Shown one piece after another: positions 1 to 64,000 of a stretch of DNA of 64,000 bases (positions are counted from its first letter, which is position 1; each line of letters begins with the position of its first letter). This stretch comes from a virus. The stretch is from positions 14,524 through 78,523 of IMG/VR virus record IMGVR_UViG_3300013195_000003. One strand, given 5' to 3'. The notes under the pieces are model-generated. The model had not been told where the DNA came from and did not search any database. It saw only the letters and a list, made by a program, of their open reading frames with translations. A program made the position numbers and the translations under genes.

Positions 1-13
1 CTTCTCTAATTTT

Positions 14-454
14 TCAAAGACTGATTCCAAGATGATCCTCCGTGAGAATTAGAAAGTCCATTCTTCTATCATCACAGTAATTCTTTGCTGCCTTCCACTT
101 TGCAGTGTTCTTCATAAAAGTATTTACCTCCTGCAAATACTTTTTAGTCTTACGTTGAGGTGTCTTAGGTGGTTTCGTCTGCTTCTTTGGTTTGACCTCA
201 ACGATATATTTCTTTAGAGAACCATCCCTATCTCTGACCTTCACATAGAAGTCAGGATAATATCTGTGTACCCTACCATCAGTTGGGCAACGATATGGTA
301 TGATGATCTCTTCACTACCCCACTCCAATACATTCTCTTCTCTGTCGCAGTACTTCATAAACATAAGCTCCCAAGATGATCTGTAAAAGATCCTACGAGG
401 GTCGCCCTTGTACTTCTGGTAGTTCACTGGTTTGTACTGTCCAGAGTACGCCAT
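14..454 (-). CDS. gp4: Head completion nuclease (T4 gp4-like)
   Basis: Recognisable gp4 sequence (Y.G...P.N..KY.GD...I.YRSSWE...M.YCD, WGSEEI.IPY, H.YYPDF, EVKP.KQT). Confidence 0.9.
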   Translation of the reverse strand: MAYSGQYKPVNYQKYKGDPRRIFYRSSWELMFMKYCDREENVLEWGSEEIIIPYRCPTDGRVHRYYPDFYVKVRDRDGSLKKYIVEVKPKKQTKPPKTPQRKTKKYLQEVNTFMKNTAKWKAAKNYCDDRRMDFLILTEDHLGISL

Positions 455-482
455 AAATAAAATGTATCTTAAGCTATATTTA
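454..482. promoter_or_regulatory. Divergent pair of T4-type late promoters
   Basis: TAAATA at 454-459 (+) and its complement TATTTA at 477-482 (-), in the 29-nt gap between divergent gp4 and the gp54-like gene. Confidence 0.7.
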
Positions 483-483
483 G

Positions 484-1254
484 ATGGCGAATCTCTACGA
501 TGATTTGCGCAAGCAGCTAAAACGTGGTGGTGGCATTGCCAAGTCTAACCAATTTAGAGTTACCATCCCTGCAATCTGGCAGCTTGATCTGAAAGGATTT
601 GATGTCAGTAACGACACGCGAGAGTCGATGGAATTCTTGTGTAGTTCGGCGTCGTTACCTAGCGTGCAAGCAGCGACTGGACAGGTCAATGGATACTATA
701 CTGGACACAGTATGAAGTATCCAACGATGAAGATGTACAATGATCTATCATTGACCTTCATCTGTGATGCTAATATGACAGCGTACAAGGTCTTCCACGC
801 TTGGTTTGATAAGATTTTCCAAGAGGTAGATGGTAGTGGAAATGATATTGAGATGATGGAAGGGTGGACTCAAAGTCCTGATAGAGATAGAAATAGATTC
901 ACACGGGTAGCTTATCCTGATCAGTATCAGATGTCACTTCTGGTTGATAAGTTTGAACCTGGACCTGTCAACAGATCTCAAACTAAATCAATGAGATACT
1001 GGTTCCAGAAAGTCTATCCATATTCTATCGATGCCGTTCCCCTGGATGCAGGTACTACTACATTAGTTACTTGCACTGTCAATTTATACTATGAGAGATA
1101 TGAAGTACAGTTTGAGGATGCTCTGACTAACTTCAAATCTATGTCACAACTTGATCGTTATCCCTTACCTAAGTCGCTTCGTAAACAACTTAGGAGAATC
1201 AATGACAAGACTAAGAAGTTCTCGAAGAATTTAAAAGATGCGTTGGGTGACTGA
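484..1254 (+). CDS. Baseplate tail-tube initiator (gp54/gp19-like fold)
   Basis: KSNQFRVTI, LCSSASLP, L.LTFICD..M and TCTVNLYYERY motifs; position between gp4 and gp26 as in cyanomyoviruses. Confidence 0.7.
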   Translation: MANLYDDLRKQLKRGGGIAKSNQFRVTIPAIWQLDLKGFDVSNDTRESMEFLCSSASLPSVQAATGQVNGYYTGHSMKYPTMKMYNDLSLTFICDANMTAYKVFHAWFDKIFQEVDGSGNDIEMMEGWTQSPDRDRNRFTRVAYPDQYQMSLLVDKFEPGPVNRSQTKSMRYWFQKVYPYSIDAVPLDAGTTTLVTCTVNLYYERYEVQFEDALTNFKSMSQLDRYPLPKSLRKQLRRINDKTKKFSKNLKDALGD

Positions 1255-1257
1255 CGA

Positions 1258-1263
1258 TAAATA
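1258..1263 (+). promoter_or_regulatory. Late promoter TAAATA
   Basis: Exact TAAATA about 22 nt upstream of the gp26 ATG. Confidence 0.7.
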
Positions 1264-1284
1264 AATGTACTGAACTCGAACACT

Positions 1285-1998
1285 ATGGCTTTACCAAAAC
1301 TTGATGTACCTTCGTATACAACTGTTCTTCCCTCTACAGGGCAGACAATTAAGTATAGACCTTTCCTCGTTAAAGAAGAGAAGACACTTCTCCTTGCTTT
1401 AGAATCTGAAGATCAAAAACAAATTCAGGATGCAGTGGTTACACTGCTTACTAATTGCATCACGAGTCGCTTGAATATCAAGAGACTTGCAATGTTTGAT
1501 CTGGAATATTTGTTCCTGAAGATTCGTGCTAAGTCTGTGAGTGAATCTCTTGAGCTGAAAGTCACCTGTACAGATGATAATGAAACTCAAGTTGATGTTG
1601 AAATTGACTTGGAAGATGTGGAGGTTTTAATACCTAAAGAACATACTGATATTGTTGAGTTGACAGAAGATGTGTCTGTCAAGATGAAGTATCCTTCTCT
1701 GGATCAGTTCATCAAAAATAATTTTGGTGATACTGAAACTAAACCTGAAGAAGTATTTGAGCTGATTGCTGAATGCATTGATCAAATTATTGATGGTGAT
1801 GAAGTCCACGAGTCTTCATCGTCTAGTAAGAAAGAATTGATTGCATTCCTTGATAGTCTTACATCGCAACAGTTCCTTAACATACAGGAATTCTTTGCGA
1901 CTATGCCTAAATTAACACATACATTCAGTGTAGTTAATCCGAACACAAAAGAAAGATGTGAGTATACCCTGGAGGGTTTAGCGTCTTTTTTCGGGTAA
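1285..1998 (+). CDS. gp26: Baseplate hub subunit
   Basis: MALPKL..P.Y...LPSTG..IKYRPFLVKEEK.LLLA.E and LEGLASFF are characteristic of gp26. Confidence 0.9.
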   Translation: MALPKLDVPSYTTVLPSTGQTIKYRPFLVKEEKTLLLALESEDQKQIQDAVVTLLTNCITSRLNIKRLAMFDLEYLFLKIRAKSVSESLELKVTCTDDNETQVDVEIDLEDVEVLIPKEHTDIVELTEDVSVKMKYPSLDQFIKNNFGDTETKPEEVFELIAECIDQIIDGDEVHESSSSSKKELIAFLDSLTSQQFLNIQEFFATMPKLTHTFSVVNPNTKERCEYTLEGLASFFG

Positions 1999-2000
1999 CG

Positions 2001-2171
2001 ATGTCCTATAATTCTCTAGAGAATTATTTTAGGACAAACTTCGCACTAATGCAGCATCACAAATACAGTCTTACTGAGATTGAAAATATGATGCCGTGGG
2101 AAAGAGAAGTATACATTGCTCTCCTTCTTGCATACATTGAAGAAGAGAAACTTAAACAACAAACAGGGTAA
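2001..2171 (+). CDS. gp51: Baseplate hub assembly catalyst (56 aa; not in the ORF track)
   Basis: My translation gives MSYNSLENYFRTNFALMQHHKYSLTEIENMMPWEREVYIALLLAYIEEEKLKQQTG*, the typical gp51 motif; directly follows gp26. Confidence 0.88.
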   Translation: MSYNSLENYFRTNFALMQHHKYSLTEIENMMPWEREVYIALLLAYIEEEKLKQQTG

Positions 2172-5100
2172 ATGGCGTCCGAAAGTAAAATACAAGCGCT
2201 GCTTACGGTCAATAGTGCTCAGCTTCAAGCACAGAGTGCCCAGATCAATGCGCAGAAGATCACTAACAATCTTTTATCTGATGTCCTGAATGCTCAGATA
2301 AAAACTAATGGTCTTCTGGGTGCACAGAATGCCATTTCTAGGAAGCGTGTTAGTGCGGACAAGTTCTCTGCTCAAGAGAATGCCATTGAGAAGTTTAGAA
2401 AAAAGAATGTAGGTAAGAAATCTGATATAAAACTACCAGGCAAGATTAACTGGAAGAATGTTCTGGGTCTTGGTGCTCTTACTCTTGGTGTTGCTGCCCT
2501 TGTCTCAGCTATTGATGGCATATCGAGAGGTCTTGCTGGTTTTGCAGACAGATTGGATGGTATTGCTCAAGGACTAGAAGACTTTGAAGTCAAGGTAAGA
2601 GAGACTGCAGGTAAAGTTAGAGATTTCTTGACACCCATTCCTGGGTTTAGTATGTTTGGTTTGCGCCAAGCATCTATGGGTGTTGACGCTGCTAAGTCTG
2701 GTAGGTATGCGACCACTGGTCGTCAAGTTCGTGGTGCTGTTGGTAAAGGGATAGCAAATGCAGCAAGAGGAACTGCTAATTTAACTGGCAAAGCAATCAA
2801 AGGAACTGGCAATCTAGCTCTCGATGGTGTTGAAGCTGGTTTAAACAGAATTGCTGCCACTAATACTGCTACGATAGCTGACAAACTAGATGACATTGCT
2901 ATCAGACAGGGAGCACGTGCACGTAGTACAACTTTAGCAACTGGTCTTACTCCTAAGACTTTAAAAGATTCTCTTGTCTCTGCTTTAAAAACTACTAGAG
3001 AAAAAGCTGCTGGTTTTGTAAGTAGTACAAGACAGGGAGCAGGGAGAGGTTTAGATGCAATAAAAGCTGCCCCTGGCAATCTCAATACACAGCGTAAGCT
3101 GTTTATGCAGGGCATCACTGGTGCCGATGATGTATCTGTTCTCCGCACTGCAGGTCGCCCCTTCCCGAACGTTGCACGTGGTGCTGGTAGTCTTGCGGAT
3201 GAAGTGGGTGGTTTCTTCCGTGCTGGTAGAGGTCTTAGGACAGGTGCTCAGAATGCTGTCAGTGCTACTAGACAAGCAGTCTCTGCGGCAACTCCGCAGG
3301 GAGTCAAGCAGTTTATCGCAGTCTCGAAAGCTGCTGGTCCTCAAGCTGCAATCCTTGGTGTCTTTGATGACATAGTTAAGAACCTTAAGAACCTTAAGGT
3401 AAAAACTATTACTTCTTTGGGTAGTGCATTGAAAGCATTGCCTGGACAGTTTGCAACCTTAGGTAAGTCATTAAAGGGTTTTGCTGGTGGTATTAAGACT
3501 GCTGTTGCAAACTTTGATCTAGGTAAAGCTGCCATCCAAGTAAGTAAAGTTGGATCGCGTGGTGCTCAGGGTCTTGCTAAAGGTGCTGCTGGTATTGTTC
3601 GTGGTGTTCCTGGTGCTGCTGGCAAACTTGCTGAAACAATTTCGAGAGCGAGAGCACCGATGATTGGTCCAAAACCACCGCCAGGACTGCTAAGTAGAAC
3701 TGGTACTATGCTTAAAGATGGAGCTGGTGCTGCCGTGAAGGGCACTGGATCTGTTCTCAAGCGCTTTCCTGTCCTTGGTTCCTTGATCTCTGCTGGTTTC
3801 GGTGCTCTGGAAGCGAACACTGAGGAGATGGAGAGACTGAGGGCAGAGAATCCTGAGATGACTGATGAACAGATTAAAGCTGGTCTTGCTGATGGCACTC
3901 TGAAGAAAGACAAAGCGAAGATCATTGGTAGATCTGCTGGTGCTGGCGCAGGTGCTGGTGTCGGTACCGTGGTCGGTGGTATCCTGGGTAGTGCTCTCGG
4001 TCCTATCGGTACTGCTGTTGGTGCAGCAGCTGGTGCCTGGTTGGGTGAGAACGTTGGTAAGTTCCTGGGTGAAGGATTCGCCAACACATTCAAGACATTC
4101 GACTGGGGTAAGACTTTCGGTCCTGTGATTGATACGTTTAAATCACTTGCTGGTTCTATTACAGGTGCATTGGATGCTGTCGCTGGTGCCTTTGGTATCA
4201 AAGGTGATGGAGAAGGTGGTAGTGGTGGATTCATTGTAGCTCTCAAAAATATTGGTAGAATTATTGGTATTATTGCCAAGCTTTTACTGAAGACTCTAGC
4301 ACCAGCACTTAATCTTGTTATGAATACGATTAAGGCAGTTGTTGACGGAATTACTATGCTGATCAAGGGTATCAGCGCTGTCATAGGAGGAGTATTTAAT
4401 TTAGTTAAAGGTATTACTAGCAATCCTCTTATGCAAGTGCTTCCTGGAGTAAAAGAGCTTAATGCTCTTTTGAGTGGTGGCAATGGTGATATTATTGGTA
4501 GCATCAGCAATTTTATTGATGGTAATCCACAACCTGCTGTTGATCCTGCAGCTGGACAGAATGATCCAGACTTACCTCAGGGTGGTCGTGAACCTAGAAA
4601 AAGAAAACGTGGGTACGGTATAGGTGGAGGATTTAATTTGTTCAACCCATTCTCCTGGGGTAAATCAGTTAATGAAAGTATTGATAATGCTAGAGATAAT
4701 GCAAACCTTGGTGGTAATGCATTTGGATACAACAACAGGTACAAGAATGTAACTGATCCAAATATGCGGAGGATGCTTGGTTTGCCTGAGGGTGGTCGTA
4801 CACCTAAGCAAAAGGGTAGAGGAGGTAAAGGAGGACGTGGCCACGGTATAATGTCTCTTGGAGGACGTGGCCGCGGCATAGGTGGTCCTGCTGTACGAGT
4901 TAGCTCACACCGTGGGATGCGTTGGGGTAGAATGCACCAAGGCGTTGACATCGCTCCTACTGGCAGCAAGTTACATATGCCTATGTACTTGCCGAAGCCT
5001 GCTAAAATTGTAGACAAACGTCGTGAAGGAGGCGGTGATGCTGGATATGGCAACTCGATTTACTTCACCACCAGCGATGGCATCACCCATCTGTATGCTC

Positions 5101-5708
5101 ATATGAAAAATCCTAGCAAACTTAAGGTTGGATCTCATTATCCAGCTGGAACACAGGTTGGACTGATGGGTTACTCTGGAAACACAGATCCAAAAGGTCC
5201 CGATGGCACTCACCTTCATTGGGAAACAGGAACTAATGAAGCTGATGTGGGTCGTTCTGGTAGTAGTCTGTTCGATCCACTGTCGAAGTATAGTAAGTTT
5301 GCTCCTTTTAAAGGGACTCCTGGTTCGGATGGTCCTGACAGTGATTACGATCCTGCTTCTGTGCAAAATCCTTCAGAATATAGCGACCGTAGTTCTGGTT
5401 TATTAGTGTCTCCTGCCACTAATATGGTTAGAGATTTTGCGACAAATGTTCGTAATACTGGTGAAAGATTGCAGAAGAGTATGGAATCTCAGGGTATGGA
5501 ATCTGGTCTTGCTGCCTCTCTTGGTGCAGCACTAGCACCATTGGGCAACCTGAAGCAGTCTCTGATGGAAGCTGTAAGTGCTGGACGCCCTGCGCCTGCT
5601 GTTGGAAGCGCTGATGGTGGTGGTGTGTCTAGTGATGGTGATGTTTCAATGTTCCCCACCTCCTCACCAGTTAGAGATGGTGGTCACGTGTTCCAAGGAG
5701 ATGTTTGA
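2172..5708 (+). CDS. gp29-like hub/tape-measure-type protein with C-terminal M23 peptidase domain
   Basis: Long Ala/Gly/Lys-rich helical region with hydrophobic glycine-zipper segments; M23 motifs HQGVDIA (HxxxD), GYGNSI, YAHM and HLHWE at about 4900-5230. Confidence 0.7.
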   Translation: MASESKIQALLTVNSAQLQAQSAQINAQKITNNLLSDVLNAQIKTNGLLGAQNAISRKRVSADKFSAQENAIEKFRKKNVGKKSDIKLPGKINWKNVLGLGALTLGVAALVSAIDGISRGLAGFADRLDGIAQGLEDFEVKVRETAGKVRDFLTPIPGFSMFGLRQASMGVDAAKSGRYATTGRQVRGAVGKGIANAARGTANLTGKAIKGTGNLALDGVEAGLNRIAATNTATIADKLDDIAIRQGARARSTTLATGLTPKTLKDSLVSALKTTREKAAGFVSSTRQGAGRGLDAIKAAPGNLNTQRKLFMQGITGADDVSVLRTAGRPFPNVARGAGSLADEVGGFFRAGRGLRTGAQNAVSATRQAVSAATPQGVKQFIAVSKAAGPQAAILGVFDDIVKNLKNLKVKTITSLGSALKALPGQFATLGKSLKGFAGGIKTAVANFDLGKAAIQVSKVGSRGAQGLAKGAAGIVRGVPGAAGKLAETISRARAPMIGPKPPPGLLSRTGTMLKDGAGAAVKGTGSVLKRFPVLGSLISAGFGALEANTEEMERLRAENPEMTDEQIKAGLADGTLKKDKAKIIGRSAGAGAGAGVGTVVGGILGSALGPIGTAVGAAAGAWLGENVGKFLGEGFANTFKTFDWGKTFGPVIDTFKSLAGSITGALDAVAGAFGIKGDGEGGSGGFIVALKNIGRIIGIIAKLLLKTLAPALNLVMNTIKAVVDGITMLIKGISAVIGGVFNLVKGITSNPLMQVLPGVKELNALLSGGNGDIIGSISNFIDGNPQPAVDPAAGQNDPDLPQGGREPRKRKRGYGIGGGFNLFNPFSWGKSVNESIDNARDNANLGGNAFGYNNRYKNVTDPNMRRMLGLPEGGRTPKQKGRGGKGGRGHGIMSLGGRGRGIGGPAVRVSSHRGMRWGRMHQGVDIAPTGSKLHMPMYLPKPAKIVDKRREGGGDAGYGNSIYFTTSDGITHLYAHMKNPSKLKVGSHYPAGTQVGLMGYSGNTDPKGPDGTHLHWETGTNEADVGRSGSSLFDPLSKYSKFAPFKGTPGSDGPDSDYDPASVQNPSEYSDRSSGLLVSPATNMVRDFATNVRNTGERLQKSMESQGMESGLAASLGAALAPLGNLKQSLMEAVSAGRPAPAVGSADGGGVSSDGDVSMFPTSSPVRDGGHVFQGDV

Positions 5709-7057
5709 TGGCTGAAGCAGTAACAGAAGCACAAGTAGGTTGGAAACTAGTAGATTGTAAAATCATAATGGATGGTGGGTCGGAGATTCCGTTGACGACT
5801 AACCTGAATACTTTTACTTACTATGAAGATCTCGAAAGGATTTGTCCTACTGCAACAGCGGTTCTTAATGACTTAGGTTCGCAGGATCTACCACTGTCAG
5901 GTGGAGAACAGTTTATAATTACACTGGTCACTGATCAAACTTCCGAAGAGGAAGTAACTCACGAGTTTATTGTTGGTAGCAATGGTACTCCTTTCATTGC
6001 TTTTAAAGGAAAGTATACGACACTTAATCTGATTAAAAAAGACAGCAAAGTATTCTCTACCTTCAAGGCGATGAATACTTACAAGGGTACAGGTGATAGT
6101 ATTATGGCGCTTGCATTTCAGGATGCAAAGATGGAACAACCTCTTCGAGCGATGGGTCCTGCACCATTTAATAAGCTGCTGATTCCTGGTGAAGGTATCT
6201 CTCTTGACAAACTGGCAAGGAGAGTTTGTACACAGTCTATTCCTCAGGCAGGAGAACAAGCAAACACCTGTGGATATTTCTTGTGGGGAACAAGAATGGG
6301 ATATAACTTTGCTTCAATCGATCATCTTTTATCTACAGGAAATGATGCATACAGTGGCATCAAACCTTTCTGGGAATACTATCAAGCACCTTCAAATACT
6401 AATCAGGTCCCAGCTCACCTAATCATCCAACACTATTCAGTCAAGAGAGATGGTGATCTCAAAGCAATGGCTGACAAAGGTGTGTTTGCTGCTATACTTG
6501 CAGTGACCAACACAGACACTCAAGAATTCAAGGAAGAAAGGTGGAACTTACAGGACCACTGGAGTAAATGGGGTCACATTGGCACCCAAACTGCCTTCCC
6601 TGAATGGATGGTCAAGTGGTTGGACGAATACCTCACCTCCACATCTAACAACACAGCTGCAATTAGAACCTTTAAGATTGACACAACTAATGAAGCATTC
6701 TTTAACGAGGAAGAACAGGCAGCTGAAGTTGTTGGTAGAGATGGTGGTGATGTAGAAACCGAGTACCCTGATTGGGGTCCTTATACTATTTGTCAATACA
6801 ATGCACGACGTGCTACAATGGCAATGAATGTGACCAACGTTGTCGTTCCTGGCAATTCTCAGTTAAAAGCTGGAGACAAAATTAATTTGCACATCCAGTC
6901 TTCTAAACCTGACCACGCCAAGGATGCTGACGATGAGGATCTTCGTAGAAGCGGTGCCTATCTTATCTTTAGGATAGCGCATAGATATACTATGACACCT
7001 CGCGAGTGTTTTACTGCTGCCACACTCGTTAAGGACTCTATGAATAAAAATTGTTAA
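5705..7057 (+). CDS. Probable baseplate hub protein (gp27-like)
   Basis: Position between gp29-like and gp5; C-terminal VVVPGNSQLKAGDKI..I and SGAYLI..IAHRY pattern typical of gp27/gpD-type hubs. Confidence 0.55.
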   Translation: MMAEAVTEAQVGWKLVDCKIIMDGGSEIPLTTNLNTFTYYEDLERICPTATAVLNDLGSQDLPLSGGEQFIITLVTDQTSEEEVTHEFIVGSNGTPFIAFKGKYTTLNLIKKDSKVFSTFKAMNTYKGTGDSIMALAFQDAKMEQPLRAMGPAPFNKLLIPGEGISLDKLARRVCTQSIPQAGEQANTCGYFLWGTRMGYNFASIDHLLSTGNDAYSGIKPFWEYYQAPSNTNQVPAHLIIQHYSVKRDGDLKAMADKGVFAAILAVTNTDTQEFKEERWNLQDHWSKWGHIGTQTAFPEWMVKWLDEYLTSTSNNTAAIRTFKIDTTNEAFFNEEEQAAEVVGRDGGDVETEYPDWGPYTICQYNARRATMAMNVTNVVVPGNSQLKAGDKINLHIQSSKPDHAKDADDEDLRRSGAYLIFRIAHRYTMTPRECFTAATLVKDSMNKNC

Positions 7058-7059
7058 CA

Positions 7060-7248
7060 ATGAACAAAGAATTTCTCGAACAATATCCACCCGAAATGAC
7101 CCGTGGTCTCTCTGCAGTACTGGACAAGATTGCAGAGGAAAAAGATACAGTTGTTCTTGCCAAATTGTATGGTCAATTAGCATTGGGACTCGAAAGACTC
7201 AAAGCACAGATTGAAGATCGTGATGCCAAAGGTGTTGATCAGATCTGA
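7060..7248 (+). CDS. Hypothetical protein
   Basis: Short helical ORF in operon context (ATG 7060; upstream TTG 7051 also possible). Confidence 0.5.
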   Translation: MNKEFLEQYPPEMTRGLSAVLDKIAEEKDTVVLAKLYGQLALGLERLKAQIEDRDAKGVDQI

Positions 7249-7257
7249 AATCTCGAA

Positions 7258-7263
7258 TAAATA
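7258..7263 (+). promoter_or_regulatory. Late promoter TAAATA
   Basis: Exact TAAATA upstream of cp12/gp5. Confidence 0.6.
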
Positions 7264-7275
7264 AACCAGAATTCT

Positions 7276-7316
7276 GGAAAAAAAACTCCGCCAAAAAATC
7301 ACCCCTTTAGGTTTTT
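7276..7316 (+). repeat. 41-nt intergenic motif, copy A
   Basis: GGAAAAAAAACTCCGCCAAAAAATCACCCCTTTAGGTTTTT; 33/41 identical, ungapped, to 12688-12728. Confidence 0.8.
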
Positions 7317-7319
7317 CAA

Positions 7320-7547
7320 ATGGACTCCATCGAACAACACATCGAGAAGGATAAAAAGATCCTCGAAGATCCTACTACTTCTCCACAAGCACGTCGTCAC
7401 ATCGAAGAAGAGTTACACGATTTAGAAGAATACGTAGAGCATCACAAAGAAGAAATTGAAGCTGGTGATCATCACGATCCCTCACCCCTTGAACTATACT
7501 GTGACCAGCAACCTGGCGCACCTGAGTGCAAAATTCACGATAACTAA
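7320..7547 (+). CDS. cp12: CP12 Calvin-cycle inhibitor (auxiliary metabolic gene)
   Basis: C-terminal HDPSPLELYCDQQPGAPECKIHD matches the CP12 C-terminal Cys-x8-Cys loop; N-terminus typical of the cyanophage form. Confidence 0.9.
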   Translation: MDSIEQHIEKDKKILEDPTTSPQARRHIEEELHDLEEYVEHHKEEIEAGDHHDPSPLELYCDQQPGAPECKIHDN

Positions 7548-10500
7548 TGTCCGATAACTCTTACAATGTAGCCAATACACGAGACCTTTTTGCTATGCAA
7601 AAGGGTTTCGTTGAGGATGTGCGTGACCCAAAAGGTTCAGGGAGGGTCAAGGTACGAATCATTAATAAAGAGTTCCGTACTGGAGACGGTGGTCAATTCA
7701 TACCTGTTCCTGCAACTGAAGATCTGCCTTGGGCAGCTGTCTTAATGCCTGTGAATGCATCAGGTGGTTCTGCCACCTGTGCATCCAATCATAATATTAA
7801 GTCGGGTGATATCGTTTGGTGTATCTTTGTTAATGGTGATTCACGACAAAGACTTGTCATTGGATCGCAAGGTGCCGTTGCAAATGCTAGTTCAAAAAAA
7901 CCAGGGACTGAATATGGTCCTCTGCAGAGATATATCTCTCAGGATAAAAACACAGGTGACTCACCCAATCCTGCCCTTCACGTTTCGAGCGACCAGAAAG
8001 AAAAGAATAAGAACTTAGGTGTCAAACCTGTCGGTGCTATGGGTGACGACGATCAAAGTCGAGCACTTGAAGCGCTGAATGCCGATTACTCTCCTGGTGG
8101 CAATAAAGCTGGTGCGTTTTCAGTCGCTGTTGCAGATGGCAAATGTGCATCTAACCCTGCAACTAAGATGGACACCATCTTGGCTGAGTTCTTTGGTGCG
8201 GTTCAATCTACGAGTGGTAACGTTGGTTCTTATTACATCAGTAAGTATACTGGTGAGTTGTTTGATATCCAACGTATTGCTAAAGGATACATCAGTAGAA
8301 TTCAGAACATCGTTGAAGCTCTGATCTCTAGAGCTTTCGGTGAACTGATGGCGAAACTGAAGGAAGTCATTCAAAAACTAGTGAAGGCGTTGCTTGCTCC
8401 TTTGCCTGGTTGTTTGAAGCAGGTTGTTGATTGGTTCACCCAAGCTTTGGAGAAGATGGGTTGCTCTATGGGCGACATCTTTGGAAGAGTTTCTGACTTT
8501 GTAACCAGCACTCTTGAGGGATATGTTGGTAGTGTTGTCAACTGGGCTGCTTGTCAGACTAAGCGTCTTACAGATGGTATTCTGGGTAATATTCTTGGCG
8601 AAATTACAGGTGTTATTGATGATGTCTTTGGTAGTATTTCCTCCGTTCTAGGTGCCATTGGTTCCGTAGGTGACGTTGTTGGTGGTGCCATCAGTTCAGT
8701 GATGTCCATCCTTGGCATCTCTTGTACTGGTACTGCAGCTTGCTCTGATGGTCCTCCGAAGAAGTCTAGTAAGTCTGGTGCTTTCTCTGGTCTGAAGGGT
8801 GGTTACAACGATCTGGATGAGATTCTGCAGAATCTTCAAGATGGTCCTCAGTTCCCGATCAATGGTGTCTGTGATGCTGCTACAGTTCCAGCAGTTCCCA
8901 CAACTGAAGTTAATGTCTGGGGTCCTCAGCTTTATGATGATATTAATGACGGCAATCTCGATGACATCAATGATATTGATGATCTGAATGATGATGACGA
9001 CTCTAAGAAGAGGAAGAGGAAGAATAGAAGGAAAGAGAATGGAGGCGAACCTGATGGTCCTAATGGTGACGGTGACAACAACGGTAACAGAAGAAGACGA
9101 AGAAAAGGAAAAGATGATCCTGATGACCCAGGTGGACGCGCAAGAAAAAGATACTTGCAAAAGAGAAAAGCACGTTGTGCACAGCGTTTCTTCCGTGTTG
9201 GCGATGCCCGAGGCACAAAAGGTCAAAAGATTCCTGTTCAACTGAGAAGGAATGGCGACCTCACAGGTGGTTCTGCTATCAGTTACTATACAGTTGATGG
9301 TACTGCTAAAGCTGGCGAAGATTACTGTCCTGCTTCAGGGTATCTTGGATTTGGCGAAGGGCAAAGTGAATCTACAATTGAAATCACCACACTTAATACT
9401 ACTCAGACATCTTCTGCATTTGCAGAGGTCGAAGTTGATATCGAATTCTTTGTAGATGATGATCCTGCCAGATCTGATGTTGCTCTCGATGGATTTAGTA
9501 TCGGAGATAAAACTTTCAGGAGAAAGAACACTAAGGAACCGCATACTCAGACAAAAACAGTCAAACTCCTCGCCCCTGTCCGTAACACTAACAAGGGTGG
9601 TAAAGAGCAAAAGAGATATAGGATTAACTATATTAATCTTAATCCTGAGTACAATACACTCAACAAAAAACTCAAAGTTAATTCTAGGAAAAAGAAAATT
9701 ACCCTAGACGATAACATTTCTAATGGTATTGATGTCAATGCAACTATTAGTATTAAAGCTGTGAGAGGTGGTACTGCTTTCTTCAGTTCAGGTGGTAATG
9801 CTGGTAGGTTTATTGACGTGCAAGCTCGTCCTAAGAAAGAACCAAAAGGACCACCCAAAGGTATACAAGTCAACAATACTGTCACTGAGCAAGCTGACGA
9901 AGAAGGATGTAAGTACTTCTACGTCAAGATGAAGATGAATGATGGTTGCGGCAAGATCAGGAAAAAAACTGGTGTTGTCATTATGTGTCCCCCCACTACT
10001 CAACCACCACCAGTTAATCCTCCTACAGTTGTTCCTGTTGATCCTCCACCACTTACTCCTGCAGTCCTTCAACTGGATGTTCCTTACTACAATCTAACAG
10101 CTGACAGATCATCTGTATTTGAAGGCGAGATCGTTACATTTACTCTTGACACAGCAAATGTTGAGGAAGGTTCAACTGTTAACTACACAGTTGGTAGAGC
10201 TGAAACAGGTATCACCCTTAATGACATCTCTTGGATTGAACAAGACGGTGTGAAGCGTAAGGTTACAACTGATGCTGACCTGGCAGGAACTTTCACAGTT
10301 GGTGAAGATGGAAGTGATTCCATCAGAATTAAACTTAGAGAAGATAATATCGTAGAGAATGATAGTGAAGTTTCTGAACAAGTTATTGTTCAGTTGAATG
10401 GACTTTCAGTTGCTGCTGGTTGTCTGGTTCTTGATCCTCTTGACTTCGATAACGATCTTACCCCTGGTACTGCTACAGTTGATATTATTCCCGAACGTGA

Positions 10501-11506
10501 AGAGATCAAATCGTGCGAGTCAATGGATATCACCATTGAAACTACAAACATTGAAGATGGTACTAACATACCGTATACAATCTTTGGTACCCAGCTTAAT
10601 GAAGAGGATATCGTTCAAGACACAGAAGGTACTATTCTTATCCAAAATGGTATCGGAGTCTTTACTCTGAGTGTTGATTGTAATCGCATTGCTGAGACTA
10701 CCACACCAGGAACAATTACTTTTGCTATTCCTGACTTTGGATCCACTGCTACAATCATTCTTACTCCGAATGATGGCGCTGATGATACTACTGATCCTGG
10801 TGGTGGCGATGATACTGGTGGTGGTGGCAGATGTACAGTGGATGCCGACTGTCCCGAGGGTTATGTCTGTAAAGATGGTAGATGTGTTAAAATTGAGGAT
10901 ACTTTATTCCCTGATGATAATATATCTGATGATGACTTGAATGATCGTGACGGATTCAATAACAATGGTAATGGTGATGTTATCTTTGACACACCAATCA
11001 TTGATGACGATGGCGGTATCATTGATATCCCTGTTTTAGATTCTGGCAACAGATTCTTAGCACCTCCCTTTATGTCAGTTGAAAGTAACACTGGTTTTGG
11101 AGCTTACATTGAACCAATTATTAATAGCGACGGATATCTTACTAGAGTGAGAGTTCGTAGAGGTGGTCAGGGTTATACTGGACAGAGAAAACCAGATAAT
11201 GTTGTCTGTGACCTAGTTGGAATCGTTATTACCAATGTCGGTGGATTGTATGACACAGCTCCTACAGTCTATGTTGACGGAGATAGTACTATTGCTAAAG
11301 CAACTATCTCCCCTGAAGGATTTGTCAATAACATCATTCTTATGAAACCTCTCCAGTGCGCAAACACACCTGATGTTGTCGTTACTGGCGGCGGTGGTTT
11401 TGGATGTAAATGTCGAGCTGATCTGCAGTGTATTCCTGAAGATCAATCGCAACTTATTCTGCAGAGTCTCGCGAGAGATCCTGCTAACTACGTGGATTGT
11501 CCCTAA
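7547..11506 (+). CDS. gp5: gp5 N-terminal part: OB-fold spike base with added Calx-beta/Ig-like domains
   Basis: gp5 OB-fold motif G.VEDV.DP...GRVKVRI...LPWA.V.MP; Calx-beta-like VSYYTVDGTAKAGEDY...SGYLGFGEGQSESTIEI; no T4-lysozyme motif seen. Confidence 0.75.
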   Translation: MSDNSYNVANTRDLFAMQKGFVEDVRDPKGSGRVKVRIINKEFRTGDGGQFIPVPATEDLPWAAVLMPVNASGGSATCASNHNIKSGDIVWCIFVNGDSRQRLVIGSQGAVANASSKKPGTEYGPLQRYISQDKNTGDSPNPALHVSSDQKEKNKNLGVKPVGAMGDDDQSRALEALNADYSPGGNKAGAFSVAVADGKCASNPATKMDTILAEFFGAVQSTSGNVGSYYISKYTGELFDIQRIAKGYISRIQNIVEALISRAFGELMAKLKEVIQKLVKALLAPLPGCLKQVVDWFTQALEKMGCSMGDIFGRVSDFVTSTLEGYVGSVVNWAACQTKRLTDGILGNILGEITGVIDDVFGSISSVLGAIGSVGDVVGGAISSVMSILGISCTGTAACSDGPPKKSSKSGAFSGLKGGYNDLDEILQNLQDGPQFPINGVCDAATVPAVPTTEVNVWGPQLYDDINDGNLDDINDIDDLNDDDDSKKRKRKNRRKENGGEPDGPNGDGDNNGNRRRRRKGKDDPDDPGGRARKRYLQKRKARCAQRFFRVGDARGTKGQKIPVQLRRNGDLTGGSAISYYTVDGTAKAGEDYCPASGYLGFGEGQSESTIEITTLNTTQTSSAFAEVEVDIEFFVDDDPARSDVALDGFSIGDKTFRRKNTKEPHTQTKTVKLLAPVRNTNKGGKEQKRYRINYINLNPEYNTLNKKLKVNSRKKKITLDDNISNGIDVNATISIKAVRGGTAFFSSGGNAGRFIDVQARPKKEPKGPPKGIQVNNTVTEQADEEGCKYFYVKMKMNDGCGKIRKKTGVVIMCPPTTQPPPVNPPTVVPVDPPPLTPAVLQLDVPYYNLTADRSSVFEGEIVTFTLDTANVEEGSTVNYTVGRAETGITLNDISWIEQDGVKRKVTTDADLAGTFTVGEDGSDSIRIKLREDNIVENDSEVSEQVIVQLNGLSVAAGCLVLDPLDFDNDLTPGTATVDIIPEREEIKSCESMDITIETTNIEDGTNIPYTIFGTQLNEEDIVQDTEGTILIQNGIGVFTLSVDCNRIAETTTPGTITFAIPDFGSTATIILTPNDGADDTTDPGGGDDTGGGGRCTVDADCPEGYVCKDGRCVKIEDTLFPDDNISDDDLNDRDGFNNNGNGDVIFDTPIIDDDGGIIDIPVLDSGNRFLAPPFMSVESNTGFGAYIEPIINSDGYLTRVRVRRGGQGYTGQRKPDNVVCDLVGIVITNVGGLYDTAPTVYVDGDSTIAKATISPEGFVNNIILMKPLQCANTPDVVVTGGGGFGCKCRADLQCIPEDQSQLILQSLARDPANYVDCP

Positions 11507-12414
11507 TGTCAAGCAAAGGAAAACCAAACGAAGTAAATGTAACCAATACCGTCAGCAGATCGGGTCATTTATGGCAGGTCTGCGATGCGGAAGACAAACC
11601 ATATATGTTAATGATGCACCGATCGGGGCATCACGTATGGTTGCGTGAAGATGGTAGTGTACAGATTAAAGCAGTTACTGTAGAGGATAATGAAACTGGC
11701 GGTAGACTGCTAGTTCACTGTGAGGGTGATGCTGACATCAAGCTTGGTAAAGATGCGCACATCGAAGTTGCTCAAAATGCAACGTTAGAAGTCGATGGTA
11801 GTATTGATGTGCAAGTTTTCAAAGACATCAATGTTAGATGTGAAGGTAACTTTACTGTCAATACTGGTAAGAACTTGACACTTACTGCTGATCAAGCTCT
11901 TGCAATGAATAGTAAGTCTAAGATTGTACAGACAGCACCTAAAGCAACAGTGGCAGCTGATATGACAGACACCACTGTTACAGGTCCGCAGGAAGATAAG
12001 ATCTTTGGCGAAAGAGTCATCGGTATGACTGATCCCAGAGGTACCTTTACCCTGATGAGCTTGGGTCATATGGTCACTGTCGTCAAAGGTGACCACGAGA
12101 AGACCATTGGTGGTAGGGAGTCTGAGAAGATCCTTGGTATCCCTCCAGTCCCTCCGCTGCCTAGCATCCCTCCTGGTGGTCCTGCTAAGACCACTATTAT
12201 CGGTGCCTCAGGTGGTCTCGGTAGGGTTGAGAAGATTATGACGGGTAACGACGTGAGTACAGTGGTGGTGGGCAATAAGATCACCAACGTTGCAGCAGGT
12301 AACAACATTATGACAGCTGCAGCGGGATCTGTTACAATTGCTGCTGGTGTGAACGCCACCGTGACTGCCACTGCCAATGTGACAATCGCTGGAGCGTCCA
12401 TCTTCCTCAACTGA
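11506..12414 (+). CDS. gp5: gp5 C-terminal part: beta-helix spike
   Basis: SRSGH..QV.D.....Y....HRSG......EDGS followed by Val/Gly/Thr/Asn-rich beta-helix repeats; TAATG overlap with the upstream ORF. Confidence 0.75.
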   Translation: MSSKGKPNEVNVTNTVSRSGHLWQVCDAEDKPYMLMMHRSGHHVWLREDGSVQIKAVTVEDNETGGRLLVHCEGDADIKLGKDAHIEVAQNATLEVDGSIDVQVFKDINVRCEGNFTVNTGKNLTLTADQALAMNSKSKIVQTAPKATVAADMTDTTVTGPQEDKIFGERVIGMTDPRGTFTLMSLGHMVTVVKGDHEKTIGGRESEKILGIPPVPPLPSIPPGGPAKTTIIGASGGLGRVEKIMTGNDVSTVVVGNKITNVAAGNNIMTAAAGSVTIAAGVNATVTATANVTIAGASIFLN

Positions 12415-12426
12415 TCCCTAAAACCC

Positions 12427-12435
12427 TGCTATAAT
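12427..12435 (+). promoter_or_regulatory. Extended -10 sigma70-type promoter
   Basis: TGCTATAAT, with the TATAAT in the loop of an ACCCTG/CAGGGT inverted repeat, 22 nt upstream of ORF 12458. Confidence 0.55.
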
Positions 12436-12457
12436 AACAGGGTACTGACAAAGACCT

Positions 12458-12667
12458 ATGCCTGACTCCGCCGTTGTTGACAAGATCATTGTTGACATCC
12501 AGACTCGTGCCATCCACCTTGTGTCCGATGAAGGTGAGTTTAAGACTCTTGATTGCTCTGATGACTACGAAGCATTTATGAAACTGATGGAGATCTGTAA
12601 GGATCACGGCGAAGAGTATATGGTCTACTGTCAACCCACAGATTTCTTTGAATCTGACGAAAATTGA
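12458..12667 (+). CDS. Hypothetical protein (acidic, 69 aa)
   Basis: ORF with its own promoter; resembles small cyanophage proteins found after gp5. Confidence 0.65.
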   Translation: MPDSAVVDKIIVDIQTRAIHLVSDEGEFKTLDCSDDYEAFMKLMEICKDHGEEYMVYCQPTDFFESDEN

Positions 12668-12687
12668 CTTTCAGTTACCTAAAAGTC

Positions 12688-12728
12688 GGAAAAAAAACTC
12701 CGACAATTTTTCGACTCTTTAGGTTTTT
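12688..12728 (+). repeat. 41-nt intergenic motif, copy B (inside a larger hairpin)
   Basis: GGAAAAAAAACTCCGACAATTTTTCGACTCTTTAGGTTTTT; flanking CCTAAAAGTCG can pair with CGACTCTTTAGG; abuts tRNA-Leu. Confidence 0.8.
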
Positions 12729-12729
12729 T

Positions 12730-12814
12730 GCGAGTGTGGTGGAATCGGTAGACACACCAGACTTAAAATCTGTTGAGCATTACGCTCGTGCGAGTTCAAG
12801 TCTCGCCACTCGCA
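12730..12814 (+). tRNA. trnL: tRNA-Leu (anticodon TAA)
   Basis: Acceptor GCGAGTG/CACTCGC, D-loop TGGAATCGGTAGAC, anticodon arm CAGA-CTTAAAA-TCTG, long variable arm, GTTCAAGT T-loop; CCA not encoded. Confidence 0.93.
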
Positions 12815-12816
12815 TC

Positions 12817-12842
12817 GGGTGGTTGTAAAAACCGCCCTTTTA
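12817..12842 (+). terminator. Intrinsic terminator after tRNA-Leu
   Basis: GGGTGGTT-GTAAA-AACCGCCC followed by a T-tract. Confidence 0.75.
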
Positions 12843-12850
12843 TTGTACAA

Positions 12851-12856
12851 TAAATA
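12851..12856 (+). promoter_or_regulatory. Late promoter TAAATA
   Basis: Exact TAAATA about 27 nt upstream of the oxygenase ATG. Confidence 0.65.
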
Positions 12857-12882
12857 GGTCAAAGCTTCGTTATAACATCGTT

Positions 12883-13734
12883 ATGCCGCAACAAACCAAC
12901 AAACTAGACCAGTACGGTCTATTTTCTATTTTTCCGAAGTTTATCTATCGCGGTAAACTGCAAACCCACGAAAAGTGGAAAAATCTGATTGCTCCGATTA
13001 TTCAAGAACGTTGGAATACTATTAAGTCCAACAGTAATGTTGATGATGGTCCTGCTTGCTGGGAGTGCGACTGTTTTACGACTTTCTTTGACAAAAGTTT
13101 GATGGATCACGCCCAAGAGGGTGAAATTGATCTTCAGGCACTTTTGCAAGATATGTCTGCCAATATTCAGGAAGCAGTTAAACTGGCAGAATTCTATCCT
13201 CACGCTTTCCTGGTTTCTCAGCAGTGGTTCAATGCATATGGACCTGGGCAAAACCAAGAATCTCACAATCACATTCCCTCGCACCTTTCGGGCATCTATT
13301 ACGTTCAGTTTGATCCCAAAGTTCACCGAGGCACTAGTTTCCTAAACCAAGAGCGTCTTTATACTGAAGGACCGCGTTTTAATAAGCATTTCTATGATCC
13401 CGATATGTGGGGTTATGGTTGTTACAAGGAAGAGATGAATCTTGCTGTTGAAGAGGGTGATGTTGTCATCTTCCCGTCTCAGATGGATCACCTTGTCCAC
13501 AAACAGCCTGGTATCGAGAAGAACCCTGACGGCAAGATCCGTATTACGTTCTCCTTCAATATTGACCTCGTTAGTGAAGTTGAAGCTAAAGAGCGTTTGG
13601 ATGCTGCAATGGCAACAGCTCCTTCTCAAGGTGATATGCCTTCAGGTGATAATGATATTCCCATTGGTTCTTTACCTCAGGAATCACAGAAAGGCGTTGA
13701 TGCTAAAGAAGAGTGGTCCAGTGACTGGTTCTGA
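12883..13734 (+). CDS. 2OG-Fe(II) oxygenase (TIGR02466-like)
   Basis: WFNAYGPGQNQESHNH..SHLSGIYYV, EGDVVIFPS.M.H.V and RITFSFN motifs. Confidence 0.85.
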   Translation: MPQQTNKLDQYGLFSIFPKFIYRGKLQTHEKWKNLIAPIIQERWNTIKSNSNVDDGPACWECDCFTTFFDKSLMDHAQEGEIDLQALLQDMSANIQEAVKLAEFYPHAFLVSQQWFNAYGPGQNQESHNHIPSHLSGIYYVQFDPKVHRGTSFLNQERLYTEGPRFNKHFYDPDMWGYGCYKEEMNLAVEEGDVVIFPSQMDHLVHKQPGIEKNPDGKIRITFSFNIDLVSEVEAKERLDAAMATAPSQGDMPSGDNDIPIGSLPQESQKGVDAKEEWSSDWF

Positions 13735-13735
13735 T

Positions 13736-13900
13736 ATGCCACGCTCCAGAATGCAAAAGGTGGATTTGGAGGCAAGGCTTTACAAGATGAAGACTTCCCT
13801 CTATAATGGTGAACATCAGGACAAGAACGGGGACTGGCACGATGGTGCCCACTTCGTTCTGAATTCTGTGTTGGACATCCTGCAGGAGTATTCCAACTAG
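13736..13900 (+). CDS. Hypothetical protein (54 aa)
   Basis: ATG 1 nt after the oxygenase stop; MPRSRMQKVDLEARLYKMK...HDGAHFVLNSVLDILQEYSN. Confidence 0.6.
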   Translation: MPRSRMQKVDLEARLYKMKTSLYNGEHQDKNGDWHDGAHFVLNSVLDILQEYSN

Positions 13901-13998
13901 GAGATGGGGAGACCCTGATCCGACTATCACAAAAGTCCTGGGTATGACTCTAAACTGCCCCTAGACTTTCGACTTCTAGATCGTCTAGACCTACACCG

Positions 13999-15204
13999 AT
14001 GGGTTATCCATCTCGCACACACTGTAACCAAATGTCTATTGCAATGTCCGAGCTCCTTCGTATGGAGCAACTTGTCCGCATCATTGATGTTTTTGATGAC
14101 AAGGTAAAAGGTACCGATAAGGAATATTTTGCAACCTTCTCTGTACTTGACCGTTGCCCCCAAGGCATCCCCCTTATGGAGGATGTTATTCGTGATTACG
14201 AAAACGGAGTCAACTACTTCGATAATGACATTGTTATCGTCCTGGCACGAGTTGGAGATCTTTATAGTTCTCCTTACTACAACCGTATTTTGGAACTGAA
14301 GTACGGCAACCACCGTGTCCACCTCGCCAACAGGGGAGGTTTCTCATACAGTTCCGCTGATACTCTTTCTGGGTACTACCGTCCTAGGCAGAAGAAAGTT
14401 GTTACCTCTAAGGGCAACAACCGCGCTTCTATGCTTTATGGCGTCACGCAAGATCCCGATGTTCGTATCGTGCTCTCGCTTAAGCTTCATTCACGTGATC
14501 TCTCTATTCAAGAGTTGGTCCGTATCGAATCCAATGACCATAATGTTGATGCGAATTATCGCACCAACCAGACTGGCGACCACCGATTTAAGTCGGCATA
14601 CTATGCCCGCGAACCTAAAGCAGTTGCTCTTTATGACTTCTGTGCTAAGTACAGCATTGGTATCGCTGGTACAAACCCGACCGCTAAGTTCCACGCTCCT
14701 CGCAGCACTTACATCGCCAATGCGATGAAAGACGCTAAAGAGAATACTGAGCGTTACTTGAAAGCTTTCACGGACAACAACTGTTCCAAGGAAGTAGGTG
14801 GTAGTTGCACTATCGCTGGTGCAATGTTCCTGAAATACTTCTCTAAGTACATCAACAAGATTGATGAACTGAACAACTGCGACTCTTTCGCAGATTGCCT
14901 GCGTTACTATTTTTGCCAATGGGGCGAAAAGTCTAAAAATCTGTACGGCAAGAAAGCACGTAACGTTACCCAAGAAGACATTACTGGAGCAACCACTGAT
15001 TACAAAAAGTGGGAACCTGCTGTTGCACGTTTCGTTTGCCTTTACAATGCATATTGTGATGTGTTTCTCGAAATCCCTGGCAACCAGCAAACTGCAATCC
15101 CGTTCAATGGGTCTGATAACAGCTCCTGGGTTAGATTCATTTCGTCTGCTAACTCATTGATTCGCCCTCAACTGCAAAACATTGCAGAACAGAGGTTCTT
15201 CTGA
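13999..15204 (+). CDS. Hypothetical protein, possibly ParB/Sulfiredoxin-like N-terminal domain
   Basis: L..SP.YNR...GFS....LSGYYRP....VVTSKGNNR resembles the ParB/Srx G(Q/N)HR-type motif; by-eye match only. Confidence 0.45.
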   Translation: MGYPSRTHCNQMSIAMSELLRMEQLVRIIDVFDDKVKGTDKEYFATFSVLDRCPQGIPLMEDVIRDYENGVNYFDNDIVIVLARVGDLYSSPYYNRILELKYGNHRVHLANRGGFSYSSADTLSGYYRPRQKKVVTSKGNNRASMLYGVTQDPDVRIVLSLKLHSRDLSIQELVRIESNDHNVDANYRTNQTGDHRFKSAYYAREPKAVALYDFCAKYSIGIAGTNPTAKFHAPRSTYIANAMKDAKENTERYLKAFTDNNCSKEVGGSCTIAGAMFLKYFSKYINKIDELNNCDSFADCLRYYFCQWGEKSKNLYGKKARNVTQEDITGATTDYKKWEPAVARFVCLYNAYCDVFLEIPGNQQTAIPFNGSDNSSWVRFISSANSLIRPQLQNIAEQRFF

Positions 15205-15231
15205 TATACTAGGGGGGTCAACCCCCTTCAT

Positions 15232-15303
15232 TCCTCTTTAGCTCAGCGGTAGAGCGAACGACTGTTAATCGTTTGGTCCCTGGTTCGATCCCAGGAAGGG
15301 GAG
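15232..15303 (+). tRNA. trnN: tRNA-Asn (anticodon GTT)
   Basis: Acceptor TCCTCTT/AAGGGGA, D-arm GCTC-AGCGGTA-GAGC, anticodon arm AACGA-CTGTTAA-TCGTT, T-arm CCTGG-TTCGATC-CCAGG; CCA not encoded. Confidence 0.95.
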
Positions 15304-15319
15304 TTTACTTTTTTCTGTT

Positions 15320-15517
15320 ATGCATTACAAACCTTATTCACCAGAATGGCATAGATACAGGTATCTCAAGGAAGCACTCGATAAATACCTTGACGACTAT
15401 GTTGACAACGACACTATCCGTGATGATATTTTAGATATCCTTGCGGAGCGCTCAGAACAAGCTTACGCTGAATTCAACAGAATTTCAGAATTAGAAGGAA
15501 AACTGCGAAAAGACTAA
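15320..15517 (+). CDS. Hypothetical protein
   Basis: ORF in operon context, coupled to the next gene (TAAATG). Confidence 0.65.
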   Translation: MHYKPYSPEWHRYRYLKEALDKYLDDYVDNDTIRDDILDILAERSEQAYAEFNRISELEGKLRKD

Positions 15518-15832
15518 ATGCTTTCTACCCAGTATCGACTACGTTTAGAGTTCATTTGTAAAAAAATTGCCAACAAAGAAGAGGTTAAACTAGATGATAT
15601 GATTTGGGCAGAAAAGTTGGCAAAGCGCCATACTACTGCTCGCGACTGGTTAAATAAAGCACGCCGTCAAGCTGCTCAGGATATTGAGGAGGGCAGTATG
15701 GATGATTTTATGAATAAGATGGGATTAGGCGACCCCGACCCATCTAATTACAAAACGGGGTTCGATGGTGCTGATGAAATTGTAGACTGGTTCAAACAGG
15801 ACAAACCCGATGACTGGCGACAACGTGACTAA
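15518..15832 (+). CDS. Conserved cyanophage hypothetical protein
   Basis: MLSTQYRLRLEFIC.KIA..EEV.L.DMIWA.KLAK...DDFMNKMGLGDPDPSN...GF...DEI.DWF is a familiar cyanophage/cyanobacterial small-protein pattern. Confidence 0.75.
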   Translation: MLSTQYRLRLEFICKKIANKEEVKLDDMIWAEKLAKRHTTARDWLNKARRQAAQDIEEGSMDDFMNKMGLGDPDPSNYKTGFDGADEIVDWFKQDKPDDWRQRD

Positions 15833-15959
15833 ACTGAATATTGCCAAAAATTTGGTAGACAAGATTAAAGATCTTCTAGATGCTGACATTCAATATTCAA
15901 GTCTTCTAGATAGTAAAGGCAATTTAAAGCGTAAAATTTCGATCACTTACAATGAATAA
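15825..15959 (+). CDS. Hypothetical protein (44 aa, GTG start; not in track)
   Basis: MTKLNIAKNLVDKIKDLLDADIQYSSLLDSKGNLKRKISITYNE*; exactly fills the gap and overlaps both neighbours. Confidence 0.5.
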   Translation: MTKLNIAKNLVDKIKDLLDADIQYSSLLDSKGNLKRKISITYNE

Positions 15960-16248
15960 ATTTTTGATGTTCACAAAAGATTCTTGTGGACCTTGCGGAC
16001 TTGTAAAAAGGTATATCAAAGCTTTGAAAGATGATCGATCTTCTCTTATTGAAGAAGTCGAACTTGAGGATTTTAGTGATGTACCTATTCCTCAAGCAAA
16101 TTTAGACCTTGCTAAGAAATACGGAATTACTGCAACTCCAGTTCTTATTGTTATCGATGAAAATGGTGAGCTGTTAGAGAAACATACTGGCGGTATGCCT
16201 ATCACACAGTCAATTCGCAAACTCTGGGATCAATATGGTAGTGTCTAA
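15952..16248 (+). CDS. Thioredoxin/glutaredoxin
   Basis: CGPC active site and AKKYGITATPVL cis-Pro motif. Confidence 0.85.
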   Translation: MNKFLMFTKDSCGPCGLVKRYIKALKDDRSSLIEEVELEDFSDVPIPQANLDLAKKYGITATPVLIVIDENGELLEKHTGGMPITQSIRKLWDQYGSV

Positions 16249-16489
16249 AACAGCTGTTATTTACAGCAACGGCAGTCAAGAATGCGAGAGAATGGCATCT
16301 CTCCTTGAGAACATAGATGGAGTTGAAGAATTTCATCGATATGAGCTAGGAAAGCATTTTGAAGATCATCAATTTCGTAATGAATTTGGTGAAGAAGCAA
16401 CATATCCGCAATGTGCTATCGGTATGAAGCATATTGGGGATATGAAGACCACACTTCGATATATGTCGGACAACGGAATGTTCGTCTGA
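16235..16489 (+). CDS. Glutaredoxin-like protein lacking CxxC
   Basis: AVIYS...QECER, ATYPQ..IG..HIG pattern of the Grx fold; SQEC in place of CxxC. Confidence 0.65.
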   Translation: MVVSKTAVIYSNGSQECERMASLLENIDGVEEFHRYELGKHFEDHQFRNEFGEEATYPQCAIGMKHIGDMKTTLRYMSDNGMFV

Positions 16490-16495
16490 TAAATA
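16490..16495 (+). promoter_or_regulatory. Late promoter TAAATA
   Basis: Exact TAAATA upstream of the 2159-aa structural gene. Confidence 0.7.
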
Positions 16496-16530
16496 CCAAA
16501 CAGGATATCCACCACATAATATTTTAGGTA

Positions 16531-19500
16531 ATGGCACTTACCAGACTAGAGAATCTAATTTCCAGTAAGACTGGACGTTTCGTTTATGTGTCTCCTGATG
16601 ATTTTAATGCATCGGATGACGTAAACAATAGGGGTAATTCCCCAACGCGACCGTTTAGGAGTATTCAGCGAGCTTTTCTGGAAGTTGCTAGATTCTCGTA
16701 TAAATCGGGTCCTGATAATGACCGATTTGACGAGTTTACAGTTGTGTTGTCTCCTGGAGACCACTATATTGATAACCGTCCTGGTGTTGCTTCGGTCAAT
16801 GATATCCCCGACTTCACAACTAATGTGAACTTCGACCTGGGTAACTCCCAGAATGACCTTTATAAGTTTAACTCTACGACTGGTGGTGTCATTGTTCCCA
16901 GAGGTACTTCTCTGGTGGGTATGGACCTTCGTAAGACGAAGATTCGTCCTCTGTTTGTGCCAAACCCAACGGATACTAGTATTCCTACTACATCCATCTT
17001 TAATGTGACTGGTGGTTGCTATTTCTGGCAATTCTCCATCTTTGATGGTAAGCAGAAGGTTTACTTTGATAACTCGGGTAATAAAGCTGACCCGACCTTC
17101 TCACACCACAAGATTACAAACTTTGAGTTTGCAGACGCTGATGATCTGACTCTCTACTACGACAAAATTGGTGATGCATATGAAAATATGGTCATCGATA
17201 TTAACGTCGATGGTGCTATTCAGGAGACAGACCTTGAGAACCGCATTGTGGGTCCTCTCTCTGACAAAAAGGTCATCGAGTCGATCACTCCTCAGGCGTT
17301 GGGTGGCAACGCAACTGAAATCAGGGTCAAAACAAAAGCGCCTCACGGTTACTTCGTGGGTCAGTTTGTTACTGTTGACGATACTGGACTGACGAATGAC
17401 CTGCACGGTTCGTTCCTAATCACACGTCTGGATCCAGCTGATAATACTCTATTCTTCTATCGTGTCAACCAGTCGATCCCGACGCTGATCTCTGGTCAGA
17501 CCTATACAACAGCTTCTCTGCCCCCGAACAGACTGAATGAGAACGCTATTGTTCAGGCAGAAATCGATACTGTTGACTCTGCGTCTCCTTACATTTTCAA
17601 CCTGTCGATCCGTTCTACTTGGGGTCTGGCAGGTATGCACGCTGATGGATCCAAGGTTACTGGATTCAAGTCGATGGTGTGTGCTCAGTACACGGGCGTT
17701 TCGTTGCAGAAAGACGATCGTGCGTTTACTAAGTTCAACGAAGAAACAGCACAGTTTGAATCTGCCTGGAATGGCGTTGCTGTTACTGACCCTGAAGAAC
17801 TGTCAACAGGATCATTCGCTACCACTCCCTACCACACTGATGGTAGAGCATACTTTAAGAACGAGTGGAGAAACGCTCACGTCAGACTGTCGAACGATGC
17901 GTTCATTCAGGCTGTGTCCATCTTCGCGGTGGGTTTCGCAGATCACTTCTTGATTGAGTCTGGTGCTGACATTTCGATCACCAACTCTAACTCTAACTTC
18001 GGTAACACAGCTCTGGATGCTATCGGATATAAGGGTTTTGCCTTCTTCCAAGATAAGCACGGTTTCGTTACTGATATCGTTCCTCCTGAAACGATTGACC
18101 TTGACGACACCACACAACCTCCATACTACGGTGTTGACATTCTGGCATCGAAAGAACCCTCTGGTTCTACTCGTGTCTACCTGGCAGGTGAACCTGAAGA
18201 AATCTCTGATCCTGACAACACTCCGACTTATATTCTGCAGGATTATAAGGTTGGTTCTAAGCGTGAAGATAGAATTTACGCTAAGTTGGATCCAGACATT
18301 ACTGGTGGTGAATCTGGTCCTCAGGAGAAGTCTGCTCAGATGTTCCCCTCTGGTTTCGATACCTTCACTGTAAGTGGTCTCTCAACTGCTACTCAGTCTG
18401 TGCAGAATGCTCAGGGTGAGACTATCACTTATCGTGCTACGATCTTCTCCTGCCCTGAAGCACACGGTCTGTACACTGGTACTCCAGTTCGTTTGGTTCC
18501 TAAGAGAGTCAACACTGCTATCGGCAATGAGCTGGTGAGACTGCCTAAGGGTCTGGAACCCAATACAGTCTACTACATCATCGCTCCTGGTCGCCACACG
18601 TCACCAGTTCCCCCCGATCAGACCTTCCCGACAGAAGACCTGAACACCTTCCTTCTGGCAGCATCTGAGGATGACGCTGCTGCTGGTAACGCCATTAACA
18701 TTCCTGAAGCTTTGAATGCTGGCGTCCAGATTGAGATGTTCCAGTACATCTTTGATGTTAACCCGACTCCGTTTAAGTATAAGGTCACTGTTGCTGATCC
18801 TGCTACTAACGAGTTCCAACTGGAATCTCCTCACGTCTTCGATAAAGGTTTCGCTACGAAGGCAGCAACTGGTGTGTTCTTCCGTGCTAAGCCTGGTTCG
18901 CAATTGCCTGGTGGCATTGATGCGAACAAGATGTATTATGCCATCTATGATAATACGAATGGCAACATCAATAAGTTTAAGGTTGCTGAAACCCCAGCTT
19001 TGGCAATTCAAGGTGGTGGCGTTCCATATTCCTTCACTTCTAGCGGCACCGTTGGTGTTTCTGGACAGGATGAGATCTATGTGTTCTCCTGTAATACCAG
19101 ACATCCGCTGAAGTATGACCCTGAGATGACTGCATCTCCTGGTCGTAATGGTCTGTGGTATCTGAATGTGTTGGATACTCAGCAACAACCCAACCAAATT
19201 TATCAGCGTGTCTCTACTCTGTCTGAGTATGTCAATGAAGAAGTCATCACAACCTCAAACACCTACATCAAGCGTATCAACGATCGCCGTAGGGAAGATG
19301 ACCGTATCTACAGACTCAGATACGTTGTGCCGAAGGAGATCGACAACGTTAGAGAACCCCTGCTCGGTTATGTCCTTAAAGTCAGAACTGACGAGAATAG
19401 AAGACTGAGACCTCAGAAGGTTGTTCTGGAAGCTATTGATGGCACTGCAGATATGCCTGTGTTCTATGGTAATAATCCTACCATTGATCCTAATGGCGAT

Positions 19501-22500
19501 AACCTTGAGATTCAAAACGATTACAACTATGATCCGTACCTGACTGGCAATAGTAAGCAACTGGTCTCTGATTGCGGTGTTAAGTTTACTATTGAATCTG
19601 CAAGACAAAAGACTATTAATAGTGTTAACCGTATCGAACTGACAGTCTTTGATCACACTATTAACACCAGTATTGCTGCTGGTACAGCTCTGACTTCTGG
19701 TACAATCCTAACTGAAGTTCAACTTAGCAGTGTTACTGGTGCATTCACCCCTGGTCTGGCAGTTGCTTGGTCTGGTTTCTCTGAGAGCACTGACATCAGT
19801 GGTAACCTGCCTACTATTCATAAGATCTACGTTGAGGGTGGTACAACTCGCCTGGTTCTCCGTAGTGATTTTGCTCTGCTTCCTTACCTGAAGTACAACA
19901 ATAGCACTGCTACTATTCTTGCTAGCGGTAGCGCTACAGGTATTCTCGCTGAGAAACCCAACGGTGGTCGTGACGACTTCAAAGATTATGCTGATGATCT
20001 TGGTAGACAGTATGTTATTCGTAATGCTCCTGTTTACACCTTGACCCCTGGTGATTTCGTCCGTGACGAAGCTGATGGCAACCAGAAAGACTATAAGATT
20101 GTTAGTGTTACTGACGTTGATGAGGTTGAAAACACTTACTATGTGTATCGTGTTAAGACTCTGCGCCGTAGAATCTACAACCAGCAGGATGGTATCTACT
20201 ACCTGACTTGTCTGCGTGGTGACTTCTCTCCTTCTGTTACTGAGTTTAACAGCTTCAAGTTTGGTCATCCGACTGAGAGACTGTATCCTGAACTGTTTGC
20301 TGACGATCCGCTGTGGTTTGACCCTGATGGTGATGGTTCAACCGTCAAGGATGCTCCTTCCACGATCTCTGTTGCTGACAACTATGTCCACGGTCTTGTG
20401 GTTGCTGACGATAACAAGAATAGCGTCACAAAAGAAGCTGTTGAATCTCTGCTGACTAACATCGAGAGAGACAGCGTTATTAACCTGGAAGCAATGGACG
20501 GTAAGGCGGTTGCCTCTCGTGAGGATCGCCTGATCGGTATTGAAGGTAGCAGCAATGCTATTGCTGACCGCCGTGTCTATATGGAGCTGCGTCGTCCATC
20601 ACAGGCACGTTCTGGTAACCACACCTTTGAATACACTGGTTTCGGTCCTGGTAACTACTCCACCGCATTCCCCTCTAGACAGGAGTATGTGCTCTCTGAT
20701 GATGAAGTCCTGTTCTCTCAGGCGAAGCGTCAAGACGGTGGTGTGGTCTTCTACTCTGGTCTGAACGCTAACGGTGACCTGTTCGTGGGTAACCAGCGTA
20801 TCAACGCTATCTCTGGTGAAGAGACCAAGATTGATGACTCTGTGCTGCGAGTTGCTGGTGAGAATGCTGACGAAGAGTCCAACACCAATGACATCACAGT
20901 TGACACCCTGACTGTCAACAACAAAGTCAAATTTGACCTGCTGAATGACTTCCAGATCTCTGCACCTGGCGGTACATTCTTCTCCACCCCTGTTACGATT
21001 GAGGTGGGTGATCAGTTTGCTGACAGCTCCGATGACCCTGGTTCTCTGACGATCAAGTCAGTTGCTAACACTGGTATTGCTAGTGTTGACCCTGCACTGG
21101 TTGAGACTGATATGGTCTTCAACCCTCCGTTCAAACCGAACACCATCCAGTTCGCTGTTTGGGAACTCAACCCCAGAAACATTTCTTCTGGTCTTACCTA
21201 TTCGATCAAGACATCGAAAGACAAGACAGTTCCTGCATCCGAAAGCTTTAAGCAAGAGGGTACAATTGAACTGCGTGGTACTGAGACTGTTGGTGAAGCA
21301 CATAGAATTGCTAATGTCAACTACAACACCACGATGGGTTGGATCTGGTGTCAGATTGATGGATTCCAGCAAGGTGAAACTCCCTCCTATGGATGGAGAG
21401 AGTGGGGTGTTATCGGTGCTGATGCACTGACCACCTACACCACTGGCACTGGTTCTACTTCGATTGCTACAGGCGATGATATGCGTCTGGGTGTCAACCT
21501 CAAGAACACTCGCGTTACCAACGGTAGCGTGATTCCTCAGCAGACTCTGGACGTTGAGGGTTCTGGTATCTTCCGCAACTCCCTGTGGGTTGGTGGCGAC
21601 AACCTGAACCCCACTGGTATCCACACCTTCCGTGCTTTCGATGATGATGGCAACGGCGTGGGTCGTGTCTCTATCAACACTGGTGACACAGCTGAAGTTA
21701 CTGGCGCTGTCGGTCTCTGGGTTGGTGGTGACATCATCGTCCGTGGCGGTTCTGCTGGCACTCTGCCTGTTGAATCTGTTGGCGGTGGTCAATCTAATGG
21801 TGACCTGACAATCGACGGCACTCTGACCGCTCTGGGCAATGGTCAGCACGAGTTGGTTGGTGATCTGACAGTCACTAAGGCACTCTATGTGAGAGGTGGT
21901 CTCAATAAGATGTATCAGATTGATTCTGGTACTACTCTTAAGAGTGATATTGATCAGAGACAAACTGATGATTCTCTGAACTATGTGACTTATGCTGGTC
22001 AGAACCTTGTGGTTGGTGATGCAGTTTGGAGTAACGATCACTTCGACGATGCTTCTACTGCAAAACTAGTCATTAAGGCAGATGGTTCTGCTCGTATCGG
22101 TAACGCTAGCGGTGGTATCCAGATGGATGCTAACAGCAATGTGTCTATCGGTGAGGCAACTCCTAGCGCTACAGAGAAACTGTGGGTTAACGGTTCTACT
22201 AAGATTGAGATCAGTGCTACCGAAGCTATTACAGTCTTCGATGATGCTGACCTGCGTCTTAAGATGACACCGACTGGTCAGATTGACTTCGTTGGCGACG
22301 GCACTGCTAGCGATCCTAACTCCAGACTGCACTCTACTGGTGCACTGACTCTGGGTGATAACCTTACTATCAAGAAGACTGACATTAACGCTGATACTAC
22401 ATTCAGTATTAATTCTGCAAACGGTGATACAATTATCGGTAATGATGCCGATAACTCTGGTACGCTCAGAGTTCACAGCGACACTCAATCCGATAGCACT

Positions 22501-23010
22501 ATTACTGGTGCTGTAATTGTTGATGGTGGTGTTGGTATTACCAAGAATATTAATGTTGGTGGTAATGGTATTGTTACTGGTAACCTCGAAGTTGAAGGTG
22601 GCGGTTTAGATGTTAACTCTGGTGGCACTAATAACTTCAAAGTCAATACTGATGGTAGTGTTGACCTTAATCAGGTTTCTGGTTACTTCACACCCACCGC
22701 TGGTCGTAAGTGGGTTGAGGTAAGTGCTGCCACTACTGTCGCTTCTAATACTAACTACTATGTTAATACCTTCACTGGAACTGAGCTTGTAATTACATTG
22801 CCCGCATCACCTCAAAAAGGTGATCAGATTCGTATCTTGGATGTTACTGACGCTTTGACTTATAACAAGCAAATCAAAGTTACATCTGGATCTGGTGGTG
22901 CACCTATTCAGGGTGATGCTACTGGCGAGTTGATTATTCAAACACCTGGCGCAGGTCTCGGTTTACTCTATATCAATGCTGTTATCGGCTGGCGTTTAAT
23001 CGAACTCTAA
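16531..23010 (+). CDS. Large virion structural/long tail fibre protein (2159 aa)
   Basis: N-terminal YVSP.DFNASD...NRGNSP.RPF.SIQRA, beta-helix-like segment, Gly/Thr/Val-rich fibre repeats, C-terminal gp34-like ITLPASPQKGDQIRILD...GAGLGLLY...GW domain. Confidence 0.8.
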   Translation: MALTRLENLISSKTGRFVYVSPDDFNASDDVNNRGNSPTRPFRSIQRAFLEVARFSYKSGPDNDRFDEFTVVLSPGDHYIDNRPGVASVNDIPDFTTNVNFDLGNSQNDLYKFNSTTGGVIVPRGTSLVGMDLRKTKIRPLFVPNPTDTSIPTTSIFNVTGGCYFWQFSIFDGKQKVYFDNSGNKADPTFSHHKITNFEFADADDLTLYYDKIGDAYENMVIDINVDGAIQETDLENRIVGPLSDKKVIESITPQALGGNATEIRVKTKAPHGYFVGQFVTVDDTGLTNDLHGSFLITRLDPADNTLFFYRVNQSIPTLISGQTYTTASLPPNRLNENAIVQAEIDTVDSASPYIFNLSIRSTWGLAGMHADGSKVTGFKSMVCAQYTGVSLQKDDRAFTKFNEETAQFESAWNGVAVTDPEELSTGSFATTPYHTDGRAYFKNEWRNAHVRLSNDAFIQAVSIFAVGFADHFLIESGADISITNSNSNFGNTALDAIGYKGFAFFQDKHGFVTDIVPPETIDLDDTTQPPYYGVDILASKEPSGSTRVYLAGEPEEISDPDNTPTYILQDYKVGSKREDRIYAKLDPDITGGESGPQEKSAQMFPSGFDTFTVSGLSTATQSVQNAQGETITYRATIFSCPEAHGLYTGTPVRLVPKRVNTAIGNELVRLPKGLEPNTVYYIIAPGRHTSPVPPDQTFPTEDLNTFLLAASEDDAAAGNAINIPEALNAGVQIEMFQYIFDVNPTPFKYKVTVADPATNEFQLESPHVFDKGFATKAATGVFFRAKPGSQLPGGIDANKMYYAIYDNTNGNINKFKVAETPALAIQGGGVPYSFTSSGTVGVSGQDEIYVFSCNTRHPLKYDPEMTASPGRNGLWYLNVLDTQQQPNQIYQRVSTLSEYVNEEVITTSNTYIKRINDRRREDDRIYRLRYVVPKEIDNVREPLLGYVLKVRTDENRRLRPQKVVLEAIDGTADMPVFYGNNPTIDPNGDNLEIQNDYNYDPYLTGNSKQLVSDCGVKFTIESARQKTINSVNRIELTVFDHTINTSIAAGTALTSGTILTEVQLSSVTGAFTPGLAVAWSGFSESTDISGNLPTIHKIYVEGGTTRLVLRSDFALLPYLKYNNSTATILASGSATGILAEKPNGGRDDFKDYADDLGRQYVIRNAPVYTLTPGDFVRDEADGNQKDYKIVSVTDVDEVENTYYVYRVKTLRRRIYNQQDGIYYLTCLRGDFSPSVTEFNSFKFGHPTERLYPELFADDPLWFDPDGDGSTVKDAPSTISVADNYVHGLVVADDNKNSVTKEAVESLLTNIERDSVINLEAMDGKAVASREDRLIGIEGSSNAIADRRVYMELRRPSQARSGNHTFEYTGFGPGNYSTAFPSRQEYVLSDDEVLFSQAKRQDGGVVFYSGLNANGDLFVGNQRINAISGEETKIDDSVLRVAGENADEESNTNDITVDTLTVNNKVKFDLLNDFQISAPGGTFFSTPVTIEVGDQFADSSDDPGSLTIKSVANTGIASVDPALVETDMVFNPPFKPNTIQFAVWELNPRNISSGLTYSIKTSKDKTVPASESFKQEGTIELRGTETVGEAHRIANVNYNTTMGWIWCQIDGFQQGETPSYGWREWGVIGADALTTYTTGTGSTSIATGDDMRLGVNLKNTRVTNGSVIPQQTLDVEGSGIFRNSLWVGGDNLNPTGIHTFRAFDDDGNGVGRVSINTGDTAEVTGAVGLWVGGDIIVRGGSAGTLPVESVGGGQSNGDLTIDGTLTALGNGQHELVGDLTVTKALYVRGGLNKMYQIDSGTTLKSDIDQRQTDDSLNYVTYAGQNLVVGDAVWSNDHFDDASTAKLVIKADGSARIGNASGGIQMDANSNVSIGEATPSATEKLWVNGSTKIEISATEAITVFDDADLRLKMTPTGQIDFVGDGTASDPNSRLHSTGALTLGDNLTIKKTDINADTTFSINSANGDTIIGNDADNSGTLRVHSDTQSDSTITGAVIVDGGVGITKNINVGGNGIVTGNLEVEGGGLDVNSGGTNNFKVNTDGSVDLNQVSGYFTPTAGRKWVEVSAATTVASNTNYYVNTFTGTELVITLPASPQKGDQIRILDVTDALTYNKQIKVTSGSGGAPIQGDATGELIIQTPGAGLGLLYINAVIGWRLIEL

Positions 23011-23819
23011 TGGCAAAAAATCTAGAAGAAATTCGCGGCTTTAAAAATGCCGCGATCGGTACAATTATGGCGTGGTCGGGGAGTAGTAGTGAACTCCCCA
23101 CAGGATGGTTGAGCTGTGATGGTGCAGCTGTAAGTAACGGTGATTATCCTTTACTAAAAGAAGTCATCGGTTACACTTATGGCGGTTCCGATGCAGCGGG
23201 GCAATTTCAAGTTCCTAATTTAAATAATGGCAAAGTTCCTTTCCATAAAGGATCTACTTACAGCGGCAATGGTGGTACCAATAGTGGAAGTACAACTTTG
23301 AATGCAGATTGGTCTATCAATGGTAGACCTAACAAGACTATTCAATATAGTTCTGCTACGGTTAATTCTAATGATGGTAATAATGCCTTTTCTAGGAATC
23401 TACACTTCCAGAGTAGAATGATGAGTCTTGAAAATCTTCCTGGTCACGGACATAACCCTAATATCAAGACTCTTAACAGTCAGCATAACGGTAACCCTTC
23501 AGCTGAAGCAGCTGGCGGTGGTGGCAGCAGCAGTAATCGTCTTTTCCAGACTGCTAGATCTGTTCATTCTAGAGGTTCTCTTCCTAAAGTGGGTGGTCCT
23601 AATGATTGGGAAAATAACAGAATGACTAAACCACCTCAAGCTCACGGGCACGAAGCGATTAGAGTTACCATAGATAAAGGAAACTTGTCTTGTCCTGCAT
23701 ATAATGAGACTTACAATTCTGATAATATGTCGGTTACTAATTTTCCAAATCTAGGAAATGCTGCTCTTGATTTTACGCAACCATATCAGACTGCGGTCTA
23801 TATCATCAAAGCATACTAA
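23010..23819 (+). CDS. Tail collar domain protein (short fibre-like)
   Basis: IGTIMAWSG....LPTGWLSCDG.AV....YP.L..VIG.TYGG......F.VPNL collar motif; C-terminal QPYQTAVYIIK. Confidence 0.85.
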   Translation: MAKNLEEIRGFKNAAIGTIMAWSGSSSELPTGWLSCDGAAVSNGDYPLLKEVIGYTYGGSDAAGQFQVPNLNNGKVPFHKGSTYSGNGGTNSGSTTLNADWSINGRPNKTIQYSSATVNSNDGNNAFSRNLHFQSRMMSLENLPGHGHNPNIKTLNSQHNGNPSAEAAGGGGSSSNRLFQTARSVHSRGSLPKVGGPNDWENNRMTKPPQAHGHEAIRVTIDKGNLSCPAYNETYNSDNMSVTNFPNLGNAALDFTQPYQTAVYIIKAY

Positions 23820-23822
23820 ATA
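23817..23822 (+). promoter_or_regulatory. Late promoter TAAATA
   Basis: Exact TAAATA overlapping the stop codon, 20 nt before the next ATG. Confidence 0.6.
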
Positions 23823-23841
23823 TCTCAGAGCATCATAGTCA

Positions 23842-24723
23842 ATGGCAAAAGTATATGCTAGTATTAGAGGAGCTCAGGGTGTTGCACCTGGAGTGATTGT
23901 TCCTTTTTCAAAGGAATGTCAGTCTGATGCAAATTTGATAGAACGTGTTCCTGGTGGTTACTTACGTTGTGATGGTAAAATATATCAAGCACGTGATTAT
24001 CCTGGACTAGCTAAAGTCATTGGCGTCGGTCCATCTGGAGGTAATGGTATTAGAGCTTGTCCATTTCCGCCTGGACTGGCTGGGGCACAGTTGATTAATC
24101 CTACCTTAGATGCTGATGGTAATTTTACAGCTGGTAGTTTTGCAGTTCCTAACTTAGGTGCTAAAGTTTTACTTCCTAATACTTCGGCAGGTCAACAGTT
24201 TATCGGTAATAACGTTGGCGGCGGCATTTATGAAAGAGCTGGAGTAGGATATGTTGCGACTATTCTGCCAACTGTTAATACAACCATATCTGGAAACATT
24301 ATAGATTCCGAAAAAACTAATAGTATTACTGGTAACGGAACTTTCAGTTATCCAAATGGCAGTACTTCGTCAACAAACTCTATTGATATCGGAAAAACTG
24401 CAGCTCACAATCACAATGATAATTGGTATCAATCTGATATGAGAGATGAGCATTTTGATGCGGATTTGCAAGATGATGTTAGTATTGATATTATTCAATA
24501 CGATATAAGTAACGTTACTATTACACATAATGGTTCAAATATTACTCACAACCATTCAATTTCTGGTGGTAGTTGCAGTAATCACTTGGAATATACCAGA
24601 TCACAAACTACAATTAGTTTTTCTGGATCTAGTGCGACGGCGAATGTTACTGCCGATCCCAAAAAATCTTTAGATCACCTCACAACACCGTACATCATCG
24701 TAGAGTACATCATTAAAATCTGA
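23842..24723 (+). CDS. Tail collar domain protein
   Basis: GYLRCDG.IY.A.DYP.LA.VIG...F.VPNLG; C-terminal TPYIIVEYIIK. Confidence 0.85.
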   Translation: MAKVYASIRGAQGVAPGVIVPFSKECQSDANLIERVPGGYLRCDGKIYQARDYPGLAKVIGVGPSGGNGIRACPFPPGLAGAQLINPTLDADGNFTAGSFAVPNLGAKVLLPNTSAGQQFIGNNVGGGIYERAGVGYVATILPTVNTTISGNIIDSEKTNSITGNGTFSYPNGSTSSTNSIDIGKTAAHNHNDNWYQSDMRDEHFDADLQDDVSIDIIQYDISNVTITHNGSNITHNHSISGGSCSNHLEYTRSQTTISFSGSSATANVTADPKKSLDHLTTPYIIVEYIIKI

Positions 24724-27632
24724 TGGCAAAGTATTACTCTGAAACGCAAGCATCCTGGACAGGAGTTCAAGTCGGCACCATTTGTATGATGCCGAAGGAC
24801 GATAATGGAGATTATTATGCTCCTGCAGGATGGCAGGAATGTAACGGTAGATCTCTGGATCCAAATGAATTTTATGCACTGTATGAAATTATTGGTACCA
24901 CGTACGGTGGTGATGCATCTGGTAGCACTTATGGTCAGCTCACTGGAACATTTAAGGTACCTGATTTAAGAGATAGAAAAGCTATTGGTACAGGTAGAAT
25001 TAGACCAGAAGATGCTTCATCGCCACAATTAGAGGGTCATTTGGGTGGTCCGAGTGGTTATGGTACGAATGTATGTGGAACGTATGGCGGTAAAAACGTT
25101 ATGCGTATCTCTGATGTTGCTAGTAGGGTTCAAGTTATTGGTAACCCTAGTATCACTCTAAATCCGACTAGTCCGACACTTAATACCAATTTGGTTGGAA
25201 ATAGTTATCTACAAGTTGAGTCGGGATCTATTTCTAATTACACTGCACAAAATTATCCATCTCATACTCACGATCCTGGATTCACAGTTATTTCAACTCC
25301 TGGTTCAGGTAGTACCCACACTCTTGATAGAACTAGTCCTGGTGGTGGTAATACTGGAGTTAATTCAAACTCAAACATACACAGCACATCAAATTGGCAA
25401 GATCTAGCGCAGGCAACAGCTGGGCACAGATCATTTACTAAGCAACCTCACTCGCACTGGATATCGTGGGATCCTAGTATTTGGCAAACTACTTCATATC
25501 ATAGGTCTTTTGGTGATTCTATTGGTGCAGTTGCTGGCAACTCTCACTTGGGACAGACTTGGGAAGCTGAGCGCGGCGGTATTGAAGCGTGGAGAGCTAA
25601 ATTTGTCAACGGAGACATCAACAATACTGGTCGATGTGGCGAAAATACTGGTGTTTGTACTATTCAAGCTAAGGCGAGTGGTGGATATGTTTCTTTGTCT
25701 ACAGGCACTCAAACAGCAAATGCATCTCAAGTAAACTTCACTCTTGGTGTTACGGTTGGTCTGAATTCGGATCCTACGATTCAACCAACTTATCAAGAAA
25801 CAGCTTATATGATTTTCTTGGGCGTGAGTGCTACTGCATATACTGCTCCCCCACCGCCAGCTGATACTGGAGATAACATTCCTGGCGATTTTGGACCTTT
25901 AAACATCACTACTTCTACTGCATCTGGAACTGCATCGACATCTTTCCAGATTACAGATTGCGATGGTGTTTACAGTTTTAATATTATTGTAGAAAAAACT
26001 GGTGGAGCTGATGTGGGATCTACCCCAATTAACTTGCAGGGAACAGGTACTGCTACTAATAGTGGATATGTGGTCGGAGATACCGTTAATATGGTTCTTG
26101 AGGGTCCTGCTTTAGGCGGAGGAACTGCAAATTATACTATCAAAATTTATGATGGTACGGATTTGGTTAAAACTGGATATGCTAATGTGACATATGCAGT
26201 TGCACCAGATGTTACTATCAGTGCACTCCCTGCTCTTGTTGAGCCTGGTAGTACTACACAGATTACTTTCTCTTCTCCTGGTGCGACAACTCTTGTCAGC
26301 TCTAACTTTGGAGCTACTGTTGCGACAGGTGAAACTGTTACTGTAACTCCAACTTCCAATACTACCACGTATACTGTTACTGTTAGTAATCCATATGGAA
26401 GTAATACTGCAACTGTTGATGTTCTTTTGAATGTTGGATCTCCACCAACTATTGCGTTGACAGCAACACCTTCTACAATTGATTATGGTGGCACTACACG
26501 TATTCAATATGTTTCGCCAGATGCTACAGCTTTTGTTTCTTCTAACATTCCTGGTGTAGGATCGTCGAATATCCTCGAAGGTATCTATGATGTACCAGCT
26601 GGTACACTTACTGCAGATACCACATATAATGTGACCCTGAGTAATGCAAATGGAAGCACTACAGAAGAGGTTACAGTTACTGTTAATGCGCTTCCTTTAC
26701 CAACAGTAACAATTACCTCAGATGTTACTGCTATCAATGTTGGCGCTGATCCTGGTGCTTCTATAGTGGTTGATATTAGTGGTGCTGATAGTGTTACCTA
26801 TTCATCTTCTCCTGCATTTGCTGGATGGGATAATTTGTCTTCGACCACTTATACAAGCACGGCAGTATCACCACCTACAACTACAACATTTACTGTTGCT
26901 GCTACAAATGCCTCAGGAACTACAACAGAGTATGTTGAGATTAGTGTGCAGCAAGCTCCTACTATCGTATTGTCTGCTACTCCTGCTGTTCTTGAGATTG
27001 GTACTGGTGCAACAAACCCCGTGTCTAGTTCTACATTGACCTGGACATCTACAGATGCCACTACTGTTGTTAGTAGTAATTTCGGTGCATCGACTGTTAG
27101 CGGTACAACCACAGTTTCGCCAACAGATACTACAACTTATGAAATTGAAGTGTCTGGTCCTGCACAACCTAATGCCGATGCTAGTGTTATAGTTACTGTG
27201 AACTGTACTACTGGTACAGGTACAACTTCTGCAGGTTATGGCGATACATTCTACGGTTATCTGTTGTATAATGATGGAACGAAGAACGCATTTAATAATG
27301 GAAACAATCGTTACTTCGTTAGTGCTACCAATTCTTCGTATGCAAACACCACAGCTGTTGGTACATATACATACGGTCAAATTGGTACACAGATTATCAC
27401 TAGTTTTGAGGCTATTCTTGACAGAAGACCTGAAGATGTTGCCTTCGATGGTTGGATGAATAGCTTTATCAATAACTTCGGTACCACATATAGCAACTTG
27501 ACAGATCTGAACACTGCGATCTATAATGATGCTAATGGTATCGGAGTTGGTACCAGCAATGAAATTGCACTGAGAGCATCGTACGGTGGTCTTGCAGGCA
27601 ACTACAATGAATGTGATGTATTAATTGTCTAA
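24723..27632 (+). CDS. Tail collar protein with C-terminal Ig/PKD-like repeats
   Basis: GWQECNGRSL...EF.ALY.IIG.TYGG...F.VPDLRDR; collar closure QPTYQETAYMIFLG, then about 4 Thr/Ser-rich APTI.L.A.P..I..G..STL.W.S..AT repeats. Confidence 0.85.
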   Translation: MAKYYSETQASWTGVQVGTICMMPKDDNGDYYAPAGWQECNGRSLDPNEFYALYEIIGTTYGGDASGSTYGQLTGTFKVPDLRDRKAIGTGRIRPEDASSPQLEGHLGGPSGYGTNVCGTYGGKNVMRISDVASRVQVIGNPSITLNPTSPTLNTNLVGNSYLQVESGSISNYTAQNYPSHTHDPGFTVISTPGSGSTHTLDRTSPGGGNTGVNSNSNIHSTSNWQDLAQATAGHRSFTKQPHSHWISWDPSIWQTTSYHRSFGDSIGAVAGNSHLGQTWEAERGGIEAWRAKFVNGDINNTGRCGENTGVCTIQAKASGGYVSLSTGTQTANASQVNFTLGVTVGLNSDPTIQPTYQETAYMIFLGVSATAYTAPPPPADTGDNIPGDFGPLNITTSTASGTASTSFQITDCDGVYSFNIIVEKTGGADVGSTPINLQGTGTATNSGYVVGDTVNMVLEGPALGGGTANYTIKIYDGTDLVKTGYANVTYAVAPDVTISALPALVEPGSTTQITFSSPGATTLVSSNFGATVATGETVTVTPTSNTTTYTVTVSNPYGSNTATVDVLLNVGSPPTIALTATPSTIDYGGTTRIQYVSPDATAFVSSNIPGVGSSNILEGIYDVPAGTLTADTTYNVTLSNANGSTTEEVTVTVNALPLPTVTITSDVTAINVGADPGASIVVDISGADSVTYSSSPAFAGWDNLSSTTYTSTAVSPPTTTTFTVAATNASGTTTEYVEISVQQAPTIVLSATPAVLEIGTGATNPVSSSTLTWTSTDATTVVSSNFGASTVSGTTTVSPTDTTTYEIEVSGPAQPNADASVIVTVNCTTGTGTTSAGYGDTFYGYLLYNDGTKNAFNNGNNRYFVSATNSSYANTTAVGTYTYGQIGTQIITSFEAILDRRPEDVAFDGWMNSFINNFGTTYSNLTDLNTAIYNDANGIGVGTSNEIALRASYGGLAGNYNECDVLIV

Positions 27633-28283
27633 ATGAAACCTATTACACCTATTCGTCCTGCTGAGCTGATGCTTGACGGGAATTTGACTAAATCAAACTT
27701 TGACGACTTCATTGGTGTTTGGGAAGGGTTTATGCCCAAAGCAGAATGCCAAAAATATATTAACTGGTTTGAAAATCTAGAGAGTAACTCTTGTGTCGTT
27801 CAACCTGGAATGGATCCTGGCGAAGTTGCCGATGGTAGATTCCAGTTTGAAATTGGTGGACTAGGGAGACTCGATAAGCAAACTTTAATTACACATCAAA
27901 ACCCTGAACTGCAGCAGTGTTGCAATCAATATTTGATGTCAACCCTCGAACACTATATCTCTGAGTTTCCCCAGCTTGCGAATCAGTCATTGATTAGTAG
28001 CTGCATAAAAATGCAGAAGACTGAAGAAGGTGGTGGTTATCACGTCTGGCATTTTGAAGCAATGGGTCTCGATCATTCATCACGTTGTTTGGTTTGGGCG
28101 ATTTATCTGAATGATGATTATGAAGGCGGCGAGACTGAGTTTTTGATGCAGAAACGTCGTGTAAATCCTCCCGCAGGAACTGTAGTTATTTGGCCAGCTG
28201 GGTTTACACACCCACACAGAGGAAACACGGTATTAAAAGGCAATAAATATATTTTGACTGGTTGGTATTATCACAACTCGTAA
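27633..28283 (+). CDS. 2OG-Fe(II) oxygenase (prolyl-4-hydroxylase-like)
   Basis: GGYHVWHFE (HxE), YLNDDYEGGETEF, G.VVIWPAGFTHPHRGN, KYILTGW. Confidence 0.88.
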   Translation: MKPITPIRPAELMLDGNLTKSNFDDFIGVWEGFMPKAECQKYINWFENLESNSCVVQPGMDPGEVADGRFQFEIGGLGRLDKQTLITHQNPELQQCCNQYLMSTLEHYISEFPQLANQSLISSCIKMQKTEEGGGYHVWHFEAMGLDHSSRCLVWAIYLNDDYEGGETEFLMQKRRVNPPAGTVVIWPAGFTHPHRGNTVLKGNKYILTGWYYHNS

Positions 28284-28284
28284 A

Positions 28285-28935
28285 ATGGCAAGAGATTTCG
28301 CAAAAGCTGACGTAGTTATTAACAATGTTCAAAAGGTGATTGGTACCTACCACGCTCCTTATGGAACTACTCTGTTCTTCCCGATTGAAGAGGAAGAGTA
28401 CAATACATTAGTGGCACCTTTGCTGGTTGGTATTTGGGATGTTCCCAATGTTGATCAGCTTGAGATGTTTTATTATTGGAAATCTAGTGATGATGGTGAT
28501 GGTGTAATTGAACCATCTTTTTACATCTCCGAAAACACGGAGCTCACTGATGAGATTCCTAGGAACTATAATAAGACACCTAACAATGGTGGTCCTAGTA
28601 GAGAAGAAGGCGATAAAATTTACAATGCTCTTAGAACAAGATTAGAGCAACTTAAAACTGAATATGAAGCAGCAGAAGCAGCCAAAATAGAGAATACTTG
28701 GAAGGAATGGAGTTATCGTGAGGATGGCACACCTTTAAATATCAAATCTCTGAAGTCTGGAAGAACTACACGTTTAAATGATTCTGACTGGACACAGATG
28801 CCAGATTCTCCTCTCTCCGAAGATGCTAAGACAGCTTGGGCGGCATATCGTCAAGAACTGAGAGACCTTCCTGCAGCACAAGCTGATCCTTACGACCCTG
28901 ATAATTTCACTGGTTGGCCAACTAGACCTTCTTGA
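28285..28935 (+). CDS. Tail fibre assembly chaperone-like protein
   Basis: C-terminal R...L..SDWTQMPDSPLS...K.AW..YRQ.LRDLP.......WP..P motif of phage tail assembly chaperones. Confidence 0.8.
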   Translation: MARDFAKADVVINNVQKVIGTYHAPYGTTLFFPIEEEEYNTLVAPLLVGIWDVPNVDQLEMFYYWKSSDDGDGVIEPSFYISENTELTDEIPRNYNKTPNNGGPSREEGDKIYNALRTRLEQLKTEYEAAEAAKIENTWKEWSYREDGTPLNIKSLKSGRTTRLNDSDWTQMPDSPLSEDAKTAWAAYRQELRDLPAAQADPYDPDNFTGWPTRPS

Positions 28936-28938
28936 TTT

Positions 28939-29613
28939 ATGTTTTATCGTTATGAACTTCTGAATCACGTCAAAGTAAATCATATAACAAATGTATTTGA
29001 CACTAGTATTTGGGAAGATGGATCGAAATCTGGTAGTAAAGACAAAAAACTGAAAAATAATCGCCAGCTTTGTAGAGACTCTGCCTTAGCGTGCTGGAGA
29101 ATATTTGAAGAAGATTTTGATAATCATCCAATAGTTTATGCATCTTTAGCTACTTCTGCATACACATTGCCACACTTTTGTAAGTATGGTATCGGATGCC
29201 ATTACGATTGGCACGTCGATCACACTCATATGGGCGATGGAATCGGAATACGAGCTGATGTTAGTACGACGGTATTTCTTAATGACCCTGTAGAATATGA
29301 AGGTGGGGTGTTAGAGCTTAAATTTGGAACGGAAACTCTAGAAATTAAATTGCCAGCTGGATGGGCGTTTAGTTATCCTACTGGAATAAAACACAGGGTT
29401 ACGCCTATTACATCTGGAGAGAGAAGAGTAGCAGTATTGTGGTCTCAGTCACGATTCAAAGAACCTATGGATCGTATGGCATATGCAAATATTAGAGAAA
29501 CATCATTAAAATATAATATTACCAGTCCAGACCATCCTGGTTGGGAGTTGCAAAATGCCCTGGACAATGCCGAAATGCATTTACTTAGAACTAAAGGCGA
29601 TCTGAGATCATAA
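28939..29613 (+). CDS. PKHD-type (PiuC/YbiX-like) 2OG-Fe(II) hydroxylase
   Basis: Y..G.HYDWHVD, R.DVSTTVFLNDP.EYEGG.L, YPTG..HRV.P.TSGERR.AV.W.QS. Confidence 0.88.
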   Translation: MFYRYELLNHVKVNHITNVFDTSIWEDGSKSGSKDKKLKNNRQLCRDSALACWRIFEEDFDNHPIVYASLATSAYTLPHFCKYGIGCHYDWHVDHTHMGDGIGIRADVSTTVFLNDPVEYEGGVLELKFGTETLEIKLPAGWAFSYPTGIKHRVTPITSGERRVAVLWSQSRFKEPMDRMAYANIRETSLKYNITSPDHPGWELQNALDNAEMHLLRTKGDLRS

Positions 29614-29616
29614 ATA
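29611..29616 (+). promoter_or_regulatory. Late promoter TAAATA
   Basis: Exact TAAATA upstream of the S8 protease ORF. Confidence 0.65.
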
Positions 29617-29650
29617 ACCTTCAGGGAAAGTACTGTATTCAATTCGTGCA

Positions 29651-32272
29651 ATGAGCAATAGAATTATTGCGAGAATTTCTAAGGAAAATCAAGCTGGCGC
29701 TGTTATCGAAAGAGCAAAACAGCGTTTTACTTCACTAAAAAACACCGAAGACTTGAGTAGAGTCAAGACGGTGTTTCTTGACTTCGATTCAAAAGATGAT
29801 AATTTCATCAATATACTGAAGGGAGACGAATTCCCTGAGGTCATTGGTGCTCTGTGGGATCGAGAAACTTTTATTGGTGGAGTCGAAACTCTAGAGGAAC
29901 AAGTCAGTCCTGAAGGTGATGTTGTAGGAATTTTTAATTCTTTCGATAGACAAGCTGCAGCTGTTGCGGCATCTACTGAGGAAGATTCTGTTAACCTTAT
30001 TGCACAGCAAATTAAACCCTCTGATTATGGTAATGTAATCCCGTATACTGTTGGTGCTGGCACTACATACTCAGTTACTGCAACTATTACCAATACTTCT
30101 AACGGTCCTAAATTTTACATTAATGGTAGTTTTGAGGCACCTGATCTCACTTTCCTTTTTCCTGGTCACGAATTAATTATTAATGTTGCTGATAATAGCA
30201 ACTTCGGATATACACTTGCTTTTTCCGAAACACCTGATGGTACACATAATGGTGGTACTGAGTATAATGTTGGTGTATCTAGAACCAACACTCCTGGTAC
30301 AACTAATGCCGAAGTTCGTTTAGCAGTTTCGCAAACAACTCCTAAGCAGCTTTACATCTACGCCCAAGAGACTCCGCGAGTGGGTCTGCGTGGTGGCGGA
30401 TTCTTGAATGCTACCGATCACGGTAAAGTTGCAATGTTTAGTAAGTGGTACTTAGCACGTATCACACAACAGCAGAATGGATTGGATTATGGTCTGTTCT
30501 CTTACACTGAGCACGGTGACGGTGTTGACTGCTATATTATTGACTCTGGTGTCCGTGGTGCATCACGTCCTACATCTGCAACAGGTGCTAACCTTCACCC
30601 TGAATTGTTCCACCCTGATTATGCAAGTGATCTGAATGATATTTCTAATCAGAACGAATATAGAGTATACGAAGTTCCTGGGTATAACTCTGGTTACACT
30701 GTTAATGGTGAGGCAGACTCTAACGAAGATGACAATGGTCACGGCACAGAGTGCGCCATTATGGTTGGTGGTTTGCAACACGGTGTTGCACGTAAGACTA
30801 GATTTTATGCTCTGAAAACTCAGGGCAGTAATGGTAGTGGACTGTTGTCCAGCTATGTGTTTGCAATCCTTGCAATCATTAATCACAATGATCCGAACCA
30901 TCCTAACTGGAAAGGTAACAACAGACCTGCTGTGGTGAACGCATCTGTTGGCGTTAATCTTCCTTCAGAGGTTTCTCCTTTCGTTCCTCAAAACGAACCT
31001 GGATTTGATAGTGGTCCATATGAAGCTGATACAGCGATGGATGACTATGAAAATCTTGCTGTAGAGAACGGTATTGTATACGTTCGCTCTGCAGGTAACG
31101 GTTTTGGTTATAACTTCGCTTACGGTGGTTTCCAAGCTAAGTTCAACCCTGGTCCCCGTACTGCTGGTCCTCAGGACTACAGATATAATATGGAGGGTAT
31201 CAGCGATAAGATTTCTGTCGGTGCTACTGCCTTCGATAATACATTCTCTGGTTTCTCGAACTATGGTCAGGGCGTTACTACCAGTGCGCCTGGTGAATCT
31301 ATCTACTGCCCACATTACTACTGGAACACTAACACTCAGTACAGCTCTGTCACCAGTACTTTCTATGCATACATTAGAGGTACTTCATTCTCTGGTCCTT
31401 TGACTGCTGGTGTTGTTTGTCAGTTCCTTGGTAAGAAAGGTTATCAGAACAGAACAACCTATGAAGGTAAGTCTGTCCCTAAGCTTGCTAAAGAATGGCT
31501 TCGTAGAAGTGTTGATTGGGATTATGAAAGAGATCAGTCACCTGTTGGCGAAGAGTACGGTGGTGGTAGTGTCAATTTGTATCCTACTGATGACATCGAT
31601 GAGATTACTCTTGACGGTGTTAATACCTTTATTAATGTTCAGGCTGGTAGTAATGAAGTTACGATTGGTCTTGGTAGCGAATTTAGTCGCTTCAATCCTG
31701 TTTTGGGTGATAAGATCCAGTTCCGTATTCCTGAAGCAATTCCTTCTACGGATGTCATCACCGATATTTGGGTTACCAGTGATGGATCTCCAACATCAGC
31801 ATATTATCAATCTGGTGGTCTGTTGAACGTTGTCACTGATAACGATCCTTCTCCTGGTCTTGCTGGTACATTCCCTTCTGGTGGTACGACTGGTTATGTT
31901 TCCACATTGTCTATTCAGAATCAAGGTTCTGGATATACAGTCGTTCCTTCAGTTTCGCTGAATGGTGGCGGTGGTGTTGGTGCTACAGCAACAGCTGACA
32001 TTACATTAACTGGTGGTAACGTTACCAGTATTAACGTTGATCAGTCTGGTTCTGGATATACTTCGGCACCTACAGTTGCAATTGTCGGTGATGGTCAAGG
32101 TGCAACAGCTGAAGCTACTATCGCATTGACTGGTGGTGGTGTTGATAGTGTTACTGTTACTAATGGTGGTTCTGGTTATAACCCTCTGAACTTGCCTGCT
32201 GTTACATTTACTGGCGGTGGGGGGAGGGATGCTACTGCAACAGCAACAGTTGTTGGTGGTATTTTTACTTAA
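29651..32272 (+). CDS. Subtilisin-like S8 serine protease; probably the N-terminal part of one giant virion protein
   Basis: Catalytic triad motifs IIDSG (Asp), NGHGTECA (His), GTSFSGP (Ser), plus oxyanion SAGN; C-terminal G.GY...P.V...GGGG repeats. Confidence 0.85.
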   Translation: MSNRIIARISKENQAGAVIERAKQRFTSLKNTEDLSRVKTVFLDFDSKDDNFINILKGDEFPEVIGALWDRETFIGGVETLEEQVSPEGDVVGIFNSFDRQAAAVAASTEEDSVNLIAQQIKPSDYGNVIPYTVGAGTTYSVTATITNTSNGPKFYINGSFEAPDLTFLFPGHELIINVADNSNFGYTLAFSETPDGTHNGGTEYNVGVSRTNTPGTTNAEVRLAVSQTTPKQLYIYAQETPRVGLRGGGFLNATDHGKVAMFSKWYLARITQQQNGLDYGLFSYTEHGDGVDCYIIDSGVRGASRPTSATGANLHPELFHPDYASDLNDISNQNEYRVYEVPGYNSGYTVNGEADSNEDDNGHGTECAIMVGGLQHGVARKTRFYALKTQGSNGSGLLSSYVFAILAIINHNDPNHPNWKGNNRPAVVNASVGVNLPSEVSPFVPQNEPGFDSGPYEADTAMDDYENLAVENGIVYVRSAGNGFGYNFAYGGFQAKFNPGPRTAGPQDYRYNMEGISDKISVGATAFDNTFSGFSNYGQGVTTSAPGESIYCPHYYWNTNTQYSSVTSTFYAYIRGTSFSGPLTAGVVCQFLGKKGYQNRTTYEGKSVPKLAKEWLRRSVDWDYERDQSPVGEEYGGGSVNLYPTDDIDEITLDGVNTFINVQAGSNEVTIGLGSEFSRFNPVLGDKIQFRIPEAIPSTDVITDIWVTSDGSPTSAYYQSGGLLNVVTDNDPSPGLAGTFPSGGTTGYVSTLSIQNQGSGYTVVPSVSLNGGGGVGATATADITLTGGNVTSINVDQSGSGYTSAPTVAIVGDGQGATAEATIALTGGGVDSVTVTNGGSGYNPLNLPAVTFTGGGGRDATATATVVGGIFT

Positions 32273-35200
32273 ATTACTATCAACAATCCTGGTTCTGGGT
32301 ATTCTGAGGGACCTACAGGGTAGTGATGCTACTGCAACAGCAACAGTTGTTGATGGTATTATTACTGAAATTACTATCAACAATCCTGGTTCTGGATATT
32401 CTGAGGCACCTACAGTTGGTATTGCACAATCTGCTCCTCCGAATCAGGGTAACGTTGTACACGCACCTGATAGTGAATTTGTATCGGGTGGCGGATCTAC
32501 AACCTCTGCCTCGCTGAATCAAACCACTCGTCTTCTGACTGTGGTTGCTGATAACTTACCTCAACCTGCACTGTATGGTGCTTTCCCGAATCCTAATAAT
32601 AGCAATGCTATTACGGGTCAGTCTTATAACCATACTTGGGTCTATCGTGGCGGTAGAAACATTAGTGACGAGACTCCTACAGCAACAACTGATCAGGATT
32701 CTATTGGTATGGCTCTGAATGGTATTCAGCTCCGTCATTATTCGCACGGTCTTAATACTGACCTGCCTGATGGCACTGGTTGCCCGACTGGTTATACCTT
32801 CAATAAGATCTATAATTCCGCAGCTTTTGGTGCTGATAATGGTAGTGGTGTGACAGATTCTTCTGGTGTCTATCACTATACCACTGGCAACTTCCTCGTC
32901 AATAGTTGGAAAGGTTCTAGTACAACCTATACTGTTACTGTCAGTGATCCTGGATCTGGTAATAAGTATTACTTAAATGGTGGATTAACACCGAACATTA
33001 TTCTGACTGAGGGTAACACATACTACTTTGATCAAAGTGATGCATCCAATGGTGGTTATCCTTTCAGAGTTTCTGCAACACAAGATGGCGTTCATACACA
33101 AGGTGGTGTAGCTTACGAAATTGGTGTTCGTTATCAGGGCACTCCTGGTGATGGTCAACCTGGCACTGGTTTATATCTGCAAGTTCAACCTGATGCTCCT
33201 AACCTTTTCTACTATTGTTCATTGTATAGTGGTTACGGAAATGCTGCATCGGTTACTACAACTAATAACACAGCTGCACTGCCCTCTCACACGACATCTG
33301 ATATTATTAATGCTACCCATCACTCTCCTGTGATTGGTTATGCATATGATGGATATCCAATTTATGGTCCTATTGGTTATGCAAGTCCTGGTTCTCCGAC
33401 CACACTTGCAAGAATGCAATCTTCTTATGGTTTGAAGACGCAGCGCGATGGTCAGCAATATGCTGGTTCTACTTATAACTGGAACGTTACTACTGATGAT
33501 AACTTAGATTATGATTTTACTGGGGAATCTAGTGGTACTGATGTTGCAATCACTGCTAACATCGGTGATAACCTTGTGTTCAACGTCAATGCTTCTTACA
33601 CCACTGGTGGTGGCGGCGGTAGCACACCGAATACCTACAACTTAGTTGTTACTGCATCTAGCTTCAGTGATTATACAGTTTCTGGTTCCGACAGAACTGG
33701 TAACATCAATGGTTCTGACCCTGCATTGACATTCTACGAAGGTGATACTATCAACTTCACGGTGTCTGCATCTGGTCACCCGTTCTACCTGAAGACACAA
33801 GCTGGTACTGGTACTGGCAACCAGATCTCTGGTGTTACTAACCAAGGTACTGAGTCTGGTACTGTTTCTTGGACTCCTGGTGCTGGTTCTGCTGGTACTT
33901 ACTACTACCAGTGTGAGTATCACAGTAGTATGGTCGGTACGATCACTATCCAGTCTTCTGGTGGTGGCGGTGGTACAACTGTGACCCACCCGATGTGGAT
34001 CCAGACAGTTCCTGCTCCTTACAACCCGACTCAGGTTGTTGGTGCTGTGACTAACAATGGTAGTCACAATGCTACTATTCTGTGGAACACAACAACTGCT
34101 GCAGCTGGTACTTACTACTATGTGTCTGAGAATGCTCAGGCAATGACGGGTACGATTACATTGTCCGAACCTGTTGGTTATGCACCATCTACGACTGCAT
34201 ATCCTATGGGATCATTCGTGGAAGATTACGAATATGTTGGAAATGGTACTCTAGATCGCCGCAATGGTAGATTCTGCGTAACTCCTGAATTCCCAGGTGG
34301 TACTTATGCATACTTTATGACATTTGATGCATCTGCTAATCCGCAGTTCCCATATCTTTTAGGCGATCAATACTATGGTACAGCAGTAACTGAGTCTGAT
34401 ACTGCACCTCAAAACCCACTGTTTGAACAACCTGCATCAGGTAGTTGTACAATTGGTACCCAGATTGGTGTGGTGGATGCTGTTAATGTTATTGAACAAG
34501 GTGTTGGTTATACATACGCCAATATCGAGTTTAGTGGTGGCGGCGGCGTTGGTGCACAAGCATCATCTAATATCTCGGTGCTGGATGGTTATGTGTCTGG
34601 TCTGACATTGGTTGATCAAGGTACAGATTATACATCTGCTCCTACTGTTGATATCGATCCTCCAAACGTTGGTGGTGGTACTCAGGCAACAGGTGTTGCA
34701 CAGATTGCCATTACTGCTGGTAACCCGAATAGTATCGACAAGCAAAGCTTCAACCAGAACTTTAATTGGAGAGGTGGTACAAACTATGCTACAGATACTA
34801 TTGAAGCGAAACCACTGCGCAGTGTAAATCCCTTCGCTATTTCTAGCACGGGCGCATTTATTTACCATTATTCTTATGAGAGTGGTCCTACTCCTGGTTG
34901 GACATACAATGCTGTTACTAACGGTAACCTTGTAGGCGAAGATGCTTACGGTGGTTTCCCCAACACTAGTAATGTTTATGGATACAACTCTAGTAAGCTG
35001 TTAGGTGCATATGGTTCTGTTGCAATTGCAGGTTCTAATTATCTCTCTAGTTCTTATTTTGATCTCGGATATCGCACCGTCAATTATCTTGTCACTACCG
35101 CTGTAAAGACTGAAACCAGTCCTTACTACAACCAAGGTGGTACTCATCAGTATATGCTCCGTGGTGATACGTTTACTACTCCGACTGAGCAACCTCAGAT

Positions 35201-38200
35201 TGATTTTACTAGAGGTAACACGTATATCTTTGATTTAAGTGATGCTAGTAATGATGGTCATCCGATGTACTTCTCTACTACCGATGATGGTATCTTCGGT
35301 GGTGGTGTTCGCTTCGGCAATGGTATTACTTATCGTTTGGATGGTGCTTCTGTTGATGCAGTTACATTCACTAACAACTTTGATAGCGCTACCACTCGTA
35401 CAATTACGATAGTTGTTCCTCAAGATTGTCCTGCACTTCTGTACTATGTTTGTGTGAATCATCAGAGAATGGGTAATCAGATTGTTGTTAACAGCAACAT
35501 TCAAGGTGATTACAAGCGTCATCCTGATGGTCACTCCAAGATTCTTGGTATGACGTTTGATGGATATCCTCTCTATGGTCCTTATGGTTACTCTGATCGT
35601 GATGATAGCAGCAGTGCTGTCATTCGTATGAAGCCTGCATATCTCCTGAAGCTGGAGAATAGAGTTCCTGATATGTTCGGTTCGCGTCCTGCGCAAGGTA
35701 CATATCCTCTCGGAAGCTTTATCGAAGATTTTGAATACCAAGGTGGTGTTGAGGAAGATAACGTTACCGACGTTACTTTCACTGTACAGGCAGCAACTGC
35801 ATCGCAAACTGGTAGCGGTGGTCGTTACTATATCTCTGGTGGTTTGTTAACTGGTAGCGCTGAGAAACCAGCTTTCAACTTTAAGAAAGGTAGAAAGTAC
35901 ATCTTTAATCTTTCTGATGGTTCTAACGAAACGCACGCTATGCTGTTCTCCACAAGTGGAGATGCACAAGCACAGGGTTGGCACGTGGCAGGTTCTAGTG
36001 TGGGTGATGCAAATGCTGTCTATGGTGCTGGTGTCGTCTATAAGTTAGAAAATGTTGAGGTTGATTATGCTACATATGTCGCTGGTTTTGATGCTGCAAC
36101 TCAGAGAAGCATTGAGTATACTCCTACATCAAATGCACCTCACGTTCTGTACTATTTCTGTTACAACCATCCCAATATGGGAGAGCGTATCATTATTGGT
36201 GATCTGGACAGCAGAAATGGTCGCTATTGTGTGACACCTGACTATCCGAATGGTACTTACGCATACTTTATTACTGAGGATAATAATGGTAACCCTGCCT
36301 ATCCTTATGTGATGGGTGATAATTACTACTCTGATCCTGTCTTCCCTGGTGGATCTGCTACCGAAGGTTCTTCCTATGTCTATGACATTGGTGGTCTGCA
36401 ATTCAACGTGATGCAGAGATATTGGCACGCCATTACGGATGTCAATGCAGGAACTGGTACGATTATGATCGAACCTGACGCAGCTCAGTTCACTGGTGTT
36501 CAAAATGAAGTTGGTGGCAATCTGATCAAGATTGCAAACCTTGAGGGAACAAAGCAGCGTAGTGATGGTGTTCAACGTTGGATCGATCAGAACCCTGTTG
36601 GTAACAAATTGTACTTCCAGACTGAAGCTCAGGAAGATGCTGGTAGTGGTGAGGGTACTGAGATCATCTATCTGCCTGTAGATAAGGGTGTTGATGATGG
36701 ATCTATGAGAGGTTTATTCTCTCCTTATATTGATCTGCTGACCACGTGGTACACACCTGCTGGTGCTCTCGGCACCTACAATATCGGTGATACCGTCAAT
36801 CTGCAACTGGGTGTCTCGTTCCTTAGAACATATGCTGCGGAGACTATTCTTGATCGCGATTACTCTCTGACTGGTGACTCTATTGCTAACACTGGTTTGT
36901 CATTTGACACTGAAACAGGTGTCTTAAGTGGTATTTTGGTTAATAATACCACTCTTGACCTCACACTGACTGTCGAAGAGAACATCTCTGGTCAGACTCA
37001 GACCTATACTATTCAGCTCACAAACACTACAGTTACTGTACAGAATGTTTCTCTGAAGACCTCTGGTGTTGCTAGAGCGATTGATTATGCTGCAGTTACT
37101 AAGAAAGCTGGACAACCTAATGATGATGCTATCTGGGCAGAGAATGCCTGGTACTCGCGTCCTATGAATTATAAGTCATTCTCTGTTCTTGCTTATCAAA
37201 CAGGTTACGAGAATACTAACTTTGAGTTTATTCCTCAGTGGCAGATCTTTAAAAATAAGGGTGGTGGAACACTGTGGTATAACTTGAATGAGTTCTCTAC
37301 TGGTCCTGTTGCAGCTGGTCAGTCTTGCCAGATTGAAGAGGGCGATTGGTTTGAGAACAACTATGATGCTCGTGATCAGTTCTACGTTTATAATGAAACG
37401 TTTGAAGATGTTACTGGACACGAAATTGCTATTTCTTACCTCATTGCTAACAAGTGGTGGAACTATGATCAAGACTTCTTCCGTTGTAAGCTGCGTTATC
37501 GCTTGATCTTTAACTTAGTTGCTAGCGGTAATGATTATGCTGTTGTGGTTAACCAATCTGGTTCCACCGTGTTTGAAGTTCCTAAGGGTGCTACATATCG
37601 TTTCGATGTAAGTGATGCATCCTGGGCGGGTAAGAACCTTGAACTTAGAGAGTCTCCAACGGGCAGTGCATATATCGGATCTAATGTCAGACGTTATGGT
37701 ACTCCTGGCACTCCTGGTGCTTGGGTTGATCTTATCGTCGATGAATCGCATCCTGGTTCTGTCTTCTACTTTGGGCAGACTGGCGGTAGTACATTTGCTT
37801 CGCAGCACATTGACTTCACCTCTGTGTTTACTGCGCTGACATCCAATACTGTACAACTTACAGTCAATAATATTCCTAACGTTCCTGCTCAGCCCCTGCT
37901 GACAATGGAATCTGGCGCTACATCTATCACTGCAAATACTTACTCTGTGGTGACTGAGTATGGCGCACTGACACACTTCCCGAATGAGCTTGCCTATCAA
38001 TCTTCTGGTAGGTCTCCTAAGGATGGTCGTTATCCTGTTCGCCTGCTCTGCACTGACCAAAACATTGAGTTCAACTGGTACCGTAAGCTGTACAGTTACG
38101 ACACCAGTACTGGTGTTAAGTCCTATAACTGGGATACTGTTGCCAATAGTGCCAGCACATATGTGCCCCTGAATTCTCCTCACTACAGATCCAGAAGAGA

Positions 38201-39434
38201 TTATGGTAATAGCTTGACCAACTATCACTCTGCTTGCGCACTTGATGGTGCTAGCATCTATCAAGAAAACTACATTAATTTGAATGAGGAATTCCCTCTT
38301 CGTGTGAACTATGGTGGTCCTCAGATTGAGATTCCTATTCAATCTTCCTCTACATTGAATCCTCCTCTGGCAAATAATGGTAGTGTGCTTCGTGTCACTG
38401 ACCTGCCTTGTAAGGGTGTTCCTCACGGCGAGAATGATCCTTACTCTTATCAGGTTGTGATTGGAAACGGTGCATCTCTGTCCTCTGTGTCTAACGAGAT
38501 CAGCGTGATTCCTAACCCACCTGAACTGGGTATGTGGTGGTATGAGTATGATAATGGTTGGTCTGGTACCGTTTCTAACGGTTACCTGCGTCACGATCAA
38601 GGCTTCGTTGATACTACTCTGACCTGTGGTGATTACTTTGGTAACGTTCTGATTCGCTCCTTCGTTATTGACGTGGGTCCTGCACCTCTGAGTGCACTGC
38701 CTTACATTGATATCAACACACTGCAAGTACAAGATTACTATAAGGGTGCACAGAACTTTACTGTCAGTAACAACCAGACTCAGGATGTAACAGTTTCCTA
38801 CACTATTGATGCTGGTCAGTTTACTTGGAGATTGCGTCTGATTAATGAGTTCCCCTATATGGAGAACGTGGACGGTGGCACTAGAACTGTGTACACAGTA
38901 AATAATCCCACCCACGCTAATGCTCCTACAATTGTTAACACTGGCGACTTCAGCACTTATAGTGGTCAATTAGCAGCTGCTACTGGTGTTCTTCGTGAGT
39001 GTCCCTTCCGTGGTGACACCAACATTAACCTGCCCGTTGACTTCTCGGTGAAGAATGATATTCAACCCGCTATCTTCCCTGCACGTGGTACTCAAAAGAT
39101 CTACACACTGTGGGTGGAGCTGGTTGAGTCTCCGTTCGATCTGGTTGACTTGATTAACCTTGTAGCGGTTGCTGATCCTTGTCAGGATCACACCTATGAC
39201 TTCGCATACACCTCTAATGGTGCTTGTATTACTCCGTCTAATGACTACTTCTGCAACTTCATCAAACCTCTGCGTGATCGTAACCACGCTGAACAACCCA
39301 TTATCGGTATGGAAGGTGTGGCACAGATCAAGGTAACTGATGGTATTTCGCCAAGAACATTGGACTTCCAAGTCCCTGCTCCTTGGCCTGTCCTTTACAG
39401 CTACCTGGGCGATTGTAACCCCACTTGCGCATAA
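32217..39434 (+). CDS. YHYH-like and cupredoxin-like repeat virion protein; probably the C-terminal part of the S8 protein
   Basis: Repeated G...DGYP.YGP.GY and LD.RNGR.CVTP..P.GTYAYF.T modules; three C-x2-H-x2-M motifs. The ATG at 32217 is likely not a true start. Confidence 0.75.
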   Translation: MGGGMLLQQQQLLVVFLLKLLSTILVLGILRDLQGSDATATATVVDGIITEITINNPGSGYSEAPTVGIAQSAPPNQGNVVHAPDSEFVSGGGSTTSASLNQTTRLLTVVADNLPQPALYGAFPNPNNSNAITGQSYNHTWVYRGGRNISDETPTATTDQDSIGMALNGIQLRHYSHGLNTDLPDGTGCPTGYTFNKIYNSAAFGADNGSGVTDSSGVYHYTTGNFLVNSWKGSSTTYTVTVSDPGSGNKYYLNGGLTPNIILTEGNTYYFDQSDASNGGYPFRVSATQDGVHTQGGVAYEIGVRYQGTPGDGQPGTGLYLQVQPDAPNLFYYCSLYSGYGNAASVTTTNNTAALPSHTTSDIINATHHSPVIGYAYDGYPIYGPIGYASPGSPTTLARMQSSYGLKTQRDGQQYAGSTYNWNVTTDDNLDYDFTGESSGTDVAITANIGDNLVFNVNASYTTGGGGGSTPNTYNLVVTASSFSDYTVSGSDRTGNINGSDPALTFYEGDTINFTVSASGHPFYLKTQAGTGTGNQISGVTNQGTESGTVSWTPGAGSAGTYYYQCEYHSSMVGTITIQSSGGGGGTTVTHPMWIQTVPAPYNPTQVVGAVTNNGSHNATILWNTTTAAAGTYYYVSENAQAMTGTITLSEPVGYAPSTTAYPMGSFVEDYEYVGNGTLDRRNGRFCVTPEFPGGTYAYFMTFDASANPQFPYLLGDQYYGTAVTESDTAPQNPLFEQPASGSCTIGTQIGVVDAVNVIEQGVGYTYANIEFSGGGGVGAQASSNISVLDGYVSGLTLVDQGTDYTSAPTVDIDPPNVGGGTQATGVAQIAITAGNPNSIDKQSFNQNFNWRGGTNYATDTIEAKPLRSVNPFAISSTGAFIYHYSYESGPTPGWTYNAVTNGNLVGEDAYGGFPNTSNVYGYNSSKLLGAYGSVAIAGSNYLSSSYFDLGYRTVNYLVTTAVKTETSPYYNQGGTHQYMLRGDTFTTPTEQPQIDFTRGNTYIFDLSDASNDGHPMYFSTTDDGIFGGGVRFGNGITYRLDGASVDAVTFTNNFDSATTRTITIVVPQDCPALLYYVCVNHQRMGNQIVVNSNIQGDYKRHPDGHSKILGMTFDGYPLYGPYGYSDRDDSSSAVIRMKPAYLLKLENRVPDMFGSRPAQGTYPLGSFIEDFEYQGGVEEDNVTDVTFTVQAATASQTGSGGRYYISGGLLTGSAEKPAFNFKKGRKYIFNLSDGSNETHAMLFSTSGDAQAQGWHVAGSSVGDANAVYGAGVVYKLENVEVDYATYVAGFDAATQRSIEYTPTSNAPHVLYYFCYNHPNMGERIIIGDLDSRNGRYCVTPDYPNGTYAYFITEDNNGNPAYPYVMGDNYYSDPVFPGGSATEGSSYVYDIGGLQFNVMQRYWHAITDVNAGTGTIMIEPDAAQFTGVQNEVGGNLIKIANLEGTKQRSDGVQRWIDQNPVGNKLYFQTEAQEDAGSGEGTEIIYLPVDKGVDDGSMRGLFSPYIDLLTTWYTPAGALGTYNIGDTVNLQLGVSFLRTYAAETILDRDYSLTGDSIANTGLSFDTETGVLSGILVNNTTLDLTLTVEENISGQTQTYTIQLTNTTVTVQNVSLKTSGVARAIDYAAVTKKAGQPNDDAIWAENAWYSRPMNYKSFSVLAYQTGYENTNFEFIPQWQIFKNKGGGTLWYNLNEFSTGPVAAGQSCQIEEGDWFENNYDARDQFYVYNETFEDVTGHEIAISYLIANKWWNYDQDFFRCKLRYRLIFNLVASGNDYAVVVNQSGSTVFEVPKGATYRFDVSDASWAGKNLELRESPTGSAYIGSNVRRYGTPGTPGAWVDLIVDESHPGSVFYFGQTGGSTFASQHIDFTSVFTALTSNTVQLTVNNIPNVPAQPLLTMESGATSITANTYSVVTEYGALTHFPNELAYQSSGRSPKDGRYPVRLLCTDQNIEFNWYRKLYSYDTSTGVKSYNWDTVANSASTYVPLNSPHYRSRRDYGNSLTNYHSACALDGASIYQENYINLNEEFPLRVNYGGPQIEIPIQSSSTLNPPLANNGSVLRVTDLPCKGVPHGENDPYSYQVVIGNGASLSSVSNEISVIPNPPELGMWWYEYDNGWSGTVSNGYLRHDQGFVDTTLTCGDYFGNVLIRSFVIDVGPAPLSALPYIDINTLQVQDYYKGAQNFTVSNNQTQDVTVSYTIDAGQFTWRLRLINEFPYMENVDGGTRTVYTVNNPTHANAPTIVNTGDFSTYSGQLAAATGVLRECPFRGDTNINLPVDFSVKNDIQPAIFPARGTQKIYTLWVELVESPFDLVDLINLVAVADPCQDHTYDFAYTSNGACITPSNDYFCNFIKPLRDRNHAEQPIIGMEGVAQIKVTDGISPRTLDFQVPAPWPVLYSYLGDCNPTCA
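32228..32415 (+). repeat. Imperfect tandem duplication, 97-nt period
   Basis: GATGCTACTGCAACAGCAACAGTTGTTG...CCTACAG starts at 32228 and again at 32325; copy 1 has 5 substitutions including GAA>TAA. Confidence 0.92.
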
Positions 39435-39458
39435 ATTACTGTATAGGAACCAAGCAAA

Positions 39459-41405
39459 ATGGCATTAATTTTCCCACCCGCTCTTGGGAGTATTCCATCG
39501 CCTGCATCGTTGACACCAACTTTAGTCTCCACTACATTTAGTGGAGAGACTGGGGTTGGTGCGCACGACTCGACAGACTGGCAAATTGCCACAGAGAATA
39601 CTTTCAGCTCAGCTTCTTTAGTCTATAACCAGAATGATACCGTCAACTTAACATCGTTGACAATTCCGTCTTCTACATTATCTTCTGATACTTTTTATTA
39701 TGTTCGTATCAGACATCGCGATGATGCGGGTGAGATTTCTAATTGGTCGCAAGTAGCAGAATTTAACACTGGTCTTCCGATTGGTACGCCAACGGTTACA
39801 GTTAGTTCACCTACTCCATTAGTTCCTGTTATTGTATCATCAGCTTTCGCTGGTGCTAATACACATACTAGATCTGATTGGCAAATTGCTACTGATATCC
39901 TGTTCACCAATATTGTTGAGCAGTTAATTGATAGTCCTTCCAGTCTGAATCAATATTCGCCACAAAGCTTGGTATATAATACTCTGTATTATGTTAGAGT
40001 AAGATATAAAGATAATTTAAATACCTATTCTGACTACAGTGCTCCTGTATCATTCTATACAGATACACAAACGAATGTCAATCCTAAGATTGATCGCCCT
40101 TCAATTTTAGCACCAGTCGATAATGCTTCTAATGTAACCATTACACCCACAATTACATCGAGTGGTTTTAGTGGTGCTAATGGTGCAACGCACGTGTCTT
40201 CTACCTGGGAAGTTGCATTTACACCTACATTTGGCAGTAGTTCTGGTCTAGCACCTGGAGCTGTTGGTACTACTTCTCCTCAGATTGAAAATACTAGCGG
40301 TCTGATTTATAGATCTGCAGGTGATATTAACAACAAAACTTCTATCACTCTCCAATCTGGCATTTTAGAAGAAGCGAAAACATATTATGTTCGTGTTCGT
40401 TATGAATATATTGACCTTCAAAATACCAGCTGGTACTCAGAATGGTCGGAACCAATTCAGTTCAATACTGTTGCTGTTCCTGGTGAGGTTCAATGTCCCT
40501 CTGTTACAAGTGTGATCGAATCCACTATCTATGATAGAATGGATGTTACGACATCGACATATGTTGCAACTCAAACAGCTGGACAAACTCACGTTCATAG
40601 TGACTGGCAGGTTGCAACAGATGCTGGATTTACAAATTTAGTGATTGTCGCAACTGAGGATAATACGAACAAAACTCTGTTCCCAATTCCTCTCGATTCT
40701 ATTCGTCCTTCTACAAACTATTATGTTAGAGTTCGTTACTATAATGGCAGCATTTACTCTGCTTATTCTCCTGGGTACGTCTTCCAATCGCCTGCAACCG
40801 CAACTGGTACCCTGCAAGATTTCACGCGAGTCCAGACGGACACGCTAGATGACCTCTCGGTGTCCACAAACAAGATCATTAACTTGAGTGTGACGACACC
40901 GAAACTGGGAGACAATGCTGTGACAGCAGCTAAGATCGCCACAGGTGGTATCATCGCTACTAACCTCCAAAACGGAGCAATCACTGAACCTAAGTTATAT
41001 CAAGTAAGTGGTAGTGAAGCAGTCACCACACCCACAATGCGTGATGGTGCTGTGACTTCACCTAAGTTAGCTGATGGTGCAGCAACTTCATCCAAGATTG
41101 ACATCAGTGGTGCTACTGATCCTGTTTCACCTGTTGAGGGTCAAGTGTTTTATAACACTGCTCAAAGCACATTCAAAACATATAATGGTACAAACTGGAA
41201 AGAGTCTGGTGATGCTGGTGACTACTACATCATCCGCAAACCAACGCCAGGCAATACGAACTTAACAGTTGTTTACGCTGGTAGACAAACTAACATTTCG
41301 TATGCAGAATACTCTGCAGCAGAGAATACCCACCAGTTCTTCGCACCAAGCGGTCTGGAATTCAATATAGATAGTAGTGGGCATCTTGTCGTCACCGTAA
41401 GATAA
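39459..41405 (+). CDS. Virion structural protein with FN3-like repeats and fibre repeats
   Basis: Four H..SDWQ.ATD..F..LV......YYVRVRY repeats; C-terminal VTTPKL.D.AVT..KI tail-fibre repeats. Confidence 0.75.
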   Translation: MALIFPPALGSIPSPASLTPTLVSTTFSGETGVGAHDSTDWQIATENTFSSASLVYNQNDTVNLTSLTIPSSTLSSDTFYYVRIRHRDDAGEISNWSQVAEFNTGLPIGTPTVTVSSPTPLVPVIVSSAFAGANTHTRSDWQIATDILFTNIVEQLIDSPSSLNQYSPQSLVYNTLYYVRVRYKDNLNTYSDYSAPVSFYTDTQTNVNPKIDRPSILAPVDNASNVTITPTITSSGFSGANGATHVSSTWEVAFTPTFGSSSGLAPGAVGTTSPQIENTSGLIYRSAGDINNKTSITLQSGILEEAKTYYVRVRYEYIDLQNTSWYSEWSEPIQFNTVAVPGEVQCPSVTSVIESTIYDRMDVTTSTYVATQTAGQTHVHSDWQVATDAGFTNLVIVATEDNTNKTLFPIPLDSIRPSTNYYVRVRYYNGSIYSAYSPGYVFQSPATATGTLQDFTRVQTDTLDDLSVSTNKIINLSVTTPKLGDNAVTAAKIATGGIIATNLQNGAITEPKLYQVSGSEAVTTPTMRDGAVTSPKLADGAATSSKIDISGATDPVSPVEGQVFYNTAQSTFKTYNGTNWKESGDAGDYYIIRKPTPGNTNLTVVYAGRQTNISYAEYSAAENTHQFFAPSGLEFNIDSSGHLVVTVR

Positions 41406-42665
41406 ATGGCAGAATTTTTCATCGACGTTGGTAAGATTAAGCTTACCTGGCAAGGCAACTGGTCATCTTCCACAGATTATGTGGTTGATGACCTTGTGTG
41501 GTATGATGACGGCAGTACCGTTAGTACTTACATTTGTGTTGCCGACAATACAAACCAAGGACCATCTGTTACTGGTACAGTAAACACTAGTTACTGGAAT
41601 CTATTTGCTGGTGGTGGTCTTGCTGGTGGTTTGCAACCTGGAGGTACTACATCTAATCAGATTCAGTATAGATCTGGTTTAGCACTGGGTGCTGAAACTG
41701 GATTTGAATATGATCCTGCAACTGACATTATGTCGGTCCCTGCTATCAGTATTGGTGGTAGTGCAGCTGGTTCTCCCGCATATGATCTGGATGTTACTGG
41801 TACAATGCGTGCCACTCAGATCTGGGAAGGTGCCAATCAATTGACATATAATATCAGTGGTGGACAGGTTACTACTGGTACTATTGACAATGCTAGACTG
41901 CCTGCAACAATTTCTGTTACTGACTTAGCAGCATCCGCAGGACTTGTTATTAAGACTGATGGTCTGGTTTATGACACTTCCACTGATCGTGTTGGCATTG
42001 GTACTGCCGTACCTGCAGCACGTTTGGATGTTAAATCAATTGCATTATCAACAGCTGATGATGTAGTTGCTCGTTTTAGATCTGATCATACCAATGCATT
42101 TGGTACGTTCATTGAAGTGATGCCTAATACATCACAGGCACAGAAGTCTGGTATTCATTTACATAAGAACTCTCTTAGAAGTGAACCTGCTACTATCGTT
42201 AATGATGGTGGTGTTCTTACCATTAGCACAGAGGATACTGCTAATCCTACAGTAAATATGGATTTGGGTGGTGTTAACAAATTTATGTTGACATCTGATT
42301 TGTTAGAGGTCAATACACCATTAAGACTTAATGGTTGTTTTGATGAAGCTGTGGATAATACTACTATCAGCTCTGGTACTGTTACTATCGATGCAACAGA
42401 TGCATCTGTGTTTGCAATTACTAGAACTGAAGCTATCACTTCGATGAGCATTAATTTGCCAGCAAATGCTCGTGGTGTTTCTGTTACTTTGGTGATGACA
42501 TCTAATGGTAGTTACTCTATTGCCTGGCCACCTAATACTAAGTGGGCTGGTGGTACACCTCCTACATTATCTTCCGTTGCTGGTAGAATTGACGTGGTTA
42601 CATTATCAACTACTAATAATGGTCTGTCTTGGTTAGGTTTCGTTGGAGGACTTGATTTCCAATGA
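41406..42665 (+). CDS. Tail fibre protein (paralog of 43321-44241)
   Basis: N-terminal IDVGKIKL.WQG.W.....Y.VDD.V.Y module; C-terminal SIAWP...KWAGG.PPTLS...GRIDVVTL.T...G..W.GF.GG.DF. Confidence 0.8.
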   Translation: MAEFFIDVGKIKLTWQGNWSSSTDYVVDDLVWYDDGSTVSTYICVADNTNQGPSVTGTVNTSYWNLFAGGGLAGGLQPGGTTSNQIQYRSGLALGAETGFEYDPATDIMSVPAISIGGSAAGSPAYDLDVTGTMRATQIWEGANQLTYNISGGQVTTGTIDNARLPATISVTDLAASAGLVIKTDGLVYDTSTDRVGIGTAVPAARLDVKSIALSTADDVVARFRSDHTNAFGTFIEVMPNTSQAQKSGIHLHKNSLRSEPATIVNDGGVLTISTEDTANPTVNMDLGGVNKFMLTSDLLEVNTPLRLNGCFDEAVDNTTISSGTVTIDATDASVFAITRTEAITSMSINLPANARGVSVTLVMTSNGSYSIAWPPNTKWAGGTPPTLSSVAGRIDVVTLSTTNNGLSWLGFVGGLDFQ

Positions 42666-43285
42666 GTCCTATTGGATTTTCAAAAGGTATTATTTTTGCT
42701 GCTGGATCAGGTTCTGGTGGCGGTATCTCTGGTCCACCTGAATGGAACTATGCTGATGGCGCTAGTCTTGGGACACCTAATACAGGAACAACTGTTAATA
42801 TTATCCTAGCAACCAATGTTGATTCGTACCGCCTAACTGGCGATTTACTCCCAGAACTGTCACTTGCTGTTGTTAATAATGAATTGATTCTTTCTGGAAC
42901 TCTTGATGAATTCGGATTTGCAGCTGTGCAGGTAGACGAGGGCAATAGCTATACCTTACGTGCACAAGATTTTGGTGTTACGAAGACATTCCAGATTAGT
43001 ATTTCTGGCGAGCAAAGAGAATTTACCCATAGACAGATTGGTAATACTCTTATTTCTAAGCAGTATGAATCGTATGGTACACCTAATTCTACTTGGAATG
43101 GATTGACATCGCAGCAGCAAGATGCAACTCAGAATGTCTCTGCTAGTAATGGTAACTGTCATTCTGGTACACAACGATTGTCTAATGGTGGTGTGACTGA
43201 AGTCAGTATCAATTCTAGCAATGGTAACTATGGCGACCCTTGTGTGGGTACATACAAGCGTGTCTTCACCTATTATACTATCTGA
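42662..43285 (+). CDS. Hypothetical protein, candidate fibre-tip adhesin
   Basis: ATGA overlap with the fibre gene; N-terminal MSPIGFSKGIIFAAGSGSGGG. Confidence 0.55.
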   Translation: MSPIGFSKGIIFAAGSGSGGGISGPPEWNYADGASLGTPNTGTTVNIILATNVDSYRLTGDLLPELSLAVVNNELILSGTLDEFGFAAVQVDEGNSYTLRAQDFGVTKTFQISISGEQREFTHRQIGNTLISKQYESYGTPNSTWNGLTSQQQDATQNVSASNGNCHSGTQRLSNGGVTEVSINSSNGNYGDPCVGTYKRVFTYYTI

Positions 43286-43291
43286 TAAATA
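43286..43291 (+). promoter_or_regulatory. Late promoter TAAATA
   Basis: Exact TAAATA 30 nt upstream of the second fibre gene. Confidence 0.65.
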
Positions 43292-43320
43292 AACAAAGAG
43301 AACAAGTATCCTGAGATTAG

Positions 43321-44241
43321 ATGGCTCTCACAATCGACGTTGGTAAGATTAAAATTAAGTGGAGAGGCACATATAATGCTGCTACCGCTTATGAGATTGA
43401 TGATGCTGTAAGTTTCTACGATGGAGCTACAACATCAGCATATATTTGTGTTGCAAATACCACTGGTAATGATCCTGCAGCTAACAACGTACTGCACCCT
43501 AGTTGGGAATACTTAGCACGAGGTACCGAATCTGCATCTGGTGGTACTGCAGATGGTCAGGTTCAATATAAATCTGGCACTGGATTTGCTGGTGAAACAG
43601 GATTTAGTTATGATGCTGCTACAGATACACTTACAGCTCCTAACGCTACCATTACTGGCAACCTCACAGTTAGTGGTACAACCACAACTGTAGACACTAC
43701 AAACACGACGATTTCTGATAACACAATCGTCTTGAATAGTGGTGAGACTGGTGCTGGTGTTACTCATCCTGATGGTACTGCTGGTATTGAGATTGAGAGA
43801 GGAACATCTCTTAATAGTAGTGTAGTTTGGGATGAGACTAACGATTACTTCACGCATTTAGTTGGCGGTGGTAGTCCAGCTAGATTGCACGTAGCATCTT
43901 ATTCTGAGACTGTTATTGCTGAGTCTATCAGCTCTGGTTCTTTGTCAATTGATTTGACACAGGGTGCTATCCATACTGCTACGTTATCTGAGAACATTAC
44001 TTCTTTCAATATCACTGGTGAACAAGCAGGTGCATCTACTAGTTTCATTCTTGTTTTAACACAAGATGGTGTGGGCGGTAGAACTGTTGACCTCTCTAAT
44101 TTCACTGGTCGTACTGTTAAATGGGCAGGTGGTGTGGTTCCAACTATGTCATCCAACCCTAATGTGACAGATATTTTCCTCTTTACCACATTTAATGGTG
44201 GTACAATCTACTACGGATTCACATCTGGTCAGGAGTTCTGA
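43321..44241 (+). CDS. Tail fibre protein (paralog of 41406-42665)
   Basis: Same N-terminal (IDVGKIKIKWRG.Y) and C-terminal (VKWAGG.VPTMS..PN.TDIF.F.T..GG..YYGF.SGQEF) modules. Confidence 0.8.
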   Translation: MALTIDVGKIKIKWRGTYNAATAYEIDDAVSFYDGATTSAYICVANTTGNDPAANNVLHPSWEYLARGTESASGGTADGQVQYKSGTGFAGETGFSYDAATDTLTAPNATITGNLTVSGTTTTVDTTNTTISDNTIVLNSGETGAGVTHPDGTAGIEIERGTSLNSSVVWDETNDYFTHLVGGGSPARLHVASYSETVIAESISSGSLSIDLTQGAIHTATLSENITSFNITGEQAGASTSFILVLTQDGVGGRTVDLSNFTGRTVKWAGGVVPTMSSNPNVTDIFLFTTFNGGTIYYGFTSGQEF

Positions 44242-44244
44242 TAA

Positions 44245-47200
44245 ATGCCATTATTCGCAGCGAAAGGAATGATGTCGTCTGGTGGCGGCGGAAATTTCTA
44301 TACCCTTGCAGAAGCAAAGAGAGATACGGCTGATAACTCTAGTTATCGTCAACCAACAGGTATGTTTGACGTTGCAACGTCATCTTCTGGTGAAGTCTAC
44401 ACACTGAATGGTGAGCGTAATACTCTCACTGGTTTATACAATGCTGTTGTTGCTAAGATCGGTGCTATCGGTGCTGTGTCTTGGCAATACACATTTTCGG
44501 CTGCGAAGAATGTCTATCCTTGTGCTCTAGCTTGTAATACTGAAGATAATAGTATCTTCGTCTGTTTGATGGTGACCACAAATGAAAATGGTCAAAATAA
44601 TTATAATCTAAAGCGTTATAACTACGCTAATACTGGATGGAACGATTCTACTAGTGATGCCATCTATCATATTATGAGGATCAGTTCTTCTGGTAGTAGA
44701 ACCTGGGAGAATGTTTGGAGTTCATCTAATTCTCTGTCCTACCCATCATCTATCAACAGGTTGAACAATGCGGGTAATGGATTTGAACACGCTAATGTGT
44801 TTGAGAACAGAAATACATCACCCACACAGCACGAAACATCTCTGATTGGTGCACCTGATCTCAAGATTACGAAGACGAGATCATATGATGGTACAAATAT
44901 GGCAGCTACCACGCCATTTGAACCTAGATCTGCTGCTGTCAATGATAGTGCTAATGCAATTGACCCCACCACAGATACATTAACTGTTCTTGGTAAAGCT
45001 TATGGTGGTGAAGAGAGTTATGAAGCATATGCATTAGATGGTCCTGCATTTGGTGGTCGCCCGCAGTCAACATCTAATATTGTTATTGATTATGATAATG
45101 ATCAGTTTTATATTTTGGTAGCAGGTAATGCTACTACTACAGATATGTCTGCTTCTCGTAGTACAATGCAGGCACTGCAGATTCCTTTCAGTGGAGTCAC
45201 AGTAGAAGCTCGTGAATTAGTATATCCTGGTGGATGGGATCAGAATGCTAAGATTACATTAGATAGAACTGGTAACTTATTAGTTCCTTGGACTGGCACT
45301 AATAAAGAAGCACCGTATAAGAATGCCACCAATAGACCTGAGCTATATGATACGGGTGTTTCTGCTTCTAACATTAACACCGCTAATACTGGTGCATTCT
45401 TGAAACTTGATTGGGATAATGTTGAGTTAGACTTAATTTATTTTAATCTATCTAATAATGCACCGACTAAGGTTTGTAAGGTAGAGTCTGAACCTCCCGC
45501 TGAAGGTACACTGTACGAATATATTACTACTGGTGGTTTAACACCAGCAACGACCGTTCAACTTGGTAAAGAGATAGCTAGTAGAGACAATACTGTCGGT
45601 GATAATAGAAGGCAGTTAGGTCGCCATTCAAACTTTGTTCAGCTTCATAAAAGAAACACTGCCACTAGTGCTCTCGAATGGGTGAGAACTTTCTTTGCTA
45701 TCCCTCGTGCTAGCACCAGGGATATGAACAATTGGTTTAATGATGGATCTACAACAAATAAAGGTGGTGGCGCATTTACAGCAGATATCCACGTTTCTGA
45801 TTCTAAGGTTTTTTCTAATGGCATATATTACGTTGGAAATGTAATTTTGCCTAGTTATGGTGTTTCTGGTACTACAGAAACTACTGTAAATAACTATTTT
45901 GGTTTCATTGCAAAAGTTAATTTTGATGGAAAAATTGATTATATCAGAGAAATCAGAGCTTTAGAGATTCTTCCAGACACTCCTAATCCAAACGAGAAAC
46001 CTGTTTATCATTATGCACCAACTGTTGATGGTGGTGTTCTGTTGGATAGCATCAACTTTGATGCATTTAACAATATGATTGTAACTGGTAGACACGTTGA
46101 TGCACAGTTCCAAGGTACTGTCGGCACTTATGTTAATAATATGATCTTTAAGTTGCCTCATAATGGTGACTTAATTGGTCCTATCGAAGTAATATCTGAT
46201 TACGATTCACATACCAAGAGATTCACATATTCTCCTGCGTCTAGTGTTAGATGTTGGGAGGAGACGAAGTACGATACTAGTATTTCTTATGGTGGCAACC
46301 TTGAGACATATAAACTGTTAAGATGTTGTGCATTGTGGAATACATCAGCTAGTCCTACTAATCCTAGTACTTTGGGTGCTGTTAGTACACAAACTAACTA
46401 CAATGCTTGGATGTCATCTGGGCAGAGAATGGTAGACATTGGTGCTGGTGGTTATGTTGGTAGATTTCTATGGACATCACCACAAACTAATTTACAGATT
46501 GATCCTACAACTAATAGACAGTGGGATCGTGCTACTCGTAGAAGTTCTTCGTCTGTGTTCTTACAAACCTACGAAGAATCTACAGCTAATAGTAGAATTG
46601 AAGTGCAGAAGTCTGTCCCTGGATTTGTATACGTTGACCAGACAGTTAATACTGACAATGCACAAACAGACTTTGATGTTCCTTCATATGCTAAGGCAAT
46701 TGGTCAAGGCAATACTGCTGATATTCAAGAGATTGCAAAGCACGAACTTCCTAATGCAATGGTCTCTGTGTCACAGTATTGGGACGGTGATTTAGGTCTG
46801 CGTCAACAGCTTTTAACACGTCACAGTCCTACTGGTGGTGTTGAGGCACGTATCTATGACACTGGTTATAACACTTATCCTAAAGATGTATGTGTTGATG
46901 AAGTTGGTAACATTTATACAGTAGGTTGGACAGCTGACACTACTAATAGCAATAACTTTGGTTGTGGTTATGTTACCTGTTATGATAAAGATATGGTATT
47001 CCAGTGGGATTATCAGTATGTGAACTCTGATACCAACACATTAGGCAGCGCTACTGATAACTATCAGATTCACGCTTGTGCTGTTACATTGGACAGCGCA
47101 AACACTGCGAAATTGTTTGTTGCTGGACATTTTACGCAAACTAATAGTGGTACGGATACACAGCTAGCAACAATTGGTGTCATTCCTCTCAGTATTGCTG

Positions 47201-48438
47201 GTTCTGGTGCTTCTACGGTAGTTGGTATGGGTATCACTAATTCTTCTATTGCTCTTGGCGGTGGACAATCTGGTAATGCTGTTGATGGTATTTTTGGTCT
47301 GGATGTTACCCAGGTTGATGCTACTGATGGAAACTTCTTGTATGTTGGTTATGCTGGCAATACATATGACACCACTGGTACTACCAATCGTGGTATGTAC
47401 GGTGTCACTAAATGGAATGGTAGTACACCAGACACAACAACAGCTAACAACTGGGCATATATCACTGGTGACGATCTTCGCTTAACATCATTTGCCTTTG
47501 GTAAGGGTGTTGATTCCTATGAGAAAGAGTTTAATTCGCCTAATGGTGATTTTGGTCTCAGGTTTGCTGTTGGTGGTGATGAGACGCAAGCAGGTGATAC
47601 TAATGGTGTTGTGATTATTGCTAACGTTAGAAGAGATAGTGCTGGTAGTAAAACACACTCTGGTGCACCTCTTTCAACCACATCAGTTGTTATCAACAAT
47701 GCTAATGGTGCTGATGTTGTTAGAGATTTGCGTTGGGGTTATGCAGAAACTCCTGGTGTTAACACATTTAAGTATGATTCTGGTACTACCACACGTGTAG
47801 ACAATAGACTTGGTGAATCTGCCATTGAGAATGATGCTATCAATACATTCTATGGTAGAAACGCATACGAAGATAGACTATATGTCGCACTGTCTGTTAC
47901 CAACCAGTTCTCGCAAATTGATACTTATGTGATGGAGATCACTGCTGCACAGCTTCCTAGTCGCACTGGTGGTAATTACAGAACACCCGATGCTGCTAAT
48001 GTCACTAGAGTTGGTAAGTTGAGTACATCTGGTATCACACAACCAGCTGGCGTTTGTGTTCTTGGTCCGCAGTATGGTACACTAATGGTGTCTGCTACCT
48101 CTGCCAACTCTGGTACACCTAATGATCGTCAGCTCTTGACTGCGAAAGTACCTCTTGATATGTCTAAAAAGGATAGTGCATATATTGAAGTGGGTTCGCA
48201 ATTTGTATACTGGGATGATCCCGAGTTCTCACTCACACTTATTGGTAAGGGATTGTTCTCTGTTGAACTTGATCAATTGAATACTACATCATATAATGAT
48301 GGTACGCGATTCTATTGGGGTGGTACCACTGCTAATGGAAGCTGGGCGCAATACAGTGGCAATAGTTATCCTGATGTTGACAACGTTGGTACATATGTTG
48401 TTCGTACTCAAGATTTGCAACAATACAAGCAATCTTGA
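44245..48438 (+). CDS. Large beta-propeller-like structural protein, candidate receptor-binding adhesin (1397 aa)
   Basis: Repeats like DVCVDEVGNIYTVGWT and AKIG..G.V.WQ; N-terminal MPLFAAKGMMSSGGGG. Confidence 0.65.
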   Translation: MPLFAAKGMMSSGGGGNFYTLAEAKRDTADNSSYRQPTGMFDVATSSSGEVYTLNGERNTLTGLYNAVVAKIGAIGAVSWQYTFSAAKNVYPCALACNTEDNSIFVCLMVTTNENGQNNYNLKRYNYANTGWNDSTSDAIYHIMRISSSGSRTWENVWSSSNSLSYPSSINRLNNAGNGFEHANVFENRNTSPTQHETSLIGAPDLKITKTRSYDGTNMAATTPFEPRSAAVNDSANAIDPTTDTLTVLGKAYGGEESYEAYALDGPAFGGRPQSTSNIVIDYDNDQFYILVAGNATTTDMSASRSTMQALQIPFSGVTVEARELVYPGGWDQNAKITLDRTGNLLVPWTGTNKEAPYKNATNRPELYDTGVSASNINTANTGAFLKLDWDNVELDLIYFNLSNNAPTKVCKVESEPPAEGTLYEYITTGGLTPATTVQLGKEIASRDNTVGDNRRQLGRHSNFVQLHKRNTATSALEWVRTFFAIPRASTRDMNNWFNDGSTTNKGGGAFTADIHVSDSKVFSNGIYYVGNVILPSYGVSGTTETTVNNYFGFIAKVNFDGKIDYIREIRALEILPDTPNPNEKPVYHYAPTVDGGVLLDSINFDAFNNMIVTGRHVDAQFQGTVGTYVNNMIFKLPHNGDLIGPIEVISDYDSHTKRFTYSPASSVRCWEETKYDTSISYGGNLETYKLLRCCALWNTSASPTNPSTLGAVSTQTNYNAWMSSGQRMVDIGAGGYVGRFLWTSPQTNLQIDPTTNRQWDRATRRSSSSVFLQTYEESTANSRIEVQKSVPGFVYVDQTVNTDNAQTDFDVPSYAKAIGQGNTADIQEIAKHELPNAMVSVSQYWDGDLGLRQQLLTRHSPTGGVEARIYDTGYNTYPKDVCVDEVGNIYTVGWTADTTNSNNFGCGYVTCYDKDMVFQWDYQYVNSDTNTLGSATDNYQIHACAVTLDSANTAKLFVAGHFTQTNSGTDTQLATIGVIPLSIAGSGASTVVGMGITNSSIALGGGQSGNAVDGIFGLDVTQVDATDGNFLYVGYAGNTYDTTGTTNRGMYGVTKWNGSTPDTTTANNWAYITGDDLRLTSFAFGKGVDSYEKEFNSPNGDFGLRFAVGGDETQAGDTNGVVIIANVRRDSAGSKTHSGAPLSTTSVVINNANGADVVRDLRWGYAETPGVNTFKYDSGTTTRVDNRLGESAIENDAINTFYGRNAYEDRLYVALSVTNQFSQIDTYVMEITAAQLPSRTGGNYRTPDAANVTRVGKLSTSGITQPAGVCVLGPQYGTLMVSATSANSGTPNDRQLLTAKVPLDMSKKDSAYIEVGSQFVYWDDPEFSLTLIGKGLFSVELDQLNTTSYNDGTRFYWGGTTANGSWAQYSGNSYPDVDNVGTYVVRTQDLQQYKQS

Positions 48439-48476
48439 CTTTGGTGGTATAATATACCCATAGTTCTCAAAATACT

Positions 48477-48737
48477 ATGGGTGCACATTCTCTTCCCGCT
48501 GACACTTCAGAAGCTTTCGCTACACTCTCTTCTCCACGTGACATTACTCTCACTCTAGAAGAGCGAGGTTACTTGAAAGAAATGCTGCACACATATAAGA
48601 GTATGTTTGCTGAACAGATGGTAGCAATGAAGTTCAATAATAGTACCGATATGCAGAAGCGTGAGGTGTTTCGTGAGAAACAACTATTCTATGGTGAGTG
48701 TATTATGAATAAACTGGTGCTGGCAGACACTAAGTGA
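48477..48737 (+). CDS. Hypothetical protein
   Basis: ORF preceded by extended -10 TGGTATAAT (48445-48453). Confidence 0.6.
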   Translation: MGAHSLPADTSEAFATLSSPRDITLTLEERGYLKEMLHTYKSMFAEQMVAMKFNNSTDMQKREVFREKQLFYGECIMNKLVLADTK

Positions 48738-48746
48738 ACTGTCTAC

Positions 48747-48780
48747 CCCTGCCTTCGGCGGGGGTTTTTTCTTGTATAAT
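48747..48780 (+). terminator. Intrinsic terminator overlapping an early promoter
   Basis: CCCCTGC-CTTCG-GCGGGGG then TTTTTTCTT, directly followed by TATAAT (48775-48780). Confidence 0.75.
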
Positions 48781-48801
48781 ACTTACATTCGCAATTCACC
48801 C

Positions 48802-49077
48802 GTGACTCAAGGCACTCTCCCTCCCCGCCACACGCTCAGTGTCAAGGATGCTGCTGCTCTTGAACCCTTCTACCGTGCTCAGCGTCCCCACGGTGCTGCG
48901 CTGACGTGGCAGCAGCTGCGCAAGGCAGGTGCTACGCCCAAACCAAAGGAGGATCCCTCGCTCAAATTTGTGTGTGATGCTTTCAATGCTGCTTACAACG
49001 CTGACCTGAACTATGACAAGATCAATCGCGAAGATTCAGATATTTCCGACGACAGTGTATCAGCTGCCAGTGCCTGA
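48802..49077 (+). CDS. Conserved cyanophage early hypothetical protein (GTG start)
   Basis: LSV..AAALEPF..A.RP......WQQLRK.G..PK.K.DPSL....DAFNA.Y; downstream of the TATAAT promoter. Confidence 0.6.
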   Translation: MTQGTLPPRHTLSVKDAAALEPFYRAQRPHGAALTWQQLRKAGATPKPKEDPSLKFVCDAFNAAYNADLNYDKINREDSDISDDSVSAASA

Positions 49078-49606
49078 TGATTTGTACAGTCATTTACTTC
49101 AGCAATGCTATACAGTAGCGTGGAGAAAAACTGAAGATGGATCTCGCAGTGTGTCTAGCATTAGTGATAATGTTGATTTTGCTGATGTTATCAGCTGGAT
49201 CAATGATTGTATTGCTGATGTGTACAATGACATCTACGAAGAACCATATGCACAAGGACTACAAGTCAGTGATGCTTGGTTGAATAGATCTGAGACTGGT
49301 GATGAGACACTATTGCACACACATCCGTGGTCAATAATCTCTGGTGTGTTGTACATCACTGGTGATGATGGTAGCACTGTATTTGTTCAGAATAATCCAT
49401 ACGATACTGTGAATCAGATGAGTATGTCTAAACGGTATCATATTAAGCAGGAATGTCCCATAGCAAATGGTACAATGATTTTGTTCCCATCTACATTGCA
49501 GCATTTTGTTCCTGTCAACAGATCGCGTGAGGTGCGTCACACTCTATCATTCAACACGATGCCCTCAGCAGTGGATGATGGACACCTGATAAGGTGGCAC
49601 AGCTGA
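49013..49606 (+). CDS. 2OG-Fe(II) oxygenase (TIGR02466-like)
   Basis: IFPT.VY, DAWLN.S..G.....HTHPWSIISGVLY, G.MILFPS.L.H.V, R.TLSFN. Confidence 0.85.
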   Translation: MTRSIAKIQIFPTTVYQLPVPDDLYSHLLQQCYTVAWRKTEDGSRSVSSISDNVDFADVISWINDCIADVYNDIYEEPYAQGLQVSDAWLNRSETGDETLLHTHPWSIISGVLYITGDDGSTVFVQNNPYDTVNQMSMSKRYHIKQECPIANGTMILFPSTLQHFVPVNRSREVRHTLSFNTMPSAVDDGHLIRWHS

Positions 49607-49636
49607 CGCTGACCGACCACCCATCAGCTGTATAAT
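49580..49636 (+). promoter_or_regulatory. Early promoter cassette (dyad motif + TATAAT)
   Basis: GGACACCT-GAT-AAGGTGGCAC at 49580-49600; TATAAT at 49631-49636. Confidence 0.65.
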
Positions 49637-49657
49637 AACTTCAGTTCAAACAAAGCA

Positions 49658-50074
49658 ATGATCTCCCTCCCCAACCCCAAGTCCGAGACCTTCGCTGAGT
49701 TCTGTGCCAGCGCTGATGCTCGCAACACCATTCAACTCAACGTCCGCAAGTGGACGCTGATGCTGTGTGATGCACTGGAGATGAACTTTAAGTCTCGCAA
49801 TCGTGGTGTCGTTGCTGGTCGCGAGGCACCTGAGTACAAGTTTGTGATCGAAGAGGGTCGCAAGTATCTCAAGATCATTATGGAAGTTCCTAACGAGAAC
49901 CGTCCTCCCTCCCGCAGTGTTCACGCCTTTGTTGATAAGAAGACTGGTGAAGTCTACAAGGCAGCATCATTCAAAGCTCCTGCTAAGCACGTTCGCTTTG
50001 ATCTGCGCCTGATCAAGGATCGTGAGTGGTTGCTGGAGCACGCTGATTGGGCAGGTGGTTATCTTTACAAATGA
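49658..50074 (+). CDS. Conserved phage hypothetical protein
   Basis: KY.KI.......SVHAFVDKKTG.VYKAAS.KAPAK.VRFDL motif familiar from myovirus early regions. Confidence 0.75.
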   Translation: MISLPNPKSETFAEFCASADARNTIQLNVRKWTLMLCDALEMNFKSRNRGVVAGREAPEYKFVIEEGRKYLKIIMEVPNENRPPSRSVHAFVDKKTGEVYKAASFKAPAKHVRFDLRLIKDREWLLEHADWAGGYLYK

Positions 50075-50174
50075 TTAGTTACGGTTCACGAGTACGGCAA
50101 CGTGTCGTACTCATTCTTCCTATCTTGCAATTCATCATTGCATTGGTTACACTGTTCAAACTTGACTCACACCT

Positions 50175-50408
50175 ATGCACAAAACCATTCTAGAGAAAAA
50201 CGGTTTCCGTTTCGTTACAGCTGGTACACTAGAGAACGGTCAACCTGATTATCGCTTGCAAACGCAAGATGAGTATACTAATCGTTGGCGTGATGTATAC
50301 TATTTTGACAATGAGATGCAATTCTCGCTCGCTATCGAAGATAACGAGTATCCTAAATGGTTAACGGGTCAACCCTGTTACATTAAAGACACCGTATCTC
50401 GTCACTAA
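50175..50408 (+). CDS. Hypothetical protein
   Basis: Clean ORF in the early cluster. Confidence 0.65.
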   Translation: MHKTILEKNGFRFVTAGTLENGQPDYRLQTQDEYTNRWRDVYYFDNEMQFSLAIEDNEYPKWLTGQPCYIKDTVSRH

Positions 50409-50412
50409 GCTT

Positions 50413-50706
50413 ATGTTTGAAATTGGAGATTGGATTCACGCACCCCACTGCAATGTCAGTGGTATGGTATTCTTCATTGATGAACAATACATCACGGTTA
50501 CAATAAAATGTGATCTCCAAGATCAACACGCTCGCTGCCCTTATGACATAACGTGTGTATGCGTACCACGTGAACGCTGGGGGGAGTGTGTAGTTTACCC
50601 CGAAAAAAAGATCAATTCACTAACACAATTGCACAAGGTTTATGCTGGTACCTCAGAAAAGCGAATTGCTACATTTAAAACTTCAGGCAGCCTTGCGGGA
50701 GTATGA
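50413..50706 (+). CDS. Hypothetical protein
   Basis: Clean ORF in the early cluster; Cys-rich. Confidence 0.55.
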   Translation: MFEIGDWIHAPHCNVSGMVFFIDEQYITVTIKCDLQDQHARCPYDITCVCVPRERWGECVVYPEKKINSLTQLHKVYAGTSEKRIATFKTSGSLAGV

Positions 50707-50839
50707 TTTCCCTGAGACTGAGCTGCGTTATCTTGGTATTCAAGACCAAGATGATGGCACCCCAAATCATTACTATTTGATTGCTGGTGAGCATAGAGTA
50801 TGTGTTGATCAGATCGAAGACTTTGAACAGGTGTCCTGA
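50642..50839 (+). CDS. Hypothetical protein
   Basis: HLKLQAALRE..FP..EL.YLG......H.YLI.GEH.V pattern; overlaps the upstream ORF. Confidence 0.6.
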   Translation: MLVPQKSELLHLKLQAALREYDFPETELRYLGIQDQDDGTPNHYYLIAGEHRVCVDQIEDFEQVS

Positions 50840-50876
50840 GACCCCTCTACAATCCCCTACAACACAATGAAACACT

Positions 50877-51449
50877 ATGGCAAGTACCATTGCATCAGTA
50901 GCACTAGTTTGTGCCCTCTGTAGTCCATCTGAGCAGACTGTCTTAAATGTCATACAAGAAGATGGCGTCACAGATAAAAATGCAGCTGCTGTTATTCTTG
51001 CTAACATTAAACAAGAATCAAACTTCAACCCGTTAGCGTGTGAAGGATTTTATCCTGCGCTTGCTAACTCATATGAGCACTGCTATAACAATACACGCGG
51101 AGGATTTGGTCTTCTGCAGTGGACATCCGAGGCACGTATCAAGGGTCTTGGTACATTCTGCGCAACATACAATTGCGATCCGAGCACAGTCGCGGGACAA
51201 ATGCGCTACCTAGTCAATGAATATGACTACACATTAGTGCGTCCCGTGTTCACTACACCTGGACTTCCGCTCCAAGAGTATAAAGACGCAGCTTTTGCGT
51301 GGATTCGTTGGGGCATCACTGGTCACAGGTGGACCTATGCAAATGAATACATCAATAAAATCAATGAAGTACAGCGTCCAGTGGAGGAAGCCCAAGAAAA
51401 AAAGTGGATACACCGCCAAGCAAAGCGTGGTGGTCTACAACTTGGATGA
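50877..51449 (+). CDS. Phage tail-lysozyme-like muramidase with N-terminal hydrophobic leader
   Basis: NAAAVILANIKQESNFNP (catalytic Glu), GGFGLLQWTS..R...L and GQM.YL..E motifs. Confidence 0.75.
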   Translation: MASTIASVALVCALCSPSEQTVLNVIQEDGVTDKNAAAVILANIKQESNFNPLACEGFYPALANSYEHCYNNTRGGFGLLQWTSEARIKGLGTFCATYNCDPSTVAGQMRYLVNEYDYTLVRPVFTTPGLPLQEYKDAAFAWIRWGITGHRWTYANEYINKINEVQRPVEEAQEKKWIHRQAKRGGLQLG

Positions 51450-51528
51450 TGCTCGACACATTATGGAGAACCTTGCTAAGGATCCCGCAATAACGTGCAT
51501 CGATGTGATGCCAGTGTTCGGTTCATAA
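51364..51528 (+). CDS. Hypothetical protein (54 aa)
   Basis: MKYSVQWRKPKKKSGYTAKQSVVVYNLDDA; overlaps the lysozyme 3' end by 86 nt. Confidence 0.5.
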   Translation: MKYSVQWRKPKKKSGYTAKQSVVVYNLDDARHIMENLAKDPAITCIDVMPVFGS

Positions 51529-51572
51529 GCTGGCACAGAGCCCCTGTCGCACTGCGGCGGGGGCATTATAAT
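51527..51572 (+). promoter_or_regulatory. Early promoter cassette with GC hairpin
   Basis: AAGCTGGCAC half-site, CCCCTGTCGC-ACT-GCGGCGGGG hairpin, TATAAT at 51567-51572. Confidence 0.6.
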
Positions 51573-51599
51573 AGGTACATACCAAACGAGGGAGACTCG

Positions 51600-51851
51600 A
51601 TGACCGTCCAAACCGTCAAGCACTGCTACTACAAGATCGAGATCGACACCGTGGACGCTCCCCAGCACCCCATCATCTACTTCCGCAAGTGTGGCAAGTG
51701 CACCACTGCTAAGGGCGCTGACCGCCAGCACAATCGCATCGTGAACGAGACTGTCGATGCCTGGCGTCAGTTCTCTCAGCAGATTCGTCGCTACACTATC
51801 TCTCGCGTCCCTGCTGACGTGGTTGTCAAAGGCGAGATCCGTAACGCCTGA
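51600..51851 (+). CDS. Hypothetical protein (83 aa)
   Basis: ATG 51600 after a GGAG Shine-Dalgarno; the upstream extension in the track runs through the promoter. Confidence 0.65.
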   Translation: MTVQTVKHCYYKIEIDTVDAPQHPIIYFRKCGKCTTAKGADRQHNRIVNETVDAWRQFSQQIRRYTISRVPADVVVKGEIRNA

Positions 51852-52003
51852 TGCGGGGTATCTGGTCATTGGCATCAGTTGTGGTCACGGGTGGTCTCAT
51901 CTATGTCTGTATGATGCCAGCAGACGCTCAAGCTGAGACCGTGCAAACAATCGTGGACCTGATCCATTCTGCTCCCAAGGCACGCGACGGCGAGACCTAC
52001 TAG
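51851..52003 (+). CDS. Small membrane/secreted hypothetical protein (50 aa; not in track)
   Basis: MRGIWSLASVVVTGGLIYVCMMPADAQAETVQ...; TGATG coupling. Confidence 0.5.
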   Translation: MRGIWSLASVVVTGGLIYVCMMPADAQAETVQTIVDLIHSAPKARDGETY

Positions 52004-52059
52004 GACAGTCCACACAGTGTCCACTCTCCCCCTGACACTGCCCGCTCTTGCCCTATAAT
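52003..52059 (+). promoter_or_regulatory. Early promoter cassette (dyad + CTGACA/TATAAT)
   Basis: GGACAGT-CCACAC-AGTGTCCAC at 52003-52024; -10 at 52054-52059. Confidence 0.7.
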
Positions 52060-52082
52060 ATGTTCATCAGCAAAGGACACCA

Positions 52083-52322
52083 ATGCAACTCCTGACCTCC
52101 GCCACACAGATTGACTACTATCCCGTCACTCCTGCTGGCAAGCGCTATGTGCGTCGTGTCACCTGGCATCCTGGTGCTGACACCGAGATGACCACATTCT
52201 CCACCATCGTTAAGTCTGAGATGATCTACGATGCTAACCAGCACATTGCCAACGGTGCTCAGGTTACAGACTTCAATGTTCATTGCTACAACGGTTCTGA
52301 CTACGCTCCTCTCTCCTGCTGA
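52083..52322 (+). CDS. Hypothetical protein
   Basis: First ORF after the promoter. Confidence 0.65.
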   Translation: MQLLTSATQIDYYPVTPAGKRYVRRVTWHPGADTEMTTFSTIVKSEMIYDANQHIANGAQVTDFNVHCYNGSDYAPLSC

Positions 52323-52324
52323 TT

Positions 52325-52486
52325 ATGCTCAAAGCAACTATTATCAAGACCATCCGTGAGTGTTGCGAAGGCACAGCACTAAGTAAGGTTGAGAAGTTCC
52401 AAGTCTTCTGCCACGTATGTGACAATATGCTGGCTGAAGGTCACATCACCAAAACACAACACGAGCGTTACACCAATGTTTTCTAA
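52325..52486 (+). CDS. Hypothetical protein (53 aa; not in track)
   Basis: MLKATIIKTIRECCEGTALSKVEKFQVFCHVCDNMLAEGHITKTQHERYTNVF*. Confidence 0.6.
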   Translation: MLKATIIKTIRECCEGTALSKVEKFQVFCHVCDNMLAEGHITKTQHERYTNVF

Positions 52487-52649
52487 AGCTGACACCGACT
52501 TCATTGATTTTCTCTTCGGCAAACTCACCTCACTTGTAGATGTCGAAGAACTTGATCTCCACGATGATGACACTTGCTGTGATCATCTTGAACTAAAAGC
52601 AGCAGAGCTTGAGATGACTGTTGACGAAATGCTGCACGCTGATCTATAA
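52476..52649 (+). CDS. Hypothetical protein (57 aa)
   Basis: Acidic ORF; ATG overlaps the previous gene end. Confidence 0.55.
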   Translation: MFSKADTDFIDFLFGKLTSLVDVEELDLHDDDTCCDHLELKAAELEMTVDEMLHADL

Positions 52650-52671
52650 TACTATTGACAATACCTATGCT

Positions 52672-52848
52672 ATGCGTCACTGTATTCGCCTAACTCAAAA
52701 TGAAGTTAAAGTCCTCGCAGATGCCCTCCAGTTCCTCTCAAAGTCCCAGCAAAGAAACGTCGAACGTAGTCATCACACCCGATGTGACGAACTCTACCTC
52801 CACCTCGCAAAAGAGCTCGGACGACTTGAATCAGAGCAACAGGTATGA
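52672..52848 (+). CDS. Hypothetical protein (58 aa)
   Basis: Follows TTGACG-N18-TATAAT (52621-52650). Confidence 0.55.
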   Translation: MRHCIRLTQNEVKVLADALQFLSKSQQRNVERSHHTRCDELYLHLAKELGRLESEQQV

Positions 52849-52867
52849 TGATACATACCGTAAGCAT

Positions 52868-53077
52868 ATGCGCGGGATGTTAGATGACATTGTTATGGAG
52901 TACATTAACGACGATACAAATGTTACTCCATACGACTTCATCAGCGACCTCAAGACAAGCTTGTATGAAATACAGGATTACTATCAGGGTCAGATGAATC
53001 GTGTCAATGCCATCCTTGCTTATCTCAATGGTGAACAATCACCTCACCTCTTTGATCGTAAATCTAAAGAAATGTAG
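52868..53077 (+). CDS. Hypothetical protein (start uncertain; frame open from 52700)
   Basis: Helical acidic ORF MRGMLDDIVMEYI...LAYL. Confidence 0.5.
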   Translation: MRGMLDDIVMEYINDDTNVTPYDFISDLKTSLYEIQDYYQGQMNRVNAILAYLNGEQSPHLFDRKSKEM

Positions 53078-53142
53078 GTGATTGTACAACAATCCCAGTC
53101 CTGATCTGATAAAATACTATTGTCATTTCAACACACAACTCT

Positions 53143-53328
53143 ATGGACACTGAATCAAAAACTGAAAAACGCCGTAGAGCATTGGGATTGTTCATTGAAT
53201 CAGTATACAAACCTGATCCTCAGCTTCGCCAATGTGCACATAATCAGATTTGTTACCACGAGTTGTTAGAGTACAGAGATGAAGTTCTCCAATATCTGTA
53301 CTCTAAGTATGACAGCGAATTCAATTAA
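53143..53328 (+). CDS. Conserved cyanophage hypothetical protein
   Basis: KRRRAL.LFIESV.KPD..LRQCAHNQ.CYHEL.E.R.EVL.YL pattern. Confidence 0.7.
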   Translation: MDTESKTEKRRRALGLFIESVYKPDPQLRQCAHNQICYHELLEYRDEVLQYLYSKYDSEFN

Positions 53329-53963
53329 GTATTCTTGAAGTAACGGATCATTCCTTCACTAGGAACAATATATGATCCTTCTTCAGTGTCATTAGTTTCA
53401 CTACACATACGAGGCATTCTACTCGCCCACGTTGTTGCAATGTATTTTGTACCACCGATGGGCGGGTTTCCTCTATGTACGTGTGTATAACTTGCAGGGA
53501 AGATAACAGTCTTGCCCTTCTCTGGTTTCACACGTACACCTTGATATAAGAATTCAGTTTCACCACCTTCAAAATCATCATTGAGGTATGTAATGATCAC
53601 AAATTGTCTGCCTTGTGTCAAGAAACCAGCTCCATCATAATGCCAACGATGGAAACCCTCACCTGGATTAGTTGCTTGTACTTTAGTAGCATCCATATAG
53701 TAATCTTGCTGTGCTAGATGTTGAAATTCATCCAGATATTTTGTACCAGCAAGCTTTGACCATTGAGTATGGAGAGTATGACGTAAATCAGGTCTTGATC
53801 CTTCAGTTAACCAAAATTGAAAGTCTTTACGATCAATTGTATCTTGCTTAACTGACACTTCATTCTTACTCGCACCACTACGTAATTCTTCTGCATAAGC
53901 AATCAATGCATCACAAAAACTACTAGGTGCGTGGTTTTTATATTCACGAATAAAGTTCTCCAT
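53325..53963 (-). CDS. 2OG-Fe(II) oxygenase (prolyl-4-hydroxylase-like)
   Basis: GEGFHRWHYD, YLNDDFEGGETEF, GK.VIFPA.YTHVHRGNPP..G.KYIAT.W. Confidence 0.88.
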   Translation of the reverse strand: MENFIREYKNHAPSSFCDALIAYAEELRSGASKNEVSVKQDTIDRKDFQFWLTEGSRPDLRHTLHTQWSKLAGTKYLDEFQHLAQQDYYMDATKVQATNPGEGFHRWHYDGAGFLTQGRQFVIITYLNDDFEGGETEFLYQGVRVKPEKGKTVIFPASYTHVHRGNPPIGGTKYIATTWASRMPRMCSETNDTEEGSYIVPSEGMIRYFKNT

Positions 53964-54142
53964 TAATTCCTAAGACCACCATCAAAAATAAACTCTTTCG
54001 CCTCTTGAAATGAAGCTAATGTAACTATTGTACCATCATCCTTGCGGACTGTAAACCCATCCTCGGTCTCATCAATCAAATGAGCAAACATTCTATCTTC
54101 TAACTCATCTAAATCAAACGAGTCACAATTCTTGCATCCCAT
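53963..54142 (-). CDS. Hypothetical protein (59 aa; not in track)
   Basis: MGCKNCDSFDLDELEDRMFAHLIDETEDGFTVRKDDGTIVTLASFQEAKEFIFDGGLRN*; TAATG-coupled to the oxygenase. Confidence 0.6.
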   Translation of the reverse strand: MGCKNCDSFDLDELEDRMFAHLIDETEDGFTVRKDDGTIVTLASFQEAKEFIFDGGLRN

Positions 54143-54144
54143 AG

Positions 54145-54173
54145 TATAATACTGGAAACGACACCACTATTTA
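54145..54173. promoter_or_regulatory. Overlapping divergent promoters: early TATAAT (+) and late TAAATA (-)
   Basis: TATAAT at 54145-54150 (+); TATTTA at 54168-54173 (TAAATA on -). Confidence 0.6.
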
Positions 54174-54180
54174 CCCACCA

Positions 54181-54477
54181 ATGATTGATGTCACGCAAAA
54201 CGAAGACGGAAGCTTCAGTGTCTCCTGGGACGAAAACGACCCGAAAGAAAGCATCCTCAACTCCTACACCCAAGACGACTTCAAAGCGCTCATCCAAAAC
54301 TACCTCGACAAAACCCAAGCAGAACAAGACTACGCAGGCAAACGAGGTAAAAACACAACGATCTTTAGAGACAAATCTAAGAGCAAAGGCAACATCACCG
54401 AAGCGTCAGAAGAAGACTACCACGACTTCTGGTACAACTCGCCAGACCCGAAAGTCCAAAAGTTCGGTTTCCATTAA
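54181..54477 (+). CDS. Conserved cyanophage hypothetical protein (acidic)
   Basis: MIDV.QNEDGSF.VSWDENDP.ESILN..T.DDF...I pattern. Confidence 0.65.
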   Translation: MIDVTQNEDGSFSVSWDENDPKESILNSYTQDDFKALIQNYLDKTQAEQDYAGKRGKNTTIFRDKSKSKGNITEASEEDYHDFWYNSPDPKVQKFGFH

Positions 54478-54676
54478 ACCACCAACACGTTCGCGTGACC
54501 TGACATTATTCCCACATAAGGCATTTCCATATAGAATAGAGATTAAGAATGAAAAACGTGTAGCGTGGTTTCAATGTGAAGAGCACGCTATCAAGTTCCT
54601 TCAACGCCATCACCCTAAACCATTCACTCATTTCAAATACTATGTCTTCCCCCAAGATCAACCTGCAACAGCATAA
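54185..54676 (+). CDS. Hypothetical protein with K/T/S/R-rich N-terminus (overlaps 54181 in another frame)
   Basis: C-terminal FPH..FPYRIE.K......WFQCEEHA.K...R looks like a genuine globular domain; true start uncertain. Confidence 0.55.
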   Translation: MMSRKTKTEASVSPGTKTTRKKASSTPTPKTTSKRSSKTTSTKPKQNKTTQANEVKTQRSLETNLRAKATSPKRQKKTTTTSGTTRQTRKSKSSVSIKPPTRSRDLTLFPHKAFPYRIEIKNEKRVAWFQCEEHAIKFLQRHHPKPFTHFKYYVFPQDQPATA

Positions 54677-54911
54677 ACAAGCTCTTAGACAAATCATCTC
54701 TGATCTAATCAATGCTCCCGACACCACATCAACACAATTGTATGATGATCTAAACGACGCCCTGGATAAAGCAATCGAAGATACAACTAATGCCACAGTC
54801 AAAGCACAAGCAATGAAAGATCTGATCTTAGGCAAACGTCCCCTTGATTTGGATAATGGTGTGACACAAGAAGAAGTGACACGTTCTAAGAATATCCCAC
54901 CTAGATACTAG
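54642..54911 (+). CDS. Hypothetical protein (89 aa)
   Basis: Helical ORF; ATG 54642. Confidence 0.6.
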   Translation: MSSPKINLQQHKQALRQIISDLINAPDTTSTQLYDDLNDALDKAIEDTTNATVKAQAMKDLILGKRPLDLDNGVTQEEVTRSKNIPPRY

Positions 54912-54940
54912 TTGACACTCACCCCCACCAGCTGTATAAT
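54912..54940 (+). promoter_or_regulatory. Consensus sigma70 promoter
   Basis: TTGACA (54912-54917), 17-nt spacer, TATAAT (54935-54940). Confidence 0.85.
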
Positions 54941-54962
54941 GAACACATCAACCAACAAACCA

Positions 54963-55127
54963 ATGACTCACGAAGAAATGCTTGAAGTCGCATACCAACG
55001 TGAAACTGAACTCACTGTTGATGATGCACTAGAGGAACTCGCTTACATTGTACAAGGTGGACAAGATGCTGAAGAGTTTCAACAATCAATCAGAGTCATT
55101 GCTCAAGTATTGGAACAGTACAAATGA
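54963..55127 (+). CDS. Hypothetical protein (54 aa)
   Basis: MTHEEMLEVAYQRE; follows the promoter. Confidence 0.55.
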   Translation: MTHEEMLEVAYQRETELTVDDALEELAYIVQGGQDAEEFQQSIRVIAQVLEQYK

Positions 55128-55315
55128 TTACTACAGCATTCAAACTATTCTTTGCATTCACTAGGTGGGGTAAACTATCCAATGATGACATCAGAGTCAT
55201 TAAAACTACATCATTTAAACAACTATTCCACTCACCATACATCATCACCAAGTATAGTTCTAAGAACCAATCATTAGAACAATATACACCAGTACTCCGC
55301 ACGGGAGCTCCCTAG
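55124..55315 (+). CDS. Hypothetical protein
   Basis: ATGA-coupled ORF. Confidence 0.5.
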   Translation: MITTAFKLFFAFTRWGKLSNDDIRVIKTTSFKQLFHSPYIITKYSSKNQSLEQYTPVLRTGAP

Positions 55316-55341
55316 TTACTTCAAGGTATCTCACCAGTAGC

Positions 55342-55374
55342 TGTGGATAACTCTGTGGAAAAACCTGTGGAAAA
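55342..55374 (-). promoter_or_regulatory. Three tandem DnaA-box matches (12-nt period)
   Basis: TGTGGATAA 55342-50, TGTGGAAAA 55354-62 and TGTGGAAAA 55366-74; these read TTATCCACA/TTTTCCACA on the minus strand and all fit TTWTNCACA. Confidence 0.6.
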
Positions 55375-55447
55375 CTAAATGGTTAAAAAAACATAGGTTG
55401 TGTGTTCTATTCAGCTCAGTCCTTGTAGTCTTAGCACGCAACCTATC

Positions 55448-55550
55448 GAAAGTCAAGAATCTGTAAAACTCCGAAATCTCAGAAATCTTAAAATCTTAAA
55501 AAGTCAAAAAGTTTAAAAAGTCAAATTTTAAGATTTAAAGATTAAATAGA
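55448..55550. repeat. AT-rich short tandem repeats (8-9 nt units) with internal inverted repeat
   Basis: GAAATCTCA GAAATCTTA AAATCTTA AAAAGTCA AAAAGTTT AAAAAGTCA ...; AAATCTTAAA is mirrored by TTTAAGATTT. Confidence 0.8.
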
Positions 55551-55552
55551 CT

Positions 55553-55582
55553 TTGCCAAACCCCGTGTGGGTATGGTATAAT
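55553..55582 (+). promoter_or_regulatory. sigma70-type promoter
   Basis: TTGCCA-N18-TATAAT with TG extension. Confidence 0.65.
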
Positions 55583-55603
55583 ACTACTGTTAACGTTTAA
55601 CCT

Positions 55604-56005
55604 ATGACTACTAAGTACGAAGAACTACCATCTACAGCTATTGAGTATATGGAACTAGACTTTGATAGTTCTGTAGTTAAACTAGTATATAAATCCAATA
55701 CTAATAAACAGTATGGATATAAATGTGAAGATCTAGACGAATTTCAGAGTGCTTTTATGCAACTCTGTGGAAAACTAGAAGCTGAACAAGATAGAGACGA
55801 TGAAGATAATCTCATTGAATCTGAAGAAGATACTATTGCTAGAGAAGATGCTAGTATTGGTAAGTTTATTAATCAAAGAATTCAATTGAGCAATCTAAAG
55901 CTAGACTATATCCTAGAGTTAACTCAGGATATGACTGAGAAGGGATGGGATAGTTTTGACGGTAGTACTGTACCACAAAATGCTGTTATTGTTGGTGATG
56001 AGTGA
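55604..56005 (+). CDS. KTSC-like domain protein
   Basis: PSTAIEYM..D.....V.LVYKS....Y.Y and later SIGKFIN..I resemble KTSC with an acidic insertion; by-eye match. Confidence 0.5.
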   Translation: MTTKYEELPSTAIEYMELDFDSSVVKLVYKSNTNKQYGYKCEDLDEFQSAFMQLCGKLEAEQDRDDEDNLIESEEDTIAREDASIGKFINQRIQLSNLKLDYILELTQDMTEKGWDSFDGSTVPQNAVIVGDE

Positions 56006-56059
56006 CAGTTTTTGTACTGTCCACTAACACTTGCATTTTGAATCTACCTGTGCCATAGT
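56003..56059 (+). promoter_or_regulatory. Early promoter cassette (dyad + TTGCAT-N17-CATAGT)
   Basis: TGACAGTT-TTTG-TACTGTCCAC at 56003-56024. Confidence 0.6.
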
Positions 56060-56080
56060 ATCACTATCGACACAAATCGA

Positions 56081-56332
56081 ATGACCAATCAATCACCAAA
56101 CGAGTCTGATCTTTTCTCCCTAAAGGAGAACTATTCAAACCACATTATTGACTCGATGGATATGGATTCCCTCGTGCAATTTGCGTTCGATAACTTAATC
56201 GAATACTTCAAAGATCACACCTGGGATGATATGTGTGAAGAGATCAAATCTCTCTATGATGAAGATACTTTGATCGACCTGTTGCCAGAGGCAGCTGATG
56301 TGACAGTTCAAGAGGTGTCCACTACCCCTTGA
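56081..56332 (+). CDS. Hypothetical protein
   Basis: Acidic ORF; its C-terminus runs into the next promoter cassette. Confidence 0.6.
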   Translation: MTNQSPNESDLFSLKENYSNHIIDSMDMDSLVQFAFDNLIEYFKDHTWDDMCEEIKSLYDEDTLIDLLPEAADVTVQEVSTTP

Positions 56333-56357
56333 CCTGACCCCCCATCTCCTGTATCTT
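56301..56357 (+). promoter_or_regulatory. Early promoter cassette (dyad + TTGACC-N17-TATCTT)
   Basis: TGACAGTT-CAAG-AGGTGTCCAC at 56301-56322. Confidence 0.7.
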
Positions 56358-56384
56358 ATAGAAGTCAACCAAACACGACACCAA

Positions 56385-56708
56385 ATGCGCAAGATCGAAT
56401 CCCTGATGAACGCTGCAGTTTCTAACAACAAGAACTGGACAAACAGCAACACCAGTGTTACGTATTGCCCCGAATCTGACGAGTCCCGTGTATACCTGCA
56501 CGGCAACCACATTGCCACTGTGGGTGACAACTTCCTTCAAATCTTTGATGGTGGTTGGCAATCCAACACCACCAAATCTCGCCTGAATGCTCTCATCAAT
56601 TGCTTCTGTAATGGTGTGACCGATGGTGTACATCAGAAGGACTTTGCTTGGTACATTCGTGACAACAATGTGACCCGCGATTTCGTTAACGGTTACATCT
56701 TCGCTTGA
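56385..56708 (+). CDS. Conserved cyanophage early hypothetical protein
   Basis: MRKIE..M..A......W...NT.V......S.VYLHGN.IA.V......IFDGGWQS.TTKSRLNAL pattern. Confidence 0.75.
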   Translation: MRKIESLMNAAVSNNKNWTNSNTSVTYCPESDESRVYLHGNHIATVGDNFLQIFDGGWQSNTTKSRLNALINCFCNGVTDGVHQKDFAWYIRDNNVTRDFVNGYIFA

Positions 56709-56720
56709 ACGTGTTACAAT

Positions 56721-56749
56721 GGGCGGGTATAAATAACCCGTCCTTTTTT
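56721..56749 (+). terminator. Intrinsic terminator with TAAATA in the loop
   Basis: GGGCGGGT-ATAAATA-ACCCGTCC-TTTTTT. Confidence 0.75.
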
Positions 56750-56957
56750 GTATCTTATGACTATCACCAGAGACGGACTAATTCGCGAGTTAGTTGCACA
56801 ACGGATGAAGACAGTTGAGGGTGAGAAGTATACAGAAACTCTCCATCAATTGTACAAAAATTATGAGGACATCGACCTCGAATCCATTGTTGCACGATAT
56901 AACTTAGAATTCAGCCGAGCTGTGACAGTTGACGAGGTGTCCACTTTGCTCCCCTAA
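56748..56957 (+). CDS. Hypothetical protein
   Basis: Helical ORF ending in cassette-derived VTVDEVSTLLP. Confidence 0.55.
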   Translation: MYLMTITRDGLIRELVAQRMKTVEGEKYTETLHQLYKNYEDIDLESIVARYNLEFSRAVTVDEVSTLLP

Positions 56958-56980
56958 ACTGCAGACCCTGTGCCTATAAT
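56923..56980 (+). promoter_or_regulatory. Early promoter cassette (dyad + TATAAT)
   Basis: TGACAGTT-GACG-AGGTGTCCAC at 56923-56944; TATAAT at 56975-56980. Confidence 0.7.
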
Positions 56981-56986
56981 GTCTGT

Positions 56987-57184
56987 ATGATCAATCAAAC
57001 CTACTCCATCGAGTGCCCTGCACTCTCCGAAACCGAAACCACCACCGACCTGGATCGGGCGTGGGACCTGTGCTTCTCTATGCATCAGGAGTCCAACTCC
57101 TATGCTTGCGTCCGTGATGCCTCTGGTGATATCATCGGAGAGTACGGCGACGTGATCCAAGGCATCGCAGATATGCTCTTCTGA
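56987..57184 (+). CDS. Hypothetical protein
   Basis: Y.IECPAL.E.ETT.DLDRA.DLC.SM..ES..YA.VRD pattern. Confidence 0.65.
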   Translation: MINQTYSIECPALSETETTTDLDRAWDLCFSMHQESNSYACVRDASGDIIGEYGDVIQGIADMLF

Positions 57185-57387
57185 TGCCTGACCCCTGTAC
57201 CATTGCCCTTCACTACGACCGAATTATGTGGGATGAGATCCAAGACGCCCCAGGTGAGATTTTTGACACCGCAGCTCGGGATGCTGCCCTTGATGCCCTG
57301 ATTGAGGATGCCCTATTCGATGGGGATGAGACCACGATGATGGACGATGAGCGAAGTGTCCTACGTGCCATAGACGAGGCATTCTGA
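57184..57387 (+). CDS. Hypothetical protein
   Basis: TGATG-coupled acidic ORF. Confidence 0.55.
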   Translation: MPDPCTIALHYDRIMWDEIQDAPGEIFDTAARDAALDALIEDALFDGDETTMMDDERSVLRAIDEAF

Positions 57388-57420
57388 CCCCTTACAATAC
57401 ACACAAGCAACCAAACCACA

Positions 57421-57660
57421 ATGCTCAAGATCCTTTCCTATGGTGCCGCCTTCGCTGCTGGTCTGGTCGTCGGTAACGGCGAGATTCGCGAGGGCATTCA
57501 GGTTACCACTGCTGACACCCTTGCCGATGTCGCTGAATTCGTACGCCCCGAGGATGCAGACGTTAACGGTGCACCGATGGGCGGACCCTACGGCAAGCGA
57601 TCCTACATCGCTCCCCCCTCGGTGAACAACACCCCCGAGGGTCCTTATGCCGCTCAATGA
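57421..57660 (+). CDS. Hypothetical protein with N-terminal hydrophobic segment
   Basis: MLKILSYGAAFAAGLVVG; follows dyad (57342-64) and TACAAT (57393-98). Confidence 0.6.
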   Translation: MLKILSYGAAFAAGLVVGNGEIREGIQVTTADTLADVAEFVRPEDADVNGAPMGGPYGKRSYIAPPSVNNTPEGPYAAQ

Positions 57661-57728
57661 GCTGTCCACCTAACGGCGCTTTCCGTCCCAAGGGTCGCTA
57701 CAATTCACACATCAACCAAACGAACCAA

Positions 57729-57986
57729 ATGCAAGCACTCGAAACGATGATCCCCGAGCGTGAGACGTTCAACGGGTGGACCAACTATGAGACCTGGAAC
57801 GTCGCCCTGTGGTTGCAGAATGACGAGGCGATGTACCGTGTCGCTCGTGTCTATGGTCACAGCGGGTACGATCACCTGATCCCCACCCTTGAGGTGAACT
57901 TCGGACAGATGACCCCCGATGGTGTCCGTTGGATGGATGGACGCATCGACACCGATGAACTCGATGAGATGCTGGAGGATCTCTGA
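57729..57986 (+). CDS. Conserved phage early protein (NGWTNYETWNVALW family)
   Basis: Recognisable YNGW.NYETWNVALW..NDE..Y motif; follows dyad (57648-69) and TACAAT (57699-704). Confidence 0.75.
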   Translation: MQALETMIPERETFNGWTNYETWNVALWLQNDEAMYRVARVYGHSGYDHLIPTLEVNFGQMTPDGVRWMDGRIDTDELDEMLEDL

Positions 57987-58034
57987 GGGGTCGCCCCCTC
58001 CGTGCTACAATACCACCAAACCAACCAACCACGA

Positions 58035-58214
58035 ATGAAGAACTACGGCAACGGCATCTACGCATCCGACGATCGCCTCGCTAGCATCGGTGAACTCTAT
58101 ATGAGGGAGGAGATGGAGAGGCAGCGCCAGCGTGCCCTGCTGCGTGCCGCCTTCCGTGACGGCAAGCAAGTGGAGGGACAGTGGGGCAGCTGGAACATCA
58201 GTGATCGCCACTGA
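58035..58214 (+). CDS. Hypothetical protein (59 aa)
   Basis: Follows a GAGGGG-TCG-CCCCTC hairpin and TGCTACAAT. Confidence 0.6.
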   Translation: MKNYGNGIYASDDRLASIGELYMREEMERQRQRALLRAAFRDGKQVEGQWGSWNISDRH

Positions 58215-58254
58215 CCCCTGACCGACTAGGATACACACAAGCAAACGAACCACG

Positions 58255-58767
58255 ATGCTCACCACCACCAAAGCACAGCAACGCTACCTCGATGCCTTCG
58301 CTGCTCTCTATGAGGCAGCAGAGGAGATGAACGCAGGCGACCCGATGTCCTATGCTCGGTCTCGTGAGATCCACCTGGCGTGCATCCTTGGTCACAGCGT
58401 GGCGGATACCTACAGCGGTGCTGATGCCTATGAGCAGGACGGCACCCCTGTAGAGTACAAGAGCACCATCGGCAAGAACATCAGCGCCACCTACAACGGC
58501 ATCAGCGTACAGCCCACGTGGGAGGATCAGGAGGCATATCTCATCGAGCATAAGATCGGATGCTATCCCCGCCACTACTATGCACGTTATGAGGGTGCCA
58601 AGGTCGTTGAGGTGTGGGTGATGGATTCCGACACCGTGCTGTCTCTGCTGCTGCCTAAGGCAGAGAAGCAGTATAGCACCAAGCGCAACGGCAAGGCAAA
58701 GGATCCACGGATCGGCGTCACGATCAGCAGCGGTGAGATTCGGAAGTTCGGTCGCCGCATCGTCTGA
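58255..58767 (+). CDS. PD-(D/E)xK endonuclease, PvuII-like
   Basis: GHSV....SGADAYEQDGTPVEYKS parallels the PvuII catalytic segment (G.DAVD..G..YELKS); similar length and C-terminal pattern. Confidence 0.6.
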   Translation: MLTTTKAQQRYLDAFAALYEAAEEMNAGDPMSYARSREIHLACILGHSVADTYSGADAYEQDGTPVEYKSTIGKNISATYNGISVQPTWEDQEAYLIEHKIGCYPRHYYARYEGAKVVEVWVMDSDTVLSLLLPKAEKQYSTKRNGKAKDPRIGVTISSGEIRKFGRRIV

Positions 58768-58801
58768 GACGTGCTATAATTTCAACAACAGCAAACGACC
58801 A

Positions 58802-58963
58802 ATGCGCTTCGCTCTCCTCATCGCCACCCTCATCGCTGGTGGGTTCATCGGCACCAACGCCATCACCGCTGTCTCTCAGATGCAGGACACACGGATGGAG
58901 CGGTTCTGTCAGGCAGTGCCCGTGGGTGCATCCTACGACGACGCCTGCGCTAAGTATCGCTAA
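58802..58963 (+). CDS. Small secreted/membrane protein (53 aa)
   Basis: Signal-like N-terminus MRFALLIATLIAGGFIG; two Cys; follows TGCTATAAT (58772-80). Confidence 0.6.
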   Translation: MRFALLIATLIAGGFIGTNAITAVSQMQDTRMERFCQAVPVGASYDDACAKYR

Positions 58964-59076
58964 CCGTAGCGCTGCTAAGTATACCTAACTCACGTCCCCT
59001 CTGACTGTTAATTAAGGGGGGGCGTTTGTATAGAGAATTCGCCAAGCGCAATCTATAACGAACCGATTTCGAGAGC

Positions 59077-59082
59077 TAAATA
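59077..59082 (+). promoter_or_regulatory. Late promoter TAAATA
   Basis: Exact TAAATA heading the downstream structural operon. Confidence 0.65.
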
Positions 59083-59138
59083 TTGAAGGAATGAAAATAT
59101 TTTTCGCTAGTAAAAACGCCCCTTAGAGTTTTTTTGAA

Positions 59139-59357
59139 ATGACACGTCGTAAAAAATATTGGACAATTGCAGCGCCCCACAGTGGAAACTTTGTGAAGGG
59201 TATGATATATTGGAAGGAGGACTCCAGCTGGCAGTCCGATCCAGAATCTGCACATCATTTCAGGTCTAATGAGACTGCAGAGAAAAAACTGAGTAACATC
59301 ATTAAAACGAAACCCAATGCAAGAGTCGTCAAAGTTGACCCCAACAACACAAATTGA
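59139..59357 (+). CDS. Hypothetical protein (basic)
   Basis: Clean ORF after the late promoter. Confidence 0.55.
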   Translation: MTRRKKYWTIAAPHSGNFVKGMIYWKEDSSWQSDPESAHHFRSNETAEKKLSNIIKTKPNARVVKVDPNNTN

Positions 59358-59559
59358 TATTAAAGAGTATGTAAAACTCTTAGAGGAGCGAATTGTTTCT
59401 TTAGAGCAAGAGTTATCGAAAGTACCTGATGCTATGACCAGCTCGAAGTTTTGGTTTAGGCGTCCTGGGAGAGTTGAGCACGAACCTTTAGGGAAGTACT
59501 TGGAAGATTTAGAGAAGCGTGTACAAGCGATTGAGTTAAGGCAAGAACTCGGATTATGA
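59317..59559 (+). CDS. Hypothetical coiled-coil protein
   Basis: LEERIVSLEQEL....K.W.R.PG..E.E.L...L..LE.R pattern. Confidence 0.6.
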   Translation: MQESSKLTPTTQIDIKEYVKLLEERIVSLEQELSKVPDAMTSSKFWFRRPGRVEHEPLGKYLEDLEKRVQAIELRQELGL

Positions 59560-62500
59560 CATACGGCGGGCATCCAGACGGAAGGAATAGTTGGGGATCA
59601 ACCTATGGGATGGAAGGTGGTCTGTCGATCACTTCGCCCGTACATAATTCTCCGACTGGTGGAGGTTTTGGATTTCTTGCAAGGAATTACTTTTCTTCCG
59701 AGTCTGTAGTTCCTCGTCTAGGACCCGTTGATGACGAAGAGTATATCGAGTATTATTTCACACTGACACCATTGAGTGGTGATGGAGAATCTGATAGGTG
59801 TACGAATTACCAACCCACACGTATTAACATCATTTCAGAAGACGAGCAATACTTTACGATGTGGGTATGCGACAGCTATACCGAGCGCGTAGCTGTTCGC
59901 AATCCGACTGGTGAATTTAAACCAGGGGAGACACTAACAGGTGCCAATGGGGCGACTGCAGTTATTAAGGACTGGCATCGTTTCAGGGAAAGTAATGCGT
60001 TGCATATTATTGAGTTTGAGGAAGGGACTGCTAATGGGTCATTTCCGAATCATAATGTAACAGGGTCTTCCAGCGGGGCGACCGCCGAGTGTATTTCTGG
60101 ATTCAATAATATTGAGGTATCAACAGACCTAGGATTATCATTTACTGGACTCCCTGTTGCTGTTCCAGCTCAGAGTCCTGTGATTGGCACCATAAGCGGG
60201 TTCTACACCTATCCAAAGCGTGTGGGGTATGTCAAGTATATGCCACCGCGTTGCACGACCCTTCTAGACGTTGCTGAGGAGATCGCTGAATATCCTAATC
60301 AGACTCCTGGATGGAAGAAGTCTTTATCGAAGAATAAGAATATTGATTGTACGTTCATACCTTTTCTTGAAGCTGTACAAGCAGAATATGAATCTAATAC
60401 CTGGGGAGCAAAAGAAATTCAGGATAGAAGGGAGAGTACAAGGAAGAGACAAGTTAATACTGGTGTGTTTAAGTCTGTTCCAATTGCAGGTACAGATGAA
60501 TCATTAGACAACTATCAATTAATACCTGTTGTCTTTAAAAATATCCATCCAGCAAACACTGACCCCAGTTATGCTAAGAAGCAAGATGAGAGTGGTGGTC
60601 CAGCTTTGATTAGTCAGAGTGGTGATCGTTTAAGTTTCTTAGATGGTGGTGGTACTGACGAAAATGCTGCATTAAGTATTCGTCGTCAATCTGGTGGTGC
60701 TGCATTTTTTGCAATTGATCCTAATGCCAAGAATGGATTGGGAGTTGTTATTGCAGTTAGTCAGCAAGTAGAAGTAGAGATTGAATTAGAGTGGGACGAT
60801 AATCCTGACACTGAAGGTACAGCTTTAGGTACTGTACAAATCGAGAATGCATCCTGGGAACAAAAGGGCGAAAAAGGTAGTCAACTCCGAACCATTACAA
60901 TTGGCGAGAATATTGGTGGTGAAGGTATACCATTGAAGAGCAAAAGAAATCGTTGTGTTGAAGCTGGTCTTAAGAAAGGGCACCAAGATTTCTTTAACAA
61001 AGTGCAAGATTATATTACTTGTGGAGAACCTTTTACTAAGAAGGAATTTAAAGATTTAACTAGAGGAATGTCTCAGTCATCTGAGATTGATAACAACTAT
61101 AAAGAGATTCAAGTTTGTACCGAAGATGATGCGGACGTAACTGACACTAAGATTGAACCGAACTATGAAGATAGTGCGGATGTGATGAAAGAATCCAAGA
61201 CATTCTTCTGCGACTTGGGACCTGCATATGATTATTCAATTGCGGCTTTGGATTATATGGACCTGGCATTTAATAATCTAGACACCAAGGTTCCAAGTCA
61301 AACGTTTGTAGAGGTACCTCAGGAGCTGTTTACACACGGATTTAGAACTGTTCCTCCTCCGACAGAGTTTCTGAAGTGGTCGATCTTCCGTTATGACCCT
61401 CATAGAAATACTGAGAAGGTAATGGCAATTACTGTTCAGGGTCAATGGGTCTGTACTACAGTGTCTTATTTTGAGACTCAAACGGTTCCTGGTACACCCC
61501 CTACTGGTAATCCTGGTGATCCCGATTATGATCCTGGTACAGACGATGAAGAGGTTGAAGTTGAAGTTGGAAACCCGTCATTCGGTGTAGGATTCTCAAA
61601 AACTTTCAATACTGATCTCACAGTTGAGTCTAATTGGGACACACATAGAGACAACTTAAAAGCAGCTGTGGAAAATCAGGGCAATCCTGACTCTACTACT
61701 CTGATGGCAGAGATGGTTGAGTTTATGGATGTCTCCGAAACTACTTTAGACATTTATGATTACGATGCAAGTGACTTCCCCAGCTATGGTTATATTGAAT
61801 TAAACAACTATGATGTCGAAGGAAGAGGTCTGGCAGAGGTTAATCCAGTTAATGTGGGATTTGGATATCTACAAGAACCTACAGTTACAGTTAGCGAACC
61901 TGATTTATCAGACGGAACATACCCTGAGATCGAAGCTCAGATTGTTGCTGGACGTGTAACTGGGTTTGATATTGTAAAATCTGGTAGTGGATATGCTCAA
62001 GAACCGATTGTTACCATTGAAGAACCCACCACAGAGATTACAGGCACTGGAGATATATCAGCAGGCAGTAGATATATCCAAAATATTGGATTTGGCAACT
62101 TAGATTTCTTTGAAAGATTGTTTGTTGGTGTTCGTGTTAGTGTCCCAGGCAGTGGATTTACCTTCAATGAGGTCTTAAGAGTCCTTCCTGGCGTTGTTAT
62201 GAACGTTACTGCGGATGGAACTAACATTTTGACTATCAATGAGGTACTGTTTGAGTCGGAAATTGAAGATGCGAACCCTGGAATGTTGCTCGAAGGCACT
62301 GATGTGAACAATTTGACGATTCAAACCATTGATATTGTCGCTAATCAGATCACTGTGAGCGGTAATGTTGCAGCTGGGACCTATGAAGTCAATACTGAGC
62401 GCACAATTTTAATGACTTATGCTTCTAGTATCACCCAAACTGGAGCTAATTTAGTGTTTACTGCGCCATCTGCGGTACAAGCGACTGCTAGAGCGCAACT

Positions 62501-62687
62501 TTATGTCGGAAATAGGTTCGGAACCTCCTATAAATATGCTGATAGTCGTGAAATTGCGCATTACGACGGCGTTACAGATAATGGTGACGGAACTTTTACG
62601 CTCCAAAACATACAAAGAGGGCAAAAAGAGACCGATGTGAAGCGTCATTTGCGCGGAGACCACATTTTATTACACTCAACGATCTAA
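59556..62687 (+). CDS. Large virion structural protein (1043 aa)
   Basis: G.GY..EP.VT..EP repeats shared with cyanophage baseplate proteins; late operon position just before the PAAR gene. Confidence 0.65.
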   Translation: MTYGGHPDGRNSWGSTYGMEGGLSITSPVHNSPTGGGFGFLARNYFSSESVVPRLGPVDDEEYIEYYFTLTPLSGDGESDRCTNYQPTRINIISEDEQYFTMWVCDSYTERVAVRNPTGEFKPGETLTGANGATAVIKDWHRFRESNALHIIEFEEGTANGSFPNHNVTGSSSGATAECISGFNNIEVSTDLGLSFTGLPVAVPAQSPVIGTISGFYTYPKRVGYVKYMPPRCTTLLDVAEEIAEYPNQTPGWKKSLSKNKNIDCTFIPFLEAVQAEYESNTWGAKEIQDRRESTRKRQVNTGVFKSVPIAGTDESLDNYQLIPVVFKNIHPANTDPSYAKKQDESGGPALISQSGDRLSFLDGGGTDENAALSIRRQSGGAAFFAIDPNAKNGLGVVIAVSQQVEVEIELEWDDNPDTEGTALGTVQIENASWEQKGEKGSQLRTITIGENIGGEGIPLKSKRNRCVEAGLKKGHQDFFNKVQDYITCGEPFTKKEFKDLTRGMSQSSEIDNNYKEIQVCTEDDADVTDTKIEPNYEDSADVMKESKTFFCDLGPAYDYSIAALDYMDLAFNNLDTKVPSQTFVEVPQELFTHGFRTVPPPTEFLKWSIFRYDPHRNTEKVMAITVQGQWVCTTVSYFETQTVPGTPPTGNPGDPDYDPGTDDEEVEVEVGNPSFGVGFSKTFNTDLTVESNWDTHRDNLKAAVENQGNPDSTTLMAEMVEFMDVSETTLDIYDYDASDFPSYGYIELNNYDVEGRGLAEVNPVNVGFGYLQEPTVTVSEPDLSDGTYPEIEAQIVAGRVTGFDIVKSGSGYAQEPIVTIEEPTTEITGTGDISAGSRYIQNIGFGNLDFFERLFVGVRVSVPGSGFTFNEVLRVLPGVVMNVTADGTNILTINEVLFESEIEDANPGMLLEGTDVNNLTIQTIDIVANQITVSGNVAAGTYEVNTERTILMTYASSITQTGANLVFTAPSAVQATARAQLYVGNRFGTSYKYADSREIAHYDGVTDNGDGTFTLQNIQRGQKETDVKRHLRGDHILLHSTI

Positions 62688-62688
62688 T

Positions 62689-63378
62689 ATGGCAGCTTTA
62701 GCACTACAAACTGGCGTATGTACTGGTCACGCTTGCTGGCCACCGATGGGTTATGGACCTTCTTTGGCACAAACAGTGCGTGTAACGAAGATTGCACCCC
62801 TCCACGACACTGTTGTGCGTCTTCCTCACTGCAAACCTTGCGGAAAAAACCCTGCTTGCCACCCTGGAGCAGTGGTAGCGTCTACAAAAAATGTACTTGC
62901 TGGTACAGATGTTCCTGGAATTCCGTTAGTTGTGCCCAAATCTGGTGATCCAGAGACTGAAGCAATCCTAACTGCCCTTGCACCTAAGCTTTGTGCAACT
63001 AGATTACCAATTGCAAGGATATCAGATTCTTGTGGTTGCGGTTCTGCGGTCGCTGTGGGCGCTCCTAACGTCCTTCTGGGCACTGGTGCTGGGGCAGCAA
63101 CGTCTATGGCGAAAGCAGCGGTTGCTGGGGGCGTTGGTGCTGTTGCTGCATTAGGTGCTGCCGCGGCCATCTTTACAATTGCTGGAATGGCTGCTAGTAT
63201 GTTAGGGTCTGCAGGCGGCGGAGGTGGCGGTGGATCTTCTGAAGATCCGTCATTTGACATCGACGAAGCTGCAGGTGACCAGGAATATGATCCATCTGTC
63301 ACTAAAACTATTGGTGGAAGAGGTGGATTGTCTACTGGCAAAGACGCATCAACCATTTCTACAACTTACTGCGATTAA
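62689..63378 (+). CDS. PAAR-type spike tip (gp5.4-like) with insertion and C-terminal extension
   Basis: D/G.CTGHAC.PP, PHC...CHP...., LPIARISDSCGCGS.VA.GA.NV..G motifs. Confidence 0.8.
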   Translation: MAALALQTGVCTGHACWPPMGYGPSLAQTVRVTKIAPLHDTVVRLPHCKPCGKNPACHPGAVVASTKNVLAGTDVPGIPLVVPKSGDPETEAILTALAPKLCATRLPIARISDSCGCGSAVAVGAPNVLLGTGAGAATSMAKAAVAGGVGAVAALGAAAAIFTIAGMAASMLGSAGGGGGGGSSEDPSFDIDEAAGDQEYDPSVTKTIGGRGGLSTGKDASTISTTYCD

Positions 63379-63380
63379 TT

Positions 63381-63518
63381 ATGGCACTCTACGGCAAGTC
63401 TATGGGTTATACGCCCGCTCGTCCGAAGAAAACTCGTCAAGGCAAGTCTCCTAATAGTAAGCTTTCCGCTTCTTCCCGCAATGGCGCTAAGAAAGCGTAC
63501 CGTGGTCAGGGTAAATGA
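63381..63518 (+). CDS. Small basic conserved cyanophage protein (45 aa; not in track)
   Basis: MALYGKSMGYTPARPKKTRQGKSPNSKLSASSRNGAKKAYRGQGK*; family commonly found after PAAR. Confidence 0.75.
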   Translation: MALYGKSMGYTPARPKKTRQGKSPNSKLSASSRNGAKKAYRGQGK

Positions 63519-63694
63519 GACCCGAAACCCGCAAATCTATGGAGATGTTGTTCACTGCTAAGTGGAATTTACCCAAAGCAGCGAAACACTGTGGTCTTAC
63601 TAACAAAGAAATGAAGATCACGTTCAACGAATACTGTACATTCCACCCTCCGACCTACAATCGCGATGAAGAAACTTCTGTATGTCTCCCGTGA
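63515..63694 (+). CDS. Conserved cyanophage hypothetical protein (59 aa; not in track)
   Basis: MRPETRKSMEMLFTAKWNLPKAAKHCGLTNKEMKITFNEYC...; ATGA coupling. Confidence 0.7.
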   Translation: MRPETRKSMEMLFTAKWNLPKAAKHCGLTNKEMKITFNEYCTFHPPTYNRDEETSVCLP

Positions 63695-64000
63695 CACCGA
63701 ATTAGCGCTCATTGAAGCGTTGACTTACAGAATTCAGATGATGGAATTGGATTGGGATCCTAAAGATACGTGCTTTTTGTGCGTATCACCCGATTATTCC
63801 GCAATTGTGACTCAGCTTTTGGCACATTGGCTCTCTAAAGACGGTGAAATGTACCATATTGAGTCTGTTAACGTCCCATTTCCCGATGAAGACAAGTATG
63901 AGTACGAAATTACCTTCGCTCAGAACCTTATGGACTGGAAATGGATGTGGAAACGCTTCGTTTTGATCGAAGCTGGCGTGATTAGAGGTGGAAATTACAC
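63666..64000 (+). CDS. Phosphoribosyltransferase-like protein (runs off the window end)
   Basis: My translation ends ...KRFVLIEAGVIRGGNY, resembling the PRPP-binding loop; contains LCVSPDYS. Confidence 0.6.
   Translation, partial: MKKLLYVSRDTELALIEALTYRIQMMELDWDPKDTCFLCVSPDYSAIVTQLLAHWLSKDGEMYHIESVNVPFPDEDKYEYEITFAQNLMDWKWMWKRFVLIEAGVIRGGNY

Follow-up and report, generated by a model that had tools for sequence, protein, structure and literature searches.

Three closely spaced 9-mers that look like protein-binding sites for host DnaA were found in a non-coding gap of the window (the whole 64,000-nt stretch of DNA analysed here), which is part of a 105-kb source contig, a fragment (55% complete) of the genome of an uncultured marine cyanomyovirus known from marine metagenomes only. 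The 9-mers belong to a syntenic, single-copy non-coding module found in Synechococcus myoviruses of at least seven named Kyanoviridae genera, S-PM2 included. Sequence comparisons support their interpretation as host-type DnaA boxes under selection, and a link between the host initiator and the replication start or early genes of the virus is probable, since the boxes are kept at the same place in related cyanophages. As the best single explanation, we tentatively favour the boxes being an accessory of a conserved early-promoter, origin-like module, a possible replication origin at which DnaA could act as accessory opener or timer. No description of DnaA boxes in T4-like cyanophages was found in the literature searched.

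The three boxes of the array lie on the same strand with an exact 12-nt period and are separated by the spacers CTC and ACC (Table 1). On the plus strand, positions 55341-55376 consist of three 12-nt units, each with the core TGTGGAWAA, and Tandem Repeats Finder reported 3.0 copies of the 12-nt unit in this interval. The preliminary description had reported three same-orientation 9-mers at 12-nt spacing, one TTATCCACA and two TTTTCCACA, and their coordinates and strand were verified. The fourth box at 55766-55774 also lies, as it had claimed, within an identical 14-mer, AACTCTGTGGAAAA, which is common to this box and box 2; a 13-mer is shared with box 3. The location in the longest non-coding gap was likewise corroborated: the ORF-free stretch 55316-55603 (288 nt), flanked by a 63-aa ORF on the left and the 133-aa early gene on the right, is the largest internal one in the whole window.

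Table 1. Predicted features of the module and its surroundings in the window.
Feature	Position	Strand	Description
Left edge motif (tccgca..gagctccctag)	55296..55315	+	Ten-phage alignment and module survey; most relatives
DnaA box 1	55342-55350	minus	TTATCCACA, E. coli-type perfect consensus
DnaA box 2	55354-55362	minus	TTTTCCACA, cyanobacterial consensus; unchanged in 10/10 aligned phages
DnaA box 3	55366-55374	minus	TTTTCCACA; unchanged; fixed 2-nt distance to the conserved block in most modules
Conserved 70-80-nt non-coding block	55377..55456		nhmmer survey and alignment; 36/36 modules, with boxes or not
Leftward promoter-like element	55428..55456	minus	TTGACT (55456-55451), 17 nt, TAAGAC (55433-55428), TG before
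AT-rich tract	55458..55552		78-87% A+T, 8-9-nt repeats; starts ~85 nt after box 3
Early promoter, sigma-70-type	55553..55582	+	TTGCCA-18-TATAAT, TG before -10; serves downstream gene
Small early gene, 133 aa	55604..56005	+	Weak relative of S-PM2p063 (T4-like gene cluster 805)
Fourth DnaA box	55766-55774	minus	TTTTCCACA; within the 133-aa gene, codons Cys-Gly-Lys

The degenerate consensus TTWTNCACA is found eight times in the whole window against 8.1 expected, so only the clustering is non-random. Three or more same-strand boxes within 40 nt were obtained in 0 of 500 order-2 Markov shuffles and two or more in 0.6% of them, while the analytic expectation for a three-box cluster is 1.7e-5, in agreement with the earlier statement that the cluster is non-random. 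The isolated copies mentioned at 42350 and 61667 are both present, the latter within a 1043-aa ORF, but the degenerate consensus also occurs at 5360 and 53482, two sites that had been overlooked. Local duplication, suggested as a possible source of the cluster, is countered by its conservation in relatives.

A blastn search of 50,697 phage records with 951 nt around the site produced matches almost confined to the boxes and the next ~60 nt, in 31 Synechococcus myovirus records with 70-93% identity; in two near-identical Sf-CH records the match also included ~50 nt of the upstream ORF. Most of these matches are in unannotated gaps, in syntenic positions downstream of 2OG-Fe(II) oxygenase genes, and a second search added S-PM2, S-H9-1, S-B43, ACG-2014e/j and S-CAM4. 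The run TTGTGGAAAAAC.TGTGGAAA was unchanged in an alignment of ten phages, with diverging flanks. Box 1 is the variable position of the array. Most relatives have TTTTCCACA there, whereas the box is inverted in S-CAM3, S-RIM32 and S-PM2 and missing in S-CAM1.

The module survey, carried out with nhmmer on the collected DNA, yielded 36 distinct copies with zero to three boxes each; only nhmmer-confirmed matches were included, and the matches of a pattern scan for the conserved block in viral contigs, mostly due to chance, were not counted. Five module-bearing lineages have no boxes (S-H9-1, S-B43, ACG-2014e, S-CAM4 and L337), L029, L016, L126 and L035 have two or three additional boxes abutting the AT tract, and no AT tract accompanies the three boxes, block and perfect TTGACA-17-TATAAT promoter of Syn9 and two relatives. 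Since box-less lineages exist and the Syn9 type is devoid of the tract, neither boxes nor AT tract are obligatory. On conservation across cyanomyoviruses, a check called for in the preliminary description, the proximal pair of boxes is invariant in ten phages, and the five lineages just named kept the module without boxes.

Perfect boxes reach 2.61 per kb near modules versus 0.084 per kb elsewhere in the same contigs, in a sample that was partly selected for boxes. Raw counts of TTTTCCACA are 7-12 per genome versus 0-2 for the reversed control. Each of the five complete genomes analysed has a single cluster, outside which TTTTCCACA did not exceed the Markov or same-composition expectation; a genome-wide enrichment was therefore rejected, the excess being the cluster itself.

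In S-H9-1 (L128:1150-1200) the place of the boxes is taken by an unrelated palindrome, TTCTCAATAA ... TTATTGAGAA, and in S-B43 (L131:1150-1200) by an unrelated palindrome with 7-nt arms. It looks as if, in the box-less modules, one protein-binding site had been exchanged for another. The fourth box of the window is kept in the relative L010, where the protein sequence is conserved too, while the IMG/VR contig L022 (1020-1060) has two boxes at about the same place in another frame (x-Val-Glu-Asn). The presence of boxes in the gene after the module in three lineages is a hint that the DNA, more than the protein, is under selection.

The order of the module is left edge motif, zero to three boxes, 70-nt block, early promoter, usually an AT-rich inverted-repeat tract, and small gene. 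The left edge motif corresponds in the window to the last codons and TAG stop of ORF 55124-55315, and is intergenic in Syn1. The block has the consensus AAATGG..AAAAA.ATAGGT...GTG...TTG..CTTAGC...CGA..GTCAA. A covarying hairpin in this block, seen by eye, was rejected because RNAalifold gave 0 consensus pairs for 24 module cores. An Rfam search of 54500-56500 returned only noise, with E up to 10, and a 12-nt inverted repeat (55393-55404 / 55435-55446) occurs in this phage only. As judged from these comparisons, the block is a DNA sequence motif, and its reading as a structured RNA is not supported.

In most copies, the block is followed by a dyad motif and the early promoter, whose -10 hexamer lies 59-61 nt beyond the block, and then by a short leader and the AT tract, which in most relatives is located between the promoter and the next gene. 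In the window and its nearest relatives, L010 and L013, the promoter comes after the AT tract, not before it, and neither a dyad nor a promoter is present ahead of the tract. The dyad of the relatives' rightward promoter (L002:1607-1680 and equivalents; window 56000-56060) is TGTGACA-N10-TGKCACA-like and precedes the -10 by ~30 nt. A leftward promoter-like geometry was recognized in 34 of the 36 modules; among these 34, the first hexamer is TTGACW in 33, the spacer is 17 nt in 32 and TG occupies the extended -10 position in 22, with TAAGAC, TAAGCC or TAAACC as the second hexamer. A consensus promoter scan of the window did not list this element, and its status as a promoter is doubtful, since the second hexamer lacks the final T.

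The AT-rich tract of 8-9-nt repeats noted in the preliminary description is present, although its distance from box 3 is ~85 nt and not ~75 nt. It contains an 18-nt inverted repeat (55484-55501 vs 55526-55543, 94% complementary), and among 60- or 100-nt stretches it ranks as the second least stable in the 105-kb contig. The homologous tract of S-RIM44 is the least stable 100 nt of that genome, and the tract of S-PM2 was not among its six least stable stretches. The gene that comes after the module is a member of gene cluster 805 in all the relatives. No Pfam family was found for the 133-aa gene or three homologues, for which reason the KTSC-domain label given to the downstream gene in the Sf-FR1 annotation was rejected.

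Several annotations overlap or surround the module. The S-PM2 record AJ630128 has tRNA-Asn and tRNA-Leu features over the module (L127:1439-1595), and others over CDSs; ARAGORN detected no tRNA anywhere in the S-PM2 3.1-kb stretch, and the feature coordinates of this record seem wrong. The window has genes for tRNA-Leu(TAA) at 12729-12816 and tRNA-Asn(GTT) at 15231-15304. Small hypothetical ORFs are annotated over the boxes and block in Syn1 (Syn1_073 and Syn1_074, L003:1484-1770) and in Syn9 (gp86 and gp87, L406:878-1198); the 10-nt indels and box inversions among relatives argue against these being genes. The 2OG-Fe(II) oxygenase gene of the window (53325-53963) is on the minus strand, so that transcription diverges ~1 kb upstream of the module, and in relatives it is on the same strand as the module.

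Several lines of evidence bear on the identity of the 9-mers. The form TTTTCCACA, described earlier as known from cyanobacteria, is indeed the documented cyanobacterial DnaA-box consensus, and is bound in vitro by domain IV of cyanobacterial DnaA (PMC4674748). The tandem TGTGGAAAA-N3-TGTGGAAAA was found in 98 of 401 sampled cyanobacterial genomes versus 0 for the reversed control, and its spacers there are mostly CTC, CCC and ACC, the window having CTC and ACC. An identical 21-mer is located right after dnaA in an Oscillatoriales genome, in a five-box region, and the tandem is inside the classical origins of two small cyanobacterial genomes, together with TAG-repeat trios and box arrays. None of five complete box-bearing phages encodes a DnaA domain IV, whereas positive-control genomes were matched, so a DnaA-type binder would have to be that of the host. 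Orientation changes, gain and loss of copies, and non-triplet indels exclude a coding or RNA-structure reason for the conservation.

Arrays of TGTGGAAAA with a 12-nt period, often with ACC or CCC as spacer, were also observed in at least 117 stretches of many unrelated IMG/VR contigs (examples are L025, L100, L111, L114, L043, L092 and L088). DnaA-box arrays are widespread in uncultured phages.

In the favoured reading, the 9-mers would be working binding sites for host DnaA, and the module would be the primary replication origin of the phage or its control region. Such an origin would be of the T4 kind, an early promoter combined with an element that melts readily. DnaA bound there would assist strand opening or time the firing, and the first phage replication round would be coupled to the host initiator's state. 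This is considered the best single explanation because a single-copy module and the largest non-coding stretch coincide with host-initiator sites that were repeatedly placed there, in several lineages against the AT tract. DnaA would not be needed for helicase loading, since these phages have a gp59-like loader of their own, which is common in Kyanoviridae (annotated in Syn9, with tblastn matches in hundreds of cyanophage records). An apparent absence of gp59 in five cyanophage genomes, obtained with Pfam PF08993 and a protein search, was discarded as false negatives on the basis of the Syn9 annotation and the tblastn matches.

Cumulative GC skew provided no origin signal in the contig, S-PM2 or S-RIM44, where it rises near-monotonically with gene orientation and shows a small dip near the module. 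A negative GC-skew run was observed just downstream of the module, at window 52000-58000 (contig 66-72 kb), S-PM2 20-26 kb and S-RIM44 56-62 kb. Contigs from two RNA libraries of one study begin at the boxes, run rightward and have higher depth. They were rejected as transcript evidence, being contigs of related strains that break where the conserved block meets variable flanks and that define neither a start nor a strand.

The main rival to the origin reading is transcription control alone, in which DnaA would act as a transcription factor or roadblock on the promoters of the module, tuning early expression to the replication or growth state of the host, with no role in replication. Its targets would be the early promoter that serves the small gene in the rightward direction and possibly the leftward element. 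In bacteria, DnaA has an established role in regulating transcription (PMC5742627), and what stays constant in the module is the 70-nt block together with the early promoter, held at a fixed distance in most relatives. Boxes can be upstream of the promoter, downstream in the leader or in the gene, the conserved TTGACW-17-TAAGMC geometry is directed into them, and a different palindrome in box-less modules is what would be expected of swapped regulator sites. However, the array is 130-210 nt from the rightward -10 in variable placement, which is loose for direct activation or repression, and the leftward element has a -10 hexamer devoid of its final T and does not resemble the other early promoters of the phage. 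The AT-rich inverted-repeat tract and the boxes adjoining it in four lineages would also be left unexplained. Transcription control as the sole function is thus regarded as rather unlikely, and it is compatible with the origin reading, since T4 origins are promoters.

The array could instead manipulate the host DnaA pool, by titration or ATP hydrolysis as in datA, or by nucleotide exchange, as in DARS, where box 1 is inverted; amplified with the replicating phage genome, it would shut off or redirect host initiation. The boxes of the window are co-oriented, as in datA, those of S-CAM3, S-RIM32 and S-PM2 have one box opposite two, which is the layout of the DARS core (PMC5742627), and their copy number would rise with phage replication. 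On the other hand, several relatives are box-less, and a pure sink would not need an array at a fixed distance from a conserved block and promoter. With two or three boxes per genome, no excess elsewhere and tight coupling to the block, a sink or DARS-like function is improbable, and the datA-like sink offered in the preliminary description is not favoured. Finally, a reading of the repeats as iterons bound by a DNA-binding protein of the phage itself, with the DnaA-box match as coincidence or mimicry, is very improbable. T4 oriE also has evenly spaced 12-nt repeats, and whatever recognises the adjoining 70-nt block is clearly not DnaA. Nevertheless, the repeats have the exact cyanobacterial 9-mer consensus with the preferred flanking C and spacers, in either orientation and once as TTATCCACA; no DnaA-like domain IV is present in the five complete genomes, and the repeats of oriE are coding repeats of gene 5 with an unrelated sequence.

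Marine T4-like cyanophages rank among the most abundant viruses that infect the main primary producers of the ocean. Conserved host-initiator sites in a unique non-coding module are a concrete, testable candidate for their origin or its control switch, and the presence of the module in the laboratory phages S-PM2 and Syn9 makes the idea directly testable there. As far as the literature searched shows, use of host DnaA at this module would be the first such case in a virulent T4-type phage with its own replisome. The stronger proposal, that these phages fire the first replication round from a single origin dependent on or licensed by host DnaA, seems rather unlikely. If it were true, phage DNA synthesis would be coupled to the activity of the host initiator, with for example light and growth dependence, and the palindrome-bearing box-less lineages would have switched to a different licensing factor. 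The only statement found on where and how marine T4-like cyanophages start replication is a prediction, cited in PMC2984593, that Syn9 has a single theta origin.

The bacterial oriC unwinding system (BUS), described in S. elongatus among others, consists of tandem boxes, a GC-rich 4-nt spacer, DnaA-trios and an AT-rich region (PMC8287927). Its boxes form a head-to-tail pair separated by no more than 3 bp, and three or more DnaA-trios (3'-NAN-5', mostly 3'-GAT-5') are located no further than 16 bp from a box, the trios and unwinding region lying 5' of the strand that reads TGTGGAAAA (PMC8287927). The phage array shares the host-consensus boxes (two TTTTCCACA and one TTATCCACA) and the head-to-tail tandem with gaps of no more than 3 bp (CTC, ACC). 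In contrast, it has no conserved trio array: TAG-CAG-CAC follows after a 1-nt spacer in the window, near chance and private, and the phage relatives keep one TAG followed by a 4-nt spacer, with the next trios broken. The expected unwinding side is the 3' end of ORF 55124-55315, whereas the AT tract of the phage is on the opposite side, 85-200 nt away, and neither dnaA nor dnaN is near the array. The cyanobacterial origins L399 and L401 have four TAG repeats beside their boxes, with the spacer GGCC in L401, and the BUS-forming pair is abutting, with a 9-nt period, in S. elongatus, Prochlorococcus SS120 and L401. By its layout, the phage module is not a copy of oriC. The oriC signature seen in the preliminary description does not apply in a strict sense, as a conserved trio array is lacking, the AT tract is on the wrong side and both boxes and tract are dispensable.

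The array resembles E. coli datA, DARS1 and DARS2 in being a short non-coding cluster of three boxes at fixed spacing, and datA in the common orientation of the boxes in the window. In the DARS core, three boxes are at fixed spacing with box I opposite to II and III (PMC5742627), an arrangement found in S-CAM3, S-RIM32 and S-PM2 and not in the co-oriented array of the window. In datA, the co-oriented boxes go with a site for a bending protein. The phage cluster differs from these loci in being embedded in a promoter module with no nameable IHF or Fis site, and in that its function would be either taken over from the host or turned against it.

The T4 origins oriF (uvsY) and oriG (gene 34) are R-loop origins with a promoter whose transcript runs straight into an A+T-rich unwinding element; origins of this type are defined by a persistent R-loop and by autonomous replication, during infection, of a cloned element of ~100 bp (PMC3016281). 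Most relatives have a similar arrangement, a sigma-70-type -10 and, within 30-60 nt, an AT-rich tract of 100-150 nt that belongs to the least stable DNA of the genome, and T4-type replisome genes with a gp59-like loader are shared. The differences are an early host-type promoter with an upstream dyad in place of the MotA-dependent middle promoter of T4, and host DnaA boxes attached in cyanophages, which no T4 origin has. Moreover, the only good promoter of the window, as in L010 and L013, comes after the tract, and Syn9 has no tract. In T4 oriE, direct repeats of 12 nt at regular intervals are combined with an early promoter, RepEA and RepEB being associated with this origin (PMC3016281). The three copies with a 12-nt period and an early promoter nearby in the phage module are a resemblance to oriE and not a homology. 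The T4 repeats are inside gene 5, where their coding periodicity is 24/48 nt, and bear no relation to the DnaA box, so they were rejected as kin of the boxes.

DnaA boxes take part in phage and plasmid replication control in P1 oriR, in pSC101 and in the pR-dependent activation of ori-lambda. There, as would be the case here, host DnaA is an accessory beside the replicon's own origin determinants and an AT-rich region, or stimulates origin-activating transcription. Those are temperate phages and plasmids that use the host replisome, whereas the phage of the window is virulent and T4-like, with its own polymerase, helicase, primase and loader. The preliminary interpretation is partly supported, and the array is regarded as a probable control region of this phage and plasmid type with host DnaA boxes, here in a virulent T4-type phage.
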